IMG/VR virus record: IMGVR_UViG_3300020202_000061
Location: 250,950 to 314,949 of that record
Source of the DNA: a virus
Length of the DNA: 64,000 bases
Reading direction: 5' to 3' (one strand)
Shown: in pieces, positions 1 to 64,000 of the stretch
Numbering within the stretch: position 1 is the stretch's first letter
Layout: each line of letters begins with the position of its first letter
Program-made: the position numbers and the translations under genes
Notes under the pieces: model-generated
The model's input: only the letters and a program-made list of their open reading frames with translations
Told to the model about the DNA's origin: nothing
Databases searched by the model: none

Positions 1-212
1 GAGAGCGGAGATTCCGCCATGGTCAACCTGGAGAAGGCCGGACCCGGCGCGGAATTGATGTTCTCCGCTGGCGGTCAGGGACCGGCTGGAGGCGTCGGCA
101 CGTTCCAGGTCGGATATCCCCAACCTCTTCCAGAGAAGGAACCCGTCCGGTCTGAGGAAACCATCAATCTGAACGCTCCGGCGGTGCCCGCACAGATGCC
201 GAACGAAACCCC

Positions 213-241
213 TTGACATTCCCGAGAGTATCATCTAAATA
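213..241 (+). promoter_or_regulatory. sigma70-like promoter of the phage consensus family; drives the tRNA-Asn pair
   Basis: TTGACA 213-218; 17-nt spacer; TAAATA 236-241; tRNA starts 18 nt downstream. Confidence 0.65.
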
Positions 242-258
242 CCCGTCACCAAACATAT

Positions 259-334
259 TCCCCAGTAGCTCAGTTGGTAGAGCGTTTGACTGTTAATCAA
301 AATGTCGGAGGTTCGAGACCTTCCTGGGGAGCCA
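259..334 (+). tRNA. tRNA-Asn (GTT)
   Basis: 76-nt cloverleaf; acceptor tccccag/ctgggga; anticodon loop ctGTTaa; T-arm ggttcgagacc; encoded CCA. Confidence 0.85.
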
Positions 335-344
335 AATGTCCTAT

Positions 345-420
345 TCCAGACAACGCACCGGGTGTGCGGGCTGGCTGTTAACCAGTATCGAGCTAGGTTC
401 GAGTCCTAGGTCTGGAGCCA
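345..420 (+). tRNA. tRNA-Asn (GTT), second divergent copy
   Basis: acceptor tccagac/gtctgga; D-stem cgca/tgcg; anticodon stem gctgg/ccagt with loop ctGTTaa; T-stem ctagg/cctag; CCA. Confidence 0.75.
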
Positions 421-579
421 AAATCCCATTAGTTCCGCGCTAGGGCCTATTGTCCCATCCCCACTGACAATAACAAGGTCGCAAACAAATCCTGATGATG
501 GATCGGGAGAGGTCGGGTTCGCTCCGACTGCTTGACATCCCTTGATTTGTTACCATTTTCTCTCAGGGGAGAATCCATC

Positions 580-894
580 ATGACAGAAGATTTCAAGTTC
601 GGCTTTGGGCGTTTTCTGAGCGAGCCCGAGATGGTCACGGACCTGATCGACAACAGGTTGACGACTCAGGACAGGGCGGAATTCCGTAAGACTCCGGAAC
701 AGGACCTGATCATACTCCACCACGGCCTGGGCATGTGGATCAGGAACTTCTACGGGCTCTGGCGCGAGGATAACCCTTACACCAAGGTCAACGCTGGGCC
801 TAATTCCGAAGGAATCATTGATGATCCGCTGTTTCCGGATCAGGTCAGCCAGCGCATCATCGAGGCAGCGTGGCGTAAACTCCGCATCGACTAA
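580..894 (+). CDS. hypothetical protein
   Basis: ORF 532..894; ATG 580 preceded by aggggagaatcc RBS. Confidence 0.5.
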   Translation: MTEDFKFGFGRFLSEPEMVTDLIDNRLTTQDRAEFRKTPEQDLIILHHGLGMWIRNFYGLWREDNPYTKVNAGPNSEGIIDDPLFPDQVSQRIIEAAWRKLRID

Positions 895-897
895 TCC

Positions 898-926
898 TTG
901 ACATTTCGAAACCTCAGGATTATGCT
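898..926 (+). promoter_or_regulatory. sigma70-like promoter
   Basis: TTGACA 898-903; 17-nt spacer; TATGCT 921-926. Confidence 0.5.
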
Positions 927-932
927 GGGGTT

Positions 933-1112
933 ATGAGTGATCCAGTTTTCCTTGCTGTGGTAGTGGTCACCTGTATGGTGATGATGAGCCTCGTGCTCTG
1001 GGTGCTGCTGCCCAAGACAATCAATCGGCTGATCCCCATCGCGATCTCGAATCTTGTGTTCCTGATCATGATTGCGAATCCGGTGCTCCGCGCCCTTGAA
1101 GGGAGATTCTGA
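933..1112 (+). CDS. small hydrophobic membrane protein (59 aa)
   Basis: ATG 933 to TGA 1110-1112; hydrophobic MSDPVFLAVVVVTCMVMMSLVLWVLL; stop overlaps next start (ATGA). Confidence 0.4.
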   Translation: MSDPVFLAVVVVTCMVMMSLVLWVLLPKTINRLIPIAISNLVFLIMIANPVLRALEGRF

Positions 1113-1291
1113 TGCGTGAACTGGTTCTGTCCGCACTCAAGAAGATGCCGGTCCGCTCGGGCGATCCGGAGTGGGAAACCTCCCTGGAGGCGATGCCCGA
1201 CAATATCCTGGTGGACCTCCTGATCAAGCGGGCGCATACCGATGGGTATCGCCAGTGTATGATCGACTACCCCGACAACCAGTACATCTGA
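1112..1291 (+). CDS. hypothetical protein (59 aa)
   Basis: ATG 1112 overlapping upstream stop; TGA 1289-1291. Confidence 0.4.
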   Translation: MRELVLSALKKMPVRSGDPEWETSLEAMPDNILVDLLIKRAHTDGYRQCMIDYPDNQYI

Positions 1292-1298
1292 GGCGGTT

Positions 1299-1562
1299 AT
1301 GGCCAAGCAGAAAAAGGAACGCGAACTGACAAAGCTGGAACGCTATCGCTTGGCCATGATCGAGCACAAACGTCGAATCGAATCCGGCTCGGTCACGACC
1401 GAGCACATGAACGAGTTGGTCGTGGTGATCGCCAACTCATTTCGGTTTGGGTCTGGCATCGTCTGGAGCCAATCCAACAAAGTTCTGGAAGAGGTATTCG
1501 GTGAAGTGCCTGCGTGGCACAACCGGGTCGAGGACCATGAGCAGATCGAGGGGCTGGCCTGA
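1299..1562 (+). CDS. hypothetical protein
   Basis: ORF 87 aa; stop overlaps next start. Confidence 0.5.
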   Translation: MAKQKKERELTKLERYRLAMIEHKRRIESGSVTTEHMNELVVVIANSFRFGSGIVWSQSNKVLEEVFGEVPAWHNRVEDHEQIEGLA

Positions 1563-1819
1563 TGGAACTTTACACAATCCTGGACGTGTGGGATCAGGTC
1601 ACCGTGGTTACATCGACCACGGACATCGTCAACTACGTCCGTTATACATCGGCCGATGCTCTGCGGACCAAATACTTCATGGATCGTGAGTTCACCGTGC
1701 CGTTGTCGGTGGAGGCCCTGACCGAGACGTTCCAGAGTCCGACTCGCGGCGTGGTGCCGATCTACGTGCAGAACGTCTCGTATCGTCCCAGCTTCAAGGT
1801 GCAGCGTCATGCCGTATGA
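1562..1819 (+). CDS. hypothetical protein
   Basis: ORF 85 aa; ATGA coupling at both ends. Confidence 0.45.
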   Translation: MELYTILDVWDQVTVVTSTTDIVNYVRYTSADALRTKYFMDREFTVPLSVEALTETFQSPTRGVVPIYVQNVSYRPSFKVQRHAV

Positions 1820-2166
1820 CCCATGGGATCGATTCTATGACTAGACCACAGGATGAGGGATTCGACGAGATCACTGGTGGTCTGGCACCGAGACTTGGTG
1901 TGGTTCTCCCGGCCGATGAGATACCCCTGGGTTCCCAGGTGACCAAGCGCACCGGCCGCGCCCAATACACCCTAGGCGACCGCCTACGCGTGTTCAACGC
2001 GGGTGGTGAGAAGCAGGAGATCGTCGCCCAGGAGGGAACCCGCTTCCTCATCGGCGACCGAGGCGATGCCAATGCGATCCCAGCCAGCACCGAACTCATC
2101 TGGTTGATCGAGGAAGAGGAACTCCTCTTCTGGCTCGAAGCCCGTCAGAACGGAACGCCACAGTGA
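1816..2166 (+). CDS. hypothetical protein
   Basis: ORF 116 aa; coupled to the upstream gene. Confidence 0.45.
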   Translation: MTHGIDSMTRPQDEGFDEITGGLAPRLGVVLPADEIPLGSQVTKRTGRAQYTLGDRLRVFNAGGEKQEIVAQEGTRFLIGDRGDANAIPASTELIWLIEEEELLFWLEARQNGTPQ

Positions 2167-2282
2167 AGCGCCGCCGTAAAACCGATGCCTATATCTGCGA
2201 TATCTGTGGTGTGGGCGGCTGCAAGCTCTGGAGAGAGTATCAGACGTTTGATCCACGCCTGTTCTGTCGAGCATGCTTGTGA
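2163..2282 (+). CDS. small CxxC…CxxC zinc-ribbon-like protein (39 aa, GTG start)
   Basis: GTG 2163 overlapping upstream TGA; CDICGVGGC…CRAC motif. Confidence 0.3.
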   Translation: MKRRRKTDAYICDICGVGGCKLWREYQTFDPRLFCRACL

Positions 2283-2523
2283 GGACCAGGGCAAGGATGC
2301 CTCACTGTTCACCGCAGCGGGACTTCGTCCGAGTGACGTGATCAACATTCCCGGCCACATGACCGATCAGATCGGCTGGCTCGTACCGGCGCTTCCCTCC
2401 GAGGGTGGTTATTGGGGCTACACAAGTTCTCCGGTCGAGTCCATTGCTGCCTGGAAAGCCCTACCTACGTATCCTCGGCGTTGAAATCCCCAGGGTTTCC
2501 ACCCACCTTCGTGTGGGGGAAAC

Positions 2524-3003
2524 ATGCTGGCGCACGTCGATTGGGGTGGACCGAATCAGGAATACCGATACACCTTGTGGAGGATTTGGGACGATTCGCT
2601 CCCAATCGTTCAGTGGATCGGCCTGAATCCGAGCACCGCTGACGAACACCGGGATGACCCGACCATCCGTAAGTGCGTGGGATTCGCTCGCCGCTGGGGA
2701 GCGGGTGCGATTTGCATGACCAATCTGTTTGCGTGGCGCGACACCAAGCCCGCTAACATGATGCGAGTGGCCGATCCTGTGGGACCGGAGAATGACCGGA
2801 TTCTCCAGGAAGTGGCAAAGCATGCCACGATCCGAGTGGCCGCCTGGGGTAATCACGGAGTGCATCTGAATCGAGCGGAGATCGTCACCAAGATGATCCC
2901 CGATCTCAGCATGCTCCGTATCAACGAAGCTACCGGCCAGCCTGGACATCCCCTCTACATACCCTATGAAACGAGTCTGAGTCCGTATGAAATCCGTCGC
3001 TAA
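2524..3003 (+). CDS. DUF1643 family protein
   Basis: GLNPSTAD…D.T…C..FA…NLFAWR pattern typical of DUF1643. Confidence 0.65.
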   Translation: MLAHVDWGGPNQEYRYTLWRIWDDSLPIVQWIGLNPSTADEHRDDPTIRKCVGFARRWGAGAICMTNLFAWRDTKPANMMRVADPVGPENDRILQEVAKHATIRVAAWGNHGVHLNRAEIVTKMIPDLSMLRINEATGQPGHPLYIPYETSLSPYEIRR

Positions 3004-4123
3004 TATCATCCATAAATGGCCCAAGCTGAAAACTGATGGCGAACGCCTGGGAATGCTCCGCGCCATCGCCACGGATAGTGATTTTTGGTTCTGTCTCCAT
3101 CTGAATTCGGAGAATCGTCCGACCAATCCCTATCAGATGGTATTCGGTCCGAATCCCACCTACGGAAGCGGTGTGGTTCACGGAGTGTTTCAGAAACTGG
3201 TTTATGCGTTGGAGCGGCAAGGACTCAAGCAGGAGCGCATGATCCAGGCCGTCCAGGCATTTGCCGGAGCCTGCACCCAAGAGGAATGGGAACTCTTCTA
3301 CATGCCCATCCTCAATCAGATTCGTCCCTCGATCTATGTGCCGCCACATCTGTTTAATCGAGTTGCTCCAGAAGAGTTTCGAATCCGCTGGCCCAGGCTG
3401 ATTCCGATGAAACCAGTCGATGAGAATTGGCGCTATGAGACCGAATACTACGTGGAACCGTTACCCACCGAGGATTACCCCCGTCGAGAGATGTGGGTGA
3501 TCGAGCCGGTGCGGGTATACGGTGTGGACGAGTTCGAGCAGACCGTGGATCGTCCGGAGGTCGTAGCGATCTTCGAGAAACTCCTACTCACGGATGAGAT
3601 CGCGTTTCCGATCCTGTTGGAGGTCTACGCTGATCCCCTGGTGGTGCGTGACGTGCATTTCCCTCGGGTCAATCTCCATCTGGAAGAACGCATGGAACTC
3701 CTGGAGGATATCCGTCATCGCTTGGAAGATACCGTGGAATTCTCCGAGGTTCACAAGGTTGAAACCGCAGCGATGAACGATCAACTCGCGATGTTCTGGG
3801 AGCAGGGTTATCGAGGGATGGTTTTGCGTTCGGCTCGCAGCGATATGTTGGTGCAGCCCACAGACCGGGTTTCGGTTCGAATAGACAACTATACGGAACA
3901 GAACAAAATCCTCGAATCCATTGATGTGCTCGTGCGGAATGGATTATCCCCGCATACGCAAATTGTCAAAGCAGGCTTGAAATCTCCCAACGCCCGTCAA
4001 CTTTATGAGGGCGAGAATATCCCAAGACGGCAAACCGTGCGATTACTGACGTGCGGCACGGACCGACATGGGGATTTCATGTTTCCTGTATTTGACCAAG
4101 TGGAAGAGGACAAAAATGACTGA
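2987..4123 (+). CDS. ATP-dependent DNA ligase (minimal phage type)
   Basis: motif I KLKTDGER (KxDGxR) near the N-terminus; EGYRGMVLRS motif IV-like; about 378 aa, T7-ligase size. Confidence 0.75.
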   Translation: MKSVANIIHKWPKLKTDGERLGMLRAIATDSDFWFCLHLNSENRPTNPYQMVFGPNPTYGSGVVHGVFQKLVYALERQGLKQERMIQAVQAFAGACTQEEWELFYMPILNQIRPSIYVPPHLFNRVAPEEFRIRWPRLIPMKPVDENWRYETEYYVEPLPTEDYPRREMWVIEPVRVYGVDEFEQTVDRPEVVAIFEKLLLTDEIAFPILLEVYADPLVVRDVHFPRVNLHLEERMELLEDIRHRLEDTVEFSEVHKVETAAMNDQLAMFWEQGYRGMVLRSARSDMLVQPTDRVSVRIDNYTEQNKILESIDVLVRNGLSPHTQIVKAGLKSPNARQLYEGENIPRRQTVRLLTCGTDRHGDFMFPVFDQVEEDKND

Positions 4124-4385
4124 TGTAGGTGGCATTGCCAGCGAACGTTTGAAGAGCTTCATCGAGCGCATCGAACGTCTGGAAGAAGAGAAGTCTGGAA
4201 TCTCCGGTGATATCAAGGCGGTCTATGACGAAGCGAAGAGCACAGGCTTCGAGACCAAGATCATGAAGGAGATCATCAAGCGCCGTAAGAAGGATCGCAA
4301 GACTCTTCAGGAAGAAGACGCGCTGCTCGAACTCTACCAGCATGCTCTGGGTATGACCTCCGAGGGGGAAGACCCCGAAGAATAA
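4116..4385 (+). CDS. gapR: GapR-like nucleoid-associated protein (DUF2312)
   Basis: LKSFIERIERLEEEKSGISGDIKAVYDEAKSTGFETKIMKEIIKRRKKDRKTLQEEDALLELYQHALGM closely parallels Caulobacter GapR. Confidence 0.8.
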   Translation: MTDVGGIASERLKSFIERIERLEEEKSGISGDIKAVYDEAKSTGFETKIMKEIIKRRKKDRKTLQEEDALLELYQHALGMTSEGEDPEE

Positions 4386-4747
4386 TGGCTGTTGATCTGG
4401 TCATCTTTACGGGCGACCGAGGGGAGTATCGCCTGTGTAATCGAATCTGGCATGGCGGTCCGGATCGTCCGGACTACGAGTTCATGCAGGAACTCACGTT
4501 GATGCAGGCGATCATCCTCTATCAGACGGGAGTCGCGGACGACTACACACCCGGTAAAGAACTGGAACGAGCAGAACCGGTCAAACCGGCCGATAGAAAG
4601 AAAAACAAACCGCGCTTCCGCGTGAAAGCGCTGATAAGAAAGATCGAGGGGGATCATGACTTGGGAGAAGCGTTGGATGGATGTGGCCGATCTGGTCGCA
4701 TCCTGGAGCAAGGATCGCAGTCGCAAAACCGGGGCTGTGATTGTTGA
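4385..4747 (+). CDS. hypothetical protein
   Basis: ORF 120 aa; 3' end overlaps the dCMP deaminase ORF in another frame. Confidence 0.4.
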   Translation: MAVDLVIFTGDRGEYRLCNRIWHGGPDRPDYEFMQELTLMQAIILYQTGVADDYTPGKELERAEPVKPADRKKNKPRFRVKALIRKIEGDHDLGEALDGCGRSGRILEQGSQSQNRGCDC

Positions 4748-5114
4748 TGATCGTCAAGTCGTCATCGCGGTGGGTTGGAACGGGTTCCCGCGTGGAATTG
4801 ACGACAACGTAGAGCAGCGTCACGAGCGTCCGGCCAAGTATCAGTGGACCGAGCACGCCGAGCGCAATGCCATCTTCAATGCCGCCGCCAAGGGCATTTC
4901 CACTCGTGGAACCACCATGTATCTCACGTGGTATCCCTGCGCGGATTGCGCTCGCTCAGTGATCCAGGCGGGCATCTCCTATTTGGTCAGTGTTGAGCCG
5001 GACTGGAACGACCCGAAGTGGGGTCAGGACTTCGTCATGGTCAAGGACATGCTGTCCGAGGCCGGAGTCAACGTGCGTTTCGTCACGGATCGCACCGCAC
5101 CAATCATGAAGTAA
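4656..5114 (+). CDS. dCMP deaminase (cytidine/deoxycytidylate deaminase zinc-binding family)
   Basis: HAERNAI and PCADCA zinc-ligand motifs. Confidence 0.8.
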   Translation: MTWEKRWMDVADLVASWSKDRSRKTGAVIVDDRQVVIAVGWNGFPRGIDDNVEQRHERPAKYQWTEHAERNAIFNAAAKGISTRGTTMYLTWYPCADCARSVIQAGISYLVSVEPDWNDPKWGQDFVMVKDMLSEAGVNVRFVTDRTAPIMK

Positions 5115-5123
5115 GGAGGAATT

Positions 5124-5321
5124 ATGACCACAGTAGCACATATTCAACTCAGTGACGGTACCGTCATGGAGCGTGTGTCCATCACGAGCCCAGCAGACGC
5201 GGATTTCGGCGACAACATTCAGAACGTGTTCAACGCGGGATGGATTCAGGTCCTCTTGGAGGCCAAGCCGGTATGGGTCCAGGTCCCGACCATTGCACTG
5301 ATCGAGCCCGTTGCGGAGTAG
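5124..5321 (+). CDS. hypothetical protein
   Basis: 65 aa; strong RBS aaggagg. Confidence 0.5.
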   Translation: MTTVAHIQLSDGTVMERVSITSPADADFGDNIQNVFNAGWIQVLLEAKPVWVQVPTIALIEPVAE

Positions 5322-5324
5322 TCC

Positions 5325-5858
5325 ATGACGCTTCTCGTAAACTTGTTTGGCGGCCCAGGATGTGGCAAAAGCACGACCCGCGCTGGAATCTTCCACAAAC
5401 TAAAGCTGCGTGGTTACAACGTAGAGGAAGCGCCTGAGTACGCGAAACAACTCACTTGGGAAAAGCGTGGGATGGCTCTGACCTGTCAGCCCTACGTCCT
5501 GGGCAAGCAGTTGTTTACGATCTACCGCTTGATGGGACAGGTCGAAGCAATCATCACGGATTCTCCGATCATTCTGGGTTCGGTCTATGCACCGCCAGAG
5601 GAATTGCCATCGTTTCATCAGTTTGTGATCGACAAGTTCAACTCGTTTGACTCGATCAATTTCTACATCAATCGCGTGAAACCCTATAACCCGGCCGGTC
5701 GTAACCAGGACCTGGAGGGGGCCAAGCAGATCGATGACGTGGTCTTGAAATACATCCAGGCCCACAATATTCCCTACGAGAATATTGATGGCGACGAAGG
5801 TGGTGCGATTGAGGCCGCCGCACTCGTCGGATATATGTTGGAACGCAGAAGAACCTGA
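5325..5858 (+). CDS. P-loop NTPase, putative nucleotide/(d)NMP kinase
   Basis: Walker A GGPGCGKST at the N-terminus; 177 aa. Confidence 0.6.
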   Translation: MTLLVNLFGGPGCGKSTTRAGIFHKLKLRGYNVEEAPEYAKQLTWEKRGMALTCQPYVLGKQLFTIYRLMGQVEAIITDSPIILGSVYAPPEELPSFHQFVIDKFNSFDSINFYINRVKPYNPAGRNQDLEGAKQIDDVVLKYIQAHNIPYENIDGDEGGAIEAAALVGYMLERRRT

Positions 5859-8752
5859 TGTACATCGATGCCGCACAAATCCAAAAGGATGGGAATCGTA
5901 TCTATGTGAGTGAGAGGGGCAAGGATGGTCAAAGGATCATCAAGTCCCAGATGCCTCCATATGTGCTCTACTATACCGACCCGGATGGCAATTTCACCAG
6001 TATCTACGGGGACAAGCTAAAGCGCGTCCACAATACCTCACGCCGTGCCCACGAGAACGATCTCCAATACTACAGGGATCGCGGGTGCAACATTTTCGAA
6101 TCCGACGTGAAGCCGGTCTTCCGTGTGTTGGAGGAGAAATACGGGCATCTTGATGATTTGCCCAGTTTGAATGTGGGCATCATCGATATCGAGGCCGACA
6201 AGGACCCGAAGAAGGGCTTCACCCGCGTGCGTGATCCCTACGCGATCATCAACGCGTTGACCATCTATAAGAAGCACCTGGACACCTACATCACTCTGAT
6301 TGTGCCACCACCGAATCTCACGGTCGCACAGACCGAATCGATTCTGGCCAATACCGGACATCAAGCAGAGGATGGTAGCTACGTCGAGGGGCCGGGCCGA
6401 GATGAGTTCTCCGATCTCACTGAGGAACATGGATACTTCGTCTGTGAGGATGAGGCCGATCTTCTTCTGACGTTTCTGGAACTGATCGAGGATATCGACG
6501 TGCTGACCGGTTGGAACAGCACGTTCTTCGATATTCCCTATCTGATCCAGCGCATGCGTATCGTGTTGGGCGGAGAATCCATCAACAAACTCGCGATGGA
6601 AGACGGCACGGATCAGCATCCGTATGATCCAACGTCGGAGAGTGTCACCCACATTCAGAGAATGAACCTGTTTCCGACCGTTCCCAAACAGCGCCATGTG
6701 GAACGTTTCGGCACGTTCGAGACCGTCTACGATCTGTGTGGTCGCGTCCATCTGGACTATCTGGAACTCTACCAGAAGTTCCCCCATGAGGAGCTTCACT
6801 CCTATACCCTGGACTTCGTTCTGAAGCATGAGGTCAAGCAGTCCAAGGTTGTCTACGAGGGGAGCCTCGACCAGCTATACCGTCTGAACATTCGTAGATT
6901 CGCCGCCTATAACCGTCAGGATGTTGCCGGGTTGAAGGCGTTGGACGCGAAGAAGAAATACATCGATCTGGCCAACGTCATGGCGCACATGGCCAGTGTG
7001 ACTCTGCGCGAAGTTCTGGGTTCGGTGGTGATCATCGAACAGGCCATCTTGAAGCGTCTGCACAAGGACAAGCTGATCTGTTTCGACAAGATGGAGAAGC
7101 AACACGACCTCCCAATTCCAGGTGCGTTCGTGGTCAACCCAGAGAAGGGTGATTATCGCTGCGTAGCCTCATACGACTTCAACTCGCTGTATCCGACGAC
7201 GATTCGTCTTGTCAATATCAGTCCGGAACAGATCATTGGTCAGTTCGATCTGAACCGTACCATCACGAAGTGGCGCAAACACTTTGTGGATTACGGTGGG
7301 GACACCGGCCGCAAGGATGCCGGAACCAAGGCATGGTCGCATTTCACCGGAGTGCTCGAATACCATGACGTGATCGATGAGACCGAGGAACAACTCACCC
7401 TGGTCTTCGAAGGCACTGGTGAAGAGATCACTCTGACCGGGAAGGAATGGAAAGAGGTCCTCAAGGAGAACAACTGGTCGATCAGCGGATTCGGCACGGT
7501 CTTCGATCTATCCCGAGAGGGTATCGTCACCAAGTGCATGACTGAGTGGTATGCGGACCGCGTGAAGCTCCAGGATCAGAAGAAGAAATACGGCAAGGCC
7601 CAGGAGGGTGTAAACGATCCGGATAGACTGAAGGAGTTGAAGGAGCTTGAAGCCTATTACGACATGCTCCAGCAGGCGAAGAAGCTGTTCCTGAACTCCA
7701 CTTACGGAGCCTACCTGAACTCGTATTTCCGCTTCAATGATCCCCGCTTGGGTGCGTCGGTCACGCTGAGTGGTCGTGTCATGACCAAGCACATGGTGAA
7801 GCAGACCTCCTATGTGATGACCGGGGTCTACGATTTTGATCGCCGCGCCATCATCTATGGTGACACTGACTCCTGCTACGCTACCATGCACTGGTATATG
7901 CAGCAGAATGGTATCGAGATCACCGACCGCAACATGGTGAAGCTCGCGGACGAACTGGGTGAGAAGATCAACGCCAGTATGCCTCCGTTCCTGGAAGGCG
8001 CGTTCCTGATCGACCAGAAGCGTGGTGAGATACTCGAAGCCGGTCGAGAGATCGTCGGTCGCCGTGGTCTGTTTAAGGACAAGAAGAAACGCTACGCTCT
8101 GCACATCATCGACAAGGAAGGCAAAACGGTGGACGATCTCAAGATCGTCGGTATGGAAACGCGCCGCTCAGACACTCCCAAGCATATCCAGGAGTTTCTC
8201 ATCCAGTGCCTTACCCAGACCATCAAGGAGAACAAATCTTATGCGGAGATTCGCCAGATCGTGGATGAATTCCGTGCAGGATTCCGCAAACTTGATCCCT
8301 GGCGCATCGGTTCGCCCGGCCGCGTCAAGAAGCTGGCCACCGCCACGAAGAAACACAACGTCTACAACAGTCGCACCGAGGATGGTGTGGTCGGGCTGGC
8401 CAAGCCAAACTCGCATTTCTACGTGAAGGCGGCACTCAACACGAATACCTTGATGACCCACTACAACGAGACCCGTTGGGACGTGATCCGTGACGGCGAT
8501 AAGGTCGAGGTTCTTTACCTTAGTCCGAACGAATTCGATATGGACGTGGTTGGCATCCGCACGGGTGAAACCTATGTCCCGGAGTGGTTCAAAACCCTCC
8601 CGGTGGACCGCGCCCGAATGGAGCAGAAATTGATCGATCAGAAACTCCACAACGTTCTTGGGGATGTTCTGGAGTGGGATTTTACCCCACAAACAAACTA
8701 TGCATCTGAAGTATTTGAGGAAAACACGGATTTCTACTCCATGGCGGGTTGA
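5858..8752 (+). CDS. family B DNA polymerase
   Basis: exo motif IIDIEADKD; motif B KLFLNSTYGAY (Kx3NSxYG); motif C IIYGDTDS; 964 aa. Confidence 0.9.
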   Translation: MYIDAAQIQKDGNRIYVSERGKDGQRIIKSQMPPYVLYYTDPDGNFTSIYGDKLKRVHNTSRRAHENDLQYYRDRGCNIFESDVKPVFRVLEEKYGHLDDLPSLNVGIIDIEADKDPKKGFTRVRDPYAIINALTIYKKHLDTYITLIVPPPNLTVAQTESILANTGHQAEDGSYVEGPGRDEFSDLTEEHGYFVCEDEADLLLTFLELIEDIDVLTGWNSTFFDIPYLIQRMRIVLGGESINKLAMEDGTDQHPYDPTSESVTHIQRMNLFPTVPKQRHVERFGTFETVYDLCGRVHLDYLELYQKFPHEELHSYTLDFVLKHEVKQSKVVYEGSLDQLYRLNIRRFAAYNRQDVAGLKALDAKKKYIDLANVMAHMASVTLREVLGSVVIIEQAILKRLHKDKLICFDKMEKQHDLPIPGAFVVNPEKGDYRCVASYDFNSLYPTTIRLVNISPEQIIGQFDLNRTITKWRKHFVDYGGDTGRKDAGTKAWSHFTGVLEYHDVIDETEEQLTLVFEGTGEEITLTGKEWKEVLKENNWSISGFGTVFDLSREGIVTKCMTEWYADRVKLQDQKKKYGKAQEGVNDPDRLKELKELEAYYDMLQQAKKLFLNSTYGAYLNSYFRFNDPRLGASVTLSGRVMTKHMVKQTSYVMTGVYDFDRRAIIYGDTDSCYATMHWYMQQNGIEITDRNMVKLADELGEKINASMPPFLEGAFLIDQKRGEILEAGREIVGRRGLFKDKKKRYALHIIDKEGKTVDDLKIVGMETRRSDTPKHIQEFLIQCLTQTIKENKSYAEIRQIVDEFRAGFRKLDPWRIGSPGRVKKLATATKKHNVYNSRTEDGVVGLAKPNSHFYVKAALNTNTLMTHYNETRWDVIRDGDKVEVLYLSPNEFDMDVVGIRTGETYVPEWFKTLPVDRARMEQKLIDQKLHNVLGDVLEWDFTPQTNYASEVFEENTDFYSMAG

Positions 8753-8777
8753 CAATCCTGGGGTTTTCCCCTAAGTG
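8749..8777 (+). promoter_or_regulatory. sigma70-like promoter with GGGGTTTTCCCC dyad spacer
   Basis: TTGACA 8749-8754; 17-nt spacer atcctggggttttcccc; TAAGTG. Confidence 0.45.
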
Positions 8778-8793
8778 AAGTCTGGGGGTTTAG

Positions 8794-9579
8794 GTGAACT
8801 ATCTGTTTTCGTCCATCACAGAGTTTCTGGAGAAGATCGCTCCATTCACGAAATCGATCTCTCACGTCCATCTGGCTAAGATGAAGGATGGTCGTGGAGT
8901 CTTGGCCGCTCCCAGTAGGGATCGTTCGGTCGAGGTTCAAGCCATCACCAAACAACCACTGGAAGACCTCCAGGGAGTGGCGTGTCTGGGCAATCTCCTC
9001 TATTTGAGGCAAATCCTGAAATCCTCCTTTATCAGGGATTCCGAGATCACCCTCTCCTACAGGGATGCCAAGGACAATCGACCGGCCTCGGTCAATACCG
9101 TACAGTTCTCGGTTCCCAAGAAGTCCGCGATCCTCTATCAGGCGACGGACCCATTCATGGGGAATCTGGTGATGCCGGTCAAACAGAAGATCACGGAATG
9201 GCCGGTCAGTTTCATCCTGGAGGGGAAGGCGTTCGAAGAGATAACCGAGATGAGCCAGATTCAGGCTGCGAGTTCGGTCACGGGTGAAATTCTCTTCGAG
9301 TTGATCGCGGACAAATCCGGAGTGATGACAGCGATGTTCGGCAAACGTAACCAATCCAGTCTGGTCCTGACCGATCAGGTGGATCGTGACGATCCGAAGT
9401 CAGGATTCTCGGCGAAATTCATTACGGACCATTTCATCCGCCTCGGTGGGATGACCAATTGGAAGGTCCACAAGGACGGGATGGTGTTCCAGTTCTGTGA
9501 TAAGGCGGTGAAATCCATCTTTGAGACACCAAACCTGGAATACGAAATTATCCTGACTGCAAAGAAGGCGGCCGAATAA
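8794..9579 (+). CDS. hypothetical protein (position after polB suggests a clamp, unproven)
   Basis: ORF 261 aa immediately downstream of polB; GTG start; no motif. Confidence 0.5.
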   Translation: MNYLFSSITEFLEKIAPFTKSISHVHLAKMKDGRGVLAAPSRDRSVEVQAITKQPLEDLQGVACLGNLLYLRQILKSSFIRDSEITLSYRDAKDNRPASVNTVQFSVPKKSAILYQATDPFMGNLVMPVKQKITEWPVSFILEGKAFEEITEMSQIQAASSVTGEILFELIADKSGVMTAMFGKRNQSSLVLTDQVDRDDPKSGFSAKFITDHFIRLGGMTNWKVHKDGMVFQFCDKAVKSIFETPNLEYEIILTAKKAAE

Positions 9580-10232
9580 TGTTGAAGTGGTTTGGAAAAA
9601 AAGAGACCCCTCCGGCACCTGCTCCGACTCCCGTGGTGGAACAGAAAAAGATTTGGTTTCGGGTGGAGTTTCACCGCGCCGAGGATGGCTCGGTCTATCA
9701 CGAGGTTCAGACGGATCGTCGTTTTTTCGAGGATTTGGACCGCAAGTTCAAGGATCAGGACATCGCCTATGATCCTCTCATGGACGAGAAAACCAAGGTG
9801 GCCGTGTTTCTGCACGACTACCTGATGAAGACCATGGAGTATGATCGTCTGGTCCGCAACTTCATGTCGATGATCGGTGAACCCTATTTTCGTGTGTTGG
9901 TCGGACGTAAAACAAAGTCCACCGAGGTCACGGTGGATTCCGATTACAACAAACACCTGATCTACGATCTGGATAAAATTTATGCCAAGAATAAGGCTCC
10001 GTATGATCCGAACGCCGAGGAGCACGTGAAGATTGCGGTCTACCTCTATGACATCGTGAACCAGATCGCTCGTCAACACCTCCCCGAGGACGAGGAGGAA
10101 TTCACCCCTGATGATCCCATGATCAACATTCCTGCCCTGGCCGTACGTGGTGGGCAGGAGGTTAGGACCGTGGTGGACCTTGGCAACATCAATCCCGAAC
10201 AGACCGGAACCATAGTCGATGTCCGACAATAA
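9579..10232 (+). CDS. hypothetical protein with an internal duplicated domain
   Basis: two similar segments YDPLMDEKTKVAVFLHDYLMK and YDPNAEEHVKIAVYLYDIVNQ. Confidence 0.55.
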   Translation: MLKWFGKKETPPAPAPTPVVEQKKIWFRVEFHRAEDGSVYHEVQTDRRFFEDLDRKFKDQDIAYDPLMDEKTKVAVFLHDYLMKTMEYDRLVRNFMSMIGEPYFRVLVGRKTKSTEVTVDSDYNKHLIYDLDKIYAKNKAPYDPNAEEHVKIAVYLYDIVNQIARQHLPEDEEEFTPDDPMINIPALAVRGGQEVRTVVDLGNINPEQTGTIVDVRQ

Positions 10233-10800
10233 GATCGTTTTCATCCGCCATGGCGAATCCATGGGTAATGTGTGGGTGGGCGCTTACAAGAACGAAGCGG
10301 CAAATTTTCTGACCATCCGTGGGGTGAAACAGGTCGAGCTTGCTGCCATCGATCTGATCCGCCGTAACATCCGATTCGATCACGTAGTTACGTCCGGCTT
10401 GACCCGCGCTCGCCAGACCGCAACCACCCTGATGCAGACCATGGACGATTGGCAACGTCATTACGTGGTCGAGCCGCGCCTGAATGAGTGGGTCAAAGTT
10501 GGATACGTTCATGATCCCAGCATTCTGGTTCAGGATCGCAAGGATTTCATCCAGCGCGTGACCGACGCCTACAAGGAGGTGATTGCCCCACTGGACGGGA
10601 ATGTCCTAGTGGTCTCTCACTTCTTTGTGATGGAGGTGCTGTTCGAGCTTCTGGGATTCGGTGAGTACGGGAAAATCATTCACCAGCTTCCGAATGATTG
10701 GATTCCGAACGCTGTCCCCTACGTGTATGAACCGGGTAATTCCTGGCGTGTCCCTCGTCTGACCATGATCCACGCTTATGTGCCAGAGCCCCAGTACTAA
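10219..10800 (+). CDS. histidine phosphatase superfamily protein (phosphoglycerate mutase-like)
   Basis: RHGES catalytic motif at the N-terminus; GLTRARQTA; SHFF. Confidence 0.7.
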   Translation: MSDNKIVFIRHGESMGNVWVGAYKNEAANFLTIRGVKQVELAAIDLIRRNIRFDHVVTSGLTRARQTATTLMQTMDDWQRHYVVEPRLNEWVKVGYVHDPSILVQDRKDFIQRVTDAYKEVIAPLDGNVLVVSHFFVMEVLFELLGFGEYGKIIHQLPNDWIPNAVPYVYEPGNSWRVPRLTMIHAYVPEPQY

Positions 10801-10821
10801 ATATTCACAGAGGAACACGAC

Positions 10822-11007
10822 ATGTTGATCGAAAACAACCAACCCAACAAATTTTCCATCGGCGATTTTGTGCGCGTGAAATACACCGGACAGACCGGAA
10901 AAATCACGGGTTACGTCGATGGGAAGTGGATTGTGCAAGTGCAAAACGGTAGACCCCTCCAAGAGGTCGCCGAGAATCTCGTTCCCACGCAGGTGCTGCT
11001 GGGATGA
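10822..11007 (+). CDS. hypothetical small protein
   Basis: ORF 61 aa. Confidence 0.45.
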   Translation: MLIENNQPNKFSIGDFVRVKYTGQTGKITGYVDGKWIVQVQNGRPLQEVAENLVPTQVLLG

Positions 11008-11192
11008 GTGAGACTTGGCCCGGTTGGATCAGAGCGGTGTGGCCCGCCACAAAGCTTGTTCTCATTCGTAATGAAAATATGAACAAGGAAATCCGCGTCA
11101 GCAACGACCAGATCACTGGTCGAATCGTCATGCACGCTCATTGTCAAGTTACGGAAACTCCGGATTCTCCGGTATCAGTTGTGATCAACTGA
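11004..11192 (+). CDS. hypothetical small protein
   Basis: ORF 62 aa, ATGA-coupled. Confidence 0.4.
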   Translation: MSETWPGWIRAVWPATKLVLIRNENMNKEIRVSNDQITGRIVMHAHCQVTETPDSPVSVVIN

Positions 11193-11264
11193 ACATTTTT
11201 CCCACACTCCGAAAGTTATTTTTACATCGTGATCTAAAAGGTTTCTATGTTTAACGGAAACCCC

Positions 11265-11292
11265 TTGATGTGATCATTAAAGACCTTATGTT
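11265..11292 (+). promoter_or_regulatory. putative promoter of the prkA-yeaH-spoVR operon in an AT-rich intergenic region
   Basis: TTGATG 11265-11270; 16-nt spacer; TATGTT; followed by TATATA. Confidence 0.35.
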
Positions 11293-11370
11293 ACGCTATA
11301 TACTAAGAGGCACCGAGGGTTTCAGATGCCTCTATGGGGATTCCAAATCAACAACGGGGTCGAACAACGA

Positions 11371-13305
11371 ATGTCTAATCTCTTCGCGGATTTCAAGACA
11401 ACTTTCGAAAAAACCAGGAAAACCGAACTCTCTCTCCAGGAATACTTGGACCTGTGCAAACAGGATCGAATGGCTTACGCCTGGGCGGTGGAGAGAATGC
11501 TGGCGGCTATCGGCGAGCCCAAGCTAGTTGACACGTCCGAGGACCCGCGCCATTCCAGAATCTTCCTGAACCGCACCATCAAGGTGTATGACGTGTTCAA
11601 GGATTTCTACGGGATGGAGGCGACCATCGAAAAGATCGTCGCCTTCTTCATGAAGGCCGCTCAAGGTCTGGAAGAGAAGAAGCAGGTTCTCTATCTGATG
11701 GGGCCGGTTGGATCGGCTAAGTCCTCTCTGGCAGAGCGTCTCAAGGCTCTGATGGAGAAGATGCCGATCTACGTGCTCAAGGCGGGTGATCAAATCAGCC
11801 CGGTGTTCGAGAATCCCTTGGGTCTGTTCGATCCGAACGTGTGGAGTGATCGCCTCCAAGAGGAATACGGGATTCCTCGTCGTTATCTGACCGGGTTGAT
11901 GTCGCCTTGGGCGGTAAAGCGCCTGAACGAGGACTTCGACGGGGATATCAGCAAGTTCAGTGTGGTGAAGCTCTACCCGAGCAAGCTCAAGCAGATAGCG
12001 ATCTCCAAGGTCGAACCCGGTGACGAGAACAACCAAGACATTTCGTCTCTGGTCGGTAAGGTTGATATCCGCAAGCTGGCGGAGTTCTCCGCTCGTGATA
12101 CCGATGCCTACAGCTACTCCGGTGGTCTCTGCTTGGCCAACCAGGGCGTGCTGGAGTTCGTCGAGATGTTCAAGGCACCGATCAAGATGCTGCATCCGAT
12201 GCTCACCGCGACCCAGGAGGGCAACTACAACGGCACCGAGGCGATCTCTGGTATTCCGTTCCAGGGTGTGATTCTGGCCCACTCCAACGAATCCGAATGG
12301 GAGTCGTTCAAGAGCAACAAGAACAACGAGGCATTCCTCGACCGCATCAGCATCATCAAGGTCCCTTACTGCCTGCGTGTCACGGACGAGACCAAAATTT
12401 ACCAGAAGCTCTTGCGTGATTCGTCCCTGGACAAGGCTCCATGCACACCCAAGACGCTGGAATTGCTCTCCCAAATGAGCGTGCTTTCCCGTCTGATCTA
12501 TCCGGAGAACTCTTCGATCCATTCGAAGATGAAGGTCTACGATGGTGAGAACATCAAGGAAACCGATCCCTACGCCAAATCTGTTCAGGAATATCGTGAA
12601 CTGGCCGGGGTCAACGAGGGTATGACCGGTCTCAGCACCCGCTGGGCTTTCAAGGTGCTGTCATCGGTGTTCAATTATGATCCGAACGAGATCGGCGCGA
12701 ATCCGGTCCATCTGTTCCGTATCTTGGAGGACAAGATCACTGAGGAACAATTCCCGAAGGAAGTCGAAGAGGACCTTCGTGAACACCTCCAGTGGATCAA
12801 GGCCAAGTACATCGATTTCATCGGCAATGAAATCCAGGTTGCCTACCTGGAGTCCTACACCGAATACGGCCAGAACATGTTCGACCGCTACATCGTCTAT
12901 GCGGATCATTGGATCGAGGATCGGGACTATCGTGATTCCGAGACCGGCGAGATGTACAACCGCGAAACCCTGAATAAGGAACTCGAAAAGATCGAGAAGC
13001 CCTCCGGTATCGCGAATCCCAAGGAATTCCGTAACGAGGTGGTCAACTACTCTCTCCGTTACAAGGCCAACCACGGCAAGTATCCGAGGTGGAACTCCTA
13101 CGAGAAGCTCAAGGAAATCATCGAGAAGAAGATGTTCGCGAACATCTCTGATCTCCTGCCGGTGATCTCGTTCGAGAAGAAATCCTCCGAGGAGCACGAG
13201 AAGAAGCACAAGGATTTTGTGCAGCGCATGAAAGAGAAGGGATACAGCGAGCGCCAGACCCGTATCGTCGTGGACTGGTTCATGAAGGTACAGAAGTCCA
13301 ACTGA
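11371..13305 (+). CDS. prkA: PrkA/YeaG-family serine protein kinase
   Basis: N-terminus LQEYLDLCKQDRMAYAWAVERMLAAIGEP and P-loop YLMGPVGSAKSSLAERLK parallel E. coli YeaG; alternative start 11326. Confidence 0.85.
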   Translation: MSNLFADFKTTFEKTRKTELSLQEYLDLCKQDRMAYAWAVERMLAAIGEPKLVDTSEDPRHSRIFLNRTIKVYDVFKDFYGMEATIEKIVAFFMKAAQGLEEKKQVLYLMGPVGSAKSSLAERLKALMEKMPIYVLKAGDQISPVFENPLGLFDPNVWSDRLQEEYGIPRRYLTGLMSPWAVKRLNEDFDGDISKFSVVKLYPSKLKQIAISKVEPGDENNQDISSLVGKVDIRKLAEFSARDTDAYSYSGGLCLANQGVLEFVEMFKAPIKMLHPMLTATQEGNYNGTEAISGIPFQGVILAHSNESEWESFKSNKNNEAFLDRISIIKVPYCLRVTDETKIYQKLLRDSSLDKAPCTPKTLELLSQMSVLSRLIYPENSSIHSKMKVYDGENIKETDPYAKSVQEYRELAGVNEGMTGLSTRWAFKVLSSVFNYDPNEIGANPVHLFRILEDKITEEQFPKEVEEDLREHLQWIKAKYIDFIGNEIQVAYLESYTEYGQNMFDRYIVYADHWIEDRDYRDSETGEMYNRETLNKELEKIEKPSGIANPKEFRNEVVNYSLRYKANHGKYPRWNSYEKLKEIIEKKMFANISDLLPVISFEKKSSEEHEKKHKDFVQRMKEKGYSERQTRIVVDWFMKVQKSN

Positions 13306-13316
13306 GGGCTATCATA

Positions 13317-14606
13317 GTGACCACGGTCATTGACAGACGTAAGACCGACCGCCAGAAGAACCTCTCCAATAGGCAGAGGTTCATCAAAAGAGCCAAGGAA
13401 GCGATCAAGAAGTCGATCCGTGGAGCCATCCTCAATAAGGATCGCTCGATCAAAGACTCATCCGGCGGTAATGTTCGAATCCCCAACAAAGGGACGACAG
13501 AGCCGAATTTCCGCAATGGAGACGGTGGTCGTAAGATCATCGTTCGTCCGGGTAATCCAGGCACTGTGCCGGGTGACAAGATTCCACGTCCCAGAAAGGA
13601 TCAGACTTCGGGCCGTGGTAACAGTGATCCATCCAAAGACCCCGCTGAGTTGATGGATGAGTTCGAGTTCACGCTGACCCGTGAGGAATTTCTGGACTTC
13701 TTCTTTGAGGACCTGGAATTGCCCAACTTGGTCAAGACCGCCCTCAAAGAGGTGGTCGAGTACAAATGGTCCCGTTCGGGATTTGCCTCGGTCGGTATGC
13801 CGTCGAATCTCGACATTACCCGAACCTTCATCAATTCGATGGGTCGCCATTTCGCTCTGGCCGGAGCCTACCAGAAAAAGATCGACGAACTTCGCGCTAA
13901 TGGTGGATCGGAAGAGGATATCGCGCTCTGGGAGAAGAGGAAGCGGACCATCCCGTTCATGGATGACGTGGACCTGCGCTATCGCCTGTTTGTGAAGCAG
14001 CCCAAGCCGATCACCAAAGCGGTAATGTTCTGTCTGATGGACGTATCTGGCAGTATGGGCGAGTACGAGAAGGACTTGGCCAAGCGTTTCTTCATGCTCC
14101 TCTACATGTTTCTGGAGCGCAAATACGAGTCGGTCACCGTGGTGTTCATCCGTCATACCACCGAAGCCAAAGAGGTGGACGAGCAGGAGTTCTTCTACTC
14201 GAAAGAATCAGGTGGAACCGTGGTCAGCACGGCTCTGGAAATGACTGCTGATCTGATTCAGCGGCGCTTCAACAGTTCAGACTACAACATCTACGTGAGC
14301 CAGTGTTCGGACGGCGACAATGCCTACGATGACAACTCCGTGTGCACCCAGATCATCCGTGAGGATATTCTGCCTTATGTCCAGTATTTTGCGTATGTCC
14401 AGGTCGGACATCAGCGCGATGAGATGGCCAACATGTGGGGTGTGTTTGCGGGTCGTCTTGGGAACACCACGAGCACGAATTCCCTCTACGAGGTTTATAA
14501 GGAGATCGAGAAGAATACCTCCCATTTCAAGGTGAAGAACCTGAATGGTCCTGCCGACATCTACCCGGTGTTTCGCGAACTCTTTGAGAAGGACATCAAG
14601 GTATGA
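13317..14606 (+). CDS. yeaH: YeaH/YhbH family protein (DUF444, UPF0229)
   Basis: VIDRRKTDRQKNLSNRQRF…EFLDFFFEDLELPNL…VMFCLMDVSGSM…FFYSKESGGTVVS…DIYPVFRELF colinear with E. coli YeaH. Confidence 0.85.
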   Translation: MTTVIDRRKTDRQKNLSNRQRFIKRAKEAIKKSIRGAILNKDRSIKDSSGGNVRIPNKGTTEPNFRNGDGGRKIIVRPGNPGTVPGDKIPRPRKDQTSGRGNSDPSKDPAELMDEFEFTLTREEFLDFFFEDLELPNLVKTALKEVVEYKWSRSGFASVGMPSNLDITRTFINSMGRHFALAGAYQKKIDELRANGGSEEDIALWEKRKRTIPFMDDVDLRYRLFVKQPKPITKAVMFCLMDVSGSMGEYEKDLAKRFFMLLYMFLERKYESVTVVFIRHTTEAKEVDEQEFFYSKESGGTVVSTALEMTADLIQRRFNSSDYNIYVSQCSDGDNAYDDNSVCTQIIREDILPYVQYFAYVQVGHQRDEMANMWGVFAGRLGNTTSTNSLYEVYKEIEKNTSHFKVKNLNGPADIYPVFRELFEKDIKV

Positions 14607-16093
14607 GCCTGCTCTGGAATGATAATGAATGGACTTTCCCGCTCATCGACAAGGTCTACAAGGAGATCGAGCAGATCGGCGTGGGTGAGATGGGTCTGGA
14701 CATCTTCCCGAATCAGATCGAGGTCATCAGCAGTGATCAGATGCTGGACGCTTATGCAAGCCATGCCATGCCAGTCATGTATAAGCACTGGTCCTTTGGC
14801 AAGTCGTATTCGGTCAACAAGAAACTCTATGAGAACGGTCAGCAGGGTCTGGCCTACGAGGTCGTAATCAACTCGAATCCCTGCATTGCCTATCTCATGG
14901 AGGACAACACCATGACCATGCAGGCTTTGGTCATGGCCCATGCCAGCATCGGTCACAACAACTTCTTCAAGACTAACTACCTGTTCCAGCAGTGGACCGA
15001 TCCGGATGGGATCATCGACTACCTGATCTTCGCCAAGAATTATGTGGCGAAGTGTGAGGAGCGATACGGTGCCGAACGAGTCGAGGAAGTTCTCGATTCC
15101 TGTCACGCTCTCATGGACCAGGGTATGGACCGCTTTAAGCGAGCCCGCAAACGTTCCCGTCAGGAGGAGAAGCTCCGTGCGGCCGAACGTGAAGCCTATC
15201 ACCAAAGTCGTGTGAGTGAGCTTTGGCCGGACACCTGGAAGTCCGAGACCCCGGCCCAGAAGGAAGAACGCAAGAAGCGGATTCTTCCGGAGCCCGAGGA
15301 CAACATCCTCTACTTCATCGAGAAGAACTCGCCGATCCTGGAGCCGTGGGAACGAGAGATCGTTCGTATCGTCCGTAAGGTATCGCAGTATTTCTGGCCT
15401 CAGATGCAGACCCAGGTCGGTAATGAGGGCTGGGCCACCCATACCCATTACTTCATTATGAATCGTCTCTACGAGAAGGGTCTGATCTCGGACGGTTCTC
15501 TGTTGGAGTTCTTCAAGTCCCACACGGGCGTTATCGCGCAGTATCGCATGCAGCGTCTGAACCCGTACTGCCTGGGATTCAACATTTTCCGCGACATCAA
15601 GCGTATGTGCGAGAAACCCACCGATGAGGATCGTGAATGGTTCCCCGATCTGGTCGGGATGAACTGGCTGGAAGCCGCGAAGGACGCGCGTGAGAACTAC
15701 AAGGATGAGAGCCTGATCCTCCAGTACCTCAGCCCCAAGGTGATCCGCGATCTTAAGCTTTTCTCGATCCTGGATGATTACGGCACGGACTCGATGAACT
15801 ATATCGTCCAGAACATCCACGACCGGGAAGGCTACAAGGAAGTTCGTCGATCCCTCTCTCGCAACTACGACATCAACATGAGAATTCCACAGATTCAGGT
15901 GTCGGATGTCAATGTGGATGGGGATCGCAAACTGATCCTTCGCCATACCCGTCACAACTATGTGCCGCTGGATCAGGCCGATCTCAAGGAAACTCTCCTC
16001 CATGTGAGGCGTCTCTGGGGGTTTGCGGTGCGTCTGGACTTCTACAATCCCGGCGCGGTCAGTCCCACGGATTGGGTAGCGGTGGGTGAATAA
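14603..16093 (+). CDS. spoVR: SpoVR/YcgB family protein
   Basis: 496 aa; conserved SpoVR stretches (MYKHWSFGKSY, GHNNFFK, GWATHTHY). Confidence 0.85.
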   Translation: MSLLWNDNEWTFPLIDKVYKEIEQIGVGEMGLDIFPNQIEVISSDQMLDAYASHAMPVMYKHWSFGKSYSVNKKLYENGQQGLAYEVVINSNPCIAYLMEDNTMTMQALVMAHASIGHNNFFKTNYLFQQWTDPDGIIDYLIFAKNYVAKCEERYGAERVEEVLDSCHALMDQGMDRFKRARKRSRQEEKLRAAEREAYHQSRVSELWPDTWKSETPAQKEERKKRILPEPEDNILYFIEKNSPILEPWEREIVRIVRKVSQYFWPQMQTQVGNEGWATHTHYFIMNRLYEKGLISDGSLLEFFKSHTGVIAQYRMQRLNPYCLGFNIFRDIKRMCEKPTDEDREWFPDLVGMNWLEAAKDARENYKDESLILQYLSPKVIRDLKLFSILDDYGTDSMNYIVQNIHDREGYKEVRRSLSRNYDINMRIPQIQVSDVNVDGDRKLILRHTRHNYVPLDQADLKETLLHVRRLWGFAVRLDFYNPGAVSPTDWVAVGE

Positions 16094-16096
16094 GTT

Positions 16097-16126
16097 TTGA
16101 CAAACCCAAGGGTTTTGGGGTAGAAT
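16097..16126 (+). promoter_or_regulatory. sigma70-like promoter
   Basis: TTGACA 16097-16102; 18-nt spacer aacccaagggttttgggg; TAGAAT. Confidence 0.6.
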
Positions 16127-16133
16127 AGAATTC

Positions 16134-16385
16134 ATGATCTTCGATCTGGAACACGCTCGAAAGGCTCGTAAGAAAGGCTCCGGAAGTCTGCTCAAGGAGT
16201 GGATTCCAACCTCGCCCCAAGTGGTGGAGGATTTCCGAGTCGGCGACAAGGTGAAGTTCCGCGACGGCAAGACCGGCACCATTCTGTGCTTCGGAGCGAG
16301 TTCCATGCGGGGACCATTACTGGCCCTGGTCGCTGTGAATGGTGTCAACTACACCTGTCCGATCTCGGAACTCCGCTCGGCCTAA
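16134..16385 (+). CDS. hypothetical protein
   Basis: ORF 83 aa just downstream of the promoter. Confidence 0.5.
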   Translation: MIFDLEHARKARKKGSGSLLKEWIPTSPQVVEDFRVGDKVKFRDGKTGTILCFGASSMRGPLLALVAVNGVNYTCPISELRSA

Positions 16386-16388
16386 CCC

Positions 16389-16417
16389 TTGACAATTCCA
16401 AGATTGCGGAATAAATA
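16389..16417 (+). promoter_or_regulatory. sigma70-like promoter driving tRNA-Ile/tRNA-Leu
   Basis: TTGACA 16389-16394; 17-nt spacer; TAAATA 16412-16417. Confidence 0.65.
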
Positions 16418-16423
16418 AGCGTT

Positions 16424-16495
16424 GGGCTTGTAGCTCAGTGGTAGAGCAGAGTGTTGATAACGCTAAGGTCGAAGGTTCGATCCCTTCCAGGCCCA
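16424..16495 (+). tRNA. tRNA-Ile (GAT)
   Basis: acceptor gggcttg/caggccc; D-arm tagctcagtggtagagc; anticodon stem (g)agtg/cgct(a) with loop ttGATaa; T-arm gaaggttcgatcccttc. Confidence 0.8.
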
Positions 16496-16509
16496 CCCAA
16501 TCAAAGAAT

Positions 16510-16594
16510 GCCCGTATGGCGAAACGGCTATACGCGGGACACTTAAAACGTCCTCCTGAAAGGGGTGTGGGTTCGAATCCCTCTACGGGCACCA
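16510..16594 (+). tRNA. tRNA-Leu (TAA), class II with long variable arm
   Basis: acceptor gcccgta/tacgggc; Leu-like D-arm tggcgaaacggctatacgc; anticodon loop ctTAAaa; long variable arm; T-arm gggttcgaatccc; CCA. Confidence 0.8.
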
Positions 16595-16611
16595 ATTCCG
16601 AGGAAATTCAT

Positions 16612-16764
16612 ATGTCCGTGTTATTTTGGATCATCGCGATTATTCTGGGTATTTGGGCCTTAGGAACAATTTTCTGCTGGGCGACCATCGCTCAGTTCGA
16701 AAATGCTTCGCAATGGGGCAAATTCTGCAAGTCTCTGACTTGGCCGTTCATGCTGTTTGACTGA
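16612..16764 (+). CDS. small membrane protein (50 aa)
   Basis: ATG 16612 with RBS gaggaaattc; hydrophobic FWIIAIILGIWALGTIFCW. Confidence 0.35.
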   Translation: MSVLFWIIAIILGIWALGTIFCWATIAQFENASQWGKFCKSLTWPFMLFD

Positions 16765-17003
16765 TGCCGTTACCACCGATTCAACGCTATCAAGTCGCTG
16801 GAAATTGGGGTGTAGGTCAGCCCGGTATCTGGTGGTCCTCAGACGCCCTGATCCAGGATATGCAAGCGGCTTGGAATCGCCTACCAGCGGACCCGGTCTA
16901 CGACCGACTCATAGCCAAGTTCACCCATCGCGCCCGCCTAGACGCTCAGAAGCGGCAACAGCCTTCTCGTGGGAGGAGCCGATCTTCGCGTAGAGATCGT
17001 TAG
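16764..17003 (+). CDS. hypothetical protein (overlaps the 3' end of the convergent HNH gene)
   Basis: ORF 79 aa; start overlaps upstream stop; convergent overlap of about 80 nt lowers confidence. Confidence 0.25.
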   Translation: MPLPPIQRYQVAGNWGVGQPGIWWSSDALIQDMQAAWNRLPADPVYDRLIAKFTHRARLDAQKRQQPSRGRSRSSRRDR

Positions 17004-17244
17004 GGTGCATCCCAACGATACATTTATGCCCGTCTGAGATATGGAAGAGTTCCGCATCGTAATGGTGTTGAGGGCATAATGTGATTCCGTTCTCCTTCAC
17101 GTAGCCTCCGTTCGGCATGAGGCTGCGATCCGTAATATGGTGAGCGTCGAGATTCTTGGTTTCCGAACAGAATACGCACCTGTGGCCATCGCGGGCAAAC
17201 ACGGCGTCACGGAACTTCTGGCGGATCAGTTTCTTCTGGTTCAT
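16921..17244 (-). CDS. HNH homing endonuclease
   Basis: CVFCSETKNLDAHHI…NGITLCPQHH HNH zinc-finger motif. Confidence 0.75.
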   Translation of the reverse strand: MNQKKLIRQKFRDAVFARDGHRCVFCSETKNLDAHHITDRSLMPNGGYVKENGITLCPQHHYDAELFHISDGHKCIVGMHPNDLYAKIGSSHEKAVAASERLGGRDG

Positions 17245-17468
17245 AACACGATCCTCAAATCGGATTCACAGCATTCTTTCCAGGTCTTGTAATTGGCGTC
17301 GGGTGAACGTGGAGTTCCCCACCAATCCGGATGGTAAATCCCAAGAAACCGACCATCGATTTCCGAATGCCCGTTGGTGGTATATCCCCAGGATCGGGCG
17401 ATTCGCTCGTAGTCGGCCTCGATCAGTTTCTTCTTGGGCCGAGTAATCTGATGGAGTTCGTGGACCAT
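17241..17468 (-). CDS. hypothetical protein coupled to the HNH endonuclease
   Basis: internal ATG of ORF 17241..17801 (the upstream part would overlap tRNA-Trp); stop overlaps the HNH start (ATGA). Confidence 0.4.
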   Translation of the reverse strand: MVHELHQITRPKKKLIEADYERIARSWGYTTNGHSEIDGRFLGIYHPDWWGTPRSPDANYKTWKECCESDLRIVL

Positions 17469-17470
17469 GT

Positions 17471-17722
17471 CTATCTCCCGTTGATCTTTCCGCTGGTGAA
17501 GTCGTGGAACTGGAAGGTCCAGGCTACCGGGCAAACCCCGATCAGTGGGTGTGCCACACAATTGTGGGTGAACCACCAGAAATGATGCACCAGGAGTGAT
17601 TTCTTCAACAGCTTGAACAAACGGATGCGATAGTGGAATCGTTCTTGTGAGGTCTGGTGAGCAAAATCCATCTGGTCCCCCTTGGTTATTCCCAAGATAT
17701 CCGAGAAACCTCTTGACTTCAA
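17471..17722 (-). CDS. hypothetical protein
   Basis: ORF 83 aa; stop adjacent to the downstream start. Confidence 0.35.
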   Translation of the reverse strand: MKSRGFSDILGITKGDQMDFAHQTSQERFHYRIRLFKLLKKSLLVHHFWWFTHNCVAHPLIGVCPVAWTFQFHDFTSGKINGR

Positions 17723-17741
17723 GCAGGGGATTCGCTAAATA
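17713..17741 (+). promoter_or_regulatory. sigma70-like promoter driving the tRNA-Trp-like gene
   Basis: TTGACT 17713-17718; 17-nt spacer tcaagcaggggattcgc; TAAATA. Confidence 0.6.
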
Positions 17742-17764
17742 TCCCTCACAACGGATTGCTTTGC

Positions 17765-17840
17765 AGGCGTGTAGCTCAATTGGAAGAGCAGCGGCCTCCA
17801 AATCCGAAGGTTGGGGGTTCGAGTCCCTCCTCGCCTGCCA
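17765..17840 (+). tRNA. tRNA-Trp (CCA)-like with weak stems
   Basis: 76 nt ending gCCA; D-arm gctcaattggaagagc; T-arm gggggttcgagtccctc; anticodon loop ctCCAaa, but the anticodon stem has only 3 bp and the acceptor has one T·T mismatch. Confidence 0.5.
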
Positions 17841-17931
17841 AGCAATCCCATCTCGGGCCGCCTGCGTGACCGTTCCAGGAGGTAAGAGGCAAGGTCGTTA
17901 ATATGCCCCGCCCGATCTGAAAGGTTTCCTG

Positions 17932-18138
17932 ATGATTCTTGGTCTGAACACGAGCATTTCTGGAATGCTGGTGGGATTTACTCTGATCGGAATCGCATTG
18001 CTCGTGCCGGGTCCGGCCGGGTTTCATGCTCTCTGCATGATATTGGGAGCGGGTCTGGTTGGGGTTTGTGTCCTCCATTGGCTCGCTCTTGTCTTGGATC
18101 GATTGGTCAAACGCCTTCAAGGGAATCGTCCAAGATGA
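17932..18138 (+). CDS. small membrane protein
   Basis: ORF 68 aa, two hydrophobic helices. Confidence 0.45.
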   Translation: MILGLNTSISGMLVGFTLIGIALLVPGPAGFHALCMILGAGLVGVCVLHWLALVLDRLVKRLQGNRPR

Positions 18139-18392
18139 GTGGGGTTCCCTACTGGTTCAACGAACGTGTGAACAAGCCGATTCTGATCGAGGGGCGTGAA
18201 ACGATCTTGCGCGATGCCTACTGCGTGGGATGCCGCTATCACAGCCCGAACTCGGACGAACTCATCCTGGTCACCGACATGGGCGAGTTTAACACGTCCG
18301 ACCACAAGTTCGAGCTTCCACCCCTGACCAGGAAGAAACCCCGCAATAACCGGGCACCGGTTCGCGGTCCTCGGTCGATTTTGGGGCGCTAA
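18135..18392 (+). CDS. hypothetical protein
   Basis: ATG 18135 overlapping the upstream TGA. Confidence 0.45.
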   Translation: MSGVPYWFNERVNKPILIEGRETILRDAYCVGCRYHSPNSDELILVTDMGEFNTSDHKFELPPLTRKKPRNNRAPVRGPRSILGR

Positions 18393-18405
18393 CCCAAGAA
18401 TCTCC

Positions 18406-18434
18406 TTGACATATCCCGGAGTTTCCTGTAGACT
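18406..18434 (+). promoter_or_regulatory. sigma70-like promoter
   Basis: TTGACA 18406-18411; spacer tatcccggagtttcctg; TAGACT. Confidence 0.6.
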
Positions 18435-18441
18435 TCTGGAC

Positions 18442-18795
18442 ATGGCAGACACCTCCATCCGTAAGAGTTCCCATAAGAACGGCAAGATGCGAACCATTTA
18501 CGTGGGCACGCTGGGCCACTACATCGGCTACGGCTACTCGTGGCGTCCCGATAATGACGGGGGTCTGTTCTCGCGCAATTTCCGATACACCGACGTGGAC
18601 GTGTATATCCGCGTGGGTCGCCCCATTGACGACCTGGGTCGTGTGGCCCAGGAGACGGTCTTTGAAAAGACCGTAGGCACCGCGTTGAAATCGGGTCCCG
18701 CCGACAAGCTCGGCCGCGCCGGTATCCGCGAGGTTATCCAACCGCTCCTGCCGGAAATTATGGCCAAACTCACGGCCGAGGTCGCGGCCCTATGA
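18442..18795 (+). CDS. hypothetical protein
   Basis: ATG 18442 just after the promoter. Confidence 0.5.
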   Translation: MADTSIRKSSHKNGKMRTIYVGTLGHYIGYGYSWRPDNDGGLFSRNFRYTDVDVYIRVGRPIDDLGRVAQETVFEKTVGTALKSGPADKLGRAGIREVIQPLLPEIMAKLTAEVAAL

Positions 18796-19040
18796 GGCTG
18801 GAAATGACCAAGATCGACCGTCATCTTGAAGCCCGCCATGCCCGCCGGTTAGCGGCGGAAGATCGGTATTTGGCTCGCCGGGAACGGCTCGAAGCCAAAG
18901 CCGAACCCATGATCGGCGAACTATGTCGGGAAGGCACGACGGTCTACTATGTGTGGCCCCAGGGTGGTCGCTATCGTGAGTCCGCCAGCGAAACCGAACT
19001 CATCGAGTTTCTGATCCGCCGAGGATATGTGCATGACTGA
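18792..19040 (+). CDS. hypothetical protein
   Basis: ORF 82 aa, coupled. Confidence 0.45.
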   Translation: MRLEMTKIDRHLEARHARRLAAEDRYLARRERLEAKAEPMIGELCREGTTVYYVWPQGGRYRESASETELIEFLIRRGYVHD

Positions 19041-19425
19041 AATCCCTAAGATTGAGGTCGTGCGCGAGCACTATCGTATCCAACGCGAGAAGCAGAAGGC
19101 CGCGAGAGATCGCTATCTGTCCGACCGCTATGAAGCCGTACGAAAGGATCAGGCAGAAATTCGCCGCGATATAGGCGACCAGATTACTTACTACCTGAAT
19201 GAGGCTACCGAGCGCGGTGAGCCCATCACCTATATCATCTATCGGCGCTGGAAAGTTCACATGGATGAGGGCACTACTCTCGCCATGATGAAGATTTTTG
19301 GACCCGAATTGGAAGCAGCCGGATACGAAGTGATGCCGGTCGATGGCGGACTCCGAATTGATTGGCTGATCCAGGTCCAACCGGATCAGGCCGCTGATTG
19401 GGAAAAGGACAAGGTGCTACCATGA
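19027..19425 (+). CDS. hypothetical protein
   Basis: ORF 132 aa. Confidence 0.5.
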   Translation: MCMTEIPKIEVVREHYRIQREKQKAARDRYLSDRYEAVRKDQAEIRRDIGDQITYYLNEATERGEPITYIIYRRWKVHMDEGTTLAMMKIFGPELEAAGYEVMPVDGGLRIDWLIQVQPDQAADWEKDKVLP

Positions 19426-19922
19426 GCAAGCTGCTCGAAGGCAGTCTGGTTACTTGGAATGTGGAACCCCCGGTCCAAGGGCGGGTCATCGAGGTCACCA
19501 TCGATCTGGACGGCGATCTATGGGCAAGCCTGTCGTTCCGAGGCAATGACAAGGACGTGAAGGTTCTGGTCGAAGAAGATGTCCTCCTCCTCGACGGAAC
19601 CCCGACCGATGAAATGCTCTGGGATGGCTCCCTGACCACCAACGTGGGCAAGCGGTTCTACGGCTGGGACGGCGCGACCTACCGGTGCATCGCCCACAAT
19701 GATCGTGGCTACCTGATGGAGCCCGAGATCATCACCGGGAGCAATCCCACCCCTCGGTCCATCACCGAACGCGCCATCGGCGGCACTTTCTTCGAGATCG
19801 CCAAGGACGGCCGGGTCAAGGGCCTGCTTGGTGCACCGAACTGCCTGGAGTCGCGCCCGCTGTCCCGTGAGAATTTCCAGGTCGCCTGCAAGGTCCGGAA
19901 GGACAACGGAGTCACCGCATGA
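19422..19922 (+). CDS. hypothetical protein
   Basis: ATG 19422 overlaps upstream stop. Confidence 0.5.
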   Translation: MSKLLEGSLVTWNVEPPVQGRVIEVTIDLDGDLWASLSFRGNDKDVKVLVEEDVLLLDGTPTDEMLWDGSLTTNVGKRFYGWDGATYRCIAHNDRGYLMEPEIITGSNPTPRSITERAIGGTFFEIAKDGRVKGLLGAPNCLESRPLSRENFQVACKVRKDNGVTA

Positions 19923-20089
19923 GCAAGTACACGTTCCAGGTCGAAAAGACCATCTACCCGTTTGGTCCGAAGGACCCGGTCGAGGAGAAATTCGAGATCG
20001 TCATCGAGGCACGGACGTTGGAGGCCGCCGGTATTCGTGCCTCCAATATCGGGAAGGAACTCGGCCTGATGCTGGTCTACCACGGCTGA
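19919..20089 (+). CDS. hypothetical small protein (56 aa)
   Basis: ATGA-coupled ATG 19919; TGA 20087-20089. Confidence 0.3.
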   Translation: MSKYTFQVEKTIYPFGPKDPVEEKFEIVIEARTLEAAGIRASNIGKELGLMLVYHG

Positions 20090-20093
20090 GCCA

Positions 20094-20243
20094 ATGGTAG
20101 AACGAGGCGACAAGATCACCCTGAAAGAGGCGATTGCGGAAGCGCAACGCGGAACTCTGAAACAGCGAGTCGCCCGACATCGCAAACGCCTGAAACGCAA
20201 GTATGGACTCGGACCCAAGCCGAAACGCTCCAAAACCCCTTGA
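20094..20243 (+). CDS. hypothetical small basic protein (49 aa)
   Basis: ATG 20094; Lys/Arg-rich; 3' end runs into the tRNA promoter. Confidence 0.25.
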   Translation: MVERGDKITLKEAIAEAQRGTLKQRVARHRKRLKRKYGLGPKPKRSKTP

Positions 20244-20268
20244 CATCCTCGGGGTTATCCTCTAAATA
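20240..20268 (+). promoter_or_regulatory. sigma70-like promoter driving the class II tRNA (CGT)
   Basis: TTGACA 20240-20245; spacer tcctcggggttatcctc; TAAATA. Confidence 0.65.
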
Positions 20269-20277
20269 CCCCGTTAT

Positions 20278-20363
20278 GCCGGGATGGCTGAGTGGTCGAA
20301 AGCAGGCGTTTCGTAAGCGTCCGAAGCAATTCCTCGCAGGTTCGAATCCTGTTCCCGGCTCCA
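20278..20363 (+). tRNA. class II (Ser-type scaffold, long variable arm) tRNA with anticodon CGT
   Basis: 86 nt; acceptor gccggga/tcccggc; Ser-like D-arm tggctgagtggtcgaaagc; anticodon stem ggcgt/gcgtc with loop ttCGTaa; variable arm about 15 nt; T-arm gcaggttcgaatcctgt; CCA. Confidence 0.7.
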
Positions 20364-20501
20364 ATCCATGATCATCAGGATCAAATCCCCCATATTGTTG
20401 CGGATTTTCGGTTGGAATAATCCAACCCTGCCGAGCCACGTCACGGCCAGTCATCGGCTGTGGTGGTTCTGGCTGCTCCGGCGTGACAAAAGGAAACGCA
20501 A

Positions 20502-21026
20502 ATGAACGTGATCAAACCACCGCGTCCACTGACAGGGATTGATGAGTTTTTACCCATCTTGTTCCTGGCCGGGACCATCGACATGGGCGATTCCGTGGAT
20601 TGGCAGGCTGATACCGCCACCCGTCTCAAGCAGTATCCGGGCACCATCCTGAATCCGCGTCGTGACGCCTGGGACAAGTCCTGGAACCAGGACATTAACA
20701 ATCCTGAGTTTGCGTATCAGGTCAATTGGGAACTCGATGGTCTGGACATGGCCACGCTGATCCTGATCAACTTCGAACCGGATTCGAAGTCCCCGATCTC
20801 ATTGTTGGAGCTAGGGCTCCACGCGAATGACCGTGGTCTGATCGTGCGCTGCCCCAAGGGCTATTGGCGTAAGGGTAACGTGGACATCGTCTGCGCCCGC
20901 CATCGTGTGCCGGTCTATGAGGACCTGGATCAAGCCGTGGCCGAGATCACGGTGCGTCTGCAAGCCCAACAGAAATCAATTACCAGTTTCTACCACCAGA
21001 TGGCCGTGGACACAGGTCAGGCATAG
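20502..21026 (+). CDS. hypothetical protein (possibly nucleoside 2-deoxyribosyltransferase-like)
   Basis: ORF 174 aa; LAGTIDMG-type N-terminal motif; weak assignment. Confidence 0.45.
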   Translation: MNVIKPPRPLTGIDEFLPILFLAGTIDMGDSVDWQADTATRLKQYPGTILNPRRDAWDKSWNQDINNPEFAYQVNWELDGLDMATLILINFEPDSKSPISLLELGLHANDRGLIVRCPKGYWRKGNVDIVCARHRVPVYEDLDQAVAEITVRLQAQQKSITSFYHQMAVDTGQA

Positions 21027-21991
21027 ACCTCGGCATCGTGATTCGGTGCGGTGTCGAAGATCGACAACTCCGTGATCGTCTTGAGCACGGTCAGACCGAG
21101 GTCCTCTCTCAGGTGATAGAGCATGGTCTTGAGGTTGTCATCGTAGGCCGACTTCGTGATTCCCGCGTGCCTATAGGTGAGGATCAGCGGAGCGTTCTGC
21201 TTGGCACGGTTGACCGACATGAACAGGGCGTAGCGTTCCTGATCTTCATCCTTGAAGGAGAGATCGACAGCCTGTCGGATGATATCCTCCGCTCCGGGCG
21301 TGACGATCTCGATATGGGTTTCCAGATACACACCGGGCTCTCCGCCCACGGGCTTCCCCTCGGTCTCTAACTGCTTGATGATGGGATGCCAGGGTAGAGT
21401 CTCGATCTTTTGTCGAACCACATTGAGCATGGTATGGCGAGTGAGATCGTAGACCAGCTTCGTCATCACATCCATGGCTTCCTGCTGGGTTCCGAACACC
21501 ACCTTCGAACACATCACATCGGCCTTGAACGGGTCATACCCACGAAGCACATGATAGGGCTCGATATCCAGGCATTTCATCTCGTTTCGGAAACAGAAGT
21601 CTCGGAACGCAAATAACACCTCTTCGTGATTCAACACTTCCGAACCCACCGTGATGTGAATCTCGAACGGGATGGGAAACTTGACGGTGCCTTCCTGTGC
21701 CTGTAAACCGCTCCACTTATTCATTTTTGTGCGAAGCATGTCGTCGAGGTCTTGATCGTTGAACCCGAGCGAGTATCCGATGCTGAGTGCGGCCAGGATC
21801 ACATCCGCAACTTCATCCAGGACGTGATGACGTGAGGTCAATCGGTGCAGGGTGTCGGGTGCGCCCTCCAGTGGGAGAATGGCCTGATTGAGTTCACCAG
21901 TTTCGGCCGCCAGCTTGTTACCCTTCTGACCGAGTGTCTTACGGTCGCGCTCGGTGAGAACCTTGATGAAATCCAGAGTTTCCTGACGCAT
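21017..21991 (-). CDS. MazG-like nucleotide pyrophosphohydrolase domain protein with a C-terminal extension of unknown function
   Basis: N-terminal all-alpha MazG-like region (KVLTERDRKTLGQKGNKLAAETGELNQAI…LDEVADVILAAL); 324 aa on the minus strand. Confidence 0.55.
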   Translation of the reverse strand: MRQETLDFIKVLTERDRKTLGQKGNKLAAETGELNQAILPLEGAPDTLHRLTSRHHVLDEVADVILAALSIGYSLGFNDQDLDDMLRTKMNKWSGLQAQEGTVKFPIPFEIHITVGSEVLNHEEVLFAFRDFCFRNEMKCLDIEPYHVLRGYDPFKADVMCSKVVFGTQQEAMDVMTKLVYDLTRHTMLNVVRQKIETLPWHPIIKQLETEGKPVGGEPGVYLETHIEIVTPGAEDIIRQAVDLSFKDEDQERYALFMSVNRAKQNAPLILTYRHAGITKSAYDDNLKTMLYHLREDLGLTVLKTITELSIFDTAPNHDAEVYA

Positions 21992-22041
21992 ATTTGTTTC
22001 CCCTTCTGGAGGAAACTGTTCGAAACTCTCGAAGAGTCAAG

Positions 22042-22070
22042 TTGACGCCTAGGGATTTCATCTGATAGGA
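22042..22070 (+). promoter_or_regulatory. putative sigma70-like promoter
   Basis: TTGACG 22042-22047; spacer cctagggatttcatctg; ATAGGA. Confidence 0.4.
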
Positions 22071-22099
22071 TCGGAATTCAACAATTGGGGGAGGTTCAA

Positions 22100-22276
22100 A
22101 TGGAGCTTCAAGGCGGGGTTCGTGTTCGCACCCGAAACGGTGCGTACCTGATCGAGCAGGGCAACACCACCAGGATAGTCAAGTTGAAACCGGGCGAATC
22201 CGTCGAGGTTGTTCCGGGTTTCACCATCTCGGCTCCGGCCGAGATCGACGTGGTGATCCATGAGGCTCATCAATGA
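22100..22276 (+). CDS. hypothetical small protein
   Basis: ATG 22100 with RBS ggggaggt. Confidence 0.4.
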   Translation: MELQGGVRVRTRNGAYLIEQGNTTRIVKLKPGESVEVVPGFTISAPAEIDVVIHEAHQ

Positions 22277-22500
22277 AACGACCCCAGACGTGGGTCATCC
22301 TGGGTCTGATCGGTGCGATTGCGGTCTACCTCTATCAGAGCCAGAACAGTTACATGCTGGACCCCGACAACATCCGCTATACGCGTGATTCCCGCACTGG
22401 ACTCTGCTACGCCTATGTGGGAACCAGCCTCGGCTTTCAGAAATCCGTGGGACTGACCCAGGTTCCGTGCTCAGTTCTGACGGACCAGAGCAGCCGCTGA
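22273..22500 (+). CDS. small membrane-anchored protein
   Basis: ORF 75 aa; N-terminal TM WVILGLIGAIAVYLY. Confidence 0.45.
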   Translation: MKRPQTWVILGLIGAIAVYLYQSQNSYMLDPDNIRYTRDSRTGLCYAYVGTSLGFQKSVGLTQVPCSVLTDQSSR

Positions 22501-23141
22501 TCGAGTATCTGGCACGGACTTATTGATGGTCCCGTTGGGCTGATGTATCTCAAACACAAAACCTACGGCTGATTCTTCCAGATACTGGATTAACTGGATG
22601 AGGACCTTCTTCACCTGGGGTGTAATCTTACCCTGAATGAACTCCAGATCGAGTTCACCACGAGTCGTATAGATGCCACGAACCCAGCCATGCTCCATGG
22701 CAATACGGTTCCAATCGGTGCCATCCTCGTTGTAGTCGTCATCTCCGTATCCGAATGCCTGAAATGCCGCATCCTCGTGGTGACCAGCCGGAGGAACCCA
22801 ACCGTATGTTCCCTGCGCGGTAATCCAAAACATACCATGGTCCATGACACGATGGATATCCTCGAACCCAGATTGCGCAATCTGACGGTCGTGCCAATCA
22901 ACTCCTCCCAATGCGGCGATGCGCCTTTCGAGTTGAATGATCTTTCGAGTTGAATGATCATTGATTTGTAGTAGTCGATCTTGTTCTGATCGCGTGTTGG
23001 TATGATCTTCTCGATCATCTCACTACGATACGCTCGCAGCGCGTTTTTGATCACGGCTTCATCCTCCCGCCTCAGAATTTCCTGAAAGGTTGGACGATTA
23101 GGCAAAAACTGTTCGGTTAGGTCACGAAGTTCCATGCTCAT
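22471..23141 (-). pseudogene. hypothetical protein gene frameshifted by a 17-bp tandem duplication
   Basis: ORFs 22611..23141 and 22471..22911 lie in frames differing by 2; the offset is exactly accounted for by the 17-nt duplicated unit; deleting one copy gives a continuous product of about 213 aa. Confidence 0.6.
22926..22959. repeat. perfect 17-bp tandem duplication (tttcgagttgaatgatc x2)
   Basis: read directly from the sequence at 22926-22942 and 22943-22959. Confidence 0.9.
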
Positions 23142-23149
23142 ATTTATGC

Positions 23150-23178
23150 TTGAAACCCCAGGGTAAATCCGCTAAGTA
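23150..23178 (+). promoter_or_regulatory. sigma70-like promoter
   Basis: TTGAAA 23150-23155; spacer ccccagggtaaatccgc; TAAGTA. Confidence 0.5.
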
Positions 23179-23185
23179 TTCCCCG

Positions 23186-23506
23186 ATGCGGTATAGCCTT
23201 TTCCTGGACGACGAACGACATCCTCCTGCCGGACGGTGGGAGATCGCCCGTACTGTGGCCCAGGCCATCGAAATCGTCAAACAAAAGGGATTTCCGCAGT
23301 TCGTGAGCTTTGACCACGATCTGGGGTATGATGCCAACCTGGGTCTGCAAAGGACCGGTATGGACTTCGCCCGCTGGCTGGTGGAGCTTGATCTCGAAAC
23401 CAACCGAATGCCGGACGGTTTCCAGTACTACGTTCACTCTCAGAATCCCGTGGGTGTAGAAAACATCCGTGGTCTACTGGATTGCTATCTGAGAGTGCGC
23501 GGATGA
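23186..23506 (+). CDS. hypothetical protein
   Basis: ATG 23186 after the promoter; 106 aa. Confidence 0.5.
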   Translation: MRYSLFLDDERHPPAGRWEIARTVAQAIEIVKQKGFPQFVSFDHDLGYDANLGLQRTGMDFARWLVELDLETNRMPDGFQYYVHSQNPVGVENIRGLLDCYLRVRG

Positions 23507-23519
23507 AAGCGAGGTTATC

Positions 23520-24134
23520 ATGGGTACGCGTCATTCAATTCTGGTTCAGGTGAACGACGATTACAAGGTGGCCAATTACGGTCAATGGGATGGTTATCCG
23601 AGCGGTCAAGGAACGGGTATCCTCCATTTCCTCGCGGAGGAAATGGACCTGGAGAAGTTCACCGAAGCGGTTCGACACTGCACCGAGATCACCCATGAAC
23701 GTCTTGAGGAAATCTGGCTCTCGATGGGTGCTCGCAAAGACGGTGATAGTTACATGATGGGATCGAATGCGAGCGACAAGTTTCAGCTCGAATATCCACA
23801 TCTGCACCGTGACTGTGGTTCCGACATCCTCAAGATGATCCAGGATGCGGGCGGACTCGAACTCAAAATCGACAAGACATTCCCGGCCGATTCCCTGTTC
23901 TGCGAGTGGGCCTACGTGATCGATTTGGACAAGGGCACGTTCGAGGTCTACGAGGGCTTCAACGAAACACCCCTTGACCCGCAGGAGCGATTTGCCACCC
24001 TGGTGGGTCCGCAAGATCGTCGCAGTGAATACCACCCGTGTCGATTCAAGTACGCATGGCCACTCTCGGCCTTGCCCACTCAGGAGGAGTTCCTCGCCAT
24101 TCTGGAACCACCCGAGGAAGAGACAACGGAATAA
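23520..24134 (+). CDS. hypothetical protein
   Basis: ORF 204 aa. Confidence 0.55.
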   Translation: MGTRHSILVQVNDDYKVANYGQWDGYPSGQGTGILHFLAEEMDLEKFTEAVRHCTEITHERLEEIWLSMGARKDGDSYMMGSNASDKFQLEYPHLHRDCGSDILKMIQDAGGLELKIDKTFPADSLFCEWAYVIDLDKGTFEVYEGFNETPLDPQERFATLVGPQDRRSEYHPCRFKYAWPLSALPTQEEFLAILEPPEEETTE

Positions 24135-24137
24135 TCT

Positions 24138-24857
24138 ATGCCTGATCAGGACGTTCCGTATCCGGGCTGGCCCGAGTTCGAGTATGTCTGTGATAGCGCC
24201 AACTCGGGCAGTCACGGACCTGCTTTCTGCGGGCTTGGTCCGGGGCCGGATTGTCCCTGGTGCCAGCGCAAGGTCGTGATGACGCCGGAATGGGAAGCAT
24301 TCATCGCGGACACCCCAAATCGCCATCAGCGTATCGCTGAGGCCGTGCTGGGAAATCCCGAGGTCAAAGCCTCACTCCGTCGTCATTCCCGTTTCAACCG
24401 TGGTGAATCCCAGGAGCGCATGATGAATGCCGCAATCGACAGCACCGATATTCAACCAATCGCCATCGGCACACCATCAACCAACATCACCAAGGCCGAT
24501 CTTCAACGTGAGGAAGCGAAGTTCCAGCAGTTCAAGAAGGATCGCGGCATCAATAACGAGGTCGAGGCGTTGATCGCAAGCATCCAAGAGAGTCATACTG
24601 CGGCGGTGACGTTCGACGACTCCATGAAACCCTCAACCGAGGAACGCATGAATCGCATCCGCAAGAGTCGTGCGGAAATGGCCAGCTATGATCTGGACAT
24701 CGAGGCATTAACCCGACAGATCACCGATGACATCGCCGCTCGTCAGGACAAGGCCGCCGCCATCACCCGAACGGCTCAGAAAGAACTTCGTCGGATGCAA
24801 CGCCGAGTGTTCTGGACCCTTGTTAAGGACACGATCATCCGCTGGTTCCGTCGATGA
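24138..24857 (+). CDS. hypothetical protein
   Basis: ORF 239 aa; Cys cluster CGLGPGPDCPWC. Confidence 0.55.
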   Translation: MPDQDVPYPGWPEFEYVCDSANSGSHGPAFCGLGPGPDCPWCQRKVVMTPEWEAFIADTPNRHQRIAEAVLGNPEVKASLRRHSRFNRGESQERMMNAAIDSTDIQPIAIGTPSTNITKADLQREEAKFQQFKKDRGINNEVEALIASIQESHTAAVTFDDSMKPSTEERMNRIRKSRAEMASYDLDIEALTRQITDDIAARQDKAAAITRTAQKELRRMQRRVFWTLVKDTIIRWFRR

Positions 24858-24961
24858 TCACCGCTAACGATAACCACCGATCTCTGGCGGAAATCCTCAA
24901 TGATATCCACACCAGAAGGCGACGTGAATCTCTGACCCAACGCGTTCTGGGAAGATTCCTC

Positions 24962-24990
24962 TTGATTTTGAGCCGGATCACGCGTAAATA
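24962..24990 (+). promoter_or_regulatory. sigma70-like promoter driving the class II tRNA (TGT)
   Basis: TTGATT 24962-24967; 17-nt spacer; TAAATA 24985-24990. Confidence 0.55.
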
Positions 24991-24998
24991 AGAACTGC

Positions 24999-25084
24999 GC
25001 CAGGATGGCTGAGTGGCCGAAAGCAGAGCCTTTGTAACGCTCCGGGGAAACCCCACGCAGGTTCGAATCCTGTTCCTGGCTCCA
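24999..25084 (+). tRNA. class II (Ser-type scaffold) tRNA with anticodon TGT; paralog of the 20278 gene
   Basis: 86 nt; acceptor gccagga/tcctggc; D-arm tggctgagtggccgaaagc; anticodon stem gagc(c)/(c)gctc with loop ttTGTaa; long variable arm; T-arm gcaggttcgaatcctgt; CCA. Confidence 0.7.
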
Positions 25085-25092
25085 ATATTCCC

Positions 25093-25121
25093 TTGACATA
25101 TCCTAGGGTTTCTGGTAGACT
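25093..25121 (+). promoter_or_regulatory. sigma70-like promoter
   Basis: TTGACA 25093-25098; spacer tatcctagggtttctgg; TAGACT. Confidence 0.6.
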
Positions 25122-25146
25122 CCTCTTGCAATTCAGGAGGATACCG

Positions 25147-25431
25147 ATGGTCACCGAAGCCCAACTCAACGACTTCATCGCGGGTTGCAGCCGGATTTCC
25201 GGCTCGGACTATTCCTTCTCTTTCGACAACTCCAAGGGTTCCAAGTTCGTTCGGATCGTTCGCGAGGGCGGATGCCAGCGTTCGGTCCACTGCTTCATCG
25301 ACCGCCAAACCGGCGACGTGCTCAAGGCGGCGGGCTGGAAGGCCCCGGCCAAGCATGCCCGTGGCAACCTGTTCGACGCCAAGCAGGGCCTGGGCCTGAT
25401 GGGTCCGTATGGCCCGGCCTATCTGAGGTAG
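25147..25431 (+). CDS. hypothetical protein
   Basis: ATG 25147 with RBS aggagg. Confidence 0.5.
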   Translation: MVTEAQLNDFIAGCSRISGSDYSFSFDNSKGSKFVRIVREGGCQRSVHCFIDRQTGDVLKAAGWKAPAKHARGNLFDAKQGLGLMGPYGPAYLR

Positions 25432-25433
25432 CC

Positions 25434-25664
25434 ATGGCCCGAACCCCCACCGATGATCAATTCAACACGGCCATTGCGTGGCTCCAGGCGAACGAAGCCG
25501 ACACCAACGATGGTTACGATGAGAAGGCCGCCTGCGAGGCAGTCGCGGCGTGGCTCGACGAGTACCGGTTCAACCAGATGCTCCGGGAGAAGGCCCGCGA
25601 ATTGGGCGTTCCCGTGTCGGCGGTCCGGAAGCGGATCAAGGAAATGGAAAAGGCGAAAGGATAA
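25434..25664 (+). CDS. hypothetical protein
   Basis: ATG 25434; 76 aa. Confidence 0.45.
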   Translation: MARTPTDDQFNTAIAWLQANEADTNDGYDEKAACEAVAAWLDEYRFNQMLREKARELGVPVSAVRKRIKEMEKAKG

Positions 25665-25668
25665 AGCC

Positions 25669-25839
25669 ATGTACCGGCATGAACCCGAACGCCACTACCT
25701 GAGCCAGTCCCTGGGTCTGTGGTGGGTCCGCAAAGGCGACATCAATCCGGCTCTGGAAGGGCCGTTCATGGACGCGGCGGATGCCCGCGAGCAGACGGAC
25801 GAGCCCGGTCGGGTTCTGATCAACCAGGGACCGCGCTGA
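25669..25839 (+). CDS. hypothetical small protein
   Basis: ATG 25669; 56 aa. Confidence 0.4.
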   Translation: MYRHEPERHYLSQSLGLWWVRKGDINPALEGPFMDAADAREQTDEPGRVLINQGPR

Positions 25840-26240
25840 TGCTGACCTGGGTCAAGAACGGCGACACCATGGAGGGCACTTTCGAGGGCCGACTCCGGTT
25901 CACTGTCCAGAAAGAGGGCAAAATCTGGACAATGTGGCGCTGGCGTTACCTGCCGGGCGGGTCAGATCGTCCAGATGGCGCTGTGTTCCAGGCCAAGGAA
26001 AAGGTCAACTCCCAGCAGGACGGCATCGAGTACGCGAATGTCTTGCACAAGAACGCCTATGGGCCGGAACGCGACAAGCAAGAGAAGGCCAAGGTGGAAT
26101 TCTACGACCAGTGGGATCGGCTGCACACGGCGATCCAGAGCATGCTCTGTGCGAACGTCGAGAACATGACGGCGCGGGCTGAGAAGCTCGAACAGGAGCG
26201 GCAGGCCATGGTCAAGGTGATCAATACGAGGAAGTCATGA
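25839..26240 (+). CDS. hypothetical protein
   Basis: ATG 25839 overlapping upstream TGA; 133 aa. Confidence 0.5.
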   Translation: MLTWVKNGDTMEGTFEGRLRFTVQKEGKIWTMWRWRYLPGGSDRPDGAVFQAKEKVNSQQDGIEYANVLHKNAYGPERDKQEKAKVEFYDQWDRLHTAIQSMLCANVENMTARAEKLEQERQAMVKVINTRKS

Positions 26241-26512
26241 AGGCTGGTATGCTCAGGAATACTGCAACCGGACGGTTCCATCCGATCCTGTTCCACCCCG
26301 CGCCGTTCCCTGGCCAGACCGGTGATCTGCCCATCGGCAGCGTCATGCGTTATCGATCCATCGGTCATCACACCGAGGGGTTTTCGACCTTGGATGAGGC
26401 ACTGGCCCACGTCAAGACGACCTACCCCGGCTATACCCTGCTGGAGGGTATCGACGAGTGGGACGGCCAGGATGTTCCGGCCTCAACCATATTCCTTCCG
26501 GTGCTCACATGA
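26237..26512 (+). CDS. hypothetical protein
   Basis: ORF 91 aa. Confidence 0.45.
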   Translation: MKAGMLRNTATGRFHPILFHPAPFPGQTGDLPIGSVMRYRSIGHHTEGFSTLDEALAHVKTTYPGYTLLEGIDEWDGQDVPASTIFLPVLT

Positions 26513-26835
26513 CTGGCATTCTGGTGATGGACCCCAAGTTCCCCCTGGGACAGCTTGTCTGGACCAGAGCGGTGAACGAGCGAATCGCGAACATCGCAGA
26601 GTTCGCCGCGTTCGTCCTGGTGGCGTTGCAACGTCACGCCCACGCGGATTGGGGCGACATGGACGCCGAGGACAAGCAGAGCAACGACGAAGCTCTGGCG
26701 GCTGGAGATTTGCGCATTTTCAGCAGCTACAAGCTGCCGGAATCGCTGGCCGCCGAAAGCCCGGACAAACAGGTCTGGGTGATCACCGAGGCCGACCACA
26801 GCGTGACCACCGTGCTGTTTCCCTCGGATTACTGA
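26509..26835 (+). CDS. hypothetical protein
   Basis: ATG 26509 (ATGA overlap). Confidence 0.5.
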   Translation: MTGILVMDPKFPLGQLVWTRAVNERIANIAEFAAFVLVALQRHAHADWGDMDAEDKQSNDEALAAGDLRIFSSYKLPESLAAESPDKQVWVITEADHSVTTVLFPSDY

Positions 26836-26836
26836 C

Positions 26837-27097
26837 GTGAACCATCTGACCGAACGCGATCTGGAAGTGCTTGGCGAACTGGAGGCGGCTTGTCGCAACT
26901 ACCAGCAGGTGACCGGTGAGGATTGGGTTCAGCCGATAGACTGCGGAGGTACGAACAGTTCCCACCACTCCTACACCCTGTCCAAGCTGGTCCGGAAGGG
27001 GCTGGCCGAGCGCCGCCGCCGGGGTGGCTACTCCAGAGGGTCCTGGTCCTACCGGATCAACGATGCAGGTCGTCAACGATTGCAGGAGGTAAAGTGA
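26837..27097 (+). CDS. hypothetical protein
   Basis: ORF 86 aa. Confidence 0.45.
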   Translation: MNHLTERDLEVLGELEAACRNYQQVTGEDWVQPIDCGGTNSSHHSYTLSKLVRKGLAERRRRGGYSRGSWSYRINDAGRQRLQEVK

Positions 27098-27540
27098 CCA
27101 AGTTTCCGTTTCAGTTCGATGACGGCGGCCGAGCCGCCGCCGGATATAAGGGGCAGACCGGTGACTGCGTGACCCGGTCCATCGCCATCGTCACGGGCCT
27201 GCCCTATCAGGAGGTCTACGATCTGGTGAACGAGCACGCCCAGGGCGAGCGCCGTGGCCGTCGCAAGAAGGGCGTCTCCCGCGCCCGCACGGGTGTCTAC
27301 AAGCGCACCATCCACAAGGTGATGGAACGCTTGGGCTTCATCTGGAAACCCACCATGGCCATCGGGACTGGCTGCACCATGCACCTGCGCCGGGATGAGC
27401 TTCCCGCGCATTCGCGCATGATCGTCTCCGTGAGCCGTCATCTGACCGCTGTGATCGACGGCGTCATCCACGACACCCATGATCCGAGCCGTGACGGCAC
27501 TCGTTGCGTCTACGGGTACTGGTTCAAAACGGAGGCATGA
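27094..27540 (+). CDS. hypothetical protein
   Basis: GTG 27094 after RBS aggaggt; 148 aa. Confidence 0.5.
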   Translation: MTKFPFQFDDGGRAAAGYKGQTGDCVTRSIAIVTGLPYQEVYDLVNEHAQGERRGRRKKGVSRARTGVYKRTIHKVMERLGFIWKPTMAIGTGCTMHLRRDELPAHSRMIVSVSRHLTAVIDGVIHDTHDPSRDGTRCVYGYWFKTEA

Positions 27541-27719
27541 TGGATTGGGTTCACATGGTGGTGGTCGAGGACCAATGGGGTCTGGTTCAGGCCACCCGCC
27601 GAGTCTGGCGGAGTGAGTTCCTGGCCCAGGCTTATGCCGACACCTGTGCACCCTCCCGCAAACCCCGTGTGGTTCAGGCATTTGCGGATTCGGTAAAACC
27701 CGAGTTCATCCAGGATTAG
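27540..27719 (+). CDS. hypothetical small protein
   Basis: ATG 27540 overlaps upstream stop. Confidence 0.4.
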   Translation: MDWVHMVVVEDQWGLVQATRRVWRSEFLAQAYADTCAPSRKPRVVQAFADSVKPEFIQD

Positions 27720-27771
27720 CTTGAAATCCCCGTAGCCCTGCCTAGATTCCCTCTGAACCTAAGGGGGAAAT

Positions 27772-27939
27772 ATGGATATCAACGATATTGGTCGTCGCGT
27801 TCGTTCAACCGCGATAAATGACCGCTACGGGGAAGTCGTTTCGATCTCACATCGTGGCCACGTCTATAAGGTCCAATACGAGGATCAACCCACCAATTCT
27901 CCCATCGCTCAAGAAGAGCACGAATTCGAATTCGTCTAA
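27772..27939 (+). CDS. hypothetical small protein (55 aa)
   Basis: ATG 27772 with strong RBS aagggggaaat. Confidence 0.45.
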   Translation: MDINDIGRRVRSTAINDRYGEVVSISHRGHVYKVQYEDQPTNSPIAQEEHEFEFV

Positions 27940-27955
27940 ACCCAGGGAGAATCCA

Positions 27956-28903
27956 TTGTATATCGATAATCGCGTTCGCGATCCCGAGATCAGCTTTGCC
28001 TTGAACATCAACGGGGAACCCCAGACCGTCCTTACCCTGGGTGTGGACCAGGGTAAGTTCCACGTGGAAATCCCCGAAGGGGTCGAGGCCACTGAGGCGG
28101 CCAAGAATTTCCTAACCGTGCTGACGGAGATTTATCCGGCGTGGCAGACAGAGCGTCAGCCCAAGGTCAAGACCACGGACTTTCACGATCCTTGGTATGT
28201 GGGGAACGACAGTGGAATGCCTGCGAGTGCATTCTTCCTGGACGCTGAGGACACAGTGAAGGTGATTCACCAACCGGTGAAGATTAGTGACCTTCCCAGT
28301 TTGCCCAAGGGTAATGAACTGTTCTACGTGCATTATAATCCAAATACGGATACCCTCTCCAAGGTTCCCACAAAGAGCCGTGAAGTTGATTTTGCTCCAG
28401 AAGAAATCAGCGATCCGGAGCAATCCCCGATTTGGTTTAATTCAACCCTGTTTGACACCACTAATTTTCAGGCGTCGGATCGAGGGGCTCAACAAACCAA
28501 AATGCTGGAGGACGCCGTCAAGGTCTATGCTCTTCATCGTCCGGCCACACTCGAACAACAAGCCGATATCGAATATTTCACGAATATCGATATCAAGCTG
28601 GAATATGGCAACGCCATCTTCGGCAAGGAATCGGTTCGTTTACCCAGCATGGACGAAGACGGAGGCGAACTCTTCTCGGATGGTGCAAAAATTGGCACCT
28701 GGGAAAAGATAACACCGGATTTCGAGTTGGAAATTCAACCGATCACTCCGGTCGTGCGCTCGGTGGAGAAACCCGTGATGACCTCTGGCCATTACATGCG
28801 ACCGGAGAGCGCCAAGCGCCTAGATAGTATCATGAGCCGTTATGAGGCGGCCAACCCCAAGCCCGAGGTCACCATGACCTCCGGCACATACGAGAAGGAA
28901 TAA
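27956..28903 (+). CDS. hypothetical protein
   Basis: in-frame TTG 27956 after gggagaatcc within ORF 27818..28903; start uncertain. Confidence 0.5.
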   Translation: MYIDNRVRDPEISFALNINGEPQTVLTLGVDQGKFHVEIPEGVEATEAAKNFLTVLTEIYPAWQTERQPKVKTTDFHDPWYVGNDSGMPASAFFLDAEDTVKVIHQPVKISDLPSLPKGNELFYVHYNPNTDTLSKVPTKSREVDFAPEEISDPEQSPIWFNSTLFDTTNFQASDRGAQQTKMLEDAVKVYALHRPATLEQQADIEYFTNIDIKLEYGNAIFGKESVRLPSMDEDGGELFSDGAKIGTWEKITPDFELEIQPITPVVRSVEKPVMTSGHYMRPESAKRLDSIMSRYEAANPKPEVTMTSGTYEKE

Positions 28904-28909
28904 ATCCCA

Positions 28910-29599
28910 ATGTGGGCAATTGAAATCATGAAGGCCGATCAGGGCCTGGATCGTTGGATCGCTATGGTCGAGGATTCTGGTGTGGCAAACCGCGCCAACC
29001 TGTATATCTTGAAGAATCCGTTCGCGTTCGAAACCCGACTCGAAGCCATGCTGGCGAGCGCCGTGATATACGGATCGGACAATGCTATTCTGGGCGAGGA
29101 CATGCACCTGGAACTGGTCTCGCTGATTGACGAAGCCGAGTTGCCGCCGGAATTCGATGAGGACGAACTCGGCCTCAGTGACGCGGTTCTGCATGACCTC
29201 GACGAGGATACCATCAGTTATACCGAGTGGTGCCAGGAACACGGCATCACCATGGCCCAGGGCCGCACGCCGGTCACGACCAACCTGACCCCGATTGTGG
29301 AACTCGCGAAGTCCACCGCTGAGGTCCTGGAAGGAATCGCGAATACCCTGGAATCAATGCGCCTGACCGTGGCCGAGATGAAAGCGAACGAACTCAAGAA
29401 ATTGTTCGTCACAGATACCGGTTCAATGACTCCGGAGCGTGCACGTGATGTTGTGAGTGTGTTCGCGGCCGAAGGACTGACTGTCACGGATACCAAGAAG
29501 GCTCAGGAGTTCCTGAATCAGGCTCGATCCAACGGAGGTTTTCTGGACCCGGTCGAGTCGCCCTCCGACACTCCATTCATGTCGAGCGGAACCTATTAG
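28910..29599 (+). CDS. hypothetical acidic protein
   Basis: ORF 229 aa. Confidence 0.55.
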   Translation: MWAIEIMKADQGLDRWIAMVEDSGVANRANLYILKNPFAFETRLEAMLASAVIYGSDNAILGEDMHLELVSLIDEAELPPEFDEDELGLSDAVLHDLDEDTISYTEWCQEHGITMAQGRTPVTTNLTPIVELAKSTAEVLEGIANTLESMRLTVAEMKANELKKLFVTDTGSMTPERARDVVSVFAAEGLTVTDTKKAQEFLNQARSNGGFLDPVESPSDTPFMSSGTY

Positions 29600-29610
29600 T
29601 CGGAAACTTC

Positions 29611-29639
29611 TTGACACCCGAGGGGTATTCACCTAAATA
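29611..29639 (+). promoter_or_regulatory. sigma70-like promoter driving the tRNA-Ser cluster
   Basis: TTGACA 29611-29616; spacer cccgaggggtattcacc; TAAATA. Confidence 0.65.
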
Positions 29640-29649
29640 CCCCTCACTC

Positions 29650-29737
29650 GGAGAGTAAACCCCTGAGGTTGGGGTGCCGCCTGGAAAGCGGTCAGGACCT
29701 GAAAGGGTCTACGGTTCGAGTCCGTTGCTCTCCTCCA
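29650..29737 (+). tRNA. tRNA-Ser (GGA), class II
   Basis: acceptor ggagagt/gctctcc; anticodon stem gccgc/gcggt with loop ctGGAaa; long variable arm; T-arm acggttcgagtccgt; CCA. Confidence 0.8.
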
Positions 29738-29745
29738 AGCCTTTT

Positions 29746-29836
29746 GGAAGATTGGCAGAGTCTGGTAATGCGCCCGCCTCGAAAGCGGTGGCCTACCTCA
29801 TGGGTAGCGGGGGTTCAACTCCCTCATCTTCCGCCA
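29746..29836 (+). tRNA. tRNA-Ser (CGA), class II
   Basis: acceptor ggaagat/atcttcc; D-arm tggcagagtctggtaatgc; anticodon loop ctCGAaa; long variable arm (ctacc/gggtag stem); T-arm gggggttcaactccc; CCA. Confidence 0.8.
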
Positions 29837-29930
29837 GCATGGCCGTTCCTGGAACCCTTGAAGTTCCGATTGGTGGCCGTCAAACCGCTCGGGAGCGGGC
29901 TGAATCTGAAAAGGACCAGCGAACACCCAT

Positions 29931-30022
29931 GGAGGGTTGACAGAAAGGCTATTGTGCCGGTCTTGAAAACCGTGGCTGACCTCAGAAGGGTCATGGGAGT
30001 TCGAATCTCTCACCCTCCGCCA
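29931..30022 (+). tRNA. tRNA-Ser (TGA), class II
   Basis: acceptor ggagggt/accctcc; anticodon loop ctTGAaa; long variable arm; T-arm gggagttcgaatctctc; CCA. Confidence 0.8.
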
Positions 30023-30023
30023 A

Positions 30024-30428
30024 ATGGATCAATTCTCTATCGGCTGGCTCGCTGGAATTATTGACGGTGAAGGCACTGTCACAATTGACAAAGAATCCAA
30101 TCGTTATCGCCGACCAGTCATAAGCGTATCATCTACAGACATCGAGATTTTGAACCGTATTCAGGGAATGATCGGTGGCAGTATAACTGTGAAAAATCGT
30201 GAACGAGCGCCACATCACAAACTAGCATATATGTGGAAGATGCATGGTTCTCAAAAAGTGATTGAGGTTTTGAAAATCATTGCTCCGCATATGAGTTGTC
30301 CGAAGAAAAAGAATCGAGCAAATTTCATCCTTGAGAATTACCGAACGCTAACACCTCGTAATGGAAAATATACCGAACAAATGAGAATAGATCGTCTCCA
30401 ATTTGAAGAACAGTTTTTTCATGTCTGA
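30024..30428 (+). CDS. LAGLIDADG homing endonuclease (single-motif)
   Basis: LAGIIDGEG motif at residues 9-17; ATG only 1 nt after the CCA of tRNA-Ser(TGA); AT-rich codon usage unlike its flanks. Confidence 0.8.
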   Translation: MDQFSIGWLAGIIDGEGTVTIDKESNRYRRPVISVSSTDIEILNRIQGMIGGSITVKNRERAPHHKLAYMWKMHGSQKVIEVLKIIAPHMSCPKKKNRANFILENYRTLTPRNGKYTEQMRIDRLQFEEQFFHV

Positions 30429-30789
30429 GTTAGGAGATCAGATAATTGCTGGCATCATTAGTGGTGTGATTACCGTTATTATATTAGGTCTTTCGAATTA
30501 TCTATTTGCCACGAAGATTCATATCTACGATTGGTTATATCCATTCCCACTCGAATTCCAATTACTACAATCAATGACGTGGGATAAAATGACTCTTCCG
30601 GCCGGGCAAATCATTCGCCTTCGTCTTACTGCATGGGAATTACGCTCGATACCTCCTGATGAATGGATTGACTTTTTACTATGGGACCCATATCTAAACC
30701 AATACAACCATCATCCTGATCTACGACATCCGGCAACATATTTCAAAACGGGATCGTTGATGAAAAGGATTGATTGGAGATTTTGTTAA
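30403..30789 (+). CDS. hypothetical membrane-anchored protein
   Basis: ORF 128 aa; TM IIAGIISGVITVIILGLSNYLF; AT-rich. Confidence 0.45.
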   Translation: MKNSFFMSELGDQIIAGIISGVITVIILGLSNYLFATKIHIYDWLYPFPLEFQLLQSMTWDKMTLPAGQIIRLRLTAWELRSIPPDEWIDFLLWDPYLNQYNHHPDLRHPATYFKTGSLMKRIDWRFC

Positions 30790-30890
30790 TGCCAATCATC
30801 GTTGAAACTATAATCATCGGAATCATCGTGTTTGTGATCGGTTCGCTCATTCTGAGTGGAATCCAAGCCCTGTTCAAGAAAAAGCAATGA
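30789..30890 (+). CDS. small membrane peptide (33 aa)
   Basis: TAATG-coupled ATG 30789; MPIIVETIIIGIIVFVIGSLILSG. Confidence 0.3.
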   Translation: MPIIVETIIIGIIVFVIGSLILSGIQALFKKKQ

Positions 30891-31060
30891 CCTCGGTGAT
30901 CCTCTTCCTGGGTCTGATCGGGATCATTTACTCGGCCGCGACTCTCATCGACCAACCCTATCGCACGTGGTGGGGGAATCTCGTTCTGTTTGGTGTGCTC
31001 ATGGGATCGCTCTGTGCGATTATCTACGGGATTTCTGGTTCGCAAAATATTCCGCATTGA
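30887..31060 (+). CDS. small membrane protein (57 aa)
   Basis: ATGA-coupled ATG 30887; two hydrophobic segments. Confidence 0.3.
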   Translation: MTSVILFLGLIGIIYSAATLIDQPYRTWWGNLVLFGVLMGSLCAIIYGISGSQNIPH

Positions 31061-31063
31061 TCA

Positions 31064-31092
31064 TTGACACCGGGTAACCCTGGGATTACATT
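31064..31092 (+). promoter_or_regulatory. sigma70-like promoter with GGGTAACCC dyad spacer
   Basis: TTGACA 31064-31069; spacer ccgggtaaccctgggat; TACATT. Confidence 0.5.
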
Positions 31093-31124
31093 TGAGACCG
31101 TAGTGTAATCCGTGGGGGAATCTA

Positions 31125-32900
31125 ATGGGTGGTTTGCTATTTCTGGCATTTGGGCTCGTTGCCCTTCTTTTGATCGGAGCATTCGCTCCGAATTTCATTC
31201 ACAAAATCCTTACCAGCAAAGAATCGGAGCCGAGCAAGCTCCTGGTTCAGGCTCCGCGTGTCATCGCGTGGGGTGTGATGGTGGTGTGGGTTCTCAGTCT
31301 CTCGTTCGTGCACGTACCGATTGGTCAAGTCGGTATGTTGAACCTGATCTGGGGTGCCGAGCGTGAGCAGGGCGCGATCCTCGCTCGTAGTGGAAGTCAG
31401 CGTGGTCCGCAGACCGATCTTCTCGGACCCGGAACCAAATTCATCCCGTTCGTGCACGTGCTGTATGACGTGGAGACGGCCGATCAGTTCGTGGTGCCGG
31501 ATGGCTTCTACGGCCTATTGACGGCCAAGGATGGCGCTCCGATGCCAGCGGGTCAGTATGTGGCTCCGGCCTGGAAGGAAGGCACAGAGAGCGAAATGCT
31601 CGACGCCGCCACGTTCCTCACCAAGGGCGGGATCAAGGGTCCGCAACTCTACGTGCTGACGCCGGGTATCTACCCGCTGAACACCTACCTGTGGGACGCT
31701 CGCACCGAGGCTGCTTCCGATACCAATTCCGGAACAAGGGCCACAATCATCCCGGCTGGTTCCGTGGGTGTGGTGAAGTCGAACGTGACCGATCCCGGTA
31801 TCGTCTGCAAGCAGGTCGAGGAAAAGGTGGACACAACCGTGGCCCACGATTCGAACGCGCTCTCCGCGCTACTCGTTCCGAAGGGTTGCACCGGTATCTG
31901 GAATGAAGTGCTGACGCCGGGTGCGTATTACCTGAACCGTCTCGCCTATCAGGTGACCATCGTCGATACGCGTGTTCAAACTCTCCAGTACGCTGGTGGT
32001 TACGACTCGCGCAAGATCGAACTGAATGTCGGCCTGGACGGCAAGATCGAGCAAGCCGAGTCCGCGTCCAAGATCAGCACGCCCGAAGGTGCAGCGGATT
32101 CCGCGATCAACGTGAAGGTTGGTTCCTGGGTGGTTCATCAGGACCTCAGGATGGTGATCCAGGTCAGTCCGGAAAACGCCCCCATCGTGGTGGGTGCGGT
32201 CGGTGGACTCAAGCAGATCGAGGATTCCATCGTGACCCCGGCGGTGCAGTCGGTCGTGCGTGACGTGATGGGCGGCCTGCTGTTGTTCCCGAGCGAAACC
32301 GTCGCACGTCAGGTTGAGATCAACGATCTGATCGTGAACCGCGAATTCATCCAGAGCGTGATCGAGGATCGTATCCGCGCCGAGGGGGCCAAGGCGGGTT
32401 TGTCCGTGCGTGAGGTTCGTCTGGCCAATCCGGACATTCCGCCCGAAATGCTTCTCGGCAACAAGCGTGAGCAGCTTGCCCAGCAGATGAAGCAGGCGTT
32501 CGAGCAGGAAGAAGTTACGCAGACCCAGCGTATCAAGGTGGAGCAGGCCAAGGCCACTGCCGATCAGCAGGAATCCCTGGTGACCGCGCAGATCGGCGTG
32601 GAAGTCTCCAAGCTGACCATCAACAAGCGCACCAACGAGGGTCAGGCCGAACAGGCTTACCTGGAAGCGCTCGCTGCGGGTCAGAAGGCCCAGGCTTTGG
32701 TCCTGGGCGAAGAGAACGTGCTGATCCTGAATATGGTCGATAAGGTCCTGGCTAGTCTCGGAAAGAACCCGGAAATCCTGGGCTCGATCAAGCTGCCCTC
32801 GACCATGGTCATGGGAGGCGGTTCGTTTGAGGGGGTGGCGGCAATCGTGAAGGACGCGCTCGGGGGAGCGCCTCGTTCCGAAGCGAAGCTGCCACAGTAA
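31125..32900 (+). CDS. SPFH (band 7) / flotillin-like membrane protein
   Basis: N-terminal TM; SPFH-like core; C-terminal coiled coil with flotillin-like EA-rich repeats (QAKATADQQESLVTAQIGVEVSKL…QAEQAYLEALAAGQKAQALVLG). Confidence 0.6.
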   Translation: MGGLLFLAFGLVALLLIGAFAPNFIHKILTSKESEPSKLLVQAPRVIAWGVMVVWVLSLSFVHVPIGQVGMLNLIWGAEREQGAILARSGSQRGPQTDLLGPGTKFIPFVHVLYDVETADQFVVPDGFYGLLTAKDGAPMPAGQYVAPAWKEGTESEMLDAATFLTKGGIKGPQLYVLTPGIYPLNTYLWDARTEAASDTNSGTRATIIPAGSVGVVKSNVTDPGIVCKQVEEKVDTTVAHDSNALSALLVPKGCTGIWNEVLTPGAYYLNRLAYQVTIVDTRVQTLQYAGGYDSRKIELNVGLDGKIEQAESASKISTPEGAADSAINVKVGSWVVHQDLRMVIQVSPENAPIVVGAVGGLKQIEDSIVTPAVQSVVRDVMGGLLLFPSETVARQVEINDLIVNREFIQSVIEDRIRAEGAKAGLSVREVRLANPDIPPEMLLGNKREQLAQQMKQAFEQEEVTQTQRIKVEQAKATADQQESLVTAQIGVEVSKLTINKRTNEGQAEQAYLEALAAGQKAQALVLGEENVLILNMVDKVLASLGKNPEILGSIKLPSTMVMGGGSFEGVAAIVKDALGGAPRSEAKLPQ

Positions 32901-32955
32901 GGGGGAGAGCCAGGGCGGACTGGGGGAGTCCGCTCTGGTTCCTTTAGAGGGAAAC

Positions 32956-33210
32956 ATGTTGAAATCCAGCCGTATTCGAATCTCATACGAGACCACCAAG
33001 GGCTATTCCGGTCGTTGGTCGCTGGATTCCAAGAATATTCGTGCAGACATTTCCGAGCCCGGTGTTGAGGCCGCACTCCAGGCTCTGGTCGAAATCACCA
33101 GGATTTTGTCCGTCGCAGGTCGAGGCACAGAGGCCGTGTCCAAGGTTAATCAAACCCATATCGAAACCAGCAACATCATTGCTTCCTATCGAAAGGCAAC
33201 ATCATCATGA
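32956..33210 (+). CDS. hypothetical protein
   Basis: ORF 84 aa. Confidence 0.4.
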   Translation: MLKSSRIRISYETTKGYSGRWSLDSKNIRADISEPGVEAALQALVEITRILSVAGRGTEAVSKVNQTHIETSNIIASYRKATSS

Positions 33211-33440
33211 TCATGACCATTCTGGTTTGCGCTGCTGGCCTTGTGGCGGCCGATTGCCAATCGAACACTGCCAAGCGGATGTTTCCCGGCGTCGAAGTGA
33301 AAAATGAGTTAGAGTGCATGTTCGCCGGAATCCAGTATGCGGCGAGCCTCCCGGCCGTGCAGGAACTCGTCAAGGATCGAGAATACTACGTGAAGGTTCA
33401 GTGCACAGAAACAACCATAGGCATCGAAAATCATGGATGA
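33207..33440 (+). CDS. putative lipoprotein
   Basis: signal peptide with lipobox-like LVAADC. Confidence 0.45.
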   Translation: MIMTILVCAAGLVAADCQSNTAKRMFPGVEVKNELECMFAGIQYAASLPAVQELVKDREYYVKVQCTETTIGIENHG

Positions 33441-33621
33441 CGCATTCGGTCCACTGTTCCTACTCGGGATGATATTCACCCTAGGCGGGGCCACCCTCGG
33501 GAAGGTCGTGCTCGGATTTTCGTGGTGGGGTGGATTTGGTATTCTGGTGGCACTCTTGGTGTTCATCGGAATGATCATCGTATTCTTGTACACCACCGCG
33601 AATAAGTCCGAAACCGATTGA
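33433..33621 (+). CDS. small membrane protein
   Basis: ORF 62 aa, two TM helices. Confidence 0.45.
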   Translation: MDDAFGPLFLLGMIFTLGGATLGKVVLGFSWWGGFGILVALLVFIGMIIVFLYTTANKSETD

Positions 33622-34403
33622 TGTTCTACGTGATCCAGAGGAATCTTCTGAATGAGGCGGACTTTGCCCGTCTGGTCGAGGCGGTAACCCGCTATGATCT
33701 GGATCATTGTTTTGTCGATATCATCCCGTTCACGAGCAGCCTCCAGGAGGAGATCGAACCGAAGCAGCCCTGCATGATCTTCGGTTCGACTACGTTGGCC
33801 AGGATCGCATCCGAGCGCGATTGGACTCCGGGATCATTCCTGAATGAGAATCATGACGCACGTGTTTGGATTCCCGCTTATGGACCACATGCGTTGAACG
33901 CGGATGCGATCTTCTGCACATTCGGTGATGTCCCGGAACAATGGGACCCCTTCTTCATCCGTCCCTGCTTGGACTCGAAGAGCTTTACCGGAGAAGTATT
34001 GGACCGTAAGGAATTCGCGGAATGGCAGGACAAGGTTTTGCGTAGTGGAGCGACCATCGACGGGAATACCCCGGTAATGATCGCTGAGCCCACTCAGATC
34101 AATGCGGAGTACCGTTTCTTCATCGTAGATGGTCAGGTCATTACCGGGTCCATCTACAAGCTCGACGGCCGAGCCATGACGCTACCCTGGAACCGCAACA
34201 CCACTGTTCCGCTCGACACGGATGTCACAGAGTTTGCGAGGGAGCGAGCCGCCCAATGGAGTCCAGCCCGTGGATATGTGCTGGACATCGCACGTACGCC
34301 CATGGGGTTGAAGGTGATCGAGATCAACAACCTGAACAGTGCGGGATTCTACAAGTCAGATATCAGTCTGATCCTGCAAGCCATCGAGGTCATGGAATGG
34401 TGA
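33618..34403 (+). CDS. ATP-grasp fold protein
   Basis: EYRFFIVDGQVI…YVLDIARTPMGLKVIEINNLNSAGFY pattern typical of the ATP-grasp C-terminal domain. Confidence 0.6.
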   Translation: MMFYVIQRNLLNEADFARLVEAVTRYDLDHCFVDIIPFTSSLQEEIEPKQPCMIFGSTTLARIASERDWTPGSFLNENHDARVWIPAYGPHALNADAIFCTFGDVPEQWDPFFIRPCLDSKSFTGEVLDRKEFAEWQDKVLRSGATIDGNTPVMIAEPTQINAEYRFFIVDGQVITGSIYKLDGRAMTLPWNRNTTVPLDTDVTEFARERAAQWSPARGYVLDIARTPMGLKVIEINNLNSAGFYKSDISLILQAIEVMEW

Positions 34404-34993
34404 AGAAGATTGATCGATCCTGGACGTTCAACGGACGTTATCACGATGAGACCTACCATATCACCGTGAAGAAACTTCCGGAAGAACTCGATCAGAAGCA
34501 CCTGAAAGGGTTGCTCACGCTCTATGTGCATCGTCTGCGTGAGTTCTATGGAGACGGTACCTATCCGGTGAGTTCGAAAATTGGCTATGGTTTGCGAGAC
34601 CTCGGTCTGGTCGAGCAGGCCGGGAATGCATGGAATTCGTATCTGGTCTGGTCCCCACAGGTTAAGAGGTTCATGGAGGCACGTCAGCGGAAGTGCACGC
34701 ATGAATGGAGGCGTTGTCACATTCCGAGTGTCTACCTCAGGGAAATATACTGCAAACACTGCGGGAAGAACTTGCCCGAGAACAAGCGGACCATCAACCC
34801 GTATGAGGTTCGCGACCTCCTGGGCGAGCACTACAATCACACCTTCAAGAGAGCAGTGGATGTGCTCTGGAACGATCCACTGCCGTTGCGTGAGCGCAAG
34901 GCCAAGCTTCAAGAGTGGGCCACTCAGGTAAAGCAGAAGAACGAATCCTACAAGCACAGCAAGCACGAATCTCGTGCCGAATACGGAGCCTGA
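34397..34993 (+). CDS. hypothetical protein with Cys/His-rich zinc-ribbon-like segment
   Basis: ATG 34397 overlapping upstream stop; CTHEWRRCH…CKHCGKN. Confidence 0.5.
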   Translation: MVKKIDRSWTFNGRYHDETYHITVKKLPEELDQKHLKGLLTLYVHRLREFYGDGTYPVSSKIGYGLRDLGLVEQAGNAWNSYLVWSPQVKRFMEARQRKCTHEWRRCHIPSVYLREIYCKHCGKNLPENKRTINPYEVRDLLGEHYNHTFKRAVDVLWNDPLPLRERKAKLQEWATQVKQKNESYKHSKHESRAEYGA

Positions 34994-34995
34994 TC

Positions 34996-35319
34996 ATGGA
35001 CAACAGAATGACCTGGGAAGAGATAGGCGAAATCTTCGGGGGTAAGCTCATCCCGATGGATGTGGCCAAACTCATCTACGAGGATAAGCACGATCTCACA
35101 TCAGAGCAACTCCGCGATAAGCTCAAGGGGATCGCTGCGACTCGTGAACACTTCCAGAGCTACACGGACTGGGACTATCTGACCTCATTGGCCGAGAGCA
35201 TCGGCAAGAACCGGGCGGGGGAGTTCAACAAGTACGACACGGGTCGTCTCCTGGAGATCGCGCGTCGAATCAATCCTCAGCACTTTGTCGTGCCCAAGAA
35301 AGAAGGGATGCGCTGCTAG
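34996..35319 (+). CDS. hypothetical protein
   Basis: ATG 34996; 107 aa. Confidence 0.5.
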   Translation: MDNRMTWEEIGEIFGGKLIPMDVAKLIYEDKHDLTSEQLRDKLKGIAATREHFQSYTDWDYLTSLAESIGKNRAGEFNKYDTGRLLEIARRINPQHFVVPKKEGMRC

Positions 35320-35714
35320 ACCACCCAGGTCTGGCTGGGGGTGTGGAAGTCGCGCTTGCGGATGACCGTCTTGGCGATGATCTTCAAACGGCGGTCACGG
35401 CGATCCACATCCAGGACGAATGGCACATTCAGGTCGTTCCGGGTGTCCTTGAACACGCCCTGAGCGCCCGGCTCCAATAGAGCGATCTGACGCCCGTGCT
35501 GGGCGATCTCCTGCTGGAATAGATGGATGATCTCCTGAACGCCTATAGGAGCCTTGTTGCGGGCGTCCCCAAGGCGTTCCTTCCAATGCCGGGACATAAC
35601 CAGCCCCAAGCCCACAGCCTGCCACAGGCGATCCAGATAGCGCTCCAACTGAGTCAGCCCGGACGCACCGAGGTTGCTCATTGGATTATCTTCGAGGAGA
35701 GCCAGCAATCGCAT
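35316..35714 (-). CDS. hypothetical protein
   Basis: ORF 132 aa, convergent with the upstream + strand genes. Confidence 0.5.
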   Translation of the reverse strand: MRLLALLEDNPMSNLGASGLTQLERYLDRLWQAVGLGLVMSRHWKERLGDARNKAPIGVQEIIHLFQQEIAQHGRQIALLEPGAQGVFKDTRNDLNVPFVLDVDRRDRRLKIIAKTVIRKRDFHTPSQTWVV

Positions 35715-35948
35715 GGAAATATTTAGGCCCCCTGAAGAGGAGGGCTTCAGGGGGCCTTATGGCCGTCAGCGGAAAGCTTCAGGCAGGTTCTGGGTTCTTC
35801 CTGACCGACCACCATCAACCCAGAAGGTTGGCCCGGACATCGCACACGGCCAGGAGGGCAAACTCACAGCGCGGCGATAGGATACTTATAGCAAATTCCG
35901 AGATGGTCGTCAAGACAATAATATCCTTAAATATCGGGGAGGTGAATT

Positions 35949-36695
35949 ATGGAGAAAACCCGCTACCGTACCGTGTTTGTTCGGGATACACACCTCGGAA
36001 CCCGTGGGTGCAAAGCGGTGGAATTGGGAAATTTTCTCAGTCGGGTTCAGTGCGACACCCTCTATCTGATCGGCGACATAATCGATTTCTGGAAGTTTCG
36101 TTCCGGGTGGTATTGGCCGAAGGCTCATTCCGAGGTGATTCGTTGTCTCCTGCGTATGCGGATGGACGGAACCCGCCTGATTTACATACCGGGTAATCAT
36201 GACGATCTCCTCCGTCATCTCGACGGAGTTGAGTTCGGCGGATTACGAATTGATGAATCCGTCATTCATGAGTGTCTGGACGGTCGTCGTCTCTGGATCA
36301 CCCACGGAGATCAGTTCGATCCGGTGGTCCGGAACTATCCCTGGCTTGGCATCCTCGGTACGCAACTTCTCGATTTGCTGATCCAGTTCAGTCAATGGCT
36401 GCGCAAGAACAAGCTGATTCCAAAGCTAGGCAAGTTCTCCCTGGCCAATTACGTCGCCGACAAGGGCAAGACCAATACCCGAGTGATCGACAATTTCGAA
36501 CGGGCCATTACCGCCGCGACCAAACGCAAACGCCTGGATGGTGTGGTGTGTGGTCATACCCATCAACCGAAAATTCTTGAAATTAACGAGGTTGTTTACT
36601 ACAATGATGGTGATTGGGTGGAGTCGAATACTGCGCTGGTCGAGCACGTCGATGGGCGTTTCGAATTAACATGCCCGAATGGAAGGAACGCCTGA
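35949..36695 (+). CDS. LpxH-like calcineurin-type metallophosphoesterase
   Basis: SDTHLG…LYLIGDIIDFW…IYIPGNHDD…GHTH metallophosphoesterase motifs in the LpxH arrangement. Confidence 0.7.
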   Translation: MEKTRYRTVFVRDTHLGTRGCKAVELGNFLSRVQCDTLYLIGDIIDFWKFRSGWYWPKAHSEVIRCLLRMRMDGTRLIYIPGNHDDLLRHLDGVEFGGLRIDESVIHECLDGRRLWITHGDQFDPVVRNYPWLGILGTQLLDLLIQFSQWLRKNKLIPKLGKFSLANYVADKGKTNTRVIDNFERAITAATKRKRLDGVVCGHTHQPKILEINEVVYYNDGDWVESNTALVEHVDGRFELTCPNGRNA

Positions 36696-36696
36696 C

Positions 36697-36810
36697 ATGG
36701 TATCGCTAATTTGTGTGATATTGTTTGCGTGGTGGCTGTGTGATCTCGGCCTTCGAATTCTGGAGCATCGTCGCCAGAACAAATTCTGGGAAACTCGTAG
36801 ATCATGGTGA
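36697..36810 (+). CDS. small membrane peptide (37 aa)
   Basis: ATG 36697; hydrophobic; ATGGTGA overlap with the GT4 gene. Confidence 0.3.
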   Translation: MVSLICVILFAWWLCDLGLRILEHRRQNKFWETRRSW

Positions 36811-37796
36811 AGATCGCCATCGTCACCGACGCGTGGGCTCCGCAGATCAACGGGGTTGTCCGCACGCTCCAGGCCACGGTTGAGCACCTGCGAGCGCGAG
36901 ATCATCAAGTCATGGTGATTGAGCCCTCCACATTCCACCAGATCGGTATGCCCACCTACAACGAGATCGCGATCTCATTGTTTCCGGCCGAACAAGTGCA
37001 TCGTCGCCTGGACCAGTTCGAACCTGATCGGATTCACATCGCCACCGAAGGCACGCTGGGTTGGGCTGCACGCGAATATTGTGGACTTGCGGGAATCTCC
37101 TTCACGACGAGTTTCCACACGAACTTTCCCGACTACGCGTGGCATCGTATCCGATTCCCCCGAGCAATTTCCTGGGCGATCCTCCGTGCGTTCCATTCGA
37201 TGGCCCGCAAGGTCCTGGTGAACACTCCGGCTATGGTGGAGGAACTCCATCGTAACGGGATCACCAACACCGCGATGTGGTCACGTGGATCGGATTTCAT
37301 CGGTTACCGCAATCTTCCAGCGGACTTCGAGGTTCTCGCCCTGCCAGCACCCAGGTTTGTTTATGTGGGACGCGTGAGCGTGGAAAAGAACATCGAAGCA
37401 TTCCTCGACGCGAAACTCCCCGGCACCAAGGTGGTGGTCGGGGATGGACCGGCCCGAGAGAAGCTCCAACAGAAATACCCCACGGTGCATTTCCTTGGCT
37501 ACCGCACTGGTCTTGATCTGGCTGGGGCCATCAAGGCGTGCGAGGTCATGGTGTTTCCGAGCCGCACCGACACGTTCGGTTTGGTCATGATCGAGGCCAT
37601 GAGCCTGGGGGTGCCCGTGGCGGCTTATCCCGTGATCGGACCCAAGGATGTGGTCGATCATGGAGTGACCGGGTTCCTCAATGAGGACCTCCGTCTGGCC
37701 GCCCTAAACTGTCTCTGGATGAAGCGTCCGATCCAGTATCCAGAACGTTTCACCTGGGAAACCGCTACGGATCAGTTCGAGGCGGCTTTGGCGTAA
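36804..37796 (+). CDS. glycosyltransferase family 4 (GT-B, group 1)
   Basis: C-terminal FPSRTDTFGLVMIEAMSLGVPVAA (EX7E motif); N-terminal VTDAWAPQINGV. Confidence 0.8.
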   Translation: MVKIAIVTDAWAPQINGVVRTLQATVEHLRARDHQVMVIEPSTFHQIGMPTYNEIAISLFPAEQVHRRLDQFEPDRIHIATEGTLGWAAREYCGLAGISFTTSFHTNFPDYAWHRIRFPRAISWAILRAFHSMARKVLVNTPAMVEELHRNGITNTAMWSRGSDFIGYRNLPADFEVLALPAPRFVYVGRVSVEKNIEAFLDAKLPGTKVVVGDGPAREKLQQKYPTVHFLGYRTGLDLAGAIKACEVMVFPSRTDTFGLVMIEAMSLGVPVAAYPVIGPKDVVDHGVTGFLNEDLRLAALNCLWMKRPIQYPERFTWETATDQFEAALA

Positions 37797-37830
37797 ATAT
37801 TGGAAACCACTCGGTATTCCTGTAAAATGC

Positions 37831-37859
37831 TTGACATTTTCGACATTTTCGAGTATAAT
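37831..37859 (+). promoter_or_regulatory. consensus sigma70 promoter (TTGACA-17-TATAAT) for peptide deformylase
   Basis: TTGACA 37831-37836; TATAAT 37854-37859. Confidence 0.7.
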
Positions 37860-37865
37860 CCTCCG

Positions 37866-38297
37866 ATGCCGTTGAAGCTGATCCCGGACACCGATCCCGT
37901 ATTGCATGAGAAGGCCGAACCCGTTCAGAACGTGAACGAGGAAGTCGAGCCCGTGCTGATGGAAATGATCGCGATCATGGTCCGCGCCGGGGGCGTCGGT
38001 TTGGCCGCGCCCCAGGTCGGAATCAAGAAGCGTTTCTTCATCATCGCCTACGGCGGTCTGACCAACGTCTACATCAATCCGGAGATCGTCAAGTCGGAGC
38101 CCAAAACCGTCAATATGGTGGAGGGTTGCCTGAGTTATCCCGGTCAGAATCGTGAAATTGTTCGTCACGAGCGCATCCGCGTGGCCTACACCACGATCAC
38201 TGGAGAGCACAAGTCTCACTACGTGAATGGGATGATGGCCCGCATCTTCCAGCACGAACTCGATCACCTTGATGGAATTGTTTTCTTGGAACGATAA
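37866..38297 (+). CDS. def: peptide deformylase
   Basis: motif 1 GVGLAAPQVG, motif 2 EGCLS, motif 3 HELDHLDG. Confidence 0.85.
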   Translation: MPLKLIPDTDPVLHEKAEPVQNVNEEVEPVLMEMIAIMVRAGGVGLAAPQVGIKKRFFIIAYGGLTNVYINPEIVKSEPKTVNMVEGCLSYPGQNREIVRHERIRVAYTTITGEHKSHYVNGMMARIFQHELDHLDGIVFLER

Positions 38298-38302
38298 AAC
38301 TC

Positions 38303-38331
38303 TTGACAACCTAGGGGTCTGAGAGTATCTC
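38303..38331 (+). promoter_or_regulatory. sigma70-like promoter
   Basis: TTGACA 38303-38308; spacer acctaggggtctgagag; TATCTC. Confidence 0.5.
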
Positions 38332-38337
38332 GGGGTT

Positions 38338-39219
38338 ATGAGAAGAGCACAAGGCGGTCAATTCGTCTACGAGGGTGGGCAAGTCATCGGCTTGGAGTTC
38401 GGCGCGGATTACGTGGCCGAACACGAATGCGGGATCGAGGACCTACAGCACGAATTCGGTATCCCACTGAGACCGACCTGGACCGAATTCGGAATCGAGG
38501 CTCGTCGTATCACCAATGTCCCGGAACGTCTGTCCTTGCTGGACTGGGACGCGAGGGGGACGATGCATCGAGGCATCATCTTCGACGACTACCGCTCCTA
38601 CAAGCATCGCCTGGACAAGGCTCAGATCGATTCCCTGCAACTGTCCGACCCCAAGGACAACTGGTGGAGGAACTCGCCTCCGCCGGAATCCCGATTGATC
38701 ACGGCTTGGAAACGAAATTCGTTTGGATTTCTCGTTCATACCGAAACGCTAGGTCGGGACATCCTCGCAATCAGTGATCTCTACGACGCGTTCCTGACCA
38801 TGGACCTTGCCATGTGGGCCAGTGGTAACCAACTCAGCGGCTCCATGCTCCGTGGGGGTCTGGTCCTGGCCATCGTGAGTCGAGTGCCCGAGAAGTTTCG
38901 CGAACACCTAAAGGATCAGGATCAGAACCAACTCGCCCTGGATGAGGCCGCGCACCTGACCGGTCTGGTCCAACGTGTGAATGAGGCCCGAGGGCAGCGT
39001 CAATGGCCGGATTGGTCACCATTCGCCCATTTCTCACTACGCCCTGCATGGGTTGCGCAGAAGCAATCCGCACTGAACGGAGCCGAAACCACCTACCCGG
39101 TGTGTTTCTGGTTGAATCCGCTCGATCAGAAAAACCAGAAGGCCGGATACTACACAGTGGAGCAACTCGATGAGTGGCTTGCCGGTCGTGGTCCGGTCTA
39201 CAGAGAGGTCACCCAGTGA
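38338..39219 (+). CDS. hypothetical protein
   Basis: ORF 293 aa. Confidence 0.55.
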   Translation: MRRAQGGQFVYEGGQVIGLEFGADYVAEHECGIEDLQHEFGIPLRPTWTEFGIEARRITNVPERLSLLDWDARGTMHRGIIFDDYRSYKHRLDKAQIDSLQLSDPKDNWWRNSPPPESRLITAWKRNSFGFLVHTETLGRDILAISDLYDAFLTMDLAMWASGNQLSGSMLRGGLVLAIVSRVPEKFREHLKDQDQNQLALDEAAHLTGLVQRVNEARGQRQWPDWSPFAHFSLRPAWVAQKQSALNGAETTYPVCFWLNPLDQKNQKAGYYTVEQLDEWLAGRGPVYREVTQ

Positions 39220-39683
39220 AGGTTGAAGTCATCCACGAGGACAAGTTTTGGATCGAGCTACCCACCCGTGACGGTAATGTCCGAGTGGATGCCATGGCTC
39301 TGTTCGAGGACCTACCGAATGTTCCGGCCGGTCAGAAGCGTCAGGAGTGGACCACGAAGAACTTCCTCGATGACGAGCAACTGTACGCGTTGGATCAGAA
39401 TGGTATTATCGAGTGGTCTGAATATTCCTGCACGTGTCGTCGTGGCCTCTGGTTCGACATGTTCCTGCGGGACCTCGGCAATGCCCTGCGCGAGAAGCGC
39501 AACCTCCACACTCATGATGGGGGGCCGAACGATTTCACCAACGCCGTGCACTGTCTGATCGTGAGCATGATCGAGCGCGGTGTGGATGAGAAGGAACCCT
39601 GGTTCGGACAGGACTTCCTGCACGTGCAGAAGCTGCTCGAATCCATGGGTCGCCCCTGTAAGGTTGAGGAGCGCACCGAGTGA
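39216..39683 (+). CDS. hypothetical protein
   Basis: GTG 39216 overlapping upstream TGA. Confidence 0.5.
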   Translation: MKVEVIHEDKFWIELPTRDGNVRVDAMALFEDLPNVPAGQKRQEWTTKNFLDDEQLYALDQNGIIEWSEYSCTCRRGLWFDMFLRDLGNALREKRNLHTHDGGPNDFTNAVHCLIVSMIERGVDEKEPWFGQDFLHVQKLLESMGRPCKVEERTE

Positions 39684-39937
39684 AGTTCTACGATCCCATC
39701 CGAGAGAAGCCCAAGGTGTCTGAGTGGCATCGCGTGTTTGCGTGGTTGCCCATCCGCATCCAGGATTATTGGGTCTGGATGGAAACCTACGAGCAACGTC
39801 TGTGTTCGTTCAGGAAACCCGATCATTACTCCACCACGTATTGGTGGGAATTCCGCACCGTCGTGAAACCCTACGCGACCAGCCAGCCGAGGGTAATCGT
39901 CACGTCTGGTCCTTCCCAGGAATGCAGTGATTTCTGA
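39680..39937 (+). CDS. hypothetical protein
   Basis: ORF 85 aa, GTG start. Confidence 0.4.
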   Translation: MKFYDPIREKPKVSEWHRVFAWLPIRIQDYWVWMETYEQRLCSFRKPDHYSTTYWWEFRTVVKPYATSQPRVIVTSGPSQECSDF

Positions 39938-40275
39938 TGCTGGTAAACCTGATCGATGCGCGGTCGAATCGCTACGATGTCCATTGTGATGCGGAGCTTC
40001 GACCATCCTGGTTGGACAACGGATTGCCCGGCGCAACGCAATTCCCGGTGATCCGACCGAACACGGACATGGCCAAGCCCATGTTGTCTCTGCACATGCC
40101 CAACACCTGCTTGATCGAGATCATCAACCTCTGCCAGACCCTGGGATTTCCGGTCACCGCATATCTCTATGATCGGGGAACTCAGACCCGAATCCAGACC
40201 GAATACAAGCAGGTCGAAACCCTTCTGGAGCAGACAACCACAGAGAAAATCAACGCTCCAGAAAAAACCTCTTGA
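39937..40275 (+). CDS. hypothetical protein
   Basis: ORF 112 aa. Confidence 0.45.
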   Translation: MLVNLIDARSNRYDVHCDAELRPSWLDNGLPGATQFPVIRPNTDMAKPMLSLHMPNTCLIEIINLCQTLGFPVTAYLYDRGTQTRIQTEYKQVETLLEQTTTEKINAPEKTS

Positions 40276-40300
40276 CTTCCCGAACGGTTTCCCCTAAATA
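40272..40300 (+). promoter_or_regulatory. sigma70-like promoter of the main tRNA operon
   Basis: TTGACT 40272-40277; spacer tcccgaacggtttcccc; TAAATA 40295-40300. Confidence 0.65.
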
Positions 40301-40304
40301 CCCA

Positions 40305-40542
40305 TCACAAGCGGTGCCCAGCGGAGATGGTTGGGAGTAATTAAATGGTGAGTAATCATCAGCCGCTTCAACTTTTGAGGAACGAGTTACCACAATGACC
40401 CTGATTCGACGCAAACGAAAGATTAGCGCCTAATCACTCCGTCAGTCCACGGAGTGGTTCTAGGCTCCGTGGGTAATGGTACTCTCCCTAACTCCCACCT
40501 AAATCTGAGATAGGACGCCCCCACAAGGGGTTGTTGCTGTTT
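40305..40542 (+). ncRNA. structured leader of about 240 nt upstream of the tRNA cluster (function unknown)
   Basis: lies between promoter and first tRNA; mutually exclusive hairpins actccgt/acggagt versus ccacggag/ctccgtgg; long-range aagcgg/ccgctt pairing; cccc-acaa-gggg hairpin. Confidence 0.35.
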
Positions 40543-40619
40543 GTTCCCGTAGCTCAACTGGATAGAGCACCAGACTACGAATCTGGCGGTTGGGGGTTCG
40601 ACTCCCTCCGGGAACGCCA
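40543..40619 (+). tRNA. tRNA-Arg (ACG)
   Basis: acceptor gttcccg/cgggaac; D-arm tagctcaactggatagagc; anticodon stem ccaga/tctgg with loop ctACGaa; T-arm gggggttcgactccctc; CCA. Confidence 0.85.
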
Positions 40620-40638
40620 CAGCACCTATCGACCACAT

Positions 40639-40715
40639 GATCCTGTAGCTCATCGGACAAGAGCGCCGTCGTGCGAAGGCGGAGGTAGTGGGTTCGATTC
40701 CCACCTGGATCGCCA
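40639..40715 (+). tRNA. tRNA-Arg (GCG)
   Basis: acceptor gatcctg/ctggatc (one T·T mismatch); anticodon stem ccgtc/ggcgg with loop gtGCGaa; T-arm gtgggttcgattcccac; CCA. Confidence 0.7.
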
Positions 40716-40725
40716 AGTAAACCGA

Positions 40726-40798
40726 GACCCAGTAGCTCAATGGAGAGAGCACCGTCGTTCGAAGGCGGGAGATAGAGGTTCAAGTCCTCTTTGGGTCG
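40726..40798 (+). tRNA. tRNA-Arg (TCG)
   Basis: acceptor gacccag/ttgggtc; anticodon stem ccgtc/ggcgg with loop gtTCGaa; T-arm agaggttcaagtcctct; no encoded CCA. Confidence 0.75.
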
Positions 40799-40834
40799 CT
40801 AACGAGGAATAGTCCCGTGTACAACATCAAGGAG

Positions 40835-41032
40835 ATGGTCAAAGACAAACGCGTGAAGTTCGATTTCTACAGGGCCGGAGAACTCTGGTACATCACGGAG
40901 TGTGGCTTCCGCTTTCCGGTTCCGATCAGCGACACCGGAGATGCGGTGTTCAAGTCGGAGGATAAGGCGATCTTGTTCATGCGTTGGATCAGAAAGCACG
41001 TCGCGTCGTGTGAGGAAGGCGCGAAAGGGTAA
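40835..41032 (+). CDS. hypothetical protein embedded in the tRNA cluster
   Basis: ATG 40835 preceded by RBS aaggag within ORF 40817..41032; 65 aa. Confidence 0.45.
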   Translation: MVKDKRVKFDFYRAGELWYITECGFRFPVPISDTGDAVFKSEDKAILFMRWIRKHVASCEEGAKG

Positions 41033-41039
41033 TTGGAGT

Positions 41040-41114
41040 GGGCCGGTAGCTCAGAGGCAGAGCAGCATCCTCTTAAGTTGACGGTCGTGGGTTCGATTCC
41101 CACCCGGCCCTCCA
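41040..41114 (+). tRNA. tRNA-Lys (CTT)-like
   Basis: perfect acceptor gggccgg/ccggccc; D-arm tagctcagaggcagagc; T-arm gtgggttcgattcccac; CCA; anticodon loop ctCTTaa but anticodon stem only 3 of 5 bp (gcatc/gttga). Confidence 0.6.
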
Positions 41115-41119
41115 AATTC

Positions 41120-41195
41120 GCCAGATTACAGTTTAGTGGTAGAACACGCGGCCGATAACCGTGGAGCGGGGGTTCGATTCCCTCATCTGGCACCA
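41120..41195 (+). tRNA. tRNA with anticodon GAT (Ile-type) and atypical features
   Basis: 76 nt; acceptor gccagat/atctggc; CCA; anticodon stem cgcgg/ccgtg with loop ccGATaa (C33); 2-nt insertion before D-stem gttt/gaac. Confidence 0.6.
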
Positions 41196-41196
41196 A

Positions 41197-41279
41197 GGGC
41201 ACGGAGCTTTAGAGCCGACAGGAAAGGCAAGAGACTCTTACTCTCCCAGCATGGGGTTCGACTCCTCCCGTGCCCGCCA
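41197..41279 (+). tRNA. non-canonical 83-nt tRNA-like gene (8-bp acceptor, 4-bp T-stem, expanded D region) with Lys-type anticodon loop ctCTTac
   Basis: acceptor gggcacgg/ccgtgccc (8 bp); disc g + CCA; T-arm ggggttcgactcctc; D region 24 nt with hairpin gcc-gacaggaaa-ggc; anticodon stem gaga/tctc. Confidence 0.5.
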
Positions 41280-41280
41280 A

Positions 41281-41355
41281 GGTGGATTCTGTCTAATGGT
41301 AGGACGCGCGCCTGATGAGCGTGAAGTAGAGGTTCGATTCCTCTATCCACCACCA
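41281..41355 (+). tRNA. tRNA with anticodon GAT (G37)
   Basis: acceptor ggtggat/atccacc; CCA; anticodon stem cgcgc/gcgtg with loop ctGATga; T-arm agaggttcgattcctct. Confidence 0.65.
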
Positions 41356-41356
41356 A

Positions 41357-41432
41357 GGACCTGTAGCTGAGAGGTTTAGCGGCTGGCTTTTACCCAGCGT
41401 CAACGGGAGTTCGATTCTCTCCAGGTCCACCC
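41357..41432 (+). tRNA. tRNA-Lys (TTT)
   Basis: acceptor ggacctg/caggtcc; anticodon stem gctgg/ccagc with loop ctTTTac; T-arm gggagttcgattctctc. Confidence 0.75.
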
Positions 41433-41446
41433 AGTTTCCCAGTAAT

Positions 41447-41530
41447 GGGCCGCGAGAGTATAGCAGTACAGGAATCTGCACCGGGCTTTTAATCCGGCCT
41501 CAAGGGGTTCGACTCCTCCGTGGCTCGCCA
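41447..41530 (+). tRNA. non-canonical 84-nt tRNA-like gene (8/4 architecture, expanded D region) with anticodon loop ctTTTaa; paralog of the 41197 gene
   Basis: acceptor gggccgcg/cgtggctc (8 bp, two G·U); g + CCA; identical T-arm ggggttcgactcctc; D hairpin gcag-tacaggaat-ctgc; anticodon stem ccggg/tccgg. Confidence 0.5.
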
Positions 41531-41534
41531 ATTG

Positions 41535-41578
41535 AAAAACCCCCGAAGTTTCCCATCTTGGAAACACGGGGGTTTTCT
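41535..41578 (+). terminator. rho-independent terminator closing the tRNA operon
   Basis: aaaaaCCCCCG…(nested hairpin gtttcc/ggaaac)…CGGGGGTTTTct. Confidence 0.6.
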
Positions 41579-41579
41579 C

Positions 41580-41903
41580 ATGACCTGGAAAACATTTTGG
41601 ATTTGCATGACCGTTTGTGTCTGCGGCGTGCTCGGAGTGACTGCGTGGACTATAAGGGCAGAGCGTTCTGACCCGGTGGAGCAGAACGTGAAATGCCTCA
41701 ACGTAATGGATCAACTCGACTCACTCGCCCAACAGGGTCAGCGAAAGATCGTCATGTTCCAGATCGGCAAACCCATGACCGACGTGGAGATGATCGTGGG
41801 CGATCCCGAGGAGGGCGACTGGACCCGCGTAATCGTGCACCAGGATGCGTCCGCGTGTATTGTCGAGTCGGGGAGGGGTTTGCTTTTGCCAACCCCAGAA
41901 TAA
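41580..41903 (+). CDS. hypothetical membrane-anchored protein
   Basis: ATG 41580 immediately after the terminator T-tract; TM TFWICMTVCVCGVLGVTAW; start uncertain. Confidence 0.4.
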   Translation: MTWKTFWICMTVCVCGVLGVTAWTIRAERSDPVEQNVKCLNVMDQLDSLAQQGQRKIVMFQIGKPMTDVEMIVGDPEEGDWTRVIVHQDASACIVESGRGLLLPTPE

Positions 41904-41907
41904 AGCC

Positions 41908-41936
41908 TTGACAGAACTCCGGGGAATCCCCATAAT
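41908..41936 (+). promoter_or_regulatory. sigma70-like promoter driving tRNA-Arg (CCG)
   Basis: TTGACA 41908-41913; spacer gaactccggggaatccc; CATAAT. Confidence 0.6.
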
Positions 41937-41942
41937 TCAGGC

Positions 41943-42020
41943 GTCCTCGTAGCTCAATTGGATCAGAGCGTTACTTTCCGAAGGTAGAGGTTGTGGGTTC
42001 GAGCCCCGCCGAGGACGCCA
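41943..42020 (+). tRNA. tRNA-Arg (CCG)
   Basis: acceptor gtcctcg/cgaggac; D-arm tagctcaattggatcagagc; anticodon stem ttact/ggtag with loop ttCCGaa; T-arm gtgggttcgagccccgc; CCA. Confidence 0.8.
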
Positions 42021-42021
42021 A

Positions 42022-42345
42022 ATGATCAAGTTGATTCTCACCTGCGGCGCATGCCCCGAACAGTATGACGCATTCCTGGGCGAAGAGCGCGTAGGTTACC
42101 TCCGTCTGCGCCATGGCCGTTTCTACGTGGAATGCCCGGACTCGGGCGGTCTGCGCGTGTATGAGGCCACACCCAAGGGCGATGGCCTCTTCGACTCGGA
42201 CGAGCGCGACTATTATCTGGCCCACGCCGTGGCCGCCATCGAGGGCTGGATTGCCAGCGGCAAACCGACCCAGATCGGACAGCCCCCGCGCCCGAACGTG
42301 CAGTATGAGATCGTGGGTGTTGCTGAGGAATGGGGCATCTATTGA
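42022..42345 (+). CDS. hypothetical protein
   Basis: ATG 2 nt after the tRNA CCA; 107 aa. Confidence 0.5.
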   Translation: MIKLILTCGACPEQYDAFLGEERVGYLRLRHGRFYVECPDSGGLRVYEATPKGDGLFDSDERDYYLAHAVAAIEGWIASGKPTQIGQPPRPNVQYEIVGVAEEWGIY

Positions 42346-42572
42346 TGACCTGGGCAAATCGACTTGGTATTCCAACCGCAGTGATTCTGTTCCTGTTAGC
42401 GCAGTGGGCCAACTACGATTACCTGCACGATGTACCGGTCTCGCATTGGGGCGCGATCAACGGGTGGTTCGTCCTGATTTACACGACCATCGCATTTCCT
42501 GGATTTGGGTATCTAATGCTCGGTCTGCTTGGACACTGCATTGACCTTTACCTACAAAGGAAATCCAAATGA
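42345..42572 (+). CDS. small membrane protein
   Basis: ATGA-coupled; two TM helices. Confidence 0.45.
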   Translation: MTWANRLGIPTAVILFLLAQWANYDYLHDVPVSHWGAINGWFVLIYTTIAFPGFGYLMLGLLGHCIDLYLQRKSK

Positions 42573-42805
42573 TGTGGTTCCGTGATAGCCTCTCAGCCAT
42601 CGGGTTTGGTGCTGGTCTGGGTCTGAGCATCATCATGGTTTCTCTGATCTACCCGCAGATTCCACAGGGATCACCGGATGAGATTCGTCCCCAACTGGTT
42701 CTGACCATGGTCGCTCTCGCCGTGGGTCCGGCTATCGTCCTGAGCATCACCGGATGGTTTTTGGGCTGGATCGGGGACAAGCTCCTGGGTCTATTCACGC
42801 GATGA
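42569..42805 (+). CDS. small membrane protein
   Basis: ORF 78 aa, two TM helices. Confidence 0.45.
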   Translation: MMWFRDSLSAIGFGAGLGLSIIMVSLIYPQIPQGSPDEIRPQLVLTMVALAVGPAIVLSITGWFLGWIGDKLLGLFTR

Positions 42806-43365
42806 GAATCTACACGATCAAAGAGGTTCCAGTCACCCAGGAGCACGGAAACTGGCATCGAGTTTTCCATATCAGTTTCAACGAGGTCTCGATCCCCAAT
42901 TATGGTGAATTCGACGACTGGCTTCGTCGTGTTGTCGCGGCCAAGCGTGATGGCGGCATCATAGGTCCGATGGATTACTACTATGTGCTGCTGGCCCACT
43001 ATCAGGGTTGGGTTTCCTGCAATGGATATTCGGGATCATTAGGTGATAGCGGACCTCGCTTGACCCATTACGAACTTCGCTGTCACCAACCACTGGCTGA
43101 GTTGTTCCTCCAGGTCTACTCACTTCCACAGGAAGAGTATGATCGGAATATCAAATACCTCAGGGATCGAGAGAATCGTGGTCGTGGATATTTTGACACC
43201 AACGAGGAGGTATTCTCATACGGTGATGTGGAGAAACTCGTGGCCGCCCATCGTGGGGAAATCCGAACCCTGGAGGAACAGCGTGCGGATTACGAAGCGG
43301 CCGAGAAGATTCGCCGCAAAAACGCTCGAAAACCCCGCAAAAAATCCCGTAGACAATCCCGATAA
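42802..43365 (+). CDS. hypothetical protein with basic C-terminal tail
   Basis: ATG 42802; 187 aa; KIRRKNARKPRKKSRRQSR tail. Confidence 0.5.
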   Translation: MRIYTIKEVPVTQEHGNWHRVFHISFNEVSIPNYGEFDDWLRRVVAAKRDGGIIGPMDYYYVLLAHYQGWVSCNGYSGSLGDSGPRLTHYELRCHQPLAELFLQVYSLPQEEYDRNIKYLRDRENRGRGYFDTNEEVFSYGDVEKLVAAHRGEIRTLEEQRADYEAAEKIRRKNARKPRKKSRRQSR

Positions 43366-43384
43366 TCTGTGTTAGGATCGGGAA

Positions 43385-43687
43385 ATGATCCAGGCAGAGG
43401 ACCTCATCCAGGAAGGATATTGGCGGAAGCACTACCATACGTTGGTGGATGACTTCTACGGCCGAGTTGCCCATTCCAACGACACTTTGGGCCGCATCAA
43501 GAAGCAGGCCCGCGAGGACGGCATCGATCCACGTCCGTTGCTGGCTCCGCTGCTCACGGAGAACACTCAGTTCGATATCGAGTGCAAGGCCCGCGCTCTG
43601 CGGGTTGTCCAGATCGGCGCAGATGCGCTGACCCAGCTTGGTTTCACCCTGGAACAGGTGCGAGAGGCATACAAGTCATGGGCATGA
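43385..43687 (+). CDS. hypothetical protein
   Basis: ORF 100 aa. Confidence 0.45.
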   Translation: MIQAEDLIQEGYWRKHYHTLVDDFYGRVAHSNDTLGRIKKQAREDGIDPRPLLAPLLTENTQFDIECKARALRVVQIGADALTQLGFTLEQVREAYKSWA

Positions 43688-43872
43688 GTTCAGCCGAAAT
43701 GGATTGGCAACCCATCGAGACTGCACCCGAAGGGGTGCTGCTCTGGACCAAGATCGGTGACGCGATAGGTGTGCGTAACGAGCAGCACCTGATCCGCCAG
43801 GGCAATCTCTGGTTCATCCCGGACAGGTCGATGTACGTCTACTATACCCCAACGCACTGGAAAATCAGATGA
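43678..43872 (+). CDS. hypothetical small protein (DUF551-like WxPIETAP segment)
   Basis: ATG 43678; DWQPIETAPEGVLLWTK. Confidence 0.4.
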   Translation: MGMSSAEMDWQPIETAPEGVLLWTKIGDAIGVRNEQHLIRQGNLWFIPDRSMYVYYTPTHWKIR

Positions 43873-44270
43873 GCGTGGAACTCGACTTCCTGATCCATCG
43901 TATGCCGGGCGTGCCTCCGAAGGGTCTCTGGCTGTGCCACGAGAACATGTACGTGGGCACCACCTACAACGCATTCGTCAAGTCATGCGACACCGACGCT
44001 CTGCCCAAACAGGTGATCCCGGAGCCGATCTGTTGCCACTTCGACCGGATCAAGGACGGACCAAACGAGTCCGAATACTGCTACGGCAAGCAGGGCGAGT
44101 CCAACTACGGCGGTCCGCTTTACTGGACTTGTGCCAAGGACATCCTGAACCTCGCCCGAATGCATGTCGAGGACATCAAGGACAACACCCGAATTCAGGC
44201 TGCGCTGGCCTATCTCAAGGTTCTCGCCGACAAGGACCCGGATTGGCGTGTCGTTCTGTGGTGGCACTGA
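43869..44270 (+). CDS. hypothetical protein
   Basis: ORF 133 aa. Confidence 0.5.
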   Translation: MSVELDFLIHRMPGVPPKGLWLCHENMYVGTTYNAFVKSCDTDALPKQVIPEPICCHFDRIKDGPNESEYCYGKQGESNYGGPLYWTCAKDILNLARMHVEDIKDNTRIQAALAYLKVLADKDPDWRVVLWWH

Positions 44271-44280
44271 GAGGACCCCA

Positions 44281-44745
44281 ATGACACTCGAAGATGGCTA
44301 TGTGCCGGTAGCGAAGTTCGGTAAGGATCACTGGTCCACCCTGGCCTATGCCGAAACCGTCATGGTGGACTGCGGCGGCTTCCAGGTCGGTCTCGATCCG
44401 CACATGCGCCAGGGACGCCGCCATTACCGGGTGATGCGGGAGCAGTGCATCCGTCCGAAACGAATGGGTCGGGTCAGCCCGGACATGGCCATGATCATGG
44501 ACATGAAATATTCGACCCGTCTCAACGACGGCACCATGGTCGAGAGTCATGACGATTGGCACTGTGTGCAGGACATGGCTGAGGCCGGATACTTCCGAGT
44601 CGGTGCCGAACCCGCCACAGCAGATCGTGTGGAACCCGGCGTGATCCTGCACCTTTCTCCCCTGGGTCGCACTGTGGCCGATGCTCTTCGTCAGCACAAG
44701 GCGAACGGCGGCACCTTCTCCACCTTCGTTCCCCCAACCGTCTGA
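44281..44745 (+). CDS. hypothetical protein
   Basis: ATG 44281; 154 aa. Confidence 0.5.
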   Translation: MTLEDGYVPVAKFGKDHWSTLAYAETVMVDCGGFQVGLDPHMRQGRRHYRVMREQCIRPKRMGRVSPDMAMIMDMKYSTRLNDGTMVESHDDWHCVQDMAEAGYFRVGAEPATADRVEPGVILHLSPLGRTVADALRQHKANGGTFSTFVPPTV

Positions 44746-44751
44746 GGTTCT

Positions 44752-45753
44752 ATGGGTCAGTATCACATGCCGGTCAGTTTGACCGCGAAAGAATTCCTCT
44801 ACAGCCACGAACTGGATTGCGGGCTGAAAGCCTGGGAGATCATCGCCAACGGCGAATCGATCTGTGCCGCCGTAGCCGGATTGATCGCGGTGAATCCCGG
44901 CAATGCCCCGGCCGATCTCTCCAACAACCTCTATGTCGGGCGTTGGGCCGGTCATCGGCTGCTCTGCGTCGGAGACTACGCGGAGAATTCGGACGCCGCC
45001 AACATCCCCAACTATGATGGGCCGCCCCTGGGCGATCTCTACGGGATGTGCGACACGGACAATCTTTTGCCCAAGCCCACCCGGAAGGGCGACGGGCGTG
45101 ACCCGAATATGTTCTACAACATCACGCCCCAATTGCGCGGGCTGATCGAGCAAGCGTGTTCGGTTCGCTTCGTTCCGCACGATTGGTCCCTCAAGAACAC
45201 TGAGACCGGCGAGATCACCACCAACACCAGTTTCACCCGTGTGCAGGTGAAATCACGGGCACGCCGTGGTGAGGATGAATTCGGTCACTATGATCTGCTC
45301 GGCATCGAGGACAAGAACACTCTGGACTACTATAAGCGGGTGATGCCGAACTTCGCCGACTCACCCTGGGATCGAGCGCCCGGTGATGGCTCCAGCCATG
45401 GCATCGGTGATGACGAGATCGACCAGGGTCAGACCCGCGTGTTCGCGAACCTCGACACCCACGAGTTCATTGATCCCATCGCGTTCGGTGAGGTCGCCAC
45501 ATTGGCCGGGATTATGCGCGGCGATTGGGGCTCCGCCAGTGCGTTGCTCGGCATGTTGTTCGAACCAGACCGGCGCGGGGGTGGCGATCTCTACTCGGAG
45601 TCCCGCCTGATCGGTCACTGGCGGAACGGTCGGCTGATCGCGTCGAGCGAATACGAGTCCAAGGATTTTCCCTCGACCGATTTCATCCGGAAGAACTGGA
45701 CAAATCTCTCCAAGGACGCGGTCAAATTCATCGCCAAAGAGAAGAAATCCTGA
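44752..45753 (+). CDS. hypothetical protein
   Basis: ORF 333 aa. Confidence 0.55.
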   Translation: MGQYHMPVSLTAKEFLYSHELDCGLKAWEIIANGESICAAVAGLIAVNPGNAPADLSNNLYVGRWAGHRLLCVGDYAENSDAANIPNYDGPPLGDLYGMCDTDNLLPKPTRKGDGRDPNMFYNITPQLRGLIEQACSVRFVPHDWSLKNTETGEITTNTSFTRVQVKSRARRGEDEFGHYDLLGIEDKNTLDYYKRVMPNFADSPWDRAPGDGSSHGIGDDEIDQGQTRVFANLDTHEFIDPIAFGEVATLAGIMRGDWGSASALLGMLFEPDRRGGGDLYSESRLIGHWRNGRLIASSEYESKDFPSTDFIRKNWTNLSKDAVKFIAKEKKS

Positions 45754-45777
45754 GGACCACACTCGACTTCTTTTGAA

Positions 45778-45978
45778 ATGAGTCGGAAAGATAAACAACG
45801 AGAGACATTCAAAGCCGCATACGGCTATCTGTTCCTGCCGTCCAACGCAGCCAACCAACGAGCCTGGATCGCGGTGAAAGAGGTTCCGGAACCAGAACGG
45901 TCTAATCTGATCTCCGCGATGATGGCAGCGTGTTACGCCAAACTCGACATCAAGAAATCAAAACTCAAAGAGACCTAA
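45778..45978 (+). CDS. hypothetical small protein
   Basis: ORF 66 aa. Confidence 0.4.
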   Translation: MSRKDKQRETFKAAYGYLFLPSNAANQRAWIAVKEVPEPERSNLISAMMAACYAKLDIKKSKLKET

Positions 45979-46007
45979 TCTGACCGGAATCCCCGCCTAT
46001 ATACCGG

Positions 46008-46508
46008 GTGGGGGTGGCGTGGATGAGGGACGATCAGCGCAGTAAAATTTACACCTGGGAATGGGCCGTCGTTCCGCATTGGGATACGACAAAGGTTTTC
46101 TATAAGAACGCGCAGGAAATAGTAAATTTAATCTGGCTGGAAGAGGGATTCAAATATCCTCCGACGATCACGACGCTTCGTCCGAACGCCACGGCGACCG
46201 CAGCGAAAGCAGTTCGAGAGGGCAACACGTTAACGATTCAGATCAAGAGGAAGCGGCGTACCCGCGCGTTCATCCTGATTCACGAAATCGCCCACCACAT
46301 GCTGGAGAAGTCCAAGTGGGTGGATACCGAACCCGACCACGGACCGAAATTCGTGGGAATCTACATGAAATTGCTGCGGAAATACCTCAATATCCCCCTG
46401 ATTCATCTGATGGTTCGGGCTCATCAACACGGGGTTCGTTACAATCTCCGCGCCAAACCCACCGTGGGGCGGTTAGAACGCGCCAGAGACCGCAAGAAGG
46501 CGGCCTAG
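46008..46508 (+). CDS. HExxH motif protein (putative zinc metallopeptidase-like)
   Basis: ILIHEIAHHMLE HExxH signature. Confidence 0.5.
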   Translation: MGVAWMRDDQRSKIYTWEWAVVPHWDTTKVFYKNAQEIVNLIWLEEGFKYPPTITTLRPNATATAAKAVREGNTLTIQIKRKRRTRAFILIHEIAHHMLEKSKWVDTEPDHGPKFVGIYMKLLRKYLNIPLIHLMVRAHQHGVRYNLRAKPTVGRLERARDRKKAA

Positions 46509-46927
46509 AGCTTCCACCCATTCAGGGTGGCCAAATAGGTCAGGAGGCGCTGGCGGTCAGAATTCCCCGCTATGGGGATATCCTGGTGGAATCGGTCGGG
46601 CCGTGCGTATCCGAGCATGACCATGAGGTCCTTGAACCCGGTCTGAACCTGGATGTTGCCGTGGACACCCATTTGGTGGGCCATGCGGACCAACCCCATG
46701 AAGGTGCGGGTGCGCTCGTATTCGGTCTCCCTGGGAAGGCGACGGTGTTCCAGGTCCCAGTAAGCCTGTCGGGCGTCGGGTTTAGCCATGATGAGGCGGA
46801 ATTTCGGACGGATTTGGCGGAAGGTCAACGCGACCGGACCCGGCACAGGAATCTTGCGGGCGATGGTTTGTCGAACACGACCGGGAACTTCCGCATCAGG
46901 GCGGCTATAAATCTCAAACAGATTCAT
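46505..46927 (-). CDS. hypothetical protein downstream of the amidoligase
   Basis: ORF 140 aa; TGATG-coupled to the amidoligase gene. Confidence 0.5.
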   Translation of the reverse strand: MNLFEIYSRPDAEVPGRVRQTIARKIPVPGPVALTFRQIRPKFRLIMAKPDARQAYWDLEHRRLPRETEYERTRTFMGLVRMAHQMGVHGNIQVQTGFKDLMVMLGYARPDRFHQDIPIAGNSDRQRLLTYLATLNGWKL

Positions 46928-48372
46928 TCTGCTGCTTTCGGATAGAATTGCTTGGCACGGTAGAGTTGCTCGAAATGCTTGCGGCCGGTCTCGACCGCGA
47001 CCTTATAGAGCTTGGTCAGAAACTCCTTGCGATAGACCTCGGGAGTGGTGGCCACGTACATCATCACGATCAGTTGTAGACAAGTGTCCTCGATCTCGGA
47101 CCAACGATCCTCGTAGTCGGAGTTGCCTGCGGCACGAAACTCGATGTAGCCCTGATCTAGTTTGGTCAGGTTGACCCGGAAGTATTTCTGTTTGGGTACG
47201 GCACGACGAAACAATTCGATCACCTTTTGGATGTCCTGCTGGTTCAGTCTGATCCGACCACCAAGATTCGAGAGCACGCGCATAAGCTCGGCTTTGTTCC
47301 GGGCGAAGTTCTGCACCATTTGGTAATAGGTCTGTGCGGCCATTACCCCGCTGTTCACGGCGTGACCCTCACCCTTATTGAATTGGAGACGGTCGTAATT
47401 CTGTGCGATGTAGGCGTCTCCCATCAGGAACAACAGCTTCACGTAATCCACATCAGCACCAGCCTTGCCAATGTTGATGTGCAAACCCGTAGCCTGATTC
47501 GTCTCGGCTTGAGTTCCAGGAATGTGCCGACCGATGTTCTGGATGAACAGGAGCACCTTGTGCAAGGCTTTCAAACCTTCTGCCGCAGGCTTAATCGGTG
47601 AGACCACCTCGACACCGACCATGCCTTGTTCCCATAGCTCGTTGATGTCCAGTGAGTTGTCCATGGTAACGGCCCAGGTCGAGTAGTTGTGGGTCTTCGT
47701 CTTGGTATCGCCCCGCATCAACCGCACCACCACGGGTTCACCCAGATACTCCTCAAGCGCCTCGGCGATTACCTGATAGAGAACCTCGATCTGAACATGA
47801 CTGTCATTGGGATCGAAATTCTGATCCTCCTCACCGATCATGAACTGCCTGTAGCTCTCATCATCGAGGTTCTTATAGGCGACCATCCCCACACGATCAC
47901 CTTTCGCGATAAGACGTTTGATCTTGCGCAGGGCAGTTTCATCCTCGATGTCGAAACCCTCATCCGGCCACACACGAAGAGCCGTGATCAAGCCGTAGGG
48001 TTTGAACTTCTTGACCAACGCCCCAAACATATCCCGGAACTTGGTCTGTCCGGCCTCGGGGAAATTGGCCTGAAATAGACGGTCCATGCGCTCGCGGACG
48101 ATCTCTTGATTGTCCTGTCCCAGACCTTCCGCACCGAGCGGGGTGAAACTCTTCAACAGATCGTACCACCGGAGGTCTCCCAGCTTCTTCACGTACCAGA
48201 AACGATCCTTGCTGCGACTGGAATTCTTCTTGTAGAGACCGGCCATTCTCTTGGCCGCGTTCAACACGTAGAACTCCGTCTCGAATCCCATCGTCATGTT
48301 GGGATCGGCCAGAGCCTGATTGATTAGGGCTTGCCGGACCTTGGCCCCCTCGAAGAGAATCGGGTTTGTCAT
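46924..48372 (-). CDS. putative amidoligase (glutamine synthetase/GCS2-like carboxylate-amine ligase family)
   Basis: N-terminal MTMGFETEFYVL (G-x-E-x-E start typical of the family); 482 aa; assignment by pattern only. Confidence 0.55.
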   Translation of the reverse strand: MTNPILFEGAKVRQALINQALADPNMTMGFETEFYVLNAAKRMAGLYKKNSSRSKDRFWYVKKLGDLRWYDLLKSFTPLGAEGLGQDNQEIVRERMDRLFQANFPEAGQTKFRDMFGALVKKFKPYGLITALRVWPDEGFDIEDETALRKIKRLIAKGDRVGMVAYKNLDDESYRQFMIGEEDQNFDPNDSHVQIEVLYQVIAEALEEYLGEPVVVRLMRGDTKTKTHNYSTWAVTMDNSLDINELWEQGMVGVEVVSPIKPAAEGLKALHKVLLFIQNIGRHIPGTQAETNQATGLHINIGKAGADVDYVKLLFLMGDAYIAQNYDRLQFNKGEGHAVNSGVMAAQTYYQMVQNFARNKAELMRVLSNLGGRIRLNQQDIQKVIELFRRAVPKQKYFRVNLTKLDQGYIEFRAAGNSDYEDRWSEIEDTCLQLIVMMYVATTPEVYRKEFLTKLYKVAVETGRKHFEQLYRAKQFYPKAAE

Positions 48373-48399
48373 TGAACATATTTAGGATTTCCCTACATA
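48372..48399 (+). promoter_or_regulatory. weak putative promoter upstream of the ArfB-like gene
   Basis: TTGAAC 48372-48377; 16-17 nt spacer; TACATA. Confidence 0.3.
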
Positions 48400-48405
48400 G
48401 GAACC

Positions 48406-48837
48406 ATGACTAGAGAACCCGTATTCTCGTTGACCCGAAAGGATTTTCGCCTGGAATGGTTTAGTGGCACCGGACCGGGCGGTCAAAACCGCAACAAGGT
48501 TCAGGCGTGTTGCCGAATCACCCATATCGCCACGGGTATCCAGGCGACCTGCCAGGAACACCGTGAACGCTCCAAAAACCAAAAAGCCGCGTTCAAGGTC
48601 CTGGTTGAGCGTCTGATGCCGTGGATCGAGGAACAGGTCAACGGGAAACGTCCCGATTATAACCCCCAGACCGATACGATTCGCACCTATCACGTCGCGG
48701 ATAATCGTGTGAAGGATCACGATTCGGGTTATCGTCAGACCTGGGATGAGGTCGAACGCGATCTATCCAAGATGATTGAGGCTCGCCTTCAACAAAAAGT
48801 CCGCACCGAACTTGAAAAACAACAGGACGAATCCTAA
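48406..48837 (+). CDS. arfB: ArfB-like peptidyl-tRNA hydrolase (class I release-factor GGQ domain protein)
   Basis: GGQ motif in SGTGPGGQNRNKVQ; about 140 aa with basic C-terminal tail, as in ArfB/YaeJ. Confidence 0.8.
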   Translation: MTREPVFSLTRKDFRLEWFSGTGPGGQNRNKVQACCRITHIATGIQATCQEHRERSKNQKAAFKVLVERLMPWIEEQVNGKRPDYNPQTDTIRTYHVADNRVKDHDSGYRQTWDEVERDLSKMIEARLQQKVRTELEKQQDES

Positions 48838-48867
48838 TATTCATGGGGATACGTGAGGTGGGGAAAC

Positions 48868-49200
48868 ATGAAGCTGACTCGTCGAGGCACCCGAGCGGGG
48901 ACCAAGCCGGAAACTGAAAGGCCGGAAGAGCCTACGGTTTCGGTTCACAAGCATGCGTCGATGACACTGTCGATTCCGGGCGAGCAGATCGTCAACCTCC
49001 TCAAGGAGGTCCTTCTCGAACACCTTCCCGAAGGTGTGATGCCACCTGTCGCTCTTAGCGATGTGAACCTGGAATTCCATATCGAGGATTCCGAGGGGAA
49101 TCAGACCTGCGGCACCCTGGATACGTTGGAGTTCTCCTACCACATCTACGAGAACACCAAGGGTGAGGTCGTGTTCAAGTTTCCGTTGGTGAAGAAATGA
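48868..49200 (+). CDS. hypothetical protein
   Basis: ATG 48868 with RBS gaggtgggg. Confidence 0.45.
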   Translation: MKLTRRGTRAGTKPETERPEEPTVSVHKHASMTLSIPGEQIVNLLKEVLLEHLPEGVMPPVALSDVNLEFHIEDSEGNQTCGTLDTLEFSYHIYENTKGEVVFKFPLVKK

Positions 49201-49415
49201 CCTTCACCGTCACACTGATTGATTTATGGTGGGTTCTGCCCACGTTGGTGACCCTGATCTCTTGGGGTGTAGCCATTTGGTTCTATAACGACGAAATGAA
49301 GGGAGCCCGTTTTACTCTCCCCTGGTTCGTCAATCCAATCTTTTGGTTCGGTGCTCTTATTGCCTCGGTCCTGAGCCTGGGTTCGTGGATCATTTATCTC
49401 CTGGTGCATTCATGA
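49197..49415 (+). CDS. small membrane protein, paralog 1 of 3
   Basis: WVLPTLVTLISWGVAIWF; 72 aa. Confidence 0.45.
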   Translation: MTFTVTLIDLWWVLPTLVTLISWGVAIWFYNDEMKGARFTLPWFVNPIFWFGALIASVLSLGSWIIYLLVHS

Positions 49416-49618
49416 CGAATACTCCCGCGATCCTCGATTATGTTTGGGTGATTCCCACCCTGATCACCATCAGCATGTGGGCCTGGGTTATTTTGACTCC
49501 GGCCGAAGAAACGAAGAGCGATGTGATGTGGCTTCCCGATCCTATGCCGTTGGTTCGTGGTGCAGTCGCAGCAATCGTCAGTCTCGCGGTATGGCTGATC
49601 TACTTCATCATTTTCTGA
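49412..49618 (+). CDS. small membrane protein, paralog 2 of 3
   Basis: VWVIPTLITISMWAWVIL; ATGA-coupled. Confidence 0.45.
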   Translation: MTNTPAILDYVWVIPTLITISMWAWVILTPAEETKSDVMWLPDPMPLVRGAVAAIVSLAVWLIYFIIF

Positions 49619-49794
49619 TGTCATCCATTGTATTCCCGATTGTTCTGACCGTGCTCCTCTGGCTTTGGGCCTGGACACAACCCCGATTGGACATGCAGTC
49701 ACTCGTCTCCATGGTGATAGCAATCAACGGGACCATTGGTATCTGGGTGATCTATTTCGTCACCCTCGGCATTTACCATCTGAGCATTACATGA
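49618..49794 (+). CDS. small membrane protein, paralog 3 of 3
   Basis: ATG 49618; FPIVLTVLLWLWAW. Confidence 0.35.
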   Translation: MSSIVFPIVLTVLLWLWAWTQPRLDMQSLVSMVIAINGTIGIWVIYFVTLGIYHLSIT

Positions 49795-50030
49795 ACCACA
49801 TCTTCAACATGAATGATGTATTTCGGGTCGCTCGGGCCTGGGCCGATATGGATGGAAAACTCCAAGAATTCGATACTGAACGCGACCGGTTCCATGCGGA
49901 ATTCGTGGATTTTCTAACCGATGATCTTCAAATGCCGGTCTATGATGAGTACACCGATAAGGCTCAGGAATTGCTGGAAAAAGCCTACGGTCCCGAATCC
50001 ATTCGGTTGATCGAAGTGATCATGCACTAA
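49791..50030 (+). CDS. hypothetical protein
   Basis: ATG 49791; 79 aa. Confidence 0.4.
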   Translation: MNHIFNMNDVFRVARAWADMDGKLQEFDTERDRFHAEFVDFLTDDLQMPVYDEYTDKAQELLEKAYGPESIRLIEVIMH

Positions 50031-50033
50031 TCC

Positions 50034-50062
50034 TTGACATTTCCTGGAGTTTCCAGTATAAA
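50034..50062 (+). promoter_or_regulatory. sigma70-like promoter
   Basis: TTGACA 50034-50039; spacer tttcctggagtttccag; TATAAA. Confidence 0.6.
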
Positions 50063-50084
50063 TGGGGTTCAGATAGGAGCCCCG

Positions 50085-50273
50085 ATGAAGACCACGGACA
50101 TTGAAAGCCTGACCAACTCTGTGCTCCAGGCTATCGAGAAGGAGTTCCGAAAGAACGACATGGGTGGTGCTTTCCACCGCCAGTCGGCGATACTCCGGAC
50201 GATGATCCGTGCCAATGTCTCCATCGTCGTGGCCGACCACAAGGCCCATACCCGGAAACAGGTGAAGAAATGA
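50085..50273 (+). CDS. hypothetical small protein
   Basis: ATG 50085 with RBS aggag. Confidence 0.45.
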   Translation: MKTTDIESLTNSVLQAIEKEFRKNDMGGAFHRQSAILRTMIRANVSIVVADHKAHTRKQVKK

Positions 50274-50509
50274 GCGGCGAGAACCGCGTAGCCCTGCTCC
50301 GGGCGGTCGGCGGCGATCCCAGCGCCGTTGTGGTGCGGACACCCGAGGCGGCGCTCCAGGTCCTACTCCGGGCCAAGGTCACCGTGACGTTCGGGAGCGA
50401 GTCCATCACGACCACGGCCGGTGACGAAGTGTTTTACGACCAGTTCGGTTGGGATGTCACGTCGGCGCTGGAAGCGCTGGCCCAACAGGTGGCCAATCGG
50501 AGGACCTAG
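50270..50509 (+). CDS. hypothetical protein
   Basis: ORF 79 aa. Confidence 0.4.
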   Translation: MSGENRVALLRAVGGDPSAVVVRTPEAALQVLLRAKVTVTFGSESITTTAGDEVFYDQFGWDVTSALEALAQQVANRRT

Positions 50510-50510
50510 G

Positions 50511-50681
50511 ATGACACCGGTTCGTGAACTGCAACAGCAGTGTCGGCTGTTCCACGCCGATATGGAGCAGCGCAAGGCTGAGGTTTGCCGCGAGCGCCGC
50601 ACCATGACGGTCGGCGTGTTCATCATCACGGCGCTCCTGCTCGGGGCGTTCGGGGCCAAACTACTGACGGGGTTATTCTGA
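50511..50681 (+). CDS. small membrane-anchored protein
   Basis: ATG 50511; C-terminal TM VGVFIITALLLGAFGAKLL. Confidence 0.35.
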   Translation: MTPVRELQQQCRLFHADMEQRKAEVCRERRTMTVGVFIITALLLGAFGAKLLTGLF

Positions 50682-51199
50682 TGCTTGGTCTGTTCTATCC
50701 CACTGCGTTGGCGAATCTCTTCCGGGGTTCCACCTTGGACCCGGACCTGCCCGCGCCGAAACCCGTCCCGAGTCCGCAGCCACTGACCTATGAACGGGCG
50801 GAACCCGCCGTGACCTACGCTCGCCACAGCTTCAAGCCGAAGAGCCTGGAGCAGCATCGCGAGGAATTTCGCACAGCGTTTCAAACCGTTCTGACCCGCG
50901 TGGAGTCGGAACTGCGCTCACACCCCCACGAGCAGCCCAACCAGATCATGGTGATTCCCGGTGTCCCGGCGCGGCTCAAGGGATCGAGTCGCAAGACCAG
51001 CACGCCGGTCGGGGTTCTTCGGGATTTCCGCCACGGTCCGACCGACATGGTCCAATTCACCCGCACCATCAATGGGGTGGAGAAGATCGTCTCGGTTCCA
51101 CTGGAACGCCTGGATCAGGCCCAGGCGAAGCTGGTCGCACACATTGCGCGGCTTGCACCAACACCGGTCGCCGAACCCCTTCCCATCGCAGCGGAGTAG
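50681..51199 (+). CDS. hypothetical protein
   Basis: ATG 50681; 172 aa. Confidence 0.5.
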   Translation: MLGLFYPTALANLFRGSTLDPDLPAPKPVPSPQPLTYERAEPAVTYARHSFKPKSLEQHREEFRTAFQTVLTRVESELRSHPHEQPNQIMVIPGVPARLKGSSRKTSTPVGVLRDFRHGPTDMVQFTRTINGVEKIVSVPLERLDQAQAKLVAHIARLAPTPVAEPLPIAAE

Positions 51200-51202
51200 A
51201 CC

Positions 51203-51583
51203 ATGAGCGGGATCACCATCAGCGTCGAGTTGACCCCGTACAAGGTCAATCAGACCAAGAAGTTCATCAAGAAGCGGTTCGGTCTGATCGCCACGGATGA
51301 ACTCCTCACGGCGTTCCTCCAACAGCATCCGGATTTGGCCGTGGTCATTCATGAGTCGATTGATCCCACGCGTATGGACACGTACGACCGTGACAATTTC
51401 GTGGATGGGCTGACCCAGCATATCCTCGGTAAGGGTCGGTATTGGCCGTCCAACTCCGACATCTTCAAAGGCGTCGATCCGAAGGATTTCATCCAGGAAA
51501 TCTTCGTCATGGGCGAGGCCAAAGGCTGGAAGGTCGCCAAGTTGAAGGTGAAGAAGAAGGTCAAGAAAAAGGCGAAGAAGTGA
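51203..51583 (+). CDS. hypothetical protein with lysine-rich C-terminus
   Basis: ORF 126 aa; KLKVKKKVKKKAKK tail. Confidence 0.5.
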   Translation: MSGITISVELTPYKVNQTKKFIKKRFGLIATDELLTAFLQQHPDLAVVIHESIDPTRMDTYDRDNFVDGLTQHILGKGRYWPSNSDIFKGVDPKDFIQEIFVMGEAKGWKVAKLKVKKKVKKKAKK

Positions 51584-51873
51584 GCGAGGACAAGCACGAA
51601 CACGGCAACGTTCACTTTGCCTGGGCTCTAGGTGGGACGGGCGAGCGCGTGCACTACCGACTGGAGAGTGAAGGACGCAAGGGGCCTATCCGTGAACTCA
51701 CTCTCCAGCAGGCCGAATCCTTTATGTTGAATCCGGACCGGGATTACACCCCGAAGGATGGTGTGCTGAACCTAGAGAAATGGGTCGCCGCGAAGAAACT
51801 CCTGACCGAGACCATGTTCAAGCTGGAAAAGACCAAGCCCGGCACCATTGTCAGACCCGCCGCAAATCCCTAG
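51580..51873 (+). CDS. hypothetical protein
   Basis: GTG 51580 overlapping upstream TGA. Confidence 0.45.
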   Translation: MSEDKHEHGNVHFAWALGGTGERVHYRLESEGRKGPIRELTLQQAESFMLNPDRDYTPKDGVLNLEKWVAAKKLLTETMFKLEKTKPGTIVRPAANP

Positions 51874-51882
51874 ATTATCCCT

Positions 51883-52830
51883 ATGAATTTGGATAGGGCC
51901 GTTATCGCACTCCAGAAGGCCACGGGGTGGCCGGACATTTTCAGGACCAGATATGACGAGGTCTGCTTGCGTTTCAATATGCATCAGGCCATGTCGATCA
52001 CGGGCCTGGAAATCCGCAATTTTCCCGAGCGTATGAATTACTACTTGAATTTCCCCGGTTTGGAGGAGATTCCGTTGAGTTTCCTCGTCATGGAAGTGCC
52101 GACCAATAACAGCACGGTTCTGCATCGCACCCTGGCCGGACAATTCCACTCCTACCAGGGATTGCCATCGAAGGTTGTGATGAGCCCAATGGTGGACCCC
52201 ACTGGCGTGTCCAAATATCTCACCATGCAGGAATGGCACTGGAACGGGGTGCTCCACAACACCGAGGGGCCAGCCAGAATCACCTATCAGGGTTATCATT
52301 GTGACGAAACCCACCCGACCACACTAGACCCGATCAAGCCCTCGCAGGTGGTTCAGTTTTGGGATTCTGCGATTCTTGGTTGGTTCATCAACGGCACGAG
52401 AAAGGTGTGGCCGTTCCCGGCCACGGTTCAGCTAGAGGCGGGATGGTCCCTGCGCGAACGCGAGTCACCCTACTCGATGATCCGCCAAGAAGGGGTGAGA
52501 TCGTACTGGTGCCAGTCCGGCATGTTTCTGTTCCAGCGCGATCCCGACGACAAGGACACCAACACGGAATTCCTGGTCTCCAAGTTGCTCATCCATCAGC
52601 ACCAGGAGGAGATCGAGCAGGGCCGAATGATTCGCACTGGTCCCTGCATGTTCGAGTGGAACTTCAACGGGACCAACTACAGCGGAATCGAGAAGGAAGA
52701 AGCCTGCGTGAGGATGATGCGCTGGTTCGAGCAGGACATGCTCTCGCGTATCGATCCGTGGGGTCCGTTCTTCCAATCCCAACAGGACAAAATGATCCTG
52801 CTATCGAAGATCAAGGAGTTCGGATTTTGA
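51883..52830 (+). CDS. hypothetical protein, member 1 of a five-gene tandem paralog array
   Basis: 315 aa; WHWNGVLHNTEGPARITY repeat. Confidence 0.55.
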   Translation: MNLDRAVIALQKATGWPDIFRTRYDEVCLRFNMHQAMSITGLEIRNFPERMNYYLNFPGLEEIPLSFLVMEVPTNNSTVLHRTLAGQFHSYQGLPSKVVMSPMVDPTGVSKYLTMQEWHWNGVLHNTEGPARITYQGYHCDETHPTTLDPIKPSQVVQFWDSAILGWFINGTRKVWPFPATVQLEAGWSLRERESPYSMIRQEGVRSYWCQSGMFLFQRDPDDKDTNTEFLVSKLLIHQHQEEIEQGRMIRTGPCMFEWNFNGTNYSGIEKEEACVRMMRWFEQDMLSRIDPWGPFFQSQQDKMILLSKIKEFGF

Positions 52831-53621
52831 TCAAGAACTGGACGGACTTCGCGTCCTGCTATCCTCTAATGAAGGCTCTGGTCGATCTCATGCCGGGTGG
52901 GGAGAAGATCGCGGAAATGAGCTACGAGCCCATCCAGAACGATACCTCGTTCCGAGTAGATCGGCACTCCTATCTGGATGCGGAAAAGCTTCCAGAGGAA
53001 CTCCGCAAATACGCACCCAAGCAGGTGTTCTGGTGGAGGGACGGCCTTCGTCATCGAGCCCATGCACGACACGAGACGTTCCACGGCTCTGTGCTGCTCG
53101 CCTACGGCAACATCGCGATTGAACCGGCTCCACATCGGTCCTGGAGCACAGGCTCTTCCTGGGCCGCCAATTCGCCCATATTCAGCTACCCTCGTAGTCA
53201 GCCTTCATGGAAGGATGTTCCGGACGATTACCTGCATCGCGAAGATGGGTTTCCGGCACTAATCGGACTATTTGGGTATCATGGCAAGTTCAACCCCCTG
53301 ACCCAACTCCCCTATGGGGATGTGCGCAAGCGCACGATCACCTGCACCCATCTGACCGGTTCCTGGTGCCGCCACGGTCGTCCCTATCGCGCATTTGGAC
53401 CCTGTGGTATGATCATCCACTCCTACCGGGAATTCTGGGAGGACGGTAAGCGATCCAATTGCAGGCATTCCAGCGTGGACACGTATTGGCGTCCGACTCC
53501 GGAGAAGGACCTGGACGAGTTCAAAGCGTTCCGGGCTCGAATCCGAAAGACCGATCCCTACCAGAACATTTATTTCCTGGATTCGGTGAATCGCACGGAG
53601 TACGTGACCAGATTTGCTTGA
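52827..53621 (+). CDS. hypothetical protein, member 2 of the array
   Basis: TTG 52827 overlapping upstream TGA; FWWRDGLRHRAH repeat variant; start uncertain. Confidence 0.45.
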   Translation: MIKNWTDFASCYPLMKALVDLMPGGEKIAEMSYEPIQNDTSFRVDRHSYLDAEKLPEELRKYAPKQVFWWRDGLRHRAHARHETFHGSVLLAYGNIAIEPAPHRSWSTGSSWAANSPIFSYPRSQPSWKDVPDDYLHREDGFPALIGLFGYHGKFNPLTQLPYGDVRKRTITCTHLTGSWCRHGRPYRAFGPCGMIIHSYREFWEDGKRSNCRHSSVDTYWRPTPEKDLDEFKAFRARIRKTDPYQNIYFLDSVNRTEYVTRFA

Positions 53622-53646
53622 CAAAACTCAGTGAAATCCTTAAGAT
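53618..53646 (+). promoter_or_regulatory. sigma70-like promoter
   Basis: TTGACA 53618-53623; 17-nt spacer; TAAGAT. Confidence 0.55.
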
Positions 53647-53652
53647 ATTAGG

Positions 53653-54552
53653 ATGTTCACGAGCATTCTCGACTATATCCGTTCGGACCTCTACCACACG
53701 CTGGCGTACCGGCACCCGCGCAGTCAGGTCCGGCATGATCCGCTCGCTCTGTTCCAGAGTATCGATGGTGTGAGCCTCGGCAAGCACTTCTGGGGTGATC
53801 GCGAGATCGAGACGAACCTTGCCAAGACCAAGCCGGGTTCGTTCACCACGTTCGATCATTTCTGGTTCATTCCGGATCGCGCCAACTACCAGAACTACAT
53901 CCTCGGCCTCGCCCAGAACGAGATCGAAATCGCCGCTGATGATATCCCCGATCTGATCGGGTTCGAAAGCGAATTTGGTTGTCGTCAGCATCAGATCGAC
54001 GGGCTCATCAATACCCAACTGGATGGTTCTCCCTCGGTGGAAATGCACAACCTCTACCTCTACTGGGGCTATTGGGATGGGGAGATCGATCACAAAGAGA
54101 AGCGTCGGAAGAAATTCGTCTGCCACCGTGAGAATGGCCCGGCTCGGGTCTATATGAGCAAGCTCAAGAAGTGGCACAAGGATGGCAAACGGTATCGGGT
54201 CGGGAGTCAATCCACGATCACCTGCGACCGGTTCCATGCCTTGTGGATGCACAAGGGTGAACTGATCGAGGGGCAACACCAGGAACGGCCCCAATCCGTG
54301 TGTGTGACCGACTTTCGAGAATGGGAAAGCGTGAAGTCGAAGAAGAGAGGGCTTGAGGTTCAACAGACCGCCAAGATCGATTACATCTGGCGGATGAACC
54401 AACGGACCTATCACACGAAGGTTCTCGAACCGATCTACAAAGAACTATCCCGCCGGGGATTGGATTTCAACCTGCTCGCCACGGGTTCGGTCTACGGATC
54501 ATCTGTCGCTCGCATGGCGTTCTATTCGGAGTTGTCCAAGCATGTCGGGTAG
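53653..54552 (+). CDS. hypothetical protein, member 3 of the array
   Basis: 299 aa; YWGYWDGEIDH…HRENGPARVY repeat. Confidence 0.55.
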   Translation: MFTSILDYIRSDLYHTLAYRHPRSQVRHDPLALFQSIDGVSLGKHFWGDREIETNLAKTKPGSFTTFDHFWFIPDRANYQNYILGLAQNEIEIAADDIPDLIGFESEFGCRQHQIDGLINTQLDGSPSVEMHNLYLYWGYWDGEIDHKEKRRKKFVCHRENGPARVYMSKLKKWHKDGKRYRVGSQSTITCDRFHALWMHKGELIEGQHQERPQSVCVTDFREWESVKSKKRGLEVQQTAKIDYIWRMNQRTYHTKVLEPIYKELSRRGLDFNLLATGSVYGSSVARMAFYSELSKHVG

Positions 54553-55411
54553 TATCGTAGAGTATCTGGCCCAGGCCGACATCTACTACTTGTTGTTCCA
54601 CGAGGCGGCCTCGCGTGGTCAATCCGTGCCTTTGGGCAAGACCTTTCCGATCTACTCGGTGAAGGTCAGTAAGGGTAAGGTGGCGGATTTCGACTACACC
54701 GATTTCATGGGAATCGAACGGGCAGACTTCAATCCAACTCTGGCCTCGTTGGTTCCGGAGCATGATCTACCCGACCTCATCCTGGTGCAGAGCCGTCCGG
54801 AGTACCACTTCAACAAGGACGGACTCCTGCACGGTCCTCATGGTGGTGGACAGAGCAATCCCTCGCTCAAGATTCGCAGCATGATCCTGTTGTGGGGCTC
54901 GATTTCCTCCGCAATCACCGGAACAATGGAACGGATCAACAAGGCCAAACCCAGAGGAACCGAAACCACACCAAACCGCTACATTCAGGTACGCCGAGTT
55001 AATGCTCCGGCTATCGTTCGTATGGATCACGTCCGATTCTGGCACAATTGTGCTGAGGTCCAGTGGATCAACTGCGGCAAACTCATGTGCCATTGGGTCC
55101 ACAAGGAACGACTCCTCCGAGACAACGGTGGTCCCCACACGACTCTACTGGAGGAGATCAGGATTCTCCCTCAGAACGAAGGGGAGGGATTGGTCCTCAA
55201 CGATCACACCGTTACCATTGACGTTGTCGATCATACCTGGAACACCATGGGTGGCAAAAACATCGCTCAAAAAACAGTGCAGCGGGTTCTCGACGCCAAA
55301 AACATCCGCTATGAAGAGTTCTCAAAGGACCAATTCTTCAAAAGCCAACAGGAGTTCATGATCTTCCTCCAAGGCATGCAGGACGAACTCGCTCGGGATC
55401 GAATCGTATAA
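54542..55411 (+). CDS. hypothetical protein, member 4 of the array
   Basis: 289 aa; FNKDGLLHGPHGG repeat variant. Confidence 0.55.
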   Translation: MSGSIVEYLAQADIYYLLFHEAASRGQSVPLGKTFPIYSVKVSKGKVADFDYTDFMGIERADFNPTLASLVPEHDLPDLILVQSRPEYHFNKDGLLHGPHGGGQSNPSLKIRSMILLWGSISSAITGTMERINKAKPRGTETTPNRYIQVRRVNAPAIVRMDHVRFWHNCAEVQWINCGKLMCHWVHKERLLRDNGGPHTTLLEEIRILPQNEGEGLVLNDHTVTIDVVDHTWNTMGGKNIAQKTVQRVLDAKNIRYEEFSKDQFFKSQQEFMIFLQGMQDELARDRIV

Positions 55412-56001
55412 TGACGAATTCACATCCCGCTCATGACCTGGATTGGTACGTCTGCAATCTCAAAGGTCTCCAGACCGAGGTCTATGCCGGAATCAAATGC
55501 ACGTCCAACGCGAACCTCGATATAAAAACGAACAACCCCGAAAGGGGGAGTGTGGCAGAGATTACCTACCGCGATCTGATCCTACACTTCTACCGTGAGA
55601 ACGAACACATCAAGGCGATCCTCCGTGGTGGCCGACATCGCTTCGAGCATGGCCAACTCCATGATGGGGTCCGACCGGCTGTAGAAATCGAATACATCGA
55701 ACTGGTCTGGCAGAACGAGTTGGGCGAAAAGTTCCGCAAATTCGGTCCGGTCAGTGTAAGCATTTGGGATTATCGCGCCAATTGGTCCAACGGCACTTTT
55801 CTGATGGACCAATCCTCCATGGTGAAGGAACAGTTCCTCAACTATGATAATCGTGAAATTTTTCACGAAGCAGTAGATGCCTGGAAGAAACAGAGTAAGA
55901 TCAAGGCGGATCATTTCTCGTTCGACTACATCACGGACGGTATCCACAAACTGTCTATAAGCGCGGAACTCTTCAGGTCGCAAGATACCATTAGCAAATA
56001 A
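55411..56001 (+). CDS. hypothetical protein, member 5 of the array
   Basis: 196 aa; RGGRHRFEHGQLHDGVRPAVEIEY repeat variant. Confidence 0.5.
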   Translation: MTNSHPAHDLDWYVCNLKGLQTEVYAGIKCTSNANLDIKTNNPERGSVAEITYRDLILHFYRENEHIKAILRGGRHRFEHGQLHDGVRPAVEIEYIELVWQNELGEKFRKFGPVSVSIWDYRANWSNGTFLMDQSSMVKEQFLNYDNREIFHEAVDAWKKQSKIKADHFSFDYITDGIHKLSISAELFRSQDTISK

Positions 56002-56026
56002 ATACGGGGGAACAGGAGAATCCCCC

Positions 56027-56653
56027 ATGGTATTGAGCGCAACATCCGCAGCCACCCTTACTCAAAACGTCATCAACGTCCAGGAGAACCGTCTCCTCGT
56101 GGACGAGATCGGTGGTGCCGAGTCTGCCATCCGCAACGCTGCGCGGCGTCAGCATTATAAGGTTGCTTACAACGCGACGAAAATCGGCAATCCGCCACTG
56201 GATGATCTCGATCAGGGTCTGACGGTGGTTCAGGAGGAGTTCTACGACGCCTTCAAGAATGCCGGATACATTGTGCGGCGCGACGAAGATTCTGGATATT
56301 GGCTCCTACGGTGGGCCGTGTCCGGGGCTGAGGAACTGGTGCGGCTCTATTCGGTGCGTACGATTGTGTCGCCCGGCACCAACGAGTCTCAGACGCTCAC
56401 CGCAATCGACGCGTTCTTCACCACCCAGATTGCCCCGAAAGCGACCGTACGCTCACTCTTGGTCAATCCGATGGGATCGGGTGGAAACATCGACGAGACC
56501 CAGTTCGGGGCGACCGCGAGCACCTTCTACGAGTACGTGGCTATTGTCCAGCAAGGTACCGATCTGGACCATGCTGCGGCCCTGAAGTCTTACTTGGTGA
56601 ATTCGGCGATTGGGTTTGCCACGAACAATGTGGCCGTCTACAAGATCGCTTAA
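56027..56653 (+). CDS. hypothetical protein
   Basis: ORF 208 aa. Confidence 0.55.
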   Translation: MVLSATSAATLTQNVINVQENRLLVDEIGGAESAIRNAARRQHYKVAYNATKIGNPPLDDLDQGLTVVQEEFYDAFKNAGYIVRRDEDSGYWLLRWAVSGAEELVRLYSVRTIVSPGTNESQTLTAIDAFFTTQIAPKATVRSLLVNPMGSGGNIDETQFGATASTFYEYVAIVQQGTDLDHAAALKSYLVNSAIGFATNNVAVYKIA

Positions 56654-57066
56654 CGCTTCAGATTGAATTTTTCGCGAACGTCGTTAGCGAGCCTTGCCAG
56701 TTTTTCCTTGATCGTCTTGGGGTCGCCTTCGGACTCAACGATGATCTTGGCCTTGGCCAAGTATTCTACCGTGGCCTGAGCACCTAACTGGCATATCTTG
56801 GCGATGTCGTAGAAGTTCACCGCGATCAATGAGGCTTCCCGACCCAAGTGCACGGGGGTTTCCGGATAAGCGCTGAGGAAATCTCGATTCACACAGTTCT
56901 TGGAGAAATCCTCCGGGACCTCAACCATTTGATACTTGTACTCGGTGACTAAGACCTTCTTGGTCCCGGCGCAACCCGTGGCCAGAAATAGAACAGTGAT
57001 GATCAACAACATCCAAAGCAAAATCTTGAATGCTCTCTTCGAGTTGTAAGGAGAAACTTTGATCAT
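56650..57066 (-). CDS. putative outer-membrane spanin (lipoprotein)
   Basis: signal peptide plus lipobox LATGC; follows the i-spanin-like gene with ATGA overlap. Confidence 0.5.
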   Translation of the reverse strand: MIKVSPYNSKRAFKILLWMLLIITVLFLATGCAGTKKVLVTEYKYQMVEVPEDFSKNCVNRDFLSAYPETPVHLGREASLIAVNFYDIAKICQLGAQATVEYLAKAKIIVESEGDPKTIKEKLARLANDVREKFNLKR

Positions 57067-57533
57067 GGCTGAACCTCCGGCTTCAATTCGGGCTGTAGGG
57101 TCGGTACCGGGGCTGGCGTCACCGGAATGTTGAGTTCGAGTTTGCGGATGTCCTCCAGAGTCTTCTGCAAGACTTCGGGAATCTCACCATCCTTCAGTTG
57201 ACCCTCTTTGATCTGCTCAGTCAGATTACGGACGTTGCGGAGGAGCTTCTCCTGCTTCTGCATGAAATCCTGGATCGCCTGCTCACGCGCCTGCATGACC
57301 TCTTCCATCGTCTCCAGATGCTCCTGCTGCTGTTTCAGATGGTTTTCGACCTGCTCCTGAAATACCTTGTTCACAGCTTCGGTTTCGATAGACTTCTTCC
57401 ACCACATATATCCGAGGAACAAACCTAGGGCGACGACGCCAACCAGAAGGAGCTTTCCACCAATTCCCTTCAGGAATCCGAAGAACGGAAACATCGCAAG
57501 TAATTTGGCACCCAAAAAGGCAAACGGGAGCAT
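57063..57533 (-). CDS. putative inner-membrane spanin
   Basis: N-terminal TM LLLVGVVALGLFLGYMWW, long coiled coil, Pro-rich C-terminus; coupled to the downstream lipoprotein. Confidence 0.55.
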   Translation of the reverse strand: MLPFAFLGAKLLAMFPFFGFLKGIGGKLLLVGVVALGLFLGYMWWKKSIETEAVNKVFQEQVENHLKQQQEHLETMEEVMQAREQAIQDFMQKQEKLLRNVRNLTEQIKEGQLKDGEIPEVLQKTLEDIRKLELNIPVTPAPVPTLQPELKPEVQP

Positions 57534-57598
57534 GGTTGAAAATCCTCAATCGTATACTCATTTATTTAGGGGAACCCGAGGATTTCATAAATATTAAC

Positions 57599-58405
57599 AT
57601 GAGAGTCATCGTCTGCGGTGGTAGGGATTTTGAGGACGTAGAATTCGTCATCCACTACCTAAACCACGTCCACAACTGGAATCCGATCACCTGTGTGATT
57701 GCCGGAGCCGCTCGGGGTGTGGACACGTTTGCGGAGCTTTGGGCGGACGAGATGGGTATTCCCAAGGAGGTATATCCGGCTGACTGGGACAAACACGGGA
57801 AGTCTGCGGGACCCATCCGTAATCAGGAAATGCTCGACAAGTCCAATCCGGATATGATCATGGCCTTCCCTGGTGGTCGTGGAACCGCCCACATGTTCAA
57901 GATTGCCGAGGCCCATGGAGGTGTCGATCTATGGCAGTCCAAGCAGATTCTCTTCCGTAAGCGCGATCCCAAATACGGGTTCATGTCGAATTTTGCCGAG
58001 GGGTTTGAATTCGTCGATCAGGATGGTCTGATTTGGTCCACCAGCGAGCACCACTATCAGGCTCAAAAAGCCACAAACGAGGAGGATCGCAGCCGGGTCC
58101 AGATGGCCCGTACCGCATTCGATTCGAAGCAGATTGGTGGTTCTATTACCCTGCGTCCGGACTGGGACGAGGTCAAGATAGACTGCATGCGTCAAACCCT
58201 GGCTCTGAAGTTCGCTGAAGGTTCGAAGGCGGCCGATCGCCTCATGGACACCCAGGCGGCCTATCTCGTAGAGGATACGCCCTGGGGCGATCAATTCTGG
58301 GGGAAAACCTATGGTGTCGGAGAGAGTCATCTGGGAAAACTCTTGATGGAACGTCGTGAATCCCTTATTCTGGGGACTCCTGTGAGGATTTGGTATCCCG
58401 AGTGA
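57599..58405 (+). CDS. SLOG (DUF2493) – NADAR (YbiA-like, DUF1768) fusion protein
   Basis: N-terminal VIVCGGRDFEDV…AGAARGVDTFAELWADE…GPIRNQEM (DUF2493/SLOG); C-terminal FMSNFAEGFEF…WSTSEHHYQAQKA…DWDEVKIDCMRQTLALKF (NADAR). Confidence 0.75.
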   Translation: MRVIVCGGRDFEDVEFVIHYLNHVHNWNPITCVIAGAARGVDTFAELWADEMGIPKEVYPADWDKHGKSAGPIRNQEMLDKSNPDMIMAFPGGRGTAHMFKIAEAHGGVDLWQSKQILFRKRDPKYGFMSNFAEGFEFVDQDGLIWSTSEHHYQAQKATNEEDRSRVQMARTAFDSKQIGGSITLRPDWDEVKIDCMRQTLALKFAEGSKAADRLMDTQAAYLVEDTPWGDQFWGKTYGVGESHLGKLLMERRESLILGTPVRIWYPE

Positions 58406-58638
58406 CTTATCCACAACTTACACCACTAAACGGCACGAAAACGCATCCGCTGAGCAAGCATGCGCTTGAAGTGATTGAACGTTTGCGCCTAGGCCCATTG
58501 CCACGCACAGAAATCAATCCGGGCGTATGGAACCGTTTACTTCGCGAGCCGGATTTGGTAGAGGAAGTGTGGTTGCCGAGCCCGTACAAAACGGTTCGTG
58601 GCAACGTCCTTTTCCTCAAGCTTAAAGAGGCATCCTGA
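58390..58638 (+). CDS. hypothetical protein
   Basis: ORF 82 aa; start uncertain. Confidence 0.35.
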   Translation: MVSRVTYPQLTPLNGTKTHPLSKHALEVIERLRLGPLPRTEINPGVWNRLLREPDLVEEVWLPSPYKTVRGNVLFLKLKEAS

Positions 58639-58823
58639 TGAAACAGGTCTCCATCCGAATCGGTGGACTGTTGAGGTGTTGCACCACCACAATACGGGAG
58701 GACGCGGAGACCCGCGTGAGTAAACCGCAGGAGGGAGAACGTCTCACCTGCAAATATTGCAACAATGAAGATATCATCTTTCATAAAGGAGCCTGGGAGT
58801 GGGTTCGTGAAAAAGCTCACTGA
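58638..58823 (+). CDS. small zinc-ribbon-like protein
   Basis: 61 aa with CC…C and CKYC pairs. Confidence 0.4.
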   Translation: MKQVSIRIGGLLRCCTTTIREDAETRVSKPQEGERLTCKYCNNEDIIFHKGAWEWVREKAH

Positions 58824-59073
58824 CAAACAGGCTATTCGAGTGGCTTTGAGTTTGGCCATCGACTACGAAGAATCCCTGATCGATTCCTACAGTAGTGTGT
58901 CCGATTCGGCCGAGAAAGAAGATGTTGTGGGTCGTGCACAGAAACGAATCGACGCGTTCAAGCGTGTCCTACAACGCTACTACGGGGTGAAGTATCAACA
59001 CCCCATGTTGAAGGACGTGGGCAAACCAATACCAGTGTTGACATTTTTGAAGGGAAAACAAGACAATGAGTAA
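58765..59073 (+). CDS. hypothetical protein
   Basis: ORF 102 aa; true start probably internal. Confidence 0.35.
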   Translation: MKISSFIKEPGSGFVKKLTDKQAIRVALSLAIDYEESLIDSYSSVSDSAEKEDVVGRAQKRIDAFKRVLQRYYGVKYQHPMLKDVGKPIPVLTFLKGKQDNE

Positions 59074-59266
59074 GGTTGTGAGTCCGATCTGCATGTCTCG
59101 CGACAAATACGGCAACTACTGTCTCACCGGCACTGCTCTTGATGATGAGTTCCACAAAGACATCACCAAGGAAGAGGCAAGGAAGATTCTGAGCGACCGC
59201 AAGTGCCCACCTGATCTACTTGAAGAGATCATGTCCCAGACAGGCGCTGGCGTGGTGATGTGTTAG
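59066..59266 (+). CDS. hypothetical small protein
   Basis: ORF 66 aa. Confidence 0.4.
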   Translation: MSKVVSPICMSRDKYGNYCLTGTALDDEFHKDITKEEARKILSDRKCPPDLLEEIMSQTGAGVVMC

Positions 59267-59679
59267 CGGCGAAGTGATTTCCGCGTCAGATAATTGATCA
59301 CCGAATCGGTCAGCGCTTCCATGCGATCCTGGAGGCGCTGGATCGACCGCTTCACCTCGATGATCTGGCTCTCGACGTTCTTGATCTGCACCCGCACGGT
59401 GCCATCCAGGGTCTCCTGAAGCACTGCAAGCTTCTGTTCGAGGTCGGCGAGTTCCCTCTGGACCTCCTCAATCTCTTGCTCAGTCTTGGGATCAGCATGC
59501 TGAACGGGGTCCTTTTCCTTCTCCCCATCCACACGATTCTCGATCCACATACGAGCGACCTGAACCACACCAAGAACCACGGTGGTGACCGCACCCAAAA
59601 CGGATGCGACTAGGCCAAAAGCTCCGGCCCAGGATAAAGGTTTGAAAACCTCTACAATATCAACCAACAAGTCCATCAT
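59263..59679 (-). CDS. membrane-anchored coiled-coil protein
   Basis: 138 aa; N-terminal TM then coiled coil. Confidence 0.45.
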   Translation of the reverse strand: MMDLLVDIVEVFKPLSWAGAFGLVASVLGAVTTVVLGVVQVARMWIENRVDGEKEKDPVQHADPKTEQEIEEVQRELADLEQKLAVLQETLDGTVRVQIKNVESQIIEVKRSIQRLQDRMEALTDSVINYLTRKSLRR

Positions 59680-60214
59680 GACGGAATTCTGCCTTTAGGC
59701 GATACAGGTCTTTAAGAACCGTGTACTCGGCTGTTACATCTCGAATGATCCCCACGGTGCCCAGGTACTCCCCGTTTCTGATCGGGTAATAATTGATATG
59801 CAGGGTATGACCCCGATCCAGGGTCACCTCAAATTCTCCTTCTTCTCCTTTCGTGGCCAGGGTCCAGTGATCCTTCACGAACTCTCGCCACCGACGCCCA
59901 AAGATGAGTTCACCCTGCTCGGGCAACTTCATCTGAGTTGATTCCTTCGGGGTAAATCCTAGAAGCGTGCAGGCAGAGGGGTTGACAAACTCGATACGGC
60001 CATTGGGGTCCGTCTTGAACAGACCGATATTGATCCGCTCGGCTATGATTCGCAGAGATTCTTGTGCCTCGAACAAAGGCTTTTCATATGCTTCCATCGC
60101 CAAAGGTCCAAAATCGTTATGACCAGCATATTTATGCCATGCACGATCCGTGAGGCGTTCCACCGGGAACAACACGACGTTTTTGACGAGCGCAACATTT
60201 TCCCTGGTGTACAT
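59660..60214 (-). CDS. PAS domain protein
   Basis: GLFKTDPNGRIEFVNPSACTLLGFTPKE… single PAS fold; 184 aa. Confidence 0.6.
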   Translation of the reverse strand: MYTRENVALVKNVVLFPVERLTDRAWHKYAGHNDFGPLAMEAYEKPLFEAQESLRIIAERINIGLFKTDPNGRIEFVNPSACTLLGFTPKESTQMKLPEQGELIFGRRWREFVKDHWTLATKGEEGEFEVTLDRGHTLHINYYPIRNGEYLGTVGIIRDVTAEYTVLKDLYRLKAEFRHDGLVG

Positions 60215-60321
60215 GAGAGTTTTCCTCCGGGGTTATTTACGACCTCGAAGGATTAGACAACCCGTGTGGGTTGTAAATTTTGGATTAAATTACAACGTGT
60301 TATAACAAAAGTGTTAGGCTA

Positions 60322-60726
60322 TTATTCTGAAAAGTAAAAAGCTTCCGGACCGTAAAGGACCCAGTTGCAAACCATCAACACGTTGACCACGACCATCGCC
60401 CATAGCAGCCAACGGCCCCAGTTGTTTTTGAACAATTTGAATCGTTCATGGACCGCGACCAAAGCCAGAACCACACCTGCGCCCCCGGCTGAGAAAATTC
60501 TCCACCTGGAATGACCGTCCTCGGCGAGTTGCACGGGATCGGAGAAGTAGAGCAGGGCAATCCACCCAAGCAGTCCCACGACGAACATCGTGAGAAGGCT
60601 CCATCCCTTGGCCCCGCTCAGATCGAGTGAGACCTCTTTGGACTCGGTGATCGAATTCAGCGTGCCGGGGAACGACACAAGGAGTCCGCAGAAGAACGCC
60701 AGGAGAAGAATCAGTTGAGTGCTCAT
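60322..60726 (-). CDS. integral membrane protein (4 TM)
   Basis: ORF 134 aa, four hydrophobic helices. Confidence 0.5.
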   Translation of the reverse strand: MSTQLILLLAFFCGLLVSFPGTLNSITESKEVSLDLSGAKGWSLLTMFVVGLLGWIALLYFSDPVQLAEDGHSRWRIFSAGGAGVVLALVAVHERFKLFKNNWGRWLLWAMVVVNVLMVCNWVLYGPEAFYFSE

Positions 60727-61139
60727 GAAAATTTGATCCTCATGCGCAGGGCGATGATGACGATAGCAGAGTAGGGACTGCGACTGGCCAACACCTTGTA
60801 GTACCGGTACGGGTCATCCTGGCGCAGAGCCGCGCCCCACCACGGACGATCCTTCGGAACAACCGATTGCCAGAGTTCAGCCAGATGCCACCCCTCGGGG
60901 ATCACCTTCTGGGCATCCTCGAAATCGCTGAGGTAACGAGGTGCCTTGTAGACGAACTCCTGCTGGGTCAGTTTCCAGTAGATGGCCTGCTCAATATCAC
61001 GGAGTTCTTGATCGTCCAGAAGGATCGGAGGATTCTTCTTGGGGTCCTCCGGGATCAACGCGTGGCGCTCCAGCTTCTGGAGGATATCCTCCAGTGGGCC
61101 GTCCATGAGGGGTTCGAGTTGGTCCTCGTTGTAGGCCAT
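60723..61139 (-). CDS. hypothetical protein
   Basis: ATG at 61137-61139 (complement) inside ORF 60723..61235; start overlaps the upstream stop. Confidence 0.45.
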   Translation of the reverse strand: MAYNEDQLEPLMDGPLEDILQKLERHALIPEDPKKNPPILLDDQELRDIEQAIYWKLTQQEFVYKAPRYLSDFEDAQKVIPEGWHLAELWQSVVPKDRPWWGAALRQDDPYRYYKVLASRSPYSAIVIIALRMRIKFS

Positions 61140-61825
61140 CACTTGACTTCTTTGGTGTTGTCGAACACACCCAGATGGATGTTGAAATCCGCTCCCGTAT
61201 TGAACAGGATCAGCGTGTGATGGGGATTGCGCCAAACCGTCTGGGGCAGATGACGACTACAATGGAGTTCGCACTGGTAGGTGGGTTCGTCCTCCATTTC
61301 CTCTCGGGTGTCGGCGAAGCTGACCTCATAGGAGGTGACCGACCAGAAGTAGTTGCGGCAATCCACCAACGGGAACGTGCGGTAGCCCTCCTCGTAGCCG
61401 AACAGCTTGTGGATGTCCTGTTCCATCTTGAAGTAGTCACTAAGATGGGCGTTGGCTCGATCATGAGCACGCTGTTCATCCTGAGCCTTCAAGATAGCTT
61501 GATGATCCGGATTGATCGCCCATAGCGGAGGATCATCATTCGGAACCGCCTGGATGACCTCGGCCTTCTCCACCATGGAATGCCACGACAGGAGGTCCGT
61601 GACCTGTCCAGATCGACCCTTCAACGAGTGGTTCTCACAGATGAAATCCACCGGGTGACCCAGCACGGTCATCCACTGAAACTCCACATAGGAGTTACCC
61701 TGGTTGTTCGCGTTGAACGCGGCCAACACGATCAGATTCTCCATGCGCCGAACCCCTGTGTTCAGGGTACGATGCAGACGAAGAACATCACCCTTTCGGG
61801 GATCAAGACGTGGGTCACGCGTCAC
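61139..61825 (-). CDS. hypothetical protein
   Basis: ORF 228 aa, GTG start. Confidence 0.5.
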   Translation of the reverse strand: MTRDPRLDPRKGDVLRLHRTLNTGVRRMENLIVLAAFNANNQGNSYVEFQWMTVLGHPVDFICENHSLKGRSGQVTDLLSWHSMVEKAEVIQAVPNDDPPLWAINPDHQAILKAQDEQRAHDRANAHLSDYFKMEQDIHKLFGYEEGYRTFPLVDCRNYFWSVTSYEVSFADTREEMEDEPTYQCELHCSRHLPQTVWRNPHHTLILFNTGADFNIHLGVFDNTKEVK

Positions 61826-62424
61826 TGAATTACCTTTTTCAGGTCGATGGTGATGGAACGCTCACCCATGTTCCACTTCCCGGCCGTAGCCAGGGTAGCG
61901 GTATCGGCGAGAACACGACGAAGGACGAAGGACTGCTCCTGCGCGGCCTGTTCCAGAGTCTGGTAGCGTTTCAGAGCCATGCGGGTATCGCGGTTCTTCT
62001 TCACACCAACACGAACATCGAAGTTCTTCGCCAGAGCCTCGCGAATGTGGTTCAGCTTGGTCTCGTAGTCGTGCGGACCGATGTTGAGGCCGAAGTAGAA
62101 CTCTTTGAATCCACGATCACGTTCGTGGTTCTTCTTTGCCTGCTCTTTCTTGCGCTTCTCCTCCTCATACTTGAACTTGCCGTAGTCGAGGAGCTTGATC
62201 ACGGGCGGCTTTGCGTCCTTGTCCAGCATGATCAGATCGAGACCCGAGTTGACGCGAAGCCAGTGCGCTTCGGACTGGGTCAGGATTCGACTTTTTTGAT
62301 CATCCGGAATTCCCTCTCGCGAATCGATCAATCGGACCTGTTCGGGAAGAATTCGGGTGTCCTGGATAAGACGTTCATCCTTCTGACGCTGCGGACGGGC
62401 AGAGTTCAAATCTTGTGGTCGCAA
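61822..62424 (-). CDS. infC: translation initiation factor IF-3 homolog
   Basis: colinear with bacterial IF3: ARPQRQKDERLIQD…VRLIDSREG (N-domain) and PPVIKLLDYGKFKYEEEKRKKEQAKK…FGLNIGPHDYETKLNHIREALAKNFDVRV (C-domain). Confidence 0.8.
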   Translation of the reverse strand: MRPQDLNSARPQRQKDERLIQDTRILPEQVRLIDSREGIPDDQKSRILTQSEAHWLRVNSGLDLIMLDKDAKPPVIKLLDYGKFKYEEEKRKKEQAKKNHERDRGFKEFYFGLNIGPHDYETKLNHIREALAKNFDVRVGVKKNRDTRMALKRYQTLEQAAQEQSFVLRRVLADTATLATAGKWNMGERSITIDLKKVIQ

Positions 62425-62427
62425 AAC

Positions 62428-62763
62428 TTATTCACCTTCCAGTTGGGGTTGATAGAAATCCGGGAATAACACGAAGTTGGAACCGGATTGAATCACACAA
62501 TATGTGGATTCCGTATCGTAGACCACGAGGGTCCACTTCCTGGTATCCGCATTTGCATAGAAAAATTTGCGAATCCCTTGTATATCATCGTCATAACGAT
62601 GGACCAAGGTTTCACCCTCCTGGAGGAGACTCCATTCGATTTGCTCAATATCGGGCGAACACGTGCGATAGTCGCTGGCCCACACAGGAGCCATCACAAC
62701 GCCGACCAAGCCCAGAGCCAAAAGAAGATTCTTCAATAGCAGCGGTAGATGGAAATCTCTCAT
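62428..62763 (-). CDS. secreted hypothetical protein
   Basis: signal peptide LLLALGLVGVVMAPVWA. Confidence 0.45.
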   Translation of the reverse strand: MRDFHLPLLLKNLLLALGLVGVVMAPVWASDYRTCSPDIEQIEWSLLQEGETLVHRYDDDIQGIRKFFYANADTRKWTLVVYDTESTYCVIQSGSNFVLFPDFYQPQLEGE

Positions 62764-62794
62764 GGATTAAAGGTAAAACTCCAGAGATTCCATG

Positions 62795-63043
62795 TCAAGT
62801 GGAGATTTTCGGGAATTTGCCCTCACGGACCGCCGCCTGAAGCTTGTCGAAACCCCCAACATGTTCACCATTCCAGAATACCTGCGGAACATAGCGCTCC
62901 GTAGGCATCTTCTGAAAGAACTCGGCTCGTGCTGCTTTGTCCTTCATGATGTCCTTGTATTCGTAGGGCCACTGATTCTGCTCGATCAGAGCCTTAGCCT
63001 GGACGCAGTATGGGCAATTATCCTTACCGTAGATTAGAAACAT
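62795..63043 (-). CDS. glutaredoxin (NrdH/Grx-like)
   Basis: CPYC active site at residues 10-13; 82 aa. Confidence 0.7.
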   Translation of the reverse strand: MFLIYGKDNCPYCVQAKALIEQNQWPYEYKDIMKDKAARAEFFQKMPTERYVPQVFWNGEHVGGFDKLQAAVREGKFPKIST

Positions 63044-63824
63044 CGGGCTTTCCTAGACGATCAAGAGCCTCACCAGGGCTTCCGAGATTACCGGACTGGT
63101 CAGGCTGGGGTTGCGCAGGTTTGGCTTCCGGAGAGGCTTGATCCCGCGTCAGGGCCTCATCTTGAGGCTCCTCTAGGGTCTGCGCCTGGAAGTTCTGAAT
63201 GGTCTTCTCCGTTTCCTGGTTGGCGAGTTCCTCGGCCTTGCGCTGGGCCATCTGGTTGCGCTCGCGGTTCCTGGAACGGAAATACATCTGAAGAGTCTTC
63301 TCGGTGTACGGAAACTTATCGTCGGTGTGAGGGAAGGTCAGAGTGAAATCGTCCACCTGGAAATTCCCCAACATGCTCGCGCCTGTGAGAATCTCATGGA
63401 TATCCTTGAGGTTGATCTTCTCGCGATCCATCTCGACATAGACGATGGAAGTGTTCGGGATCGTGTCGGAATCACCGTAATCCACGTTGAGCACACCATT
63501 GCAGTGCTCGCAGTAGTTCTTGTAGGGGATCACCGCTTCGGGCACGCCCTTGATGAAGAACGCCAGCACGATATTATCGGTGTTGGGATCACCCGGCACA
63601 TACTCGTCCACGCTCATCCTGGGCAGTAGAATCCCTTCGAGATCGTTCTTGGTCAGACCCTCAGTGAGAACACGATCCACCCAGGCATTGCCGGAGCGAA
63701 ACGCGATCATGTGGGATTCCTTCAGAAATGCTGGAAGACGGTCGAACTCTCTCCTCGCATCTTCACGCGATTCATACGGACTGCTCGTGTAGGAATCACC
63801 ATCCTGAGCGATAATCTTCCACAT
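63024..63824 (-). CDS. hypothetical protein
   Basis: ORF 266 aa. Confidence 0.5.
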   Translation of the reverse strand: MWKIIAQDGDSYTSSPYESREDARREFDRLPAFLKESHMIAFRSGNAWVDRVLTEGLTKNDLEGILLPRMSVDEYVPGDPNTDNIVLAFFIKGVPEAVIPYKNYCEHCNGVLNVDYGDSDTIPNTSIVYVEMDREKINLKDIHEILTGASMLGNFQVDDFTLTFPHTDDKFPYTEKTLQMYFRSRNRERNQMAQRKAEELANQETEKTIQNFQAQTLEEPQDEALTRDQASPEAKPAQPQPDQSGNLGSPGEALDRLGKPDVSNLR

Positions 63825-64000
63825 TACTGGGTTTCCATCTCTTCGTCGGAGAGTTGATCCGAACGTTCCTTATTGCGCTGTTCGATCTGGTCCAGATAAC
63901 GCTTGAGAATCTTGAAGCGGATAATGATGCCTTCCCTGGTCTTCTTCTTGGAAACCTTGTTCTGGGCCTCCTTGTCGTTGACCACACGGAGAGCACCACG
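63824..64000 (-). CDS. hypothetical protein, 5'-truncated by the window edge
   Basis: open frame ending …DQLSDEEMETQ with TAA at 63824-63826 overlapping the next start (TAATG). Confidence 0.35.
   Translation of the reverse strand, partial: RGALRVVNDKEAQNKVSKKKTREGIIIRFKILKRYLDQIEQRNKERSDQLSDEEMETQ

What the first reader, a model, noticed from the sequence alone, without database searches (positions are those of the whole stretch)
61822..62424. Phage-encoded translation initiation factor IF3 homolog
A minus-strand 200-aa ORF is colinear with both bacterial IF3 domains, including the basic linker. Viral infC homologs are rare. With the peptide deformylase, the ArfB-like hydrolase and 20 tRNAs, the phage appears to carry a partial translation toolkit, possibly to bias start-codon selection or ribosome recycling during infection.
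Basis: partly seen in the sequence, partly recalled or inferred. Interest (0 to 1): 0.8.

Follow-up and report, generated by a model that had tools for sequence, protein, structure and literature searches.

The report
Divergent IF3 gene in jumbo phage

Summary
Observation confirmed. Window 61822-62424 (-) is a 200-aa ORF with a TTG start and a good Shine-Dalgarno. It is colinear with IF3: N-domain, Lys/Arg-rich linker helix and C-domain. Support comes from Pfam IF3_N (56.6 bits), TIGR00168 (74.7 bits, cutoff 60), hhalign against bacterial IF3 (probability 100%, E 9e-41, residues 27-200), and an AF2 model (pLDDT 84.5) whose top PDB matches are all IF3.

The gene is phage-borne, not host contamination. 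It sits in a syntenic block (glutaredoxin, IF3-like, NADAR/YAcAr, with PhoH and DUF444-SpoVR nearby) that recurs on metagenomic contigs up to 218-281 kb. PolB is nearest to jumbo myoviruses. dN/dS is 0.07.

"Rare and novel" is overstated. IF3 homologues occur in 76 GenBank phage records and 37 IMG/VR loci, have a PHROG family, and are published (Al-Shayeb 2020; Iyer 2021; Sharanji 2025).

What is new is a discrete sub-family (58 sequences retrieved here; 42 clusters at 90% identity), all metagenomic. Its C-domain falls below the Pfam threshold, carries a 7-aa insertion in the RFRGRE loop, and lacks the bacterial CTD arginines. D106/Y107/K110, R133 and the tRNA-elbow residue R25 are kept. The TTG start is conserved in 8 of 9 examined genes.

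Function is inferred, not shown. Interest is moderate.

The parts
61822..62424 (-). IF3-like CDS (200 aa plus TGA stop)
   Evidence: ORF listing. Pfam, NCBIfam and PHROG hits. hhalign against bacterial IF3 gives probability 100%. AF2 and Foldseek top hits are IF3. dN/dS is 0.074 against the L049 orthologue.
62422..62424 (-). TTG start codon, conserved across the sub-family
   Evidence: It is the first possible start after an in-frame TAA. TTG is also used in L001, L005, L045, L047, L048 and L049, and is inferred in L046. Only L003 uses ATG. Neighbouring genes use TTG in 2 of 140 cases.
62432..62438 (-). Shine-Dalgarno-like AAGGTGA, 7 nt upstream of the TTG
   Evidence: Read directly from the sequence. 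Orthologues have AAGGAG-type motifs at the same place.
62185..62361 (-). IF3 N-terminal domain (about aa 22-80)
   Evidence: PF05198, residues 25-95, 56.6 bits. Foldseek match to 1tif, TM 0.74. R31 corresponds to the bacterial invariant R25 and K77 to R66.
62113..62184 (-). Lys/Arg-rich helical inter-domain linker (aa 81-104)
   Evidence: AF2 helix at residues 81-104. 10 K/R in 24 residues, pI 9.7. Y86 corresponds to E. coli Y75.
61825..62112 (-). Divergent IF3 C-terminal domain (aa 105-200)
   Evidence: PF00707 scores only 22.0 bits against GA 34.8 and covers profile positions 4-59 of 86. The AF2 topology is nevertheless beta-alpha-beta-alpha-beta-beta. Foldseek match to 1tig has TM 0.80 and rmsd 2.5 A. 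hhalign aligns the domain through residue 200. D119/Y120/K123 correspond to D106/Y107/K110. pI is 9.85, equal to the E. coli CTD. CTD dN/dS is 0.077.
61969..61989 (-). Sub-family-specific 7-aa insertion (D146-K152), between the positions aligned to bacterial G132 and R133 in the RFRGRE loop
   Evidence: MAFFT and hhalign agree on its position. AF2 predicts a short helix at 145-150. It is conserved in all sub-family members.
62795..63043 (-). Glutaredoxin gene, the conserved upstream neighbour of the IF3-like gene
   Evidence: PF00462, 57 bits. Glutaredoxin lies immediately or one small ORF upstream of the IF3-like gene in L001, L003, L005, L045, L047, L048, L049 and the P0277 contig.
62428..62763 (-). 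111-aa ORF with a hydrophobic N-terminus, between glutaredoxin and IF3-like. Its stop lies 3 nt before the IF3 TTG.
   Evidence: No Pfam hit. Small ORFs sit at this position in L045, L047 and L049.
61139..61825 (-). 228-aa ORF whose GTG start overlaps the IF3 stop (GTGA), suggesting translational coupling
   Evidence: No Pfam hit. The same 4-nt overlap with a 230-aa ORF occurs in L049.
37800..38297 (+). Peptide deformylase (context: translation-related gene set)
   Evidence: PF01327, 150.8 bits; phrog_2890. The three PDF motifs are present.
48406..48837 (+). 143-aa RF-1-domain GGQ protein (ArfB-like; context)
   Evidence: GGQ motif. PF00472, 1.5e-21. 59% identical to the RF-1 gene of L001.

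Best explanation
The ORF encodes a functional, phage-borne member of the IF3 family with an N-domain, a basic linker helix and a C-domain. It belongs to a discrete sub-family that is inherited vertically in one lineage of uncultivated jumbo phages.

Most likely it binds the host 30S subunit at the normal IF3 site. The C-domain would sit on the platform near the P site, using helix H3 (the equivalents of D106/Y107/K110) and its basic surface. The N-domain would contact the initiator-tRNA elbow through the equivalents of R25 and R66. In this role it would act as an anti-association and initiation-fidelity factor that supplements or replaces host IF3 during infection.

Together with the phage's tRNAs, peptide deformylase and ArfB-like rescue factor, it would keep a pool of initiation-competent 30S subunits available for phage mRNAs. 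The remodelled RFRGRE loop suggests altered contacts with mRNA, start codon or rRNA relative to host IF3.

Shown here: homology, fold, phage location, synteny and purifying selection. Inferred: 30S binding and everything downstream of it.
For: Homology over the full length.

Structure: the AF2 model has pLDDT 84.5 and the canonical two-domain architecture. All Foldseek matches with E <= 1e-3 are IF3 or mtIF3. 1tif matches the N-domain at TM 0.74 and 1tig the C-domain at TM 0.80.

Functionally implicated residues are retained (roles from PMC9723500 and PMC3401457):
- R25 to R31, invariant.
- R66 to K77.
- Y75 to Y86.
- D106 to D119, invariant.
- Y107 to Y120.
- K110 to K123.
- R133 to R153, invariant.

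The basic character is preserved: pI 9.72 overall and 9.85 for the CTD, the same as the E. coli CTD.

Purifying selection acts on both domains. dN/dS is 0.070 for N-domain plus linker and 0.077 for the C-domain.

Phage context:
- T4-type PolB hits phrog_262 at 6.6e-170.
- The nearest PolB relatives are jumbo phages at 32-34% identity.
- 37 PHROG families are matched.
- There are 17-18 tRNAs.
- Window 48.4-64 kb is colinear with L001, L003 and L005.
- The same glutaredoxin, IF3-like, NADAR block recurs on contigs up to 218-281 kb.

No bacterial IF3 exceeds 45% local identity, or 38% across most of the protein.
Against: - No experiment exists on this or any other phage IF3. The Sharanji paper says so explicitly.
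- The C-domain carries most IF3 activities in bacteria (PMC9723500), and it is the diverged part here. Pfam IF3_C is below threshold.
- The bacterial CTD arginines R99, R112, R116 and R131 have no aligned arginine.
- The loop implicated in start-codon discrimination carries a 7-aa insertion. Binding mode or activity could therefore differ substantially.
- The host is unknown, so no comparison with the host's own IF3 was possible.
- No virion genes lie in this window. Phage identity rests on replication and nucleotide-metabolism genes and on synteny.
Confidence: 0.65

Rival explanations
1. Stringency and autoregulation model. The phage IF3 has a shifted or stronger start-codon discrimination that includes UUG, and perhaps GUG. 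It would repress its own TTG-initiated mRNA, an analogue of the bacterial infC AUU feedback. It would also tilt initiation towards the almost exclusively ATG-initiated phage mRNAs and away from host mRNAs that start with GUG or UUG.
For: - The TTG start is conserved in 8 of 9 examined genes of the sub-family, across protein identities down to about 33-36%.
- Only 2 of 140 neighbouring genes use TTG, and 135 of 140 use ATG.
- The insertion lies in the loop containing R131, which has been implicated in start-codon discrimination (PMC3401457).
- The residues that contact the tRNA elbow and affect fidelity are retained.
Against: - With E. coli IF3, a 10-fold excess has only a marginal effect on UUG-initiated mRNA, while AUU is strongly repressed (PMC5499595). 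TTG is therefore not the classical autoregulatory signal.
- TTG may simply set a low expression level.
- Its conservation may partly reflect shared ancestry.
- High ATG usage is common in phages generally.
- Host start-codon usage is unknown.
Confidence: 0.15
2. Decoy or inhibitor. The protein occupies the IF3 site on host 30S subunits but is defective in one or more IF3 activities. It would shut down or relax host initiation, for example by permitting initiation on unusual phage mRNAs, rather than supporting normal initiation.
For: - The C-domain is strongly diverged and lacks the arginines needed for full 30S binding and dissociation activity in E. coli (PMC3401457).
- The N-domain and linker are the best-conserved parts.
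Against: - The phage's own genes in the syntenic block have canonical Shine-Dalgarno plus ATG starts. There is no sign that relaxed fidelity is needed.
- The C-domain is under the same strong purifying selection as the N-domain.
- It keeps D106, K110 and R133 equivalents and its basic pI.
- Mitochondrial IF3s also lack these arginines yet are functional IF3s (PMC3401457).
Confidence: 0.1
3. Repurposed RNA-binding protein. The IF3 scaffold has been recruited for a non-ribosomal task, such as binding phage tRNAs or mRNAs.
For: - The C-domain diverges from all cellular IF3s.
- The conserved neighbours are a glutaredoxin and NADAR/YAcAr rather than translation genes.
Against: - The complete two-domain-plus-linker architecture is retained, together with residues specific to 30S and initiator-tRNA contacts.
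- No extra domains are present.
Confidence: 0.05
4. Host-derived contamination, or a recently captured host infC passenger gene with no phage-specific role.
For: IF3 is universal in bacteria, and the protein passes the TIGR00168 cutoff.
Against: - No bacterial IF3 exceeds 45% local identity, or 38% across most of the protein.
- The sub-family is separated from every other IF3 by a score gap: at least 142 bits against at most 122 bits.
- No member comes from a named bacterial isolate.
- The neighbours are not thrS, rpmI or rplT but phage-lineage genes in conserved synteny on contigs of 40-281 kb.
- dN/dS is 0.07.
Confidence: 0.02

Closest known systems
Bacterial translation initiation factor IF3 (InfC; TIGR00168; Pfam IF3_N PF05198 plus IF3_C PF00707; structures 1TIF, 1TIG, 5LMN)
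   Same: - Same length class, with an N-domain, a basic helical linker and a beta-alpha-beta-alpha-beta-beta C-domain.
- hhalign probability 100% over residues 27-200.
- Equivalents of R25, R66, Y75, D106, Y107, K110 and R133 are conserved.
- Same pI.
- The gene starts with a non-ATG codon.
   Different: - At most 45% local identity, or 38% across most of the protein.
- IF3_C is below the Pfam gathering score.
- A 7-aa insertion sits inside the RFRGRE loop and a 3-aa insertion in helix alpha2. R99, R112, R116 and R131 have no arginine counterpart.
- The start codon is TTG rather than AUU.
- The gene is not in a thrS-infC-rpmI-rplT context. It lies in a phage block next to glutaredoxin.
Previously annotated phage IF3 homologues: Asteriusvirus group (121Q gp47, PBECO4, Sharanji gp294), Atu_ph07, Sinorhizobium phage Phosso, Salmonella phages Munch/7t3, huge phages of Al-Shayeb et al. 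2020; PHROG 9787
   Same: - A phage-encoded IF3 homologue on a jumbo or huge phage genome rich in tRNAs and other translation-related genes.
- Matches phrog_9787.
- The window's PolB is most similar to this assemblage of jumbo myoviruses.
   Different: - Not orthologous in any detectable way. Identity is 30-31%, and only over the N-domain and linker.
- The sub-family profile scores Sharanji and Phosso at 85-86 bits, no better than E. coli IF3 at 89 bits.
- Sharanji and Phosso IF3s pass IF3_C (51.8 and 105.5 bits).
- All 37 IMG/VR IF3s have no long insertion there, and most keep an [RK]F[RK]GRE-type motif.
- The neighbourhoods differ: Clp adaptor or ClpX instead of glutaredoxin.
- Start codons are ATG and GTG rather than TTG.
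Mitochondrial IF3 (mtIF3 / Aim23p)
   Same: It is a bona fide IF3 that has lost the bacterial CTD arginines and acquired lineage-specific insertions, while keeping D106 and K110 equivalents (PMC3401457). mtIF3 chains are among the significant sequence and fold hits. This shows that such divergence is compatible with IF3 function.
   Different: mtIF3 has N- and C-terminal extensions and a linker insertion, not an insertion in the beta2-alpha2 loop. There is no specific relationship: the sequence matches have E about 1e-3.

Membership tests
IF3 / InfC protein family | IF3 N-terminal domain (PF05198) above the Pfam gathering score | tested here: met
   56.6 bits against 26.9, residues 25-95 matching profile positions 5-70 of 70. 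Fold match to 1tif, TM 0.74.
IF3 / InfC protein family | IF3 C-terminal domain (PF00707) above the Pfam gathering score | tested here: not met
   22.0 bits against 34.8, and only profile positions 4-59 of 86 are aligned. Phage IF3s of Sharanji and Phosso pass with 51.8 and 105.5 bits.
IF3 / InfC protein family | C-domain homology and beta-alpha-beta-alpha-beta-beta fold, shown by profile-profile and structure comparison | tested here: met
   hhalign gives probability 100% and E 8.8e-41, aligned through residue 200. The AF2 secondary-structure order is correct. Foldseek match to 1tig has TM 0.80 and rmsd 2.5 A.
IF3 / InfC protein family | NCBIfam TIGR00168 (equivalog) score cutoff | tested here: met
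   74.7 bits against 60, but the aligned stretch is only residues 23-143 against profile positions 9-122 of 170.
IF3 / InfC protein family | Basic, helical inter-domain linker | tested here: met
   AF2 helix at residues 81-104. 10 K/R in 24 residues. The DYGKFKYEE motif is conserved.
IF3 / InfC protein family | Residues implicated in initiator-tRNA and 30S contacts (R25, R66, Y75, D106, Y107, K110, G132-R133) | tested here: met
   R31, K77, Y86, D119, Y120, K123 and R153 align to them. D119 and R153 are invariant across the 26-sequence sub-family alignment, and R31 is nearly invariant (at least 90%). Roles are taken from PMC9723500 and PMC3401457. G132 itself is not kept.
IF3 / InfC protein family | Bacterial CTD arginines and a contiguous RFRGRE loop (R99, R112, R116, R131) | tested here: not met
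   These positions align to G112, N125, E129 and N144, and a 7-aa insertion splits the loop. The same arginines are not conserved in mitochondrial IF3 either.
IF3 / InfC protein family | Rare start codon that IF3 itself discriminates against (AUU in E. coli infC), giving autoregulation | tested here: inconclusive
   The start codon is a conserved TTG. E. coli IF3 barely discriminates against UUG.
IF3 / InfC protein family | Housekeeping context thrS-infC-rpmI-rplT (established knowledge of bacterial operons) | tested here: not met
   The neighbours are glutaredoxin, hypothetical ORFs, a PAS protein and NADAR/YAcAr. The same holds in eight related loci.
IF3 / InfC protein family | Binds 30S, prevents 50S joining, proofreads start codon and initiator tRNA | not testable with these tools
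   This needs biochemistry, cryo-EM or complementation.
Known phage-encoded IF3 homologues (PHROG 9787; Asteriusvirus, Atu_ph07, Phosso, huge phages) | Significant match to the PHROG family, and encoded on a phage genome | tested here: met
   phrog_9787 at 3.8e-19. The phage context is shown.
Known phage-encoded IF3 homologues (PHROG 9787; Asteriusvirus, Atu_ph07, Phosso, huge phages) | Orthology: closer to those phage IF3s than to cellular IF3s, and a shared neighbourhood | tested here: not met
   The sub-family profile scores Sharanji at 85.4, Phosso at 85.6, the IMG/VR set at 81-113, E. coli at 88.9 and the best bacterial sequence at 121.8 bits. Sub-family members score at least 142 bits. 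The neighbourhoods differ.

The most novel reading that the evidence does not exclude
The sub-family's remodelled loop next to the start-codon-discrimination residue gives this phage IF3 a changed proofreading spectrum. It would discriminate against UUG, and perhaps GUG, start codons. This would explain why its own gene keeps a TTG start across the lineage, as negative feedback like infC's AUU. It would also let the phage favour its ATG-initiated mRNAs (about 96% of neighbouring genes) over host mRNAs with non-AUG starts. That would be a virus-encoded reprogramming of initiation fidelity.
Probability: 0.12. Interest if true: 0.7.

Novelty: new variant of a known kind. Interest (0 to 1): 0.4.

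Why it matters
Phage-encoded translation factors are widely catalogued, but none of the IF3 homologues has been characterised.

This sub-family offers a well-defined experimental entry point. It is a vertically inherited, strongly constrained IF3 in which the domain that normally does the work on the 30S subunit has been remodelled exactly at the loop tied to start-codon discrimination. The gene also carries its own conserved non-ATG start codon.

If the protein changes initiation fidelity or selectivity, it would be a direct mechanism for viral takeover of the ribosome. It would also be a natural variant useful for dissecting IF3 function. If it is simply a spare IF3, it still adds a discrete and recognisable clade to phage annotation, where Pfam currently sees only IF3_N.

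Tried and rejected
- Megablast of window 52-64 kb against GenBank phages gave no match.
- tblastn of the protein against GenBank phages gave only four weak gut-phage hits at 32-35% identity.
- A single-protein scan of IMG/VR found no relative.
- An IMG/VR scan with the clade alignment found only ordinary IF3s, none from this sub-family.
Absence of the sub-family from isolate genomes therefore rests only on the protein-database searches.
- I considered the classical infC-type AUU autoregulation. It was rejected as stated, because the codon is TTG and E. coli IF3 hardly affects UUG.
- I considered host contamination or a recent capture. It was rejected on identity, synteny, score gap and dN/dS.
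- My first reading of the MAFFT mapping was that the Arg of the RG loop is lost. This was revised. Both MAFFT and hhalign place the invariant R153 opposite R133, and only R131 lacks a counterpart.
- A sigma-70 promoter and terminator scan of 59-64 kb gave nothing above shuffled expectation, and no minus-strand promoter.
- A search for IF1 or bS21 in the window found none.
- Literature searches found no experimental work on phage IF3.
Full report
**The observation**

The minus-strand ORF 61822..62424 is present as described, at 200 aa. An in-frame TAA lies two codons upstream. The TTG at 62424-62422 is therefore the first possible start, and an AAGGTGA Shine-Dalgarno sits 7 nt before it. The first internal Met is residue 66, inside the N-domain, so no ATG start is possible.

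Profile searches support IF3 homology:
- Pfam IF3_N: 2.9e-15, 56.6 bits against GA 26.9.
- Pfam IF3_C: only 22.0 bits against GA 34.8, covering the first two-thirds of the model.
- TIGR00168 infC: 74.7 bits against cutoff 60, aligned over residues 23-143.
- phrog_9787 'translation initiation factor': 3.8e-19.
- Best PDB sequence matches are IF3 chains 5me0_Y and 5lmn_X, at E about 1e-15.

**Is the C-terminal half really an IF3 C-domain?**

Yes. MAFFT alignments with bacterial IF3s are colinear to the last residue. A profile-profile comparison of 26 sub-family sequences against 67 bacterial IF3s gives probability 100% and E 8.8e-41. It aligns 158 columns, covering window residues 27-200 against E. 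coli residues 21-180.

An AlphaFold2 model built on a 76-sequence alignment has mean pLDDT 84.5. It shows an N-domain, a long helix at residues 81-104, and a beta-alpha-beta-[two short helices]-alpha-beta-beta C-domain. Every Foldseek match in the PDB with E <= 1e-3 is a bacterial or mitochondrial IF3. The isolated domains 1tif and 1tig match with target TM-scores of 0.74 and 0.80. The protein is as basic as E. coli IF3: pI 9.72 overall, and 9.85 for the C-domain in both proteins.

**Residue anatomy**

Positions with established roles are retained:

| E. coli residue | Window residue | Note |
|---|---|---|
| R25 | R31 | tRNA-elbow contact; invariant in bacteria |
| R66 | K77 | tRNA-elbow contact |
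| Y75 | Y86 | |
| D106 | D119 | invariant across the sub-family |
| Y107 | Y120 | |
| K110 | K123 | |
| R133 | R153 | invariant across the sub-family |

Roles are taken from PMC9723500 and PMC3401457.

Other positions are not retained. R99, R112, R116 and R131 align to G, N, E and N. Both MAFFT and hhalign place a 7-residue insertion (D146-K152) between the positions aligned to G132 and R133, inside the bacterial RFRGRE loop. A 3-residue insertion lies in helix alpha2. R131 sits in an exposed loop that has been proposed to contact mRNA and to take part in start-codon discrimination (PMC3401457). The same paper notes that these arginines are not conserved in functional mitochondrial IF3s either. 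Their loss therefore does not by itself argue against IF3 function.

**Phage or host?**

The window carries:
- a T4-type family-B DNA polymerase (phrog_262, 6.6e-170);
- PrkA and DUF444;
- peptide deformylase, an RF-1-domain GGQ protein, dCMP deaminase, MazG, thymidylate kinase, RNA ligase and HNH endonucleases;
- matches to 37 PHROG families in total among 70 ORFs;
- 17 tRNAs by ARAGORN, 16 by Rfam, 18 as the union.

PolB is most similar, at 32-34% identity, to jumbo myoviruses: Phosso, RsoM2USA, SCTP-2 and the 121Q/PBECO4/Sharanji group. PrkA is shared with RsoM2USA and with the >600-kb phages of Al-Shayeb et al.. There is no nucleotide-level match to any GenBank phage. No virion genes fall in this window.

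The strongest evidence is synteny. Genes of L001, L003 and L005, the contigs carrying P0003, P0007 and P0008, map colinearly onto window 48.4-64 kb at 28-63% protein identity.

The order glutaredoxin, (small ORF), IF3-like, then NADAR/YAcAr, with PhoH and DUF444-SpoVR upstream, recurs on the longer contigs, the largest being 218 and 281 kb. On the short contigs L045 and L049 only the glutaredoxin, small-ORF(s), IF3-like part is covered.

The nearest orthologue is L049, 90% identical at the protein level. Against it, dN/dS is 0.074 overall, 0.070 for N-domain plus linker and 0.077 for the C-domain. The gene is therefore a long-standing, selectively maintained gene of a phage lineage.

**How novel is a phage IF3?**

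Not very.
- tblastn with E. coli IF3 finds homologues in 76 GenBank phage records. Many are annotated as IF-3: the whole Asteriusvirus group, Atu_ph07, Phosso, Munch/7t3 and the huge phages LR7565xx.
- IMG/VR yields 37 loci, mostly on contigs of 100-600 kb.
- Al-Shayeb et al. 2020 list IF1 and IF3 among huge-phage genes (PMC7162821).
- Iyer et al. 2021 note IF3 in group 2.2 jumbo phages (PMC7824862).
- The Sharanji paper states that the function in phages cannot be definitively stated (PMC11895373).
- I found no experimental study.

**What is distinctive here**

The window protein belongs to a discrete sub-family.
- A profile of the nine closest sequences was searched against 1.84 billion representatives. 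Only about 19 clusters matched over the full length; about 9,900 other IF3s stopped at profile position 140-145, just before the insertion.
- A wider profile finds 42 clusters at 90% identity scoring at least 149 bits, followed by a drop to 121 bits.
- Re-scoring all 419 collected sequences gives 58 at 142 bits or more, none between 125 and 140, and everything else at 122 bits or less. The last group includes E. coli (89), Sharanji (85), Phosso (86) and the IMG/VR set (81-113).
- None of the 37 IMG/VR IF3s has a long insertion at this site, and most keep an [RK]F[RK]GRE-type motif. Sharanji and Phosso pass Pfam IF3_C.
- Pairwise, the window protein matches Sharanji and Phosso IF3 only over the N-domain and linker, at 30-31% identity. 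Their neighbourhoods differ.
- All sub-family members are metagenomic, and none is from a named isolate.
- The best bacterial hits come from unrelated phyla, so no donor is identifiable.

**The start codon**

The gene starts with TTG, behind a strong Shine-Dalgarno, in the window, L001, L005, L045, L047, L048 and L049. In L046 an AAAGGAG motif followed by 8 nt and a TTG lies inside the called N-terminus, so TTG is the likely start there too. Only L003 uses ATG.

Among 140 other called genes in these loci, 135 start with ATG, 3 with GTG and 2 with TTG. The codon has been kept across protein divergence down to about 33-36% identity. This recalls the rare start codon of bacterial infC.

However, a 10-fold excess of E. 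coli IF3 has only a marginal effect on UUG mRNAs, unlike AUU mRNAs (PMC5499595). The classical feedback cannot simply be assumed. I report this as a conserved, unexplained feature and as the basis of the most novel reading.

**Local organisation**

The gene lies in a tightly packed minus-strand run from 63824 to 59263. The stop of the upstream 111-aa ORF is 3 nt before the TTG. The IF3 stop overlaps the GTG of the next ORF (GTGA), as it does in L049. No sigma-70-like promoter or terminator enrichment was seen. No IF1 or bS21 homologue is present in the window.

**Mechanism**

*Shown:* a full-length IF3-family protein, an IF3 fold in both domains, phage location, lineage conservation, and purifying selection on both domains.

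*Inferred:* it binds host 30S at the IF3 site. It would act as an anti-association and fidelity factor that supplements or replaces host IF3 during infection, alongside the phage tRNAs, deformylase and ArfB-like factor. The remodelled loop may alter mRNA or start-codon contacts.

*Rivals:* a stringency-plus-autoregulation variant, a decoy or inhibitor, a repurposed RNA-binding protein, and host contamination. The last is effectively excluded.

**Verdict**

The gene is a new variant of a known kind: a phage IF3 from a discrete, previously undescribed sub-family. Interest is moderate, at 0.4.

Noticed in passing
window 62422-62424 (-); L001:10001, L005:8590, L045:1404, L046:82, L047:10001, L048:10001, L049:658: The IF3-like gene keeps a TTG start codon across the phage lineage; only L003 uses ATG. 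Only 2 of 140 neighbouring called genes start with TTG. This recalls infC's rare start codon, but UUG is not a codon that E. coli IF3 discriminates against.
   Followed up: partly
window 20278-20363 and 24999-25084 (+): Two tRNA-Thr genes (anticodons CGT and TGT) are 86 nt long according to ARAGORN, and both are confirmed as tRNA by Rfam. That is about 10 nt longer than ordinary tRNA-Thr, suggesting a long variable arm or an insertion.
   Followed up: no
window 259-42020 (+): All tRNA genes are on the + strand. ARAGORN finds 17 and Rfam 16, with a union of 18. Rfam alone finds 41121-41190; ARAGORN alone finds 345-420 and 29650-29737. No tRNA-Met or initiator tRNA is present in this window.
   Followed up: partly
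window 11326-13305 and 13317-14606 (+); L047:4-2858, L048:50-2881: The phage lineage carries the bacterial stress and sporulation-associated genes PrkA, DUF444 (YeaH) and, in relatives, SpoVR (YcgB), with very high Pfam scores. PrkA also occurs in Ralstonia phage RsoM2USA and in uncultured phages larger than 600 kb.
   Followed up: partly
window 59660-60214 (-); L001:11293-11736: A small PAS-domain protein (PAS_9, 6.5e-10) is conserved a few genes downstream of the IF3-like gene. This is an unusual sensor-type domain for a phage.
   Followed up: no
window 48406-48837 (+); L003:15666-16066: The window has a 143-aa ArfB-like GGQ protein. In the relative L003, the RF-1-domain gene also carries a PCRF domain, so it looks like part of a full class-I release factor.
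   Followed up: no
window ORFs scanned (individual coordinates not resolved): Pfam hits among the window's ORFs include a GapR-like DNA-binding domain (6.5e-32), cREC_REC, DUF1643, R2K-clade ATP-grasp domains, an Amidoligase_2 protein (46924-48372) and an SPFH/Band-7 protein (31125-32900). GapR may hint at an alphaproteobacterial host.
   Followed up: no
LR756504.1 109771-110301 and 118661-120538 (GenBank huge phage): In one 636-kb uncultured phage, an ordinary IF3 homologue (47.5% identical to E. coli IF3) lies about 8 kb from a PrkA gene that is 60% identical to the window's PrkA. This is a possible distant link between the lineages.
   Followed up: no
L006:5500-6045 (Sharanji) and L007:3658-4917 (Phosso): In both cultured jumbo phages examined, the IF3 gene lies directly next to a Clp-related gene: a Clp adaptor in Sharanji and a ClpX-like ATPase in Phosso. 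No such gene adjoins the window's IF3-like gene.
   Followed up: no
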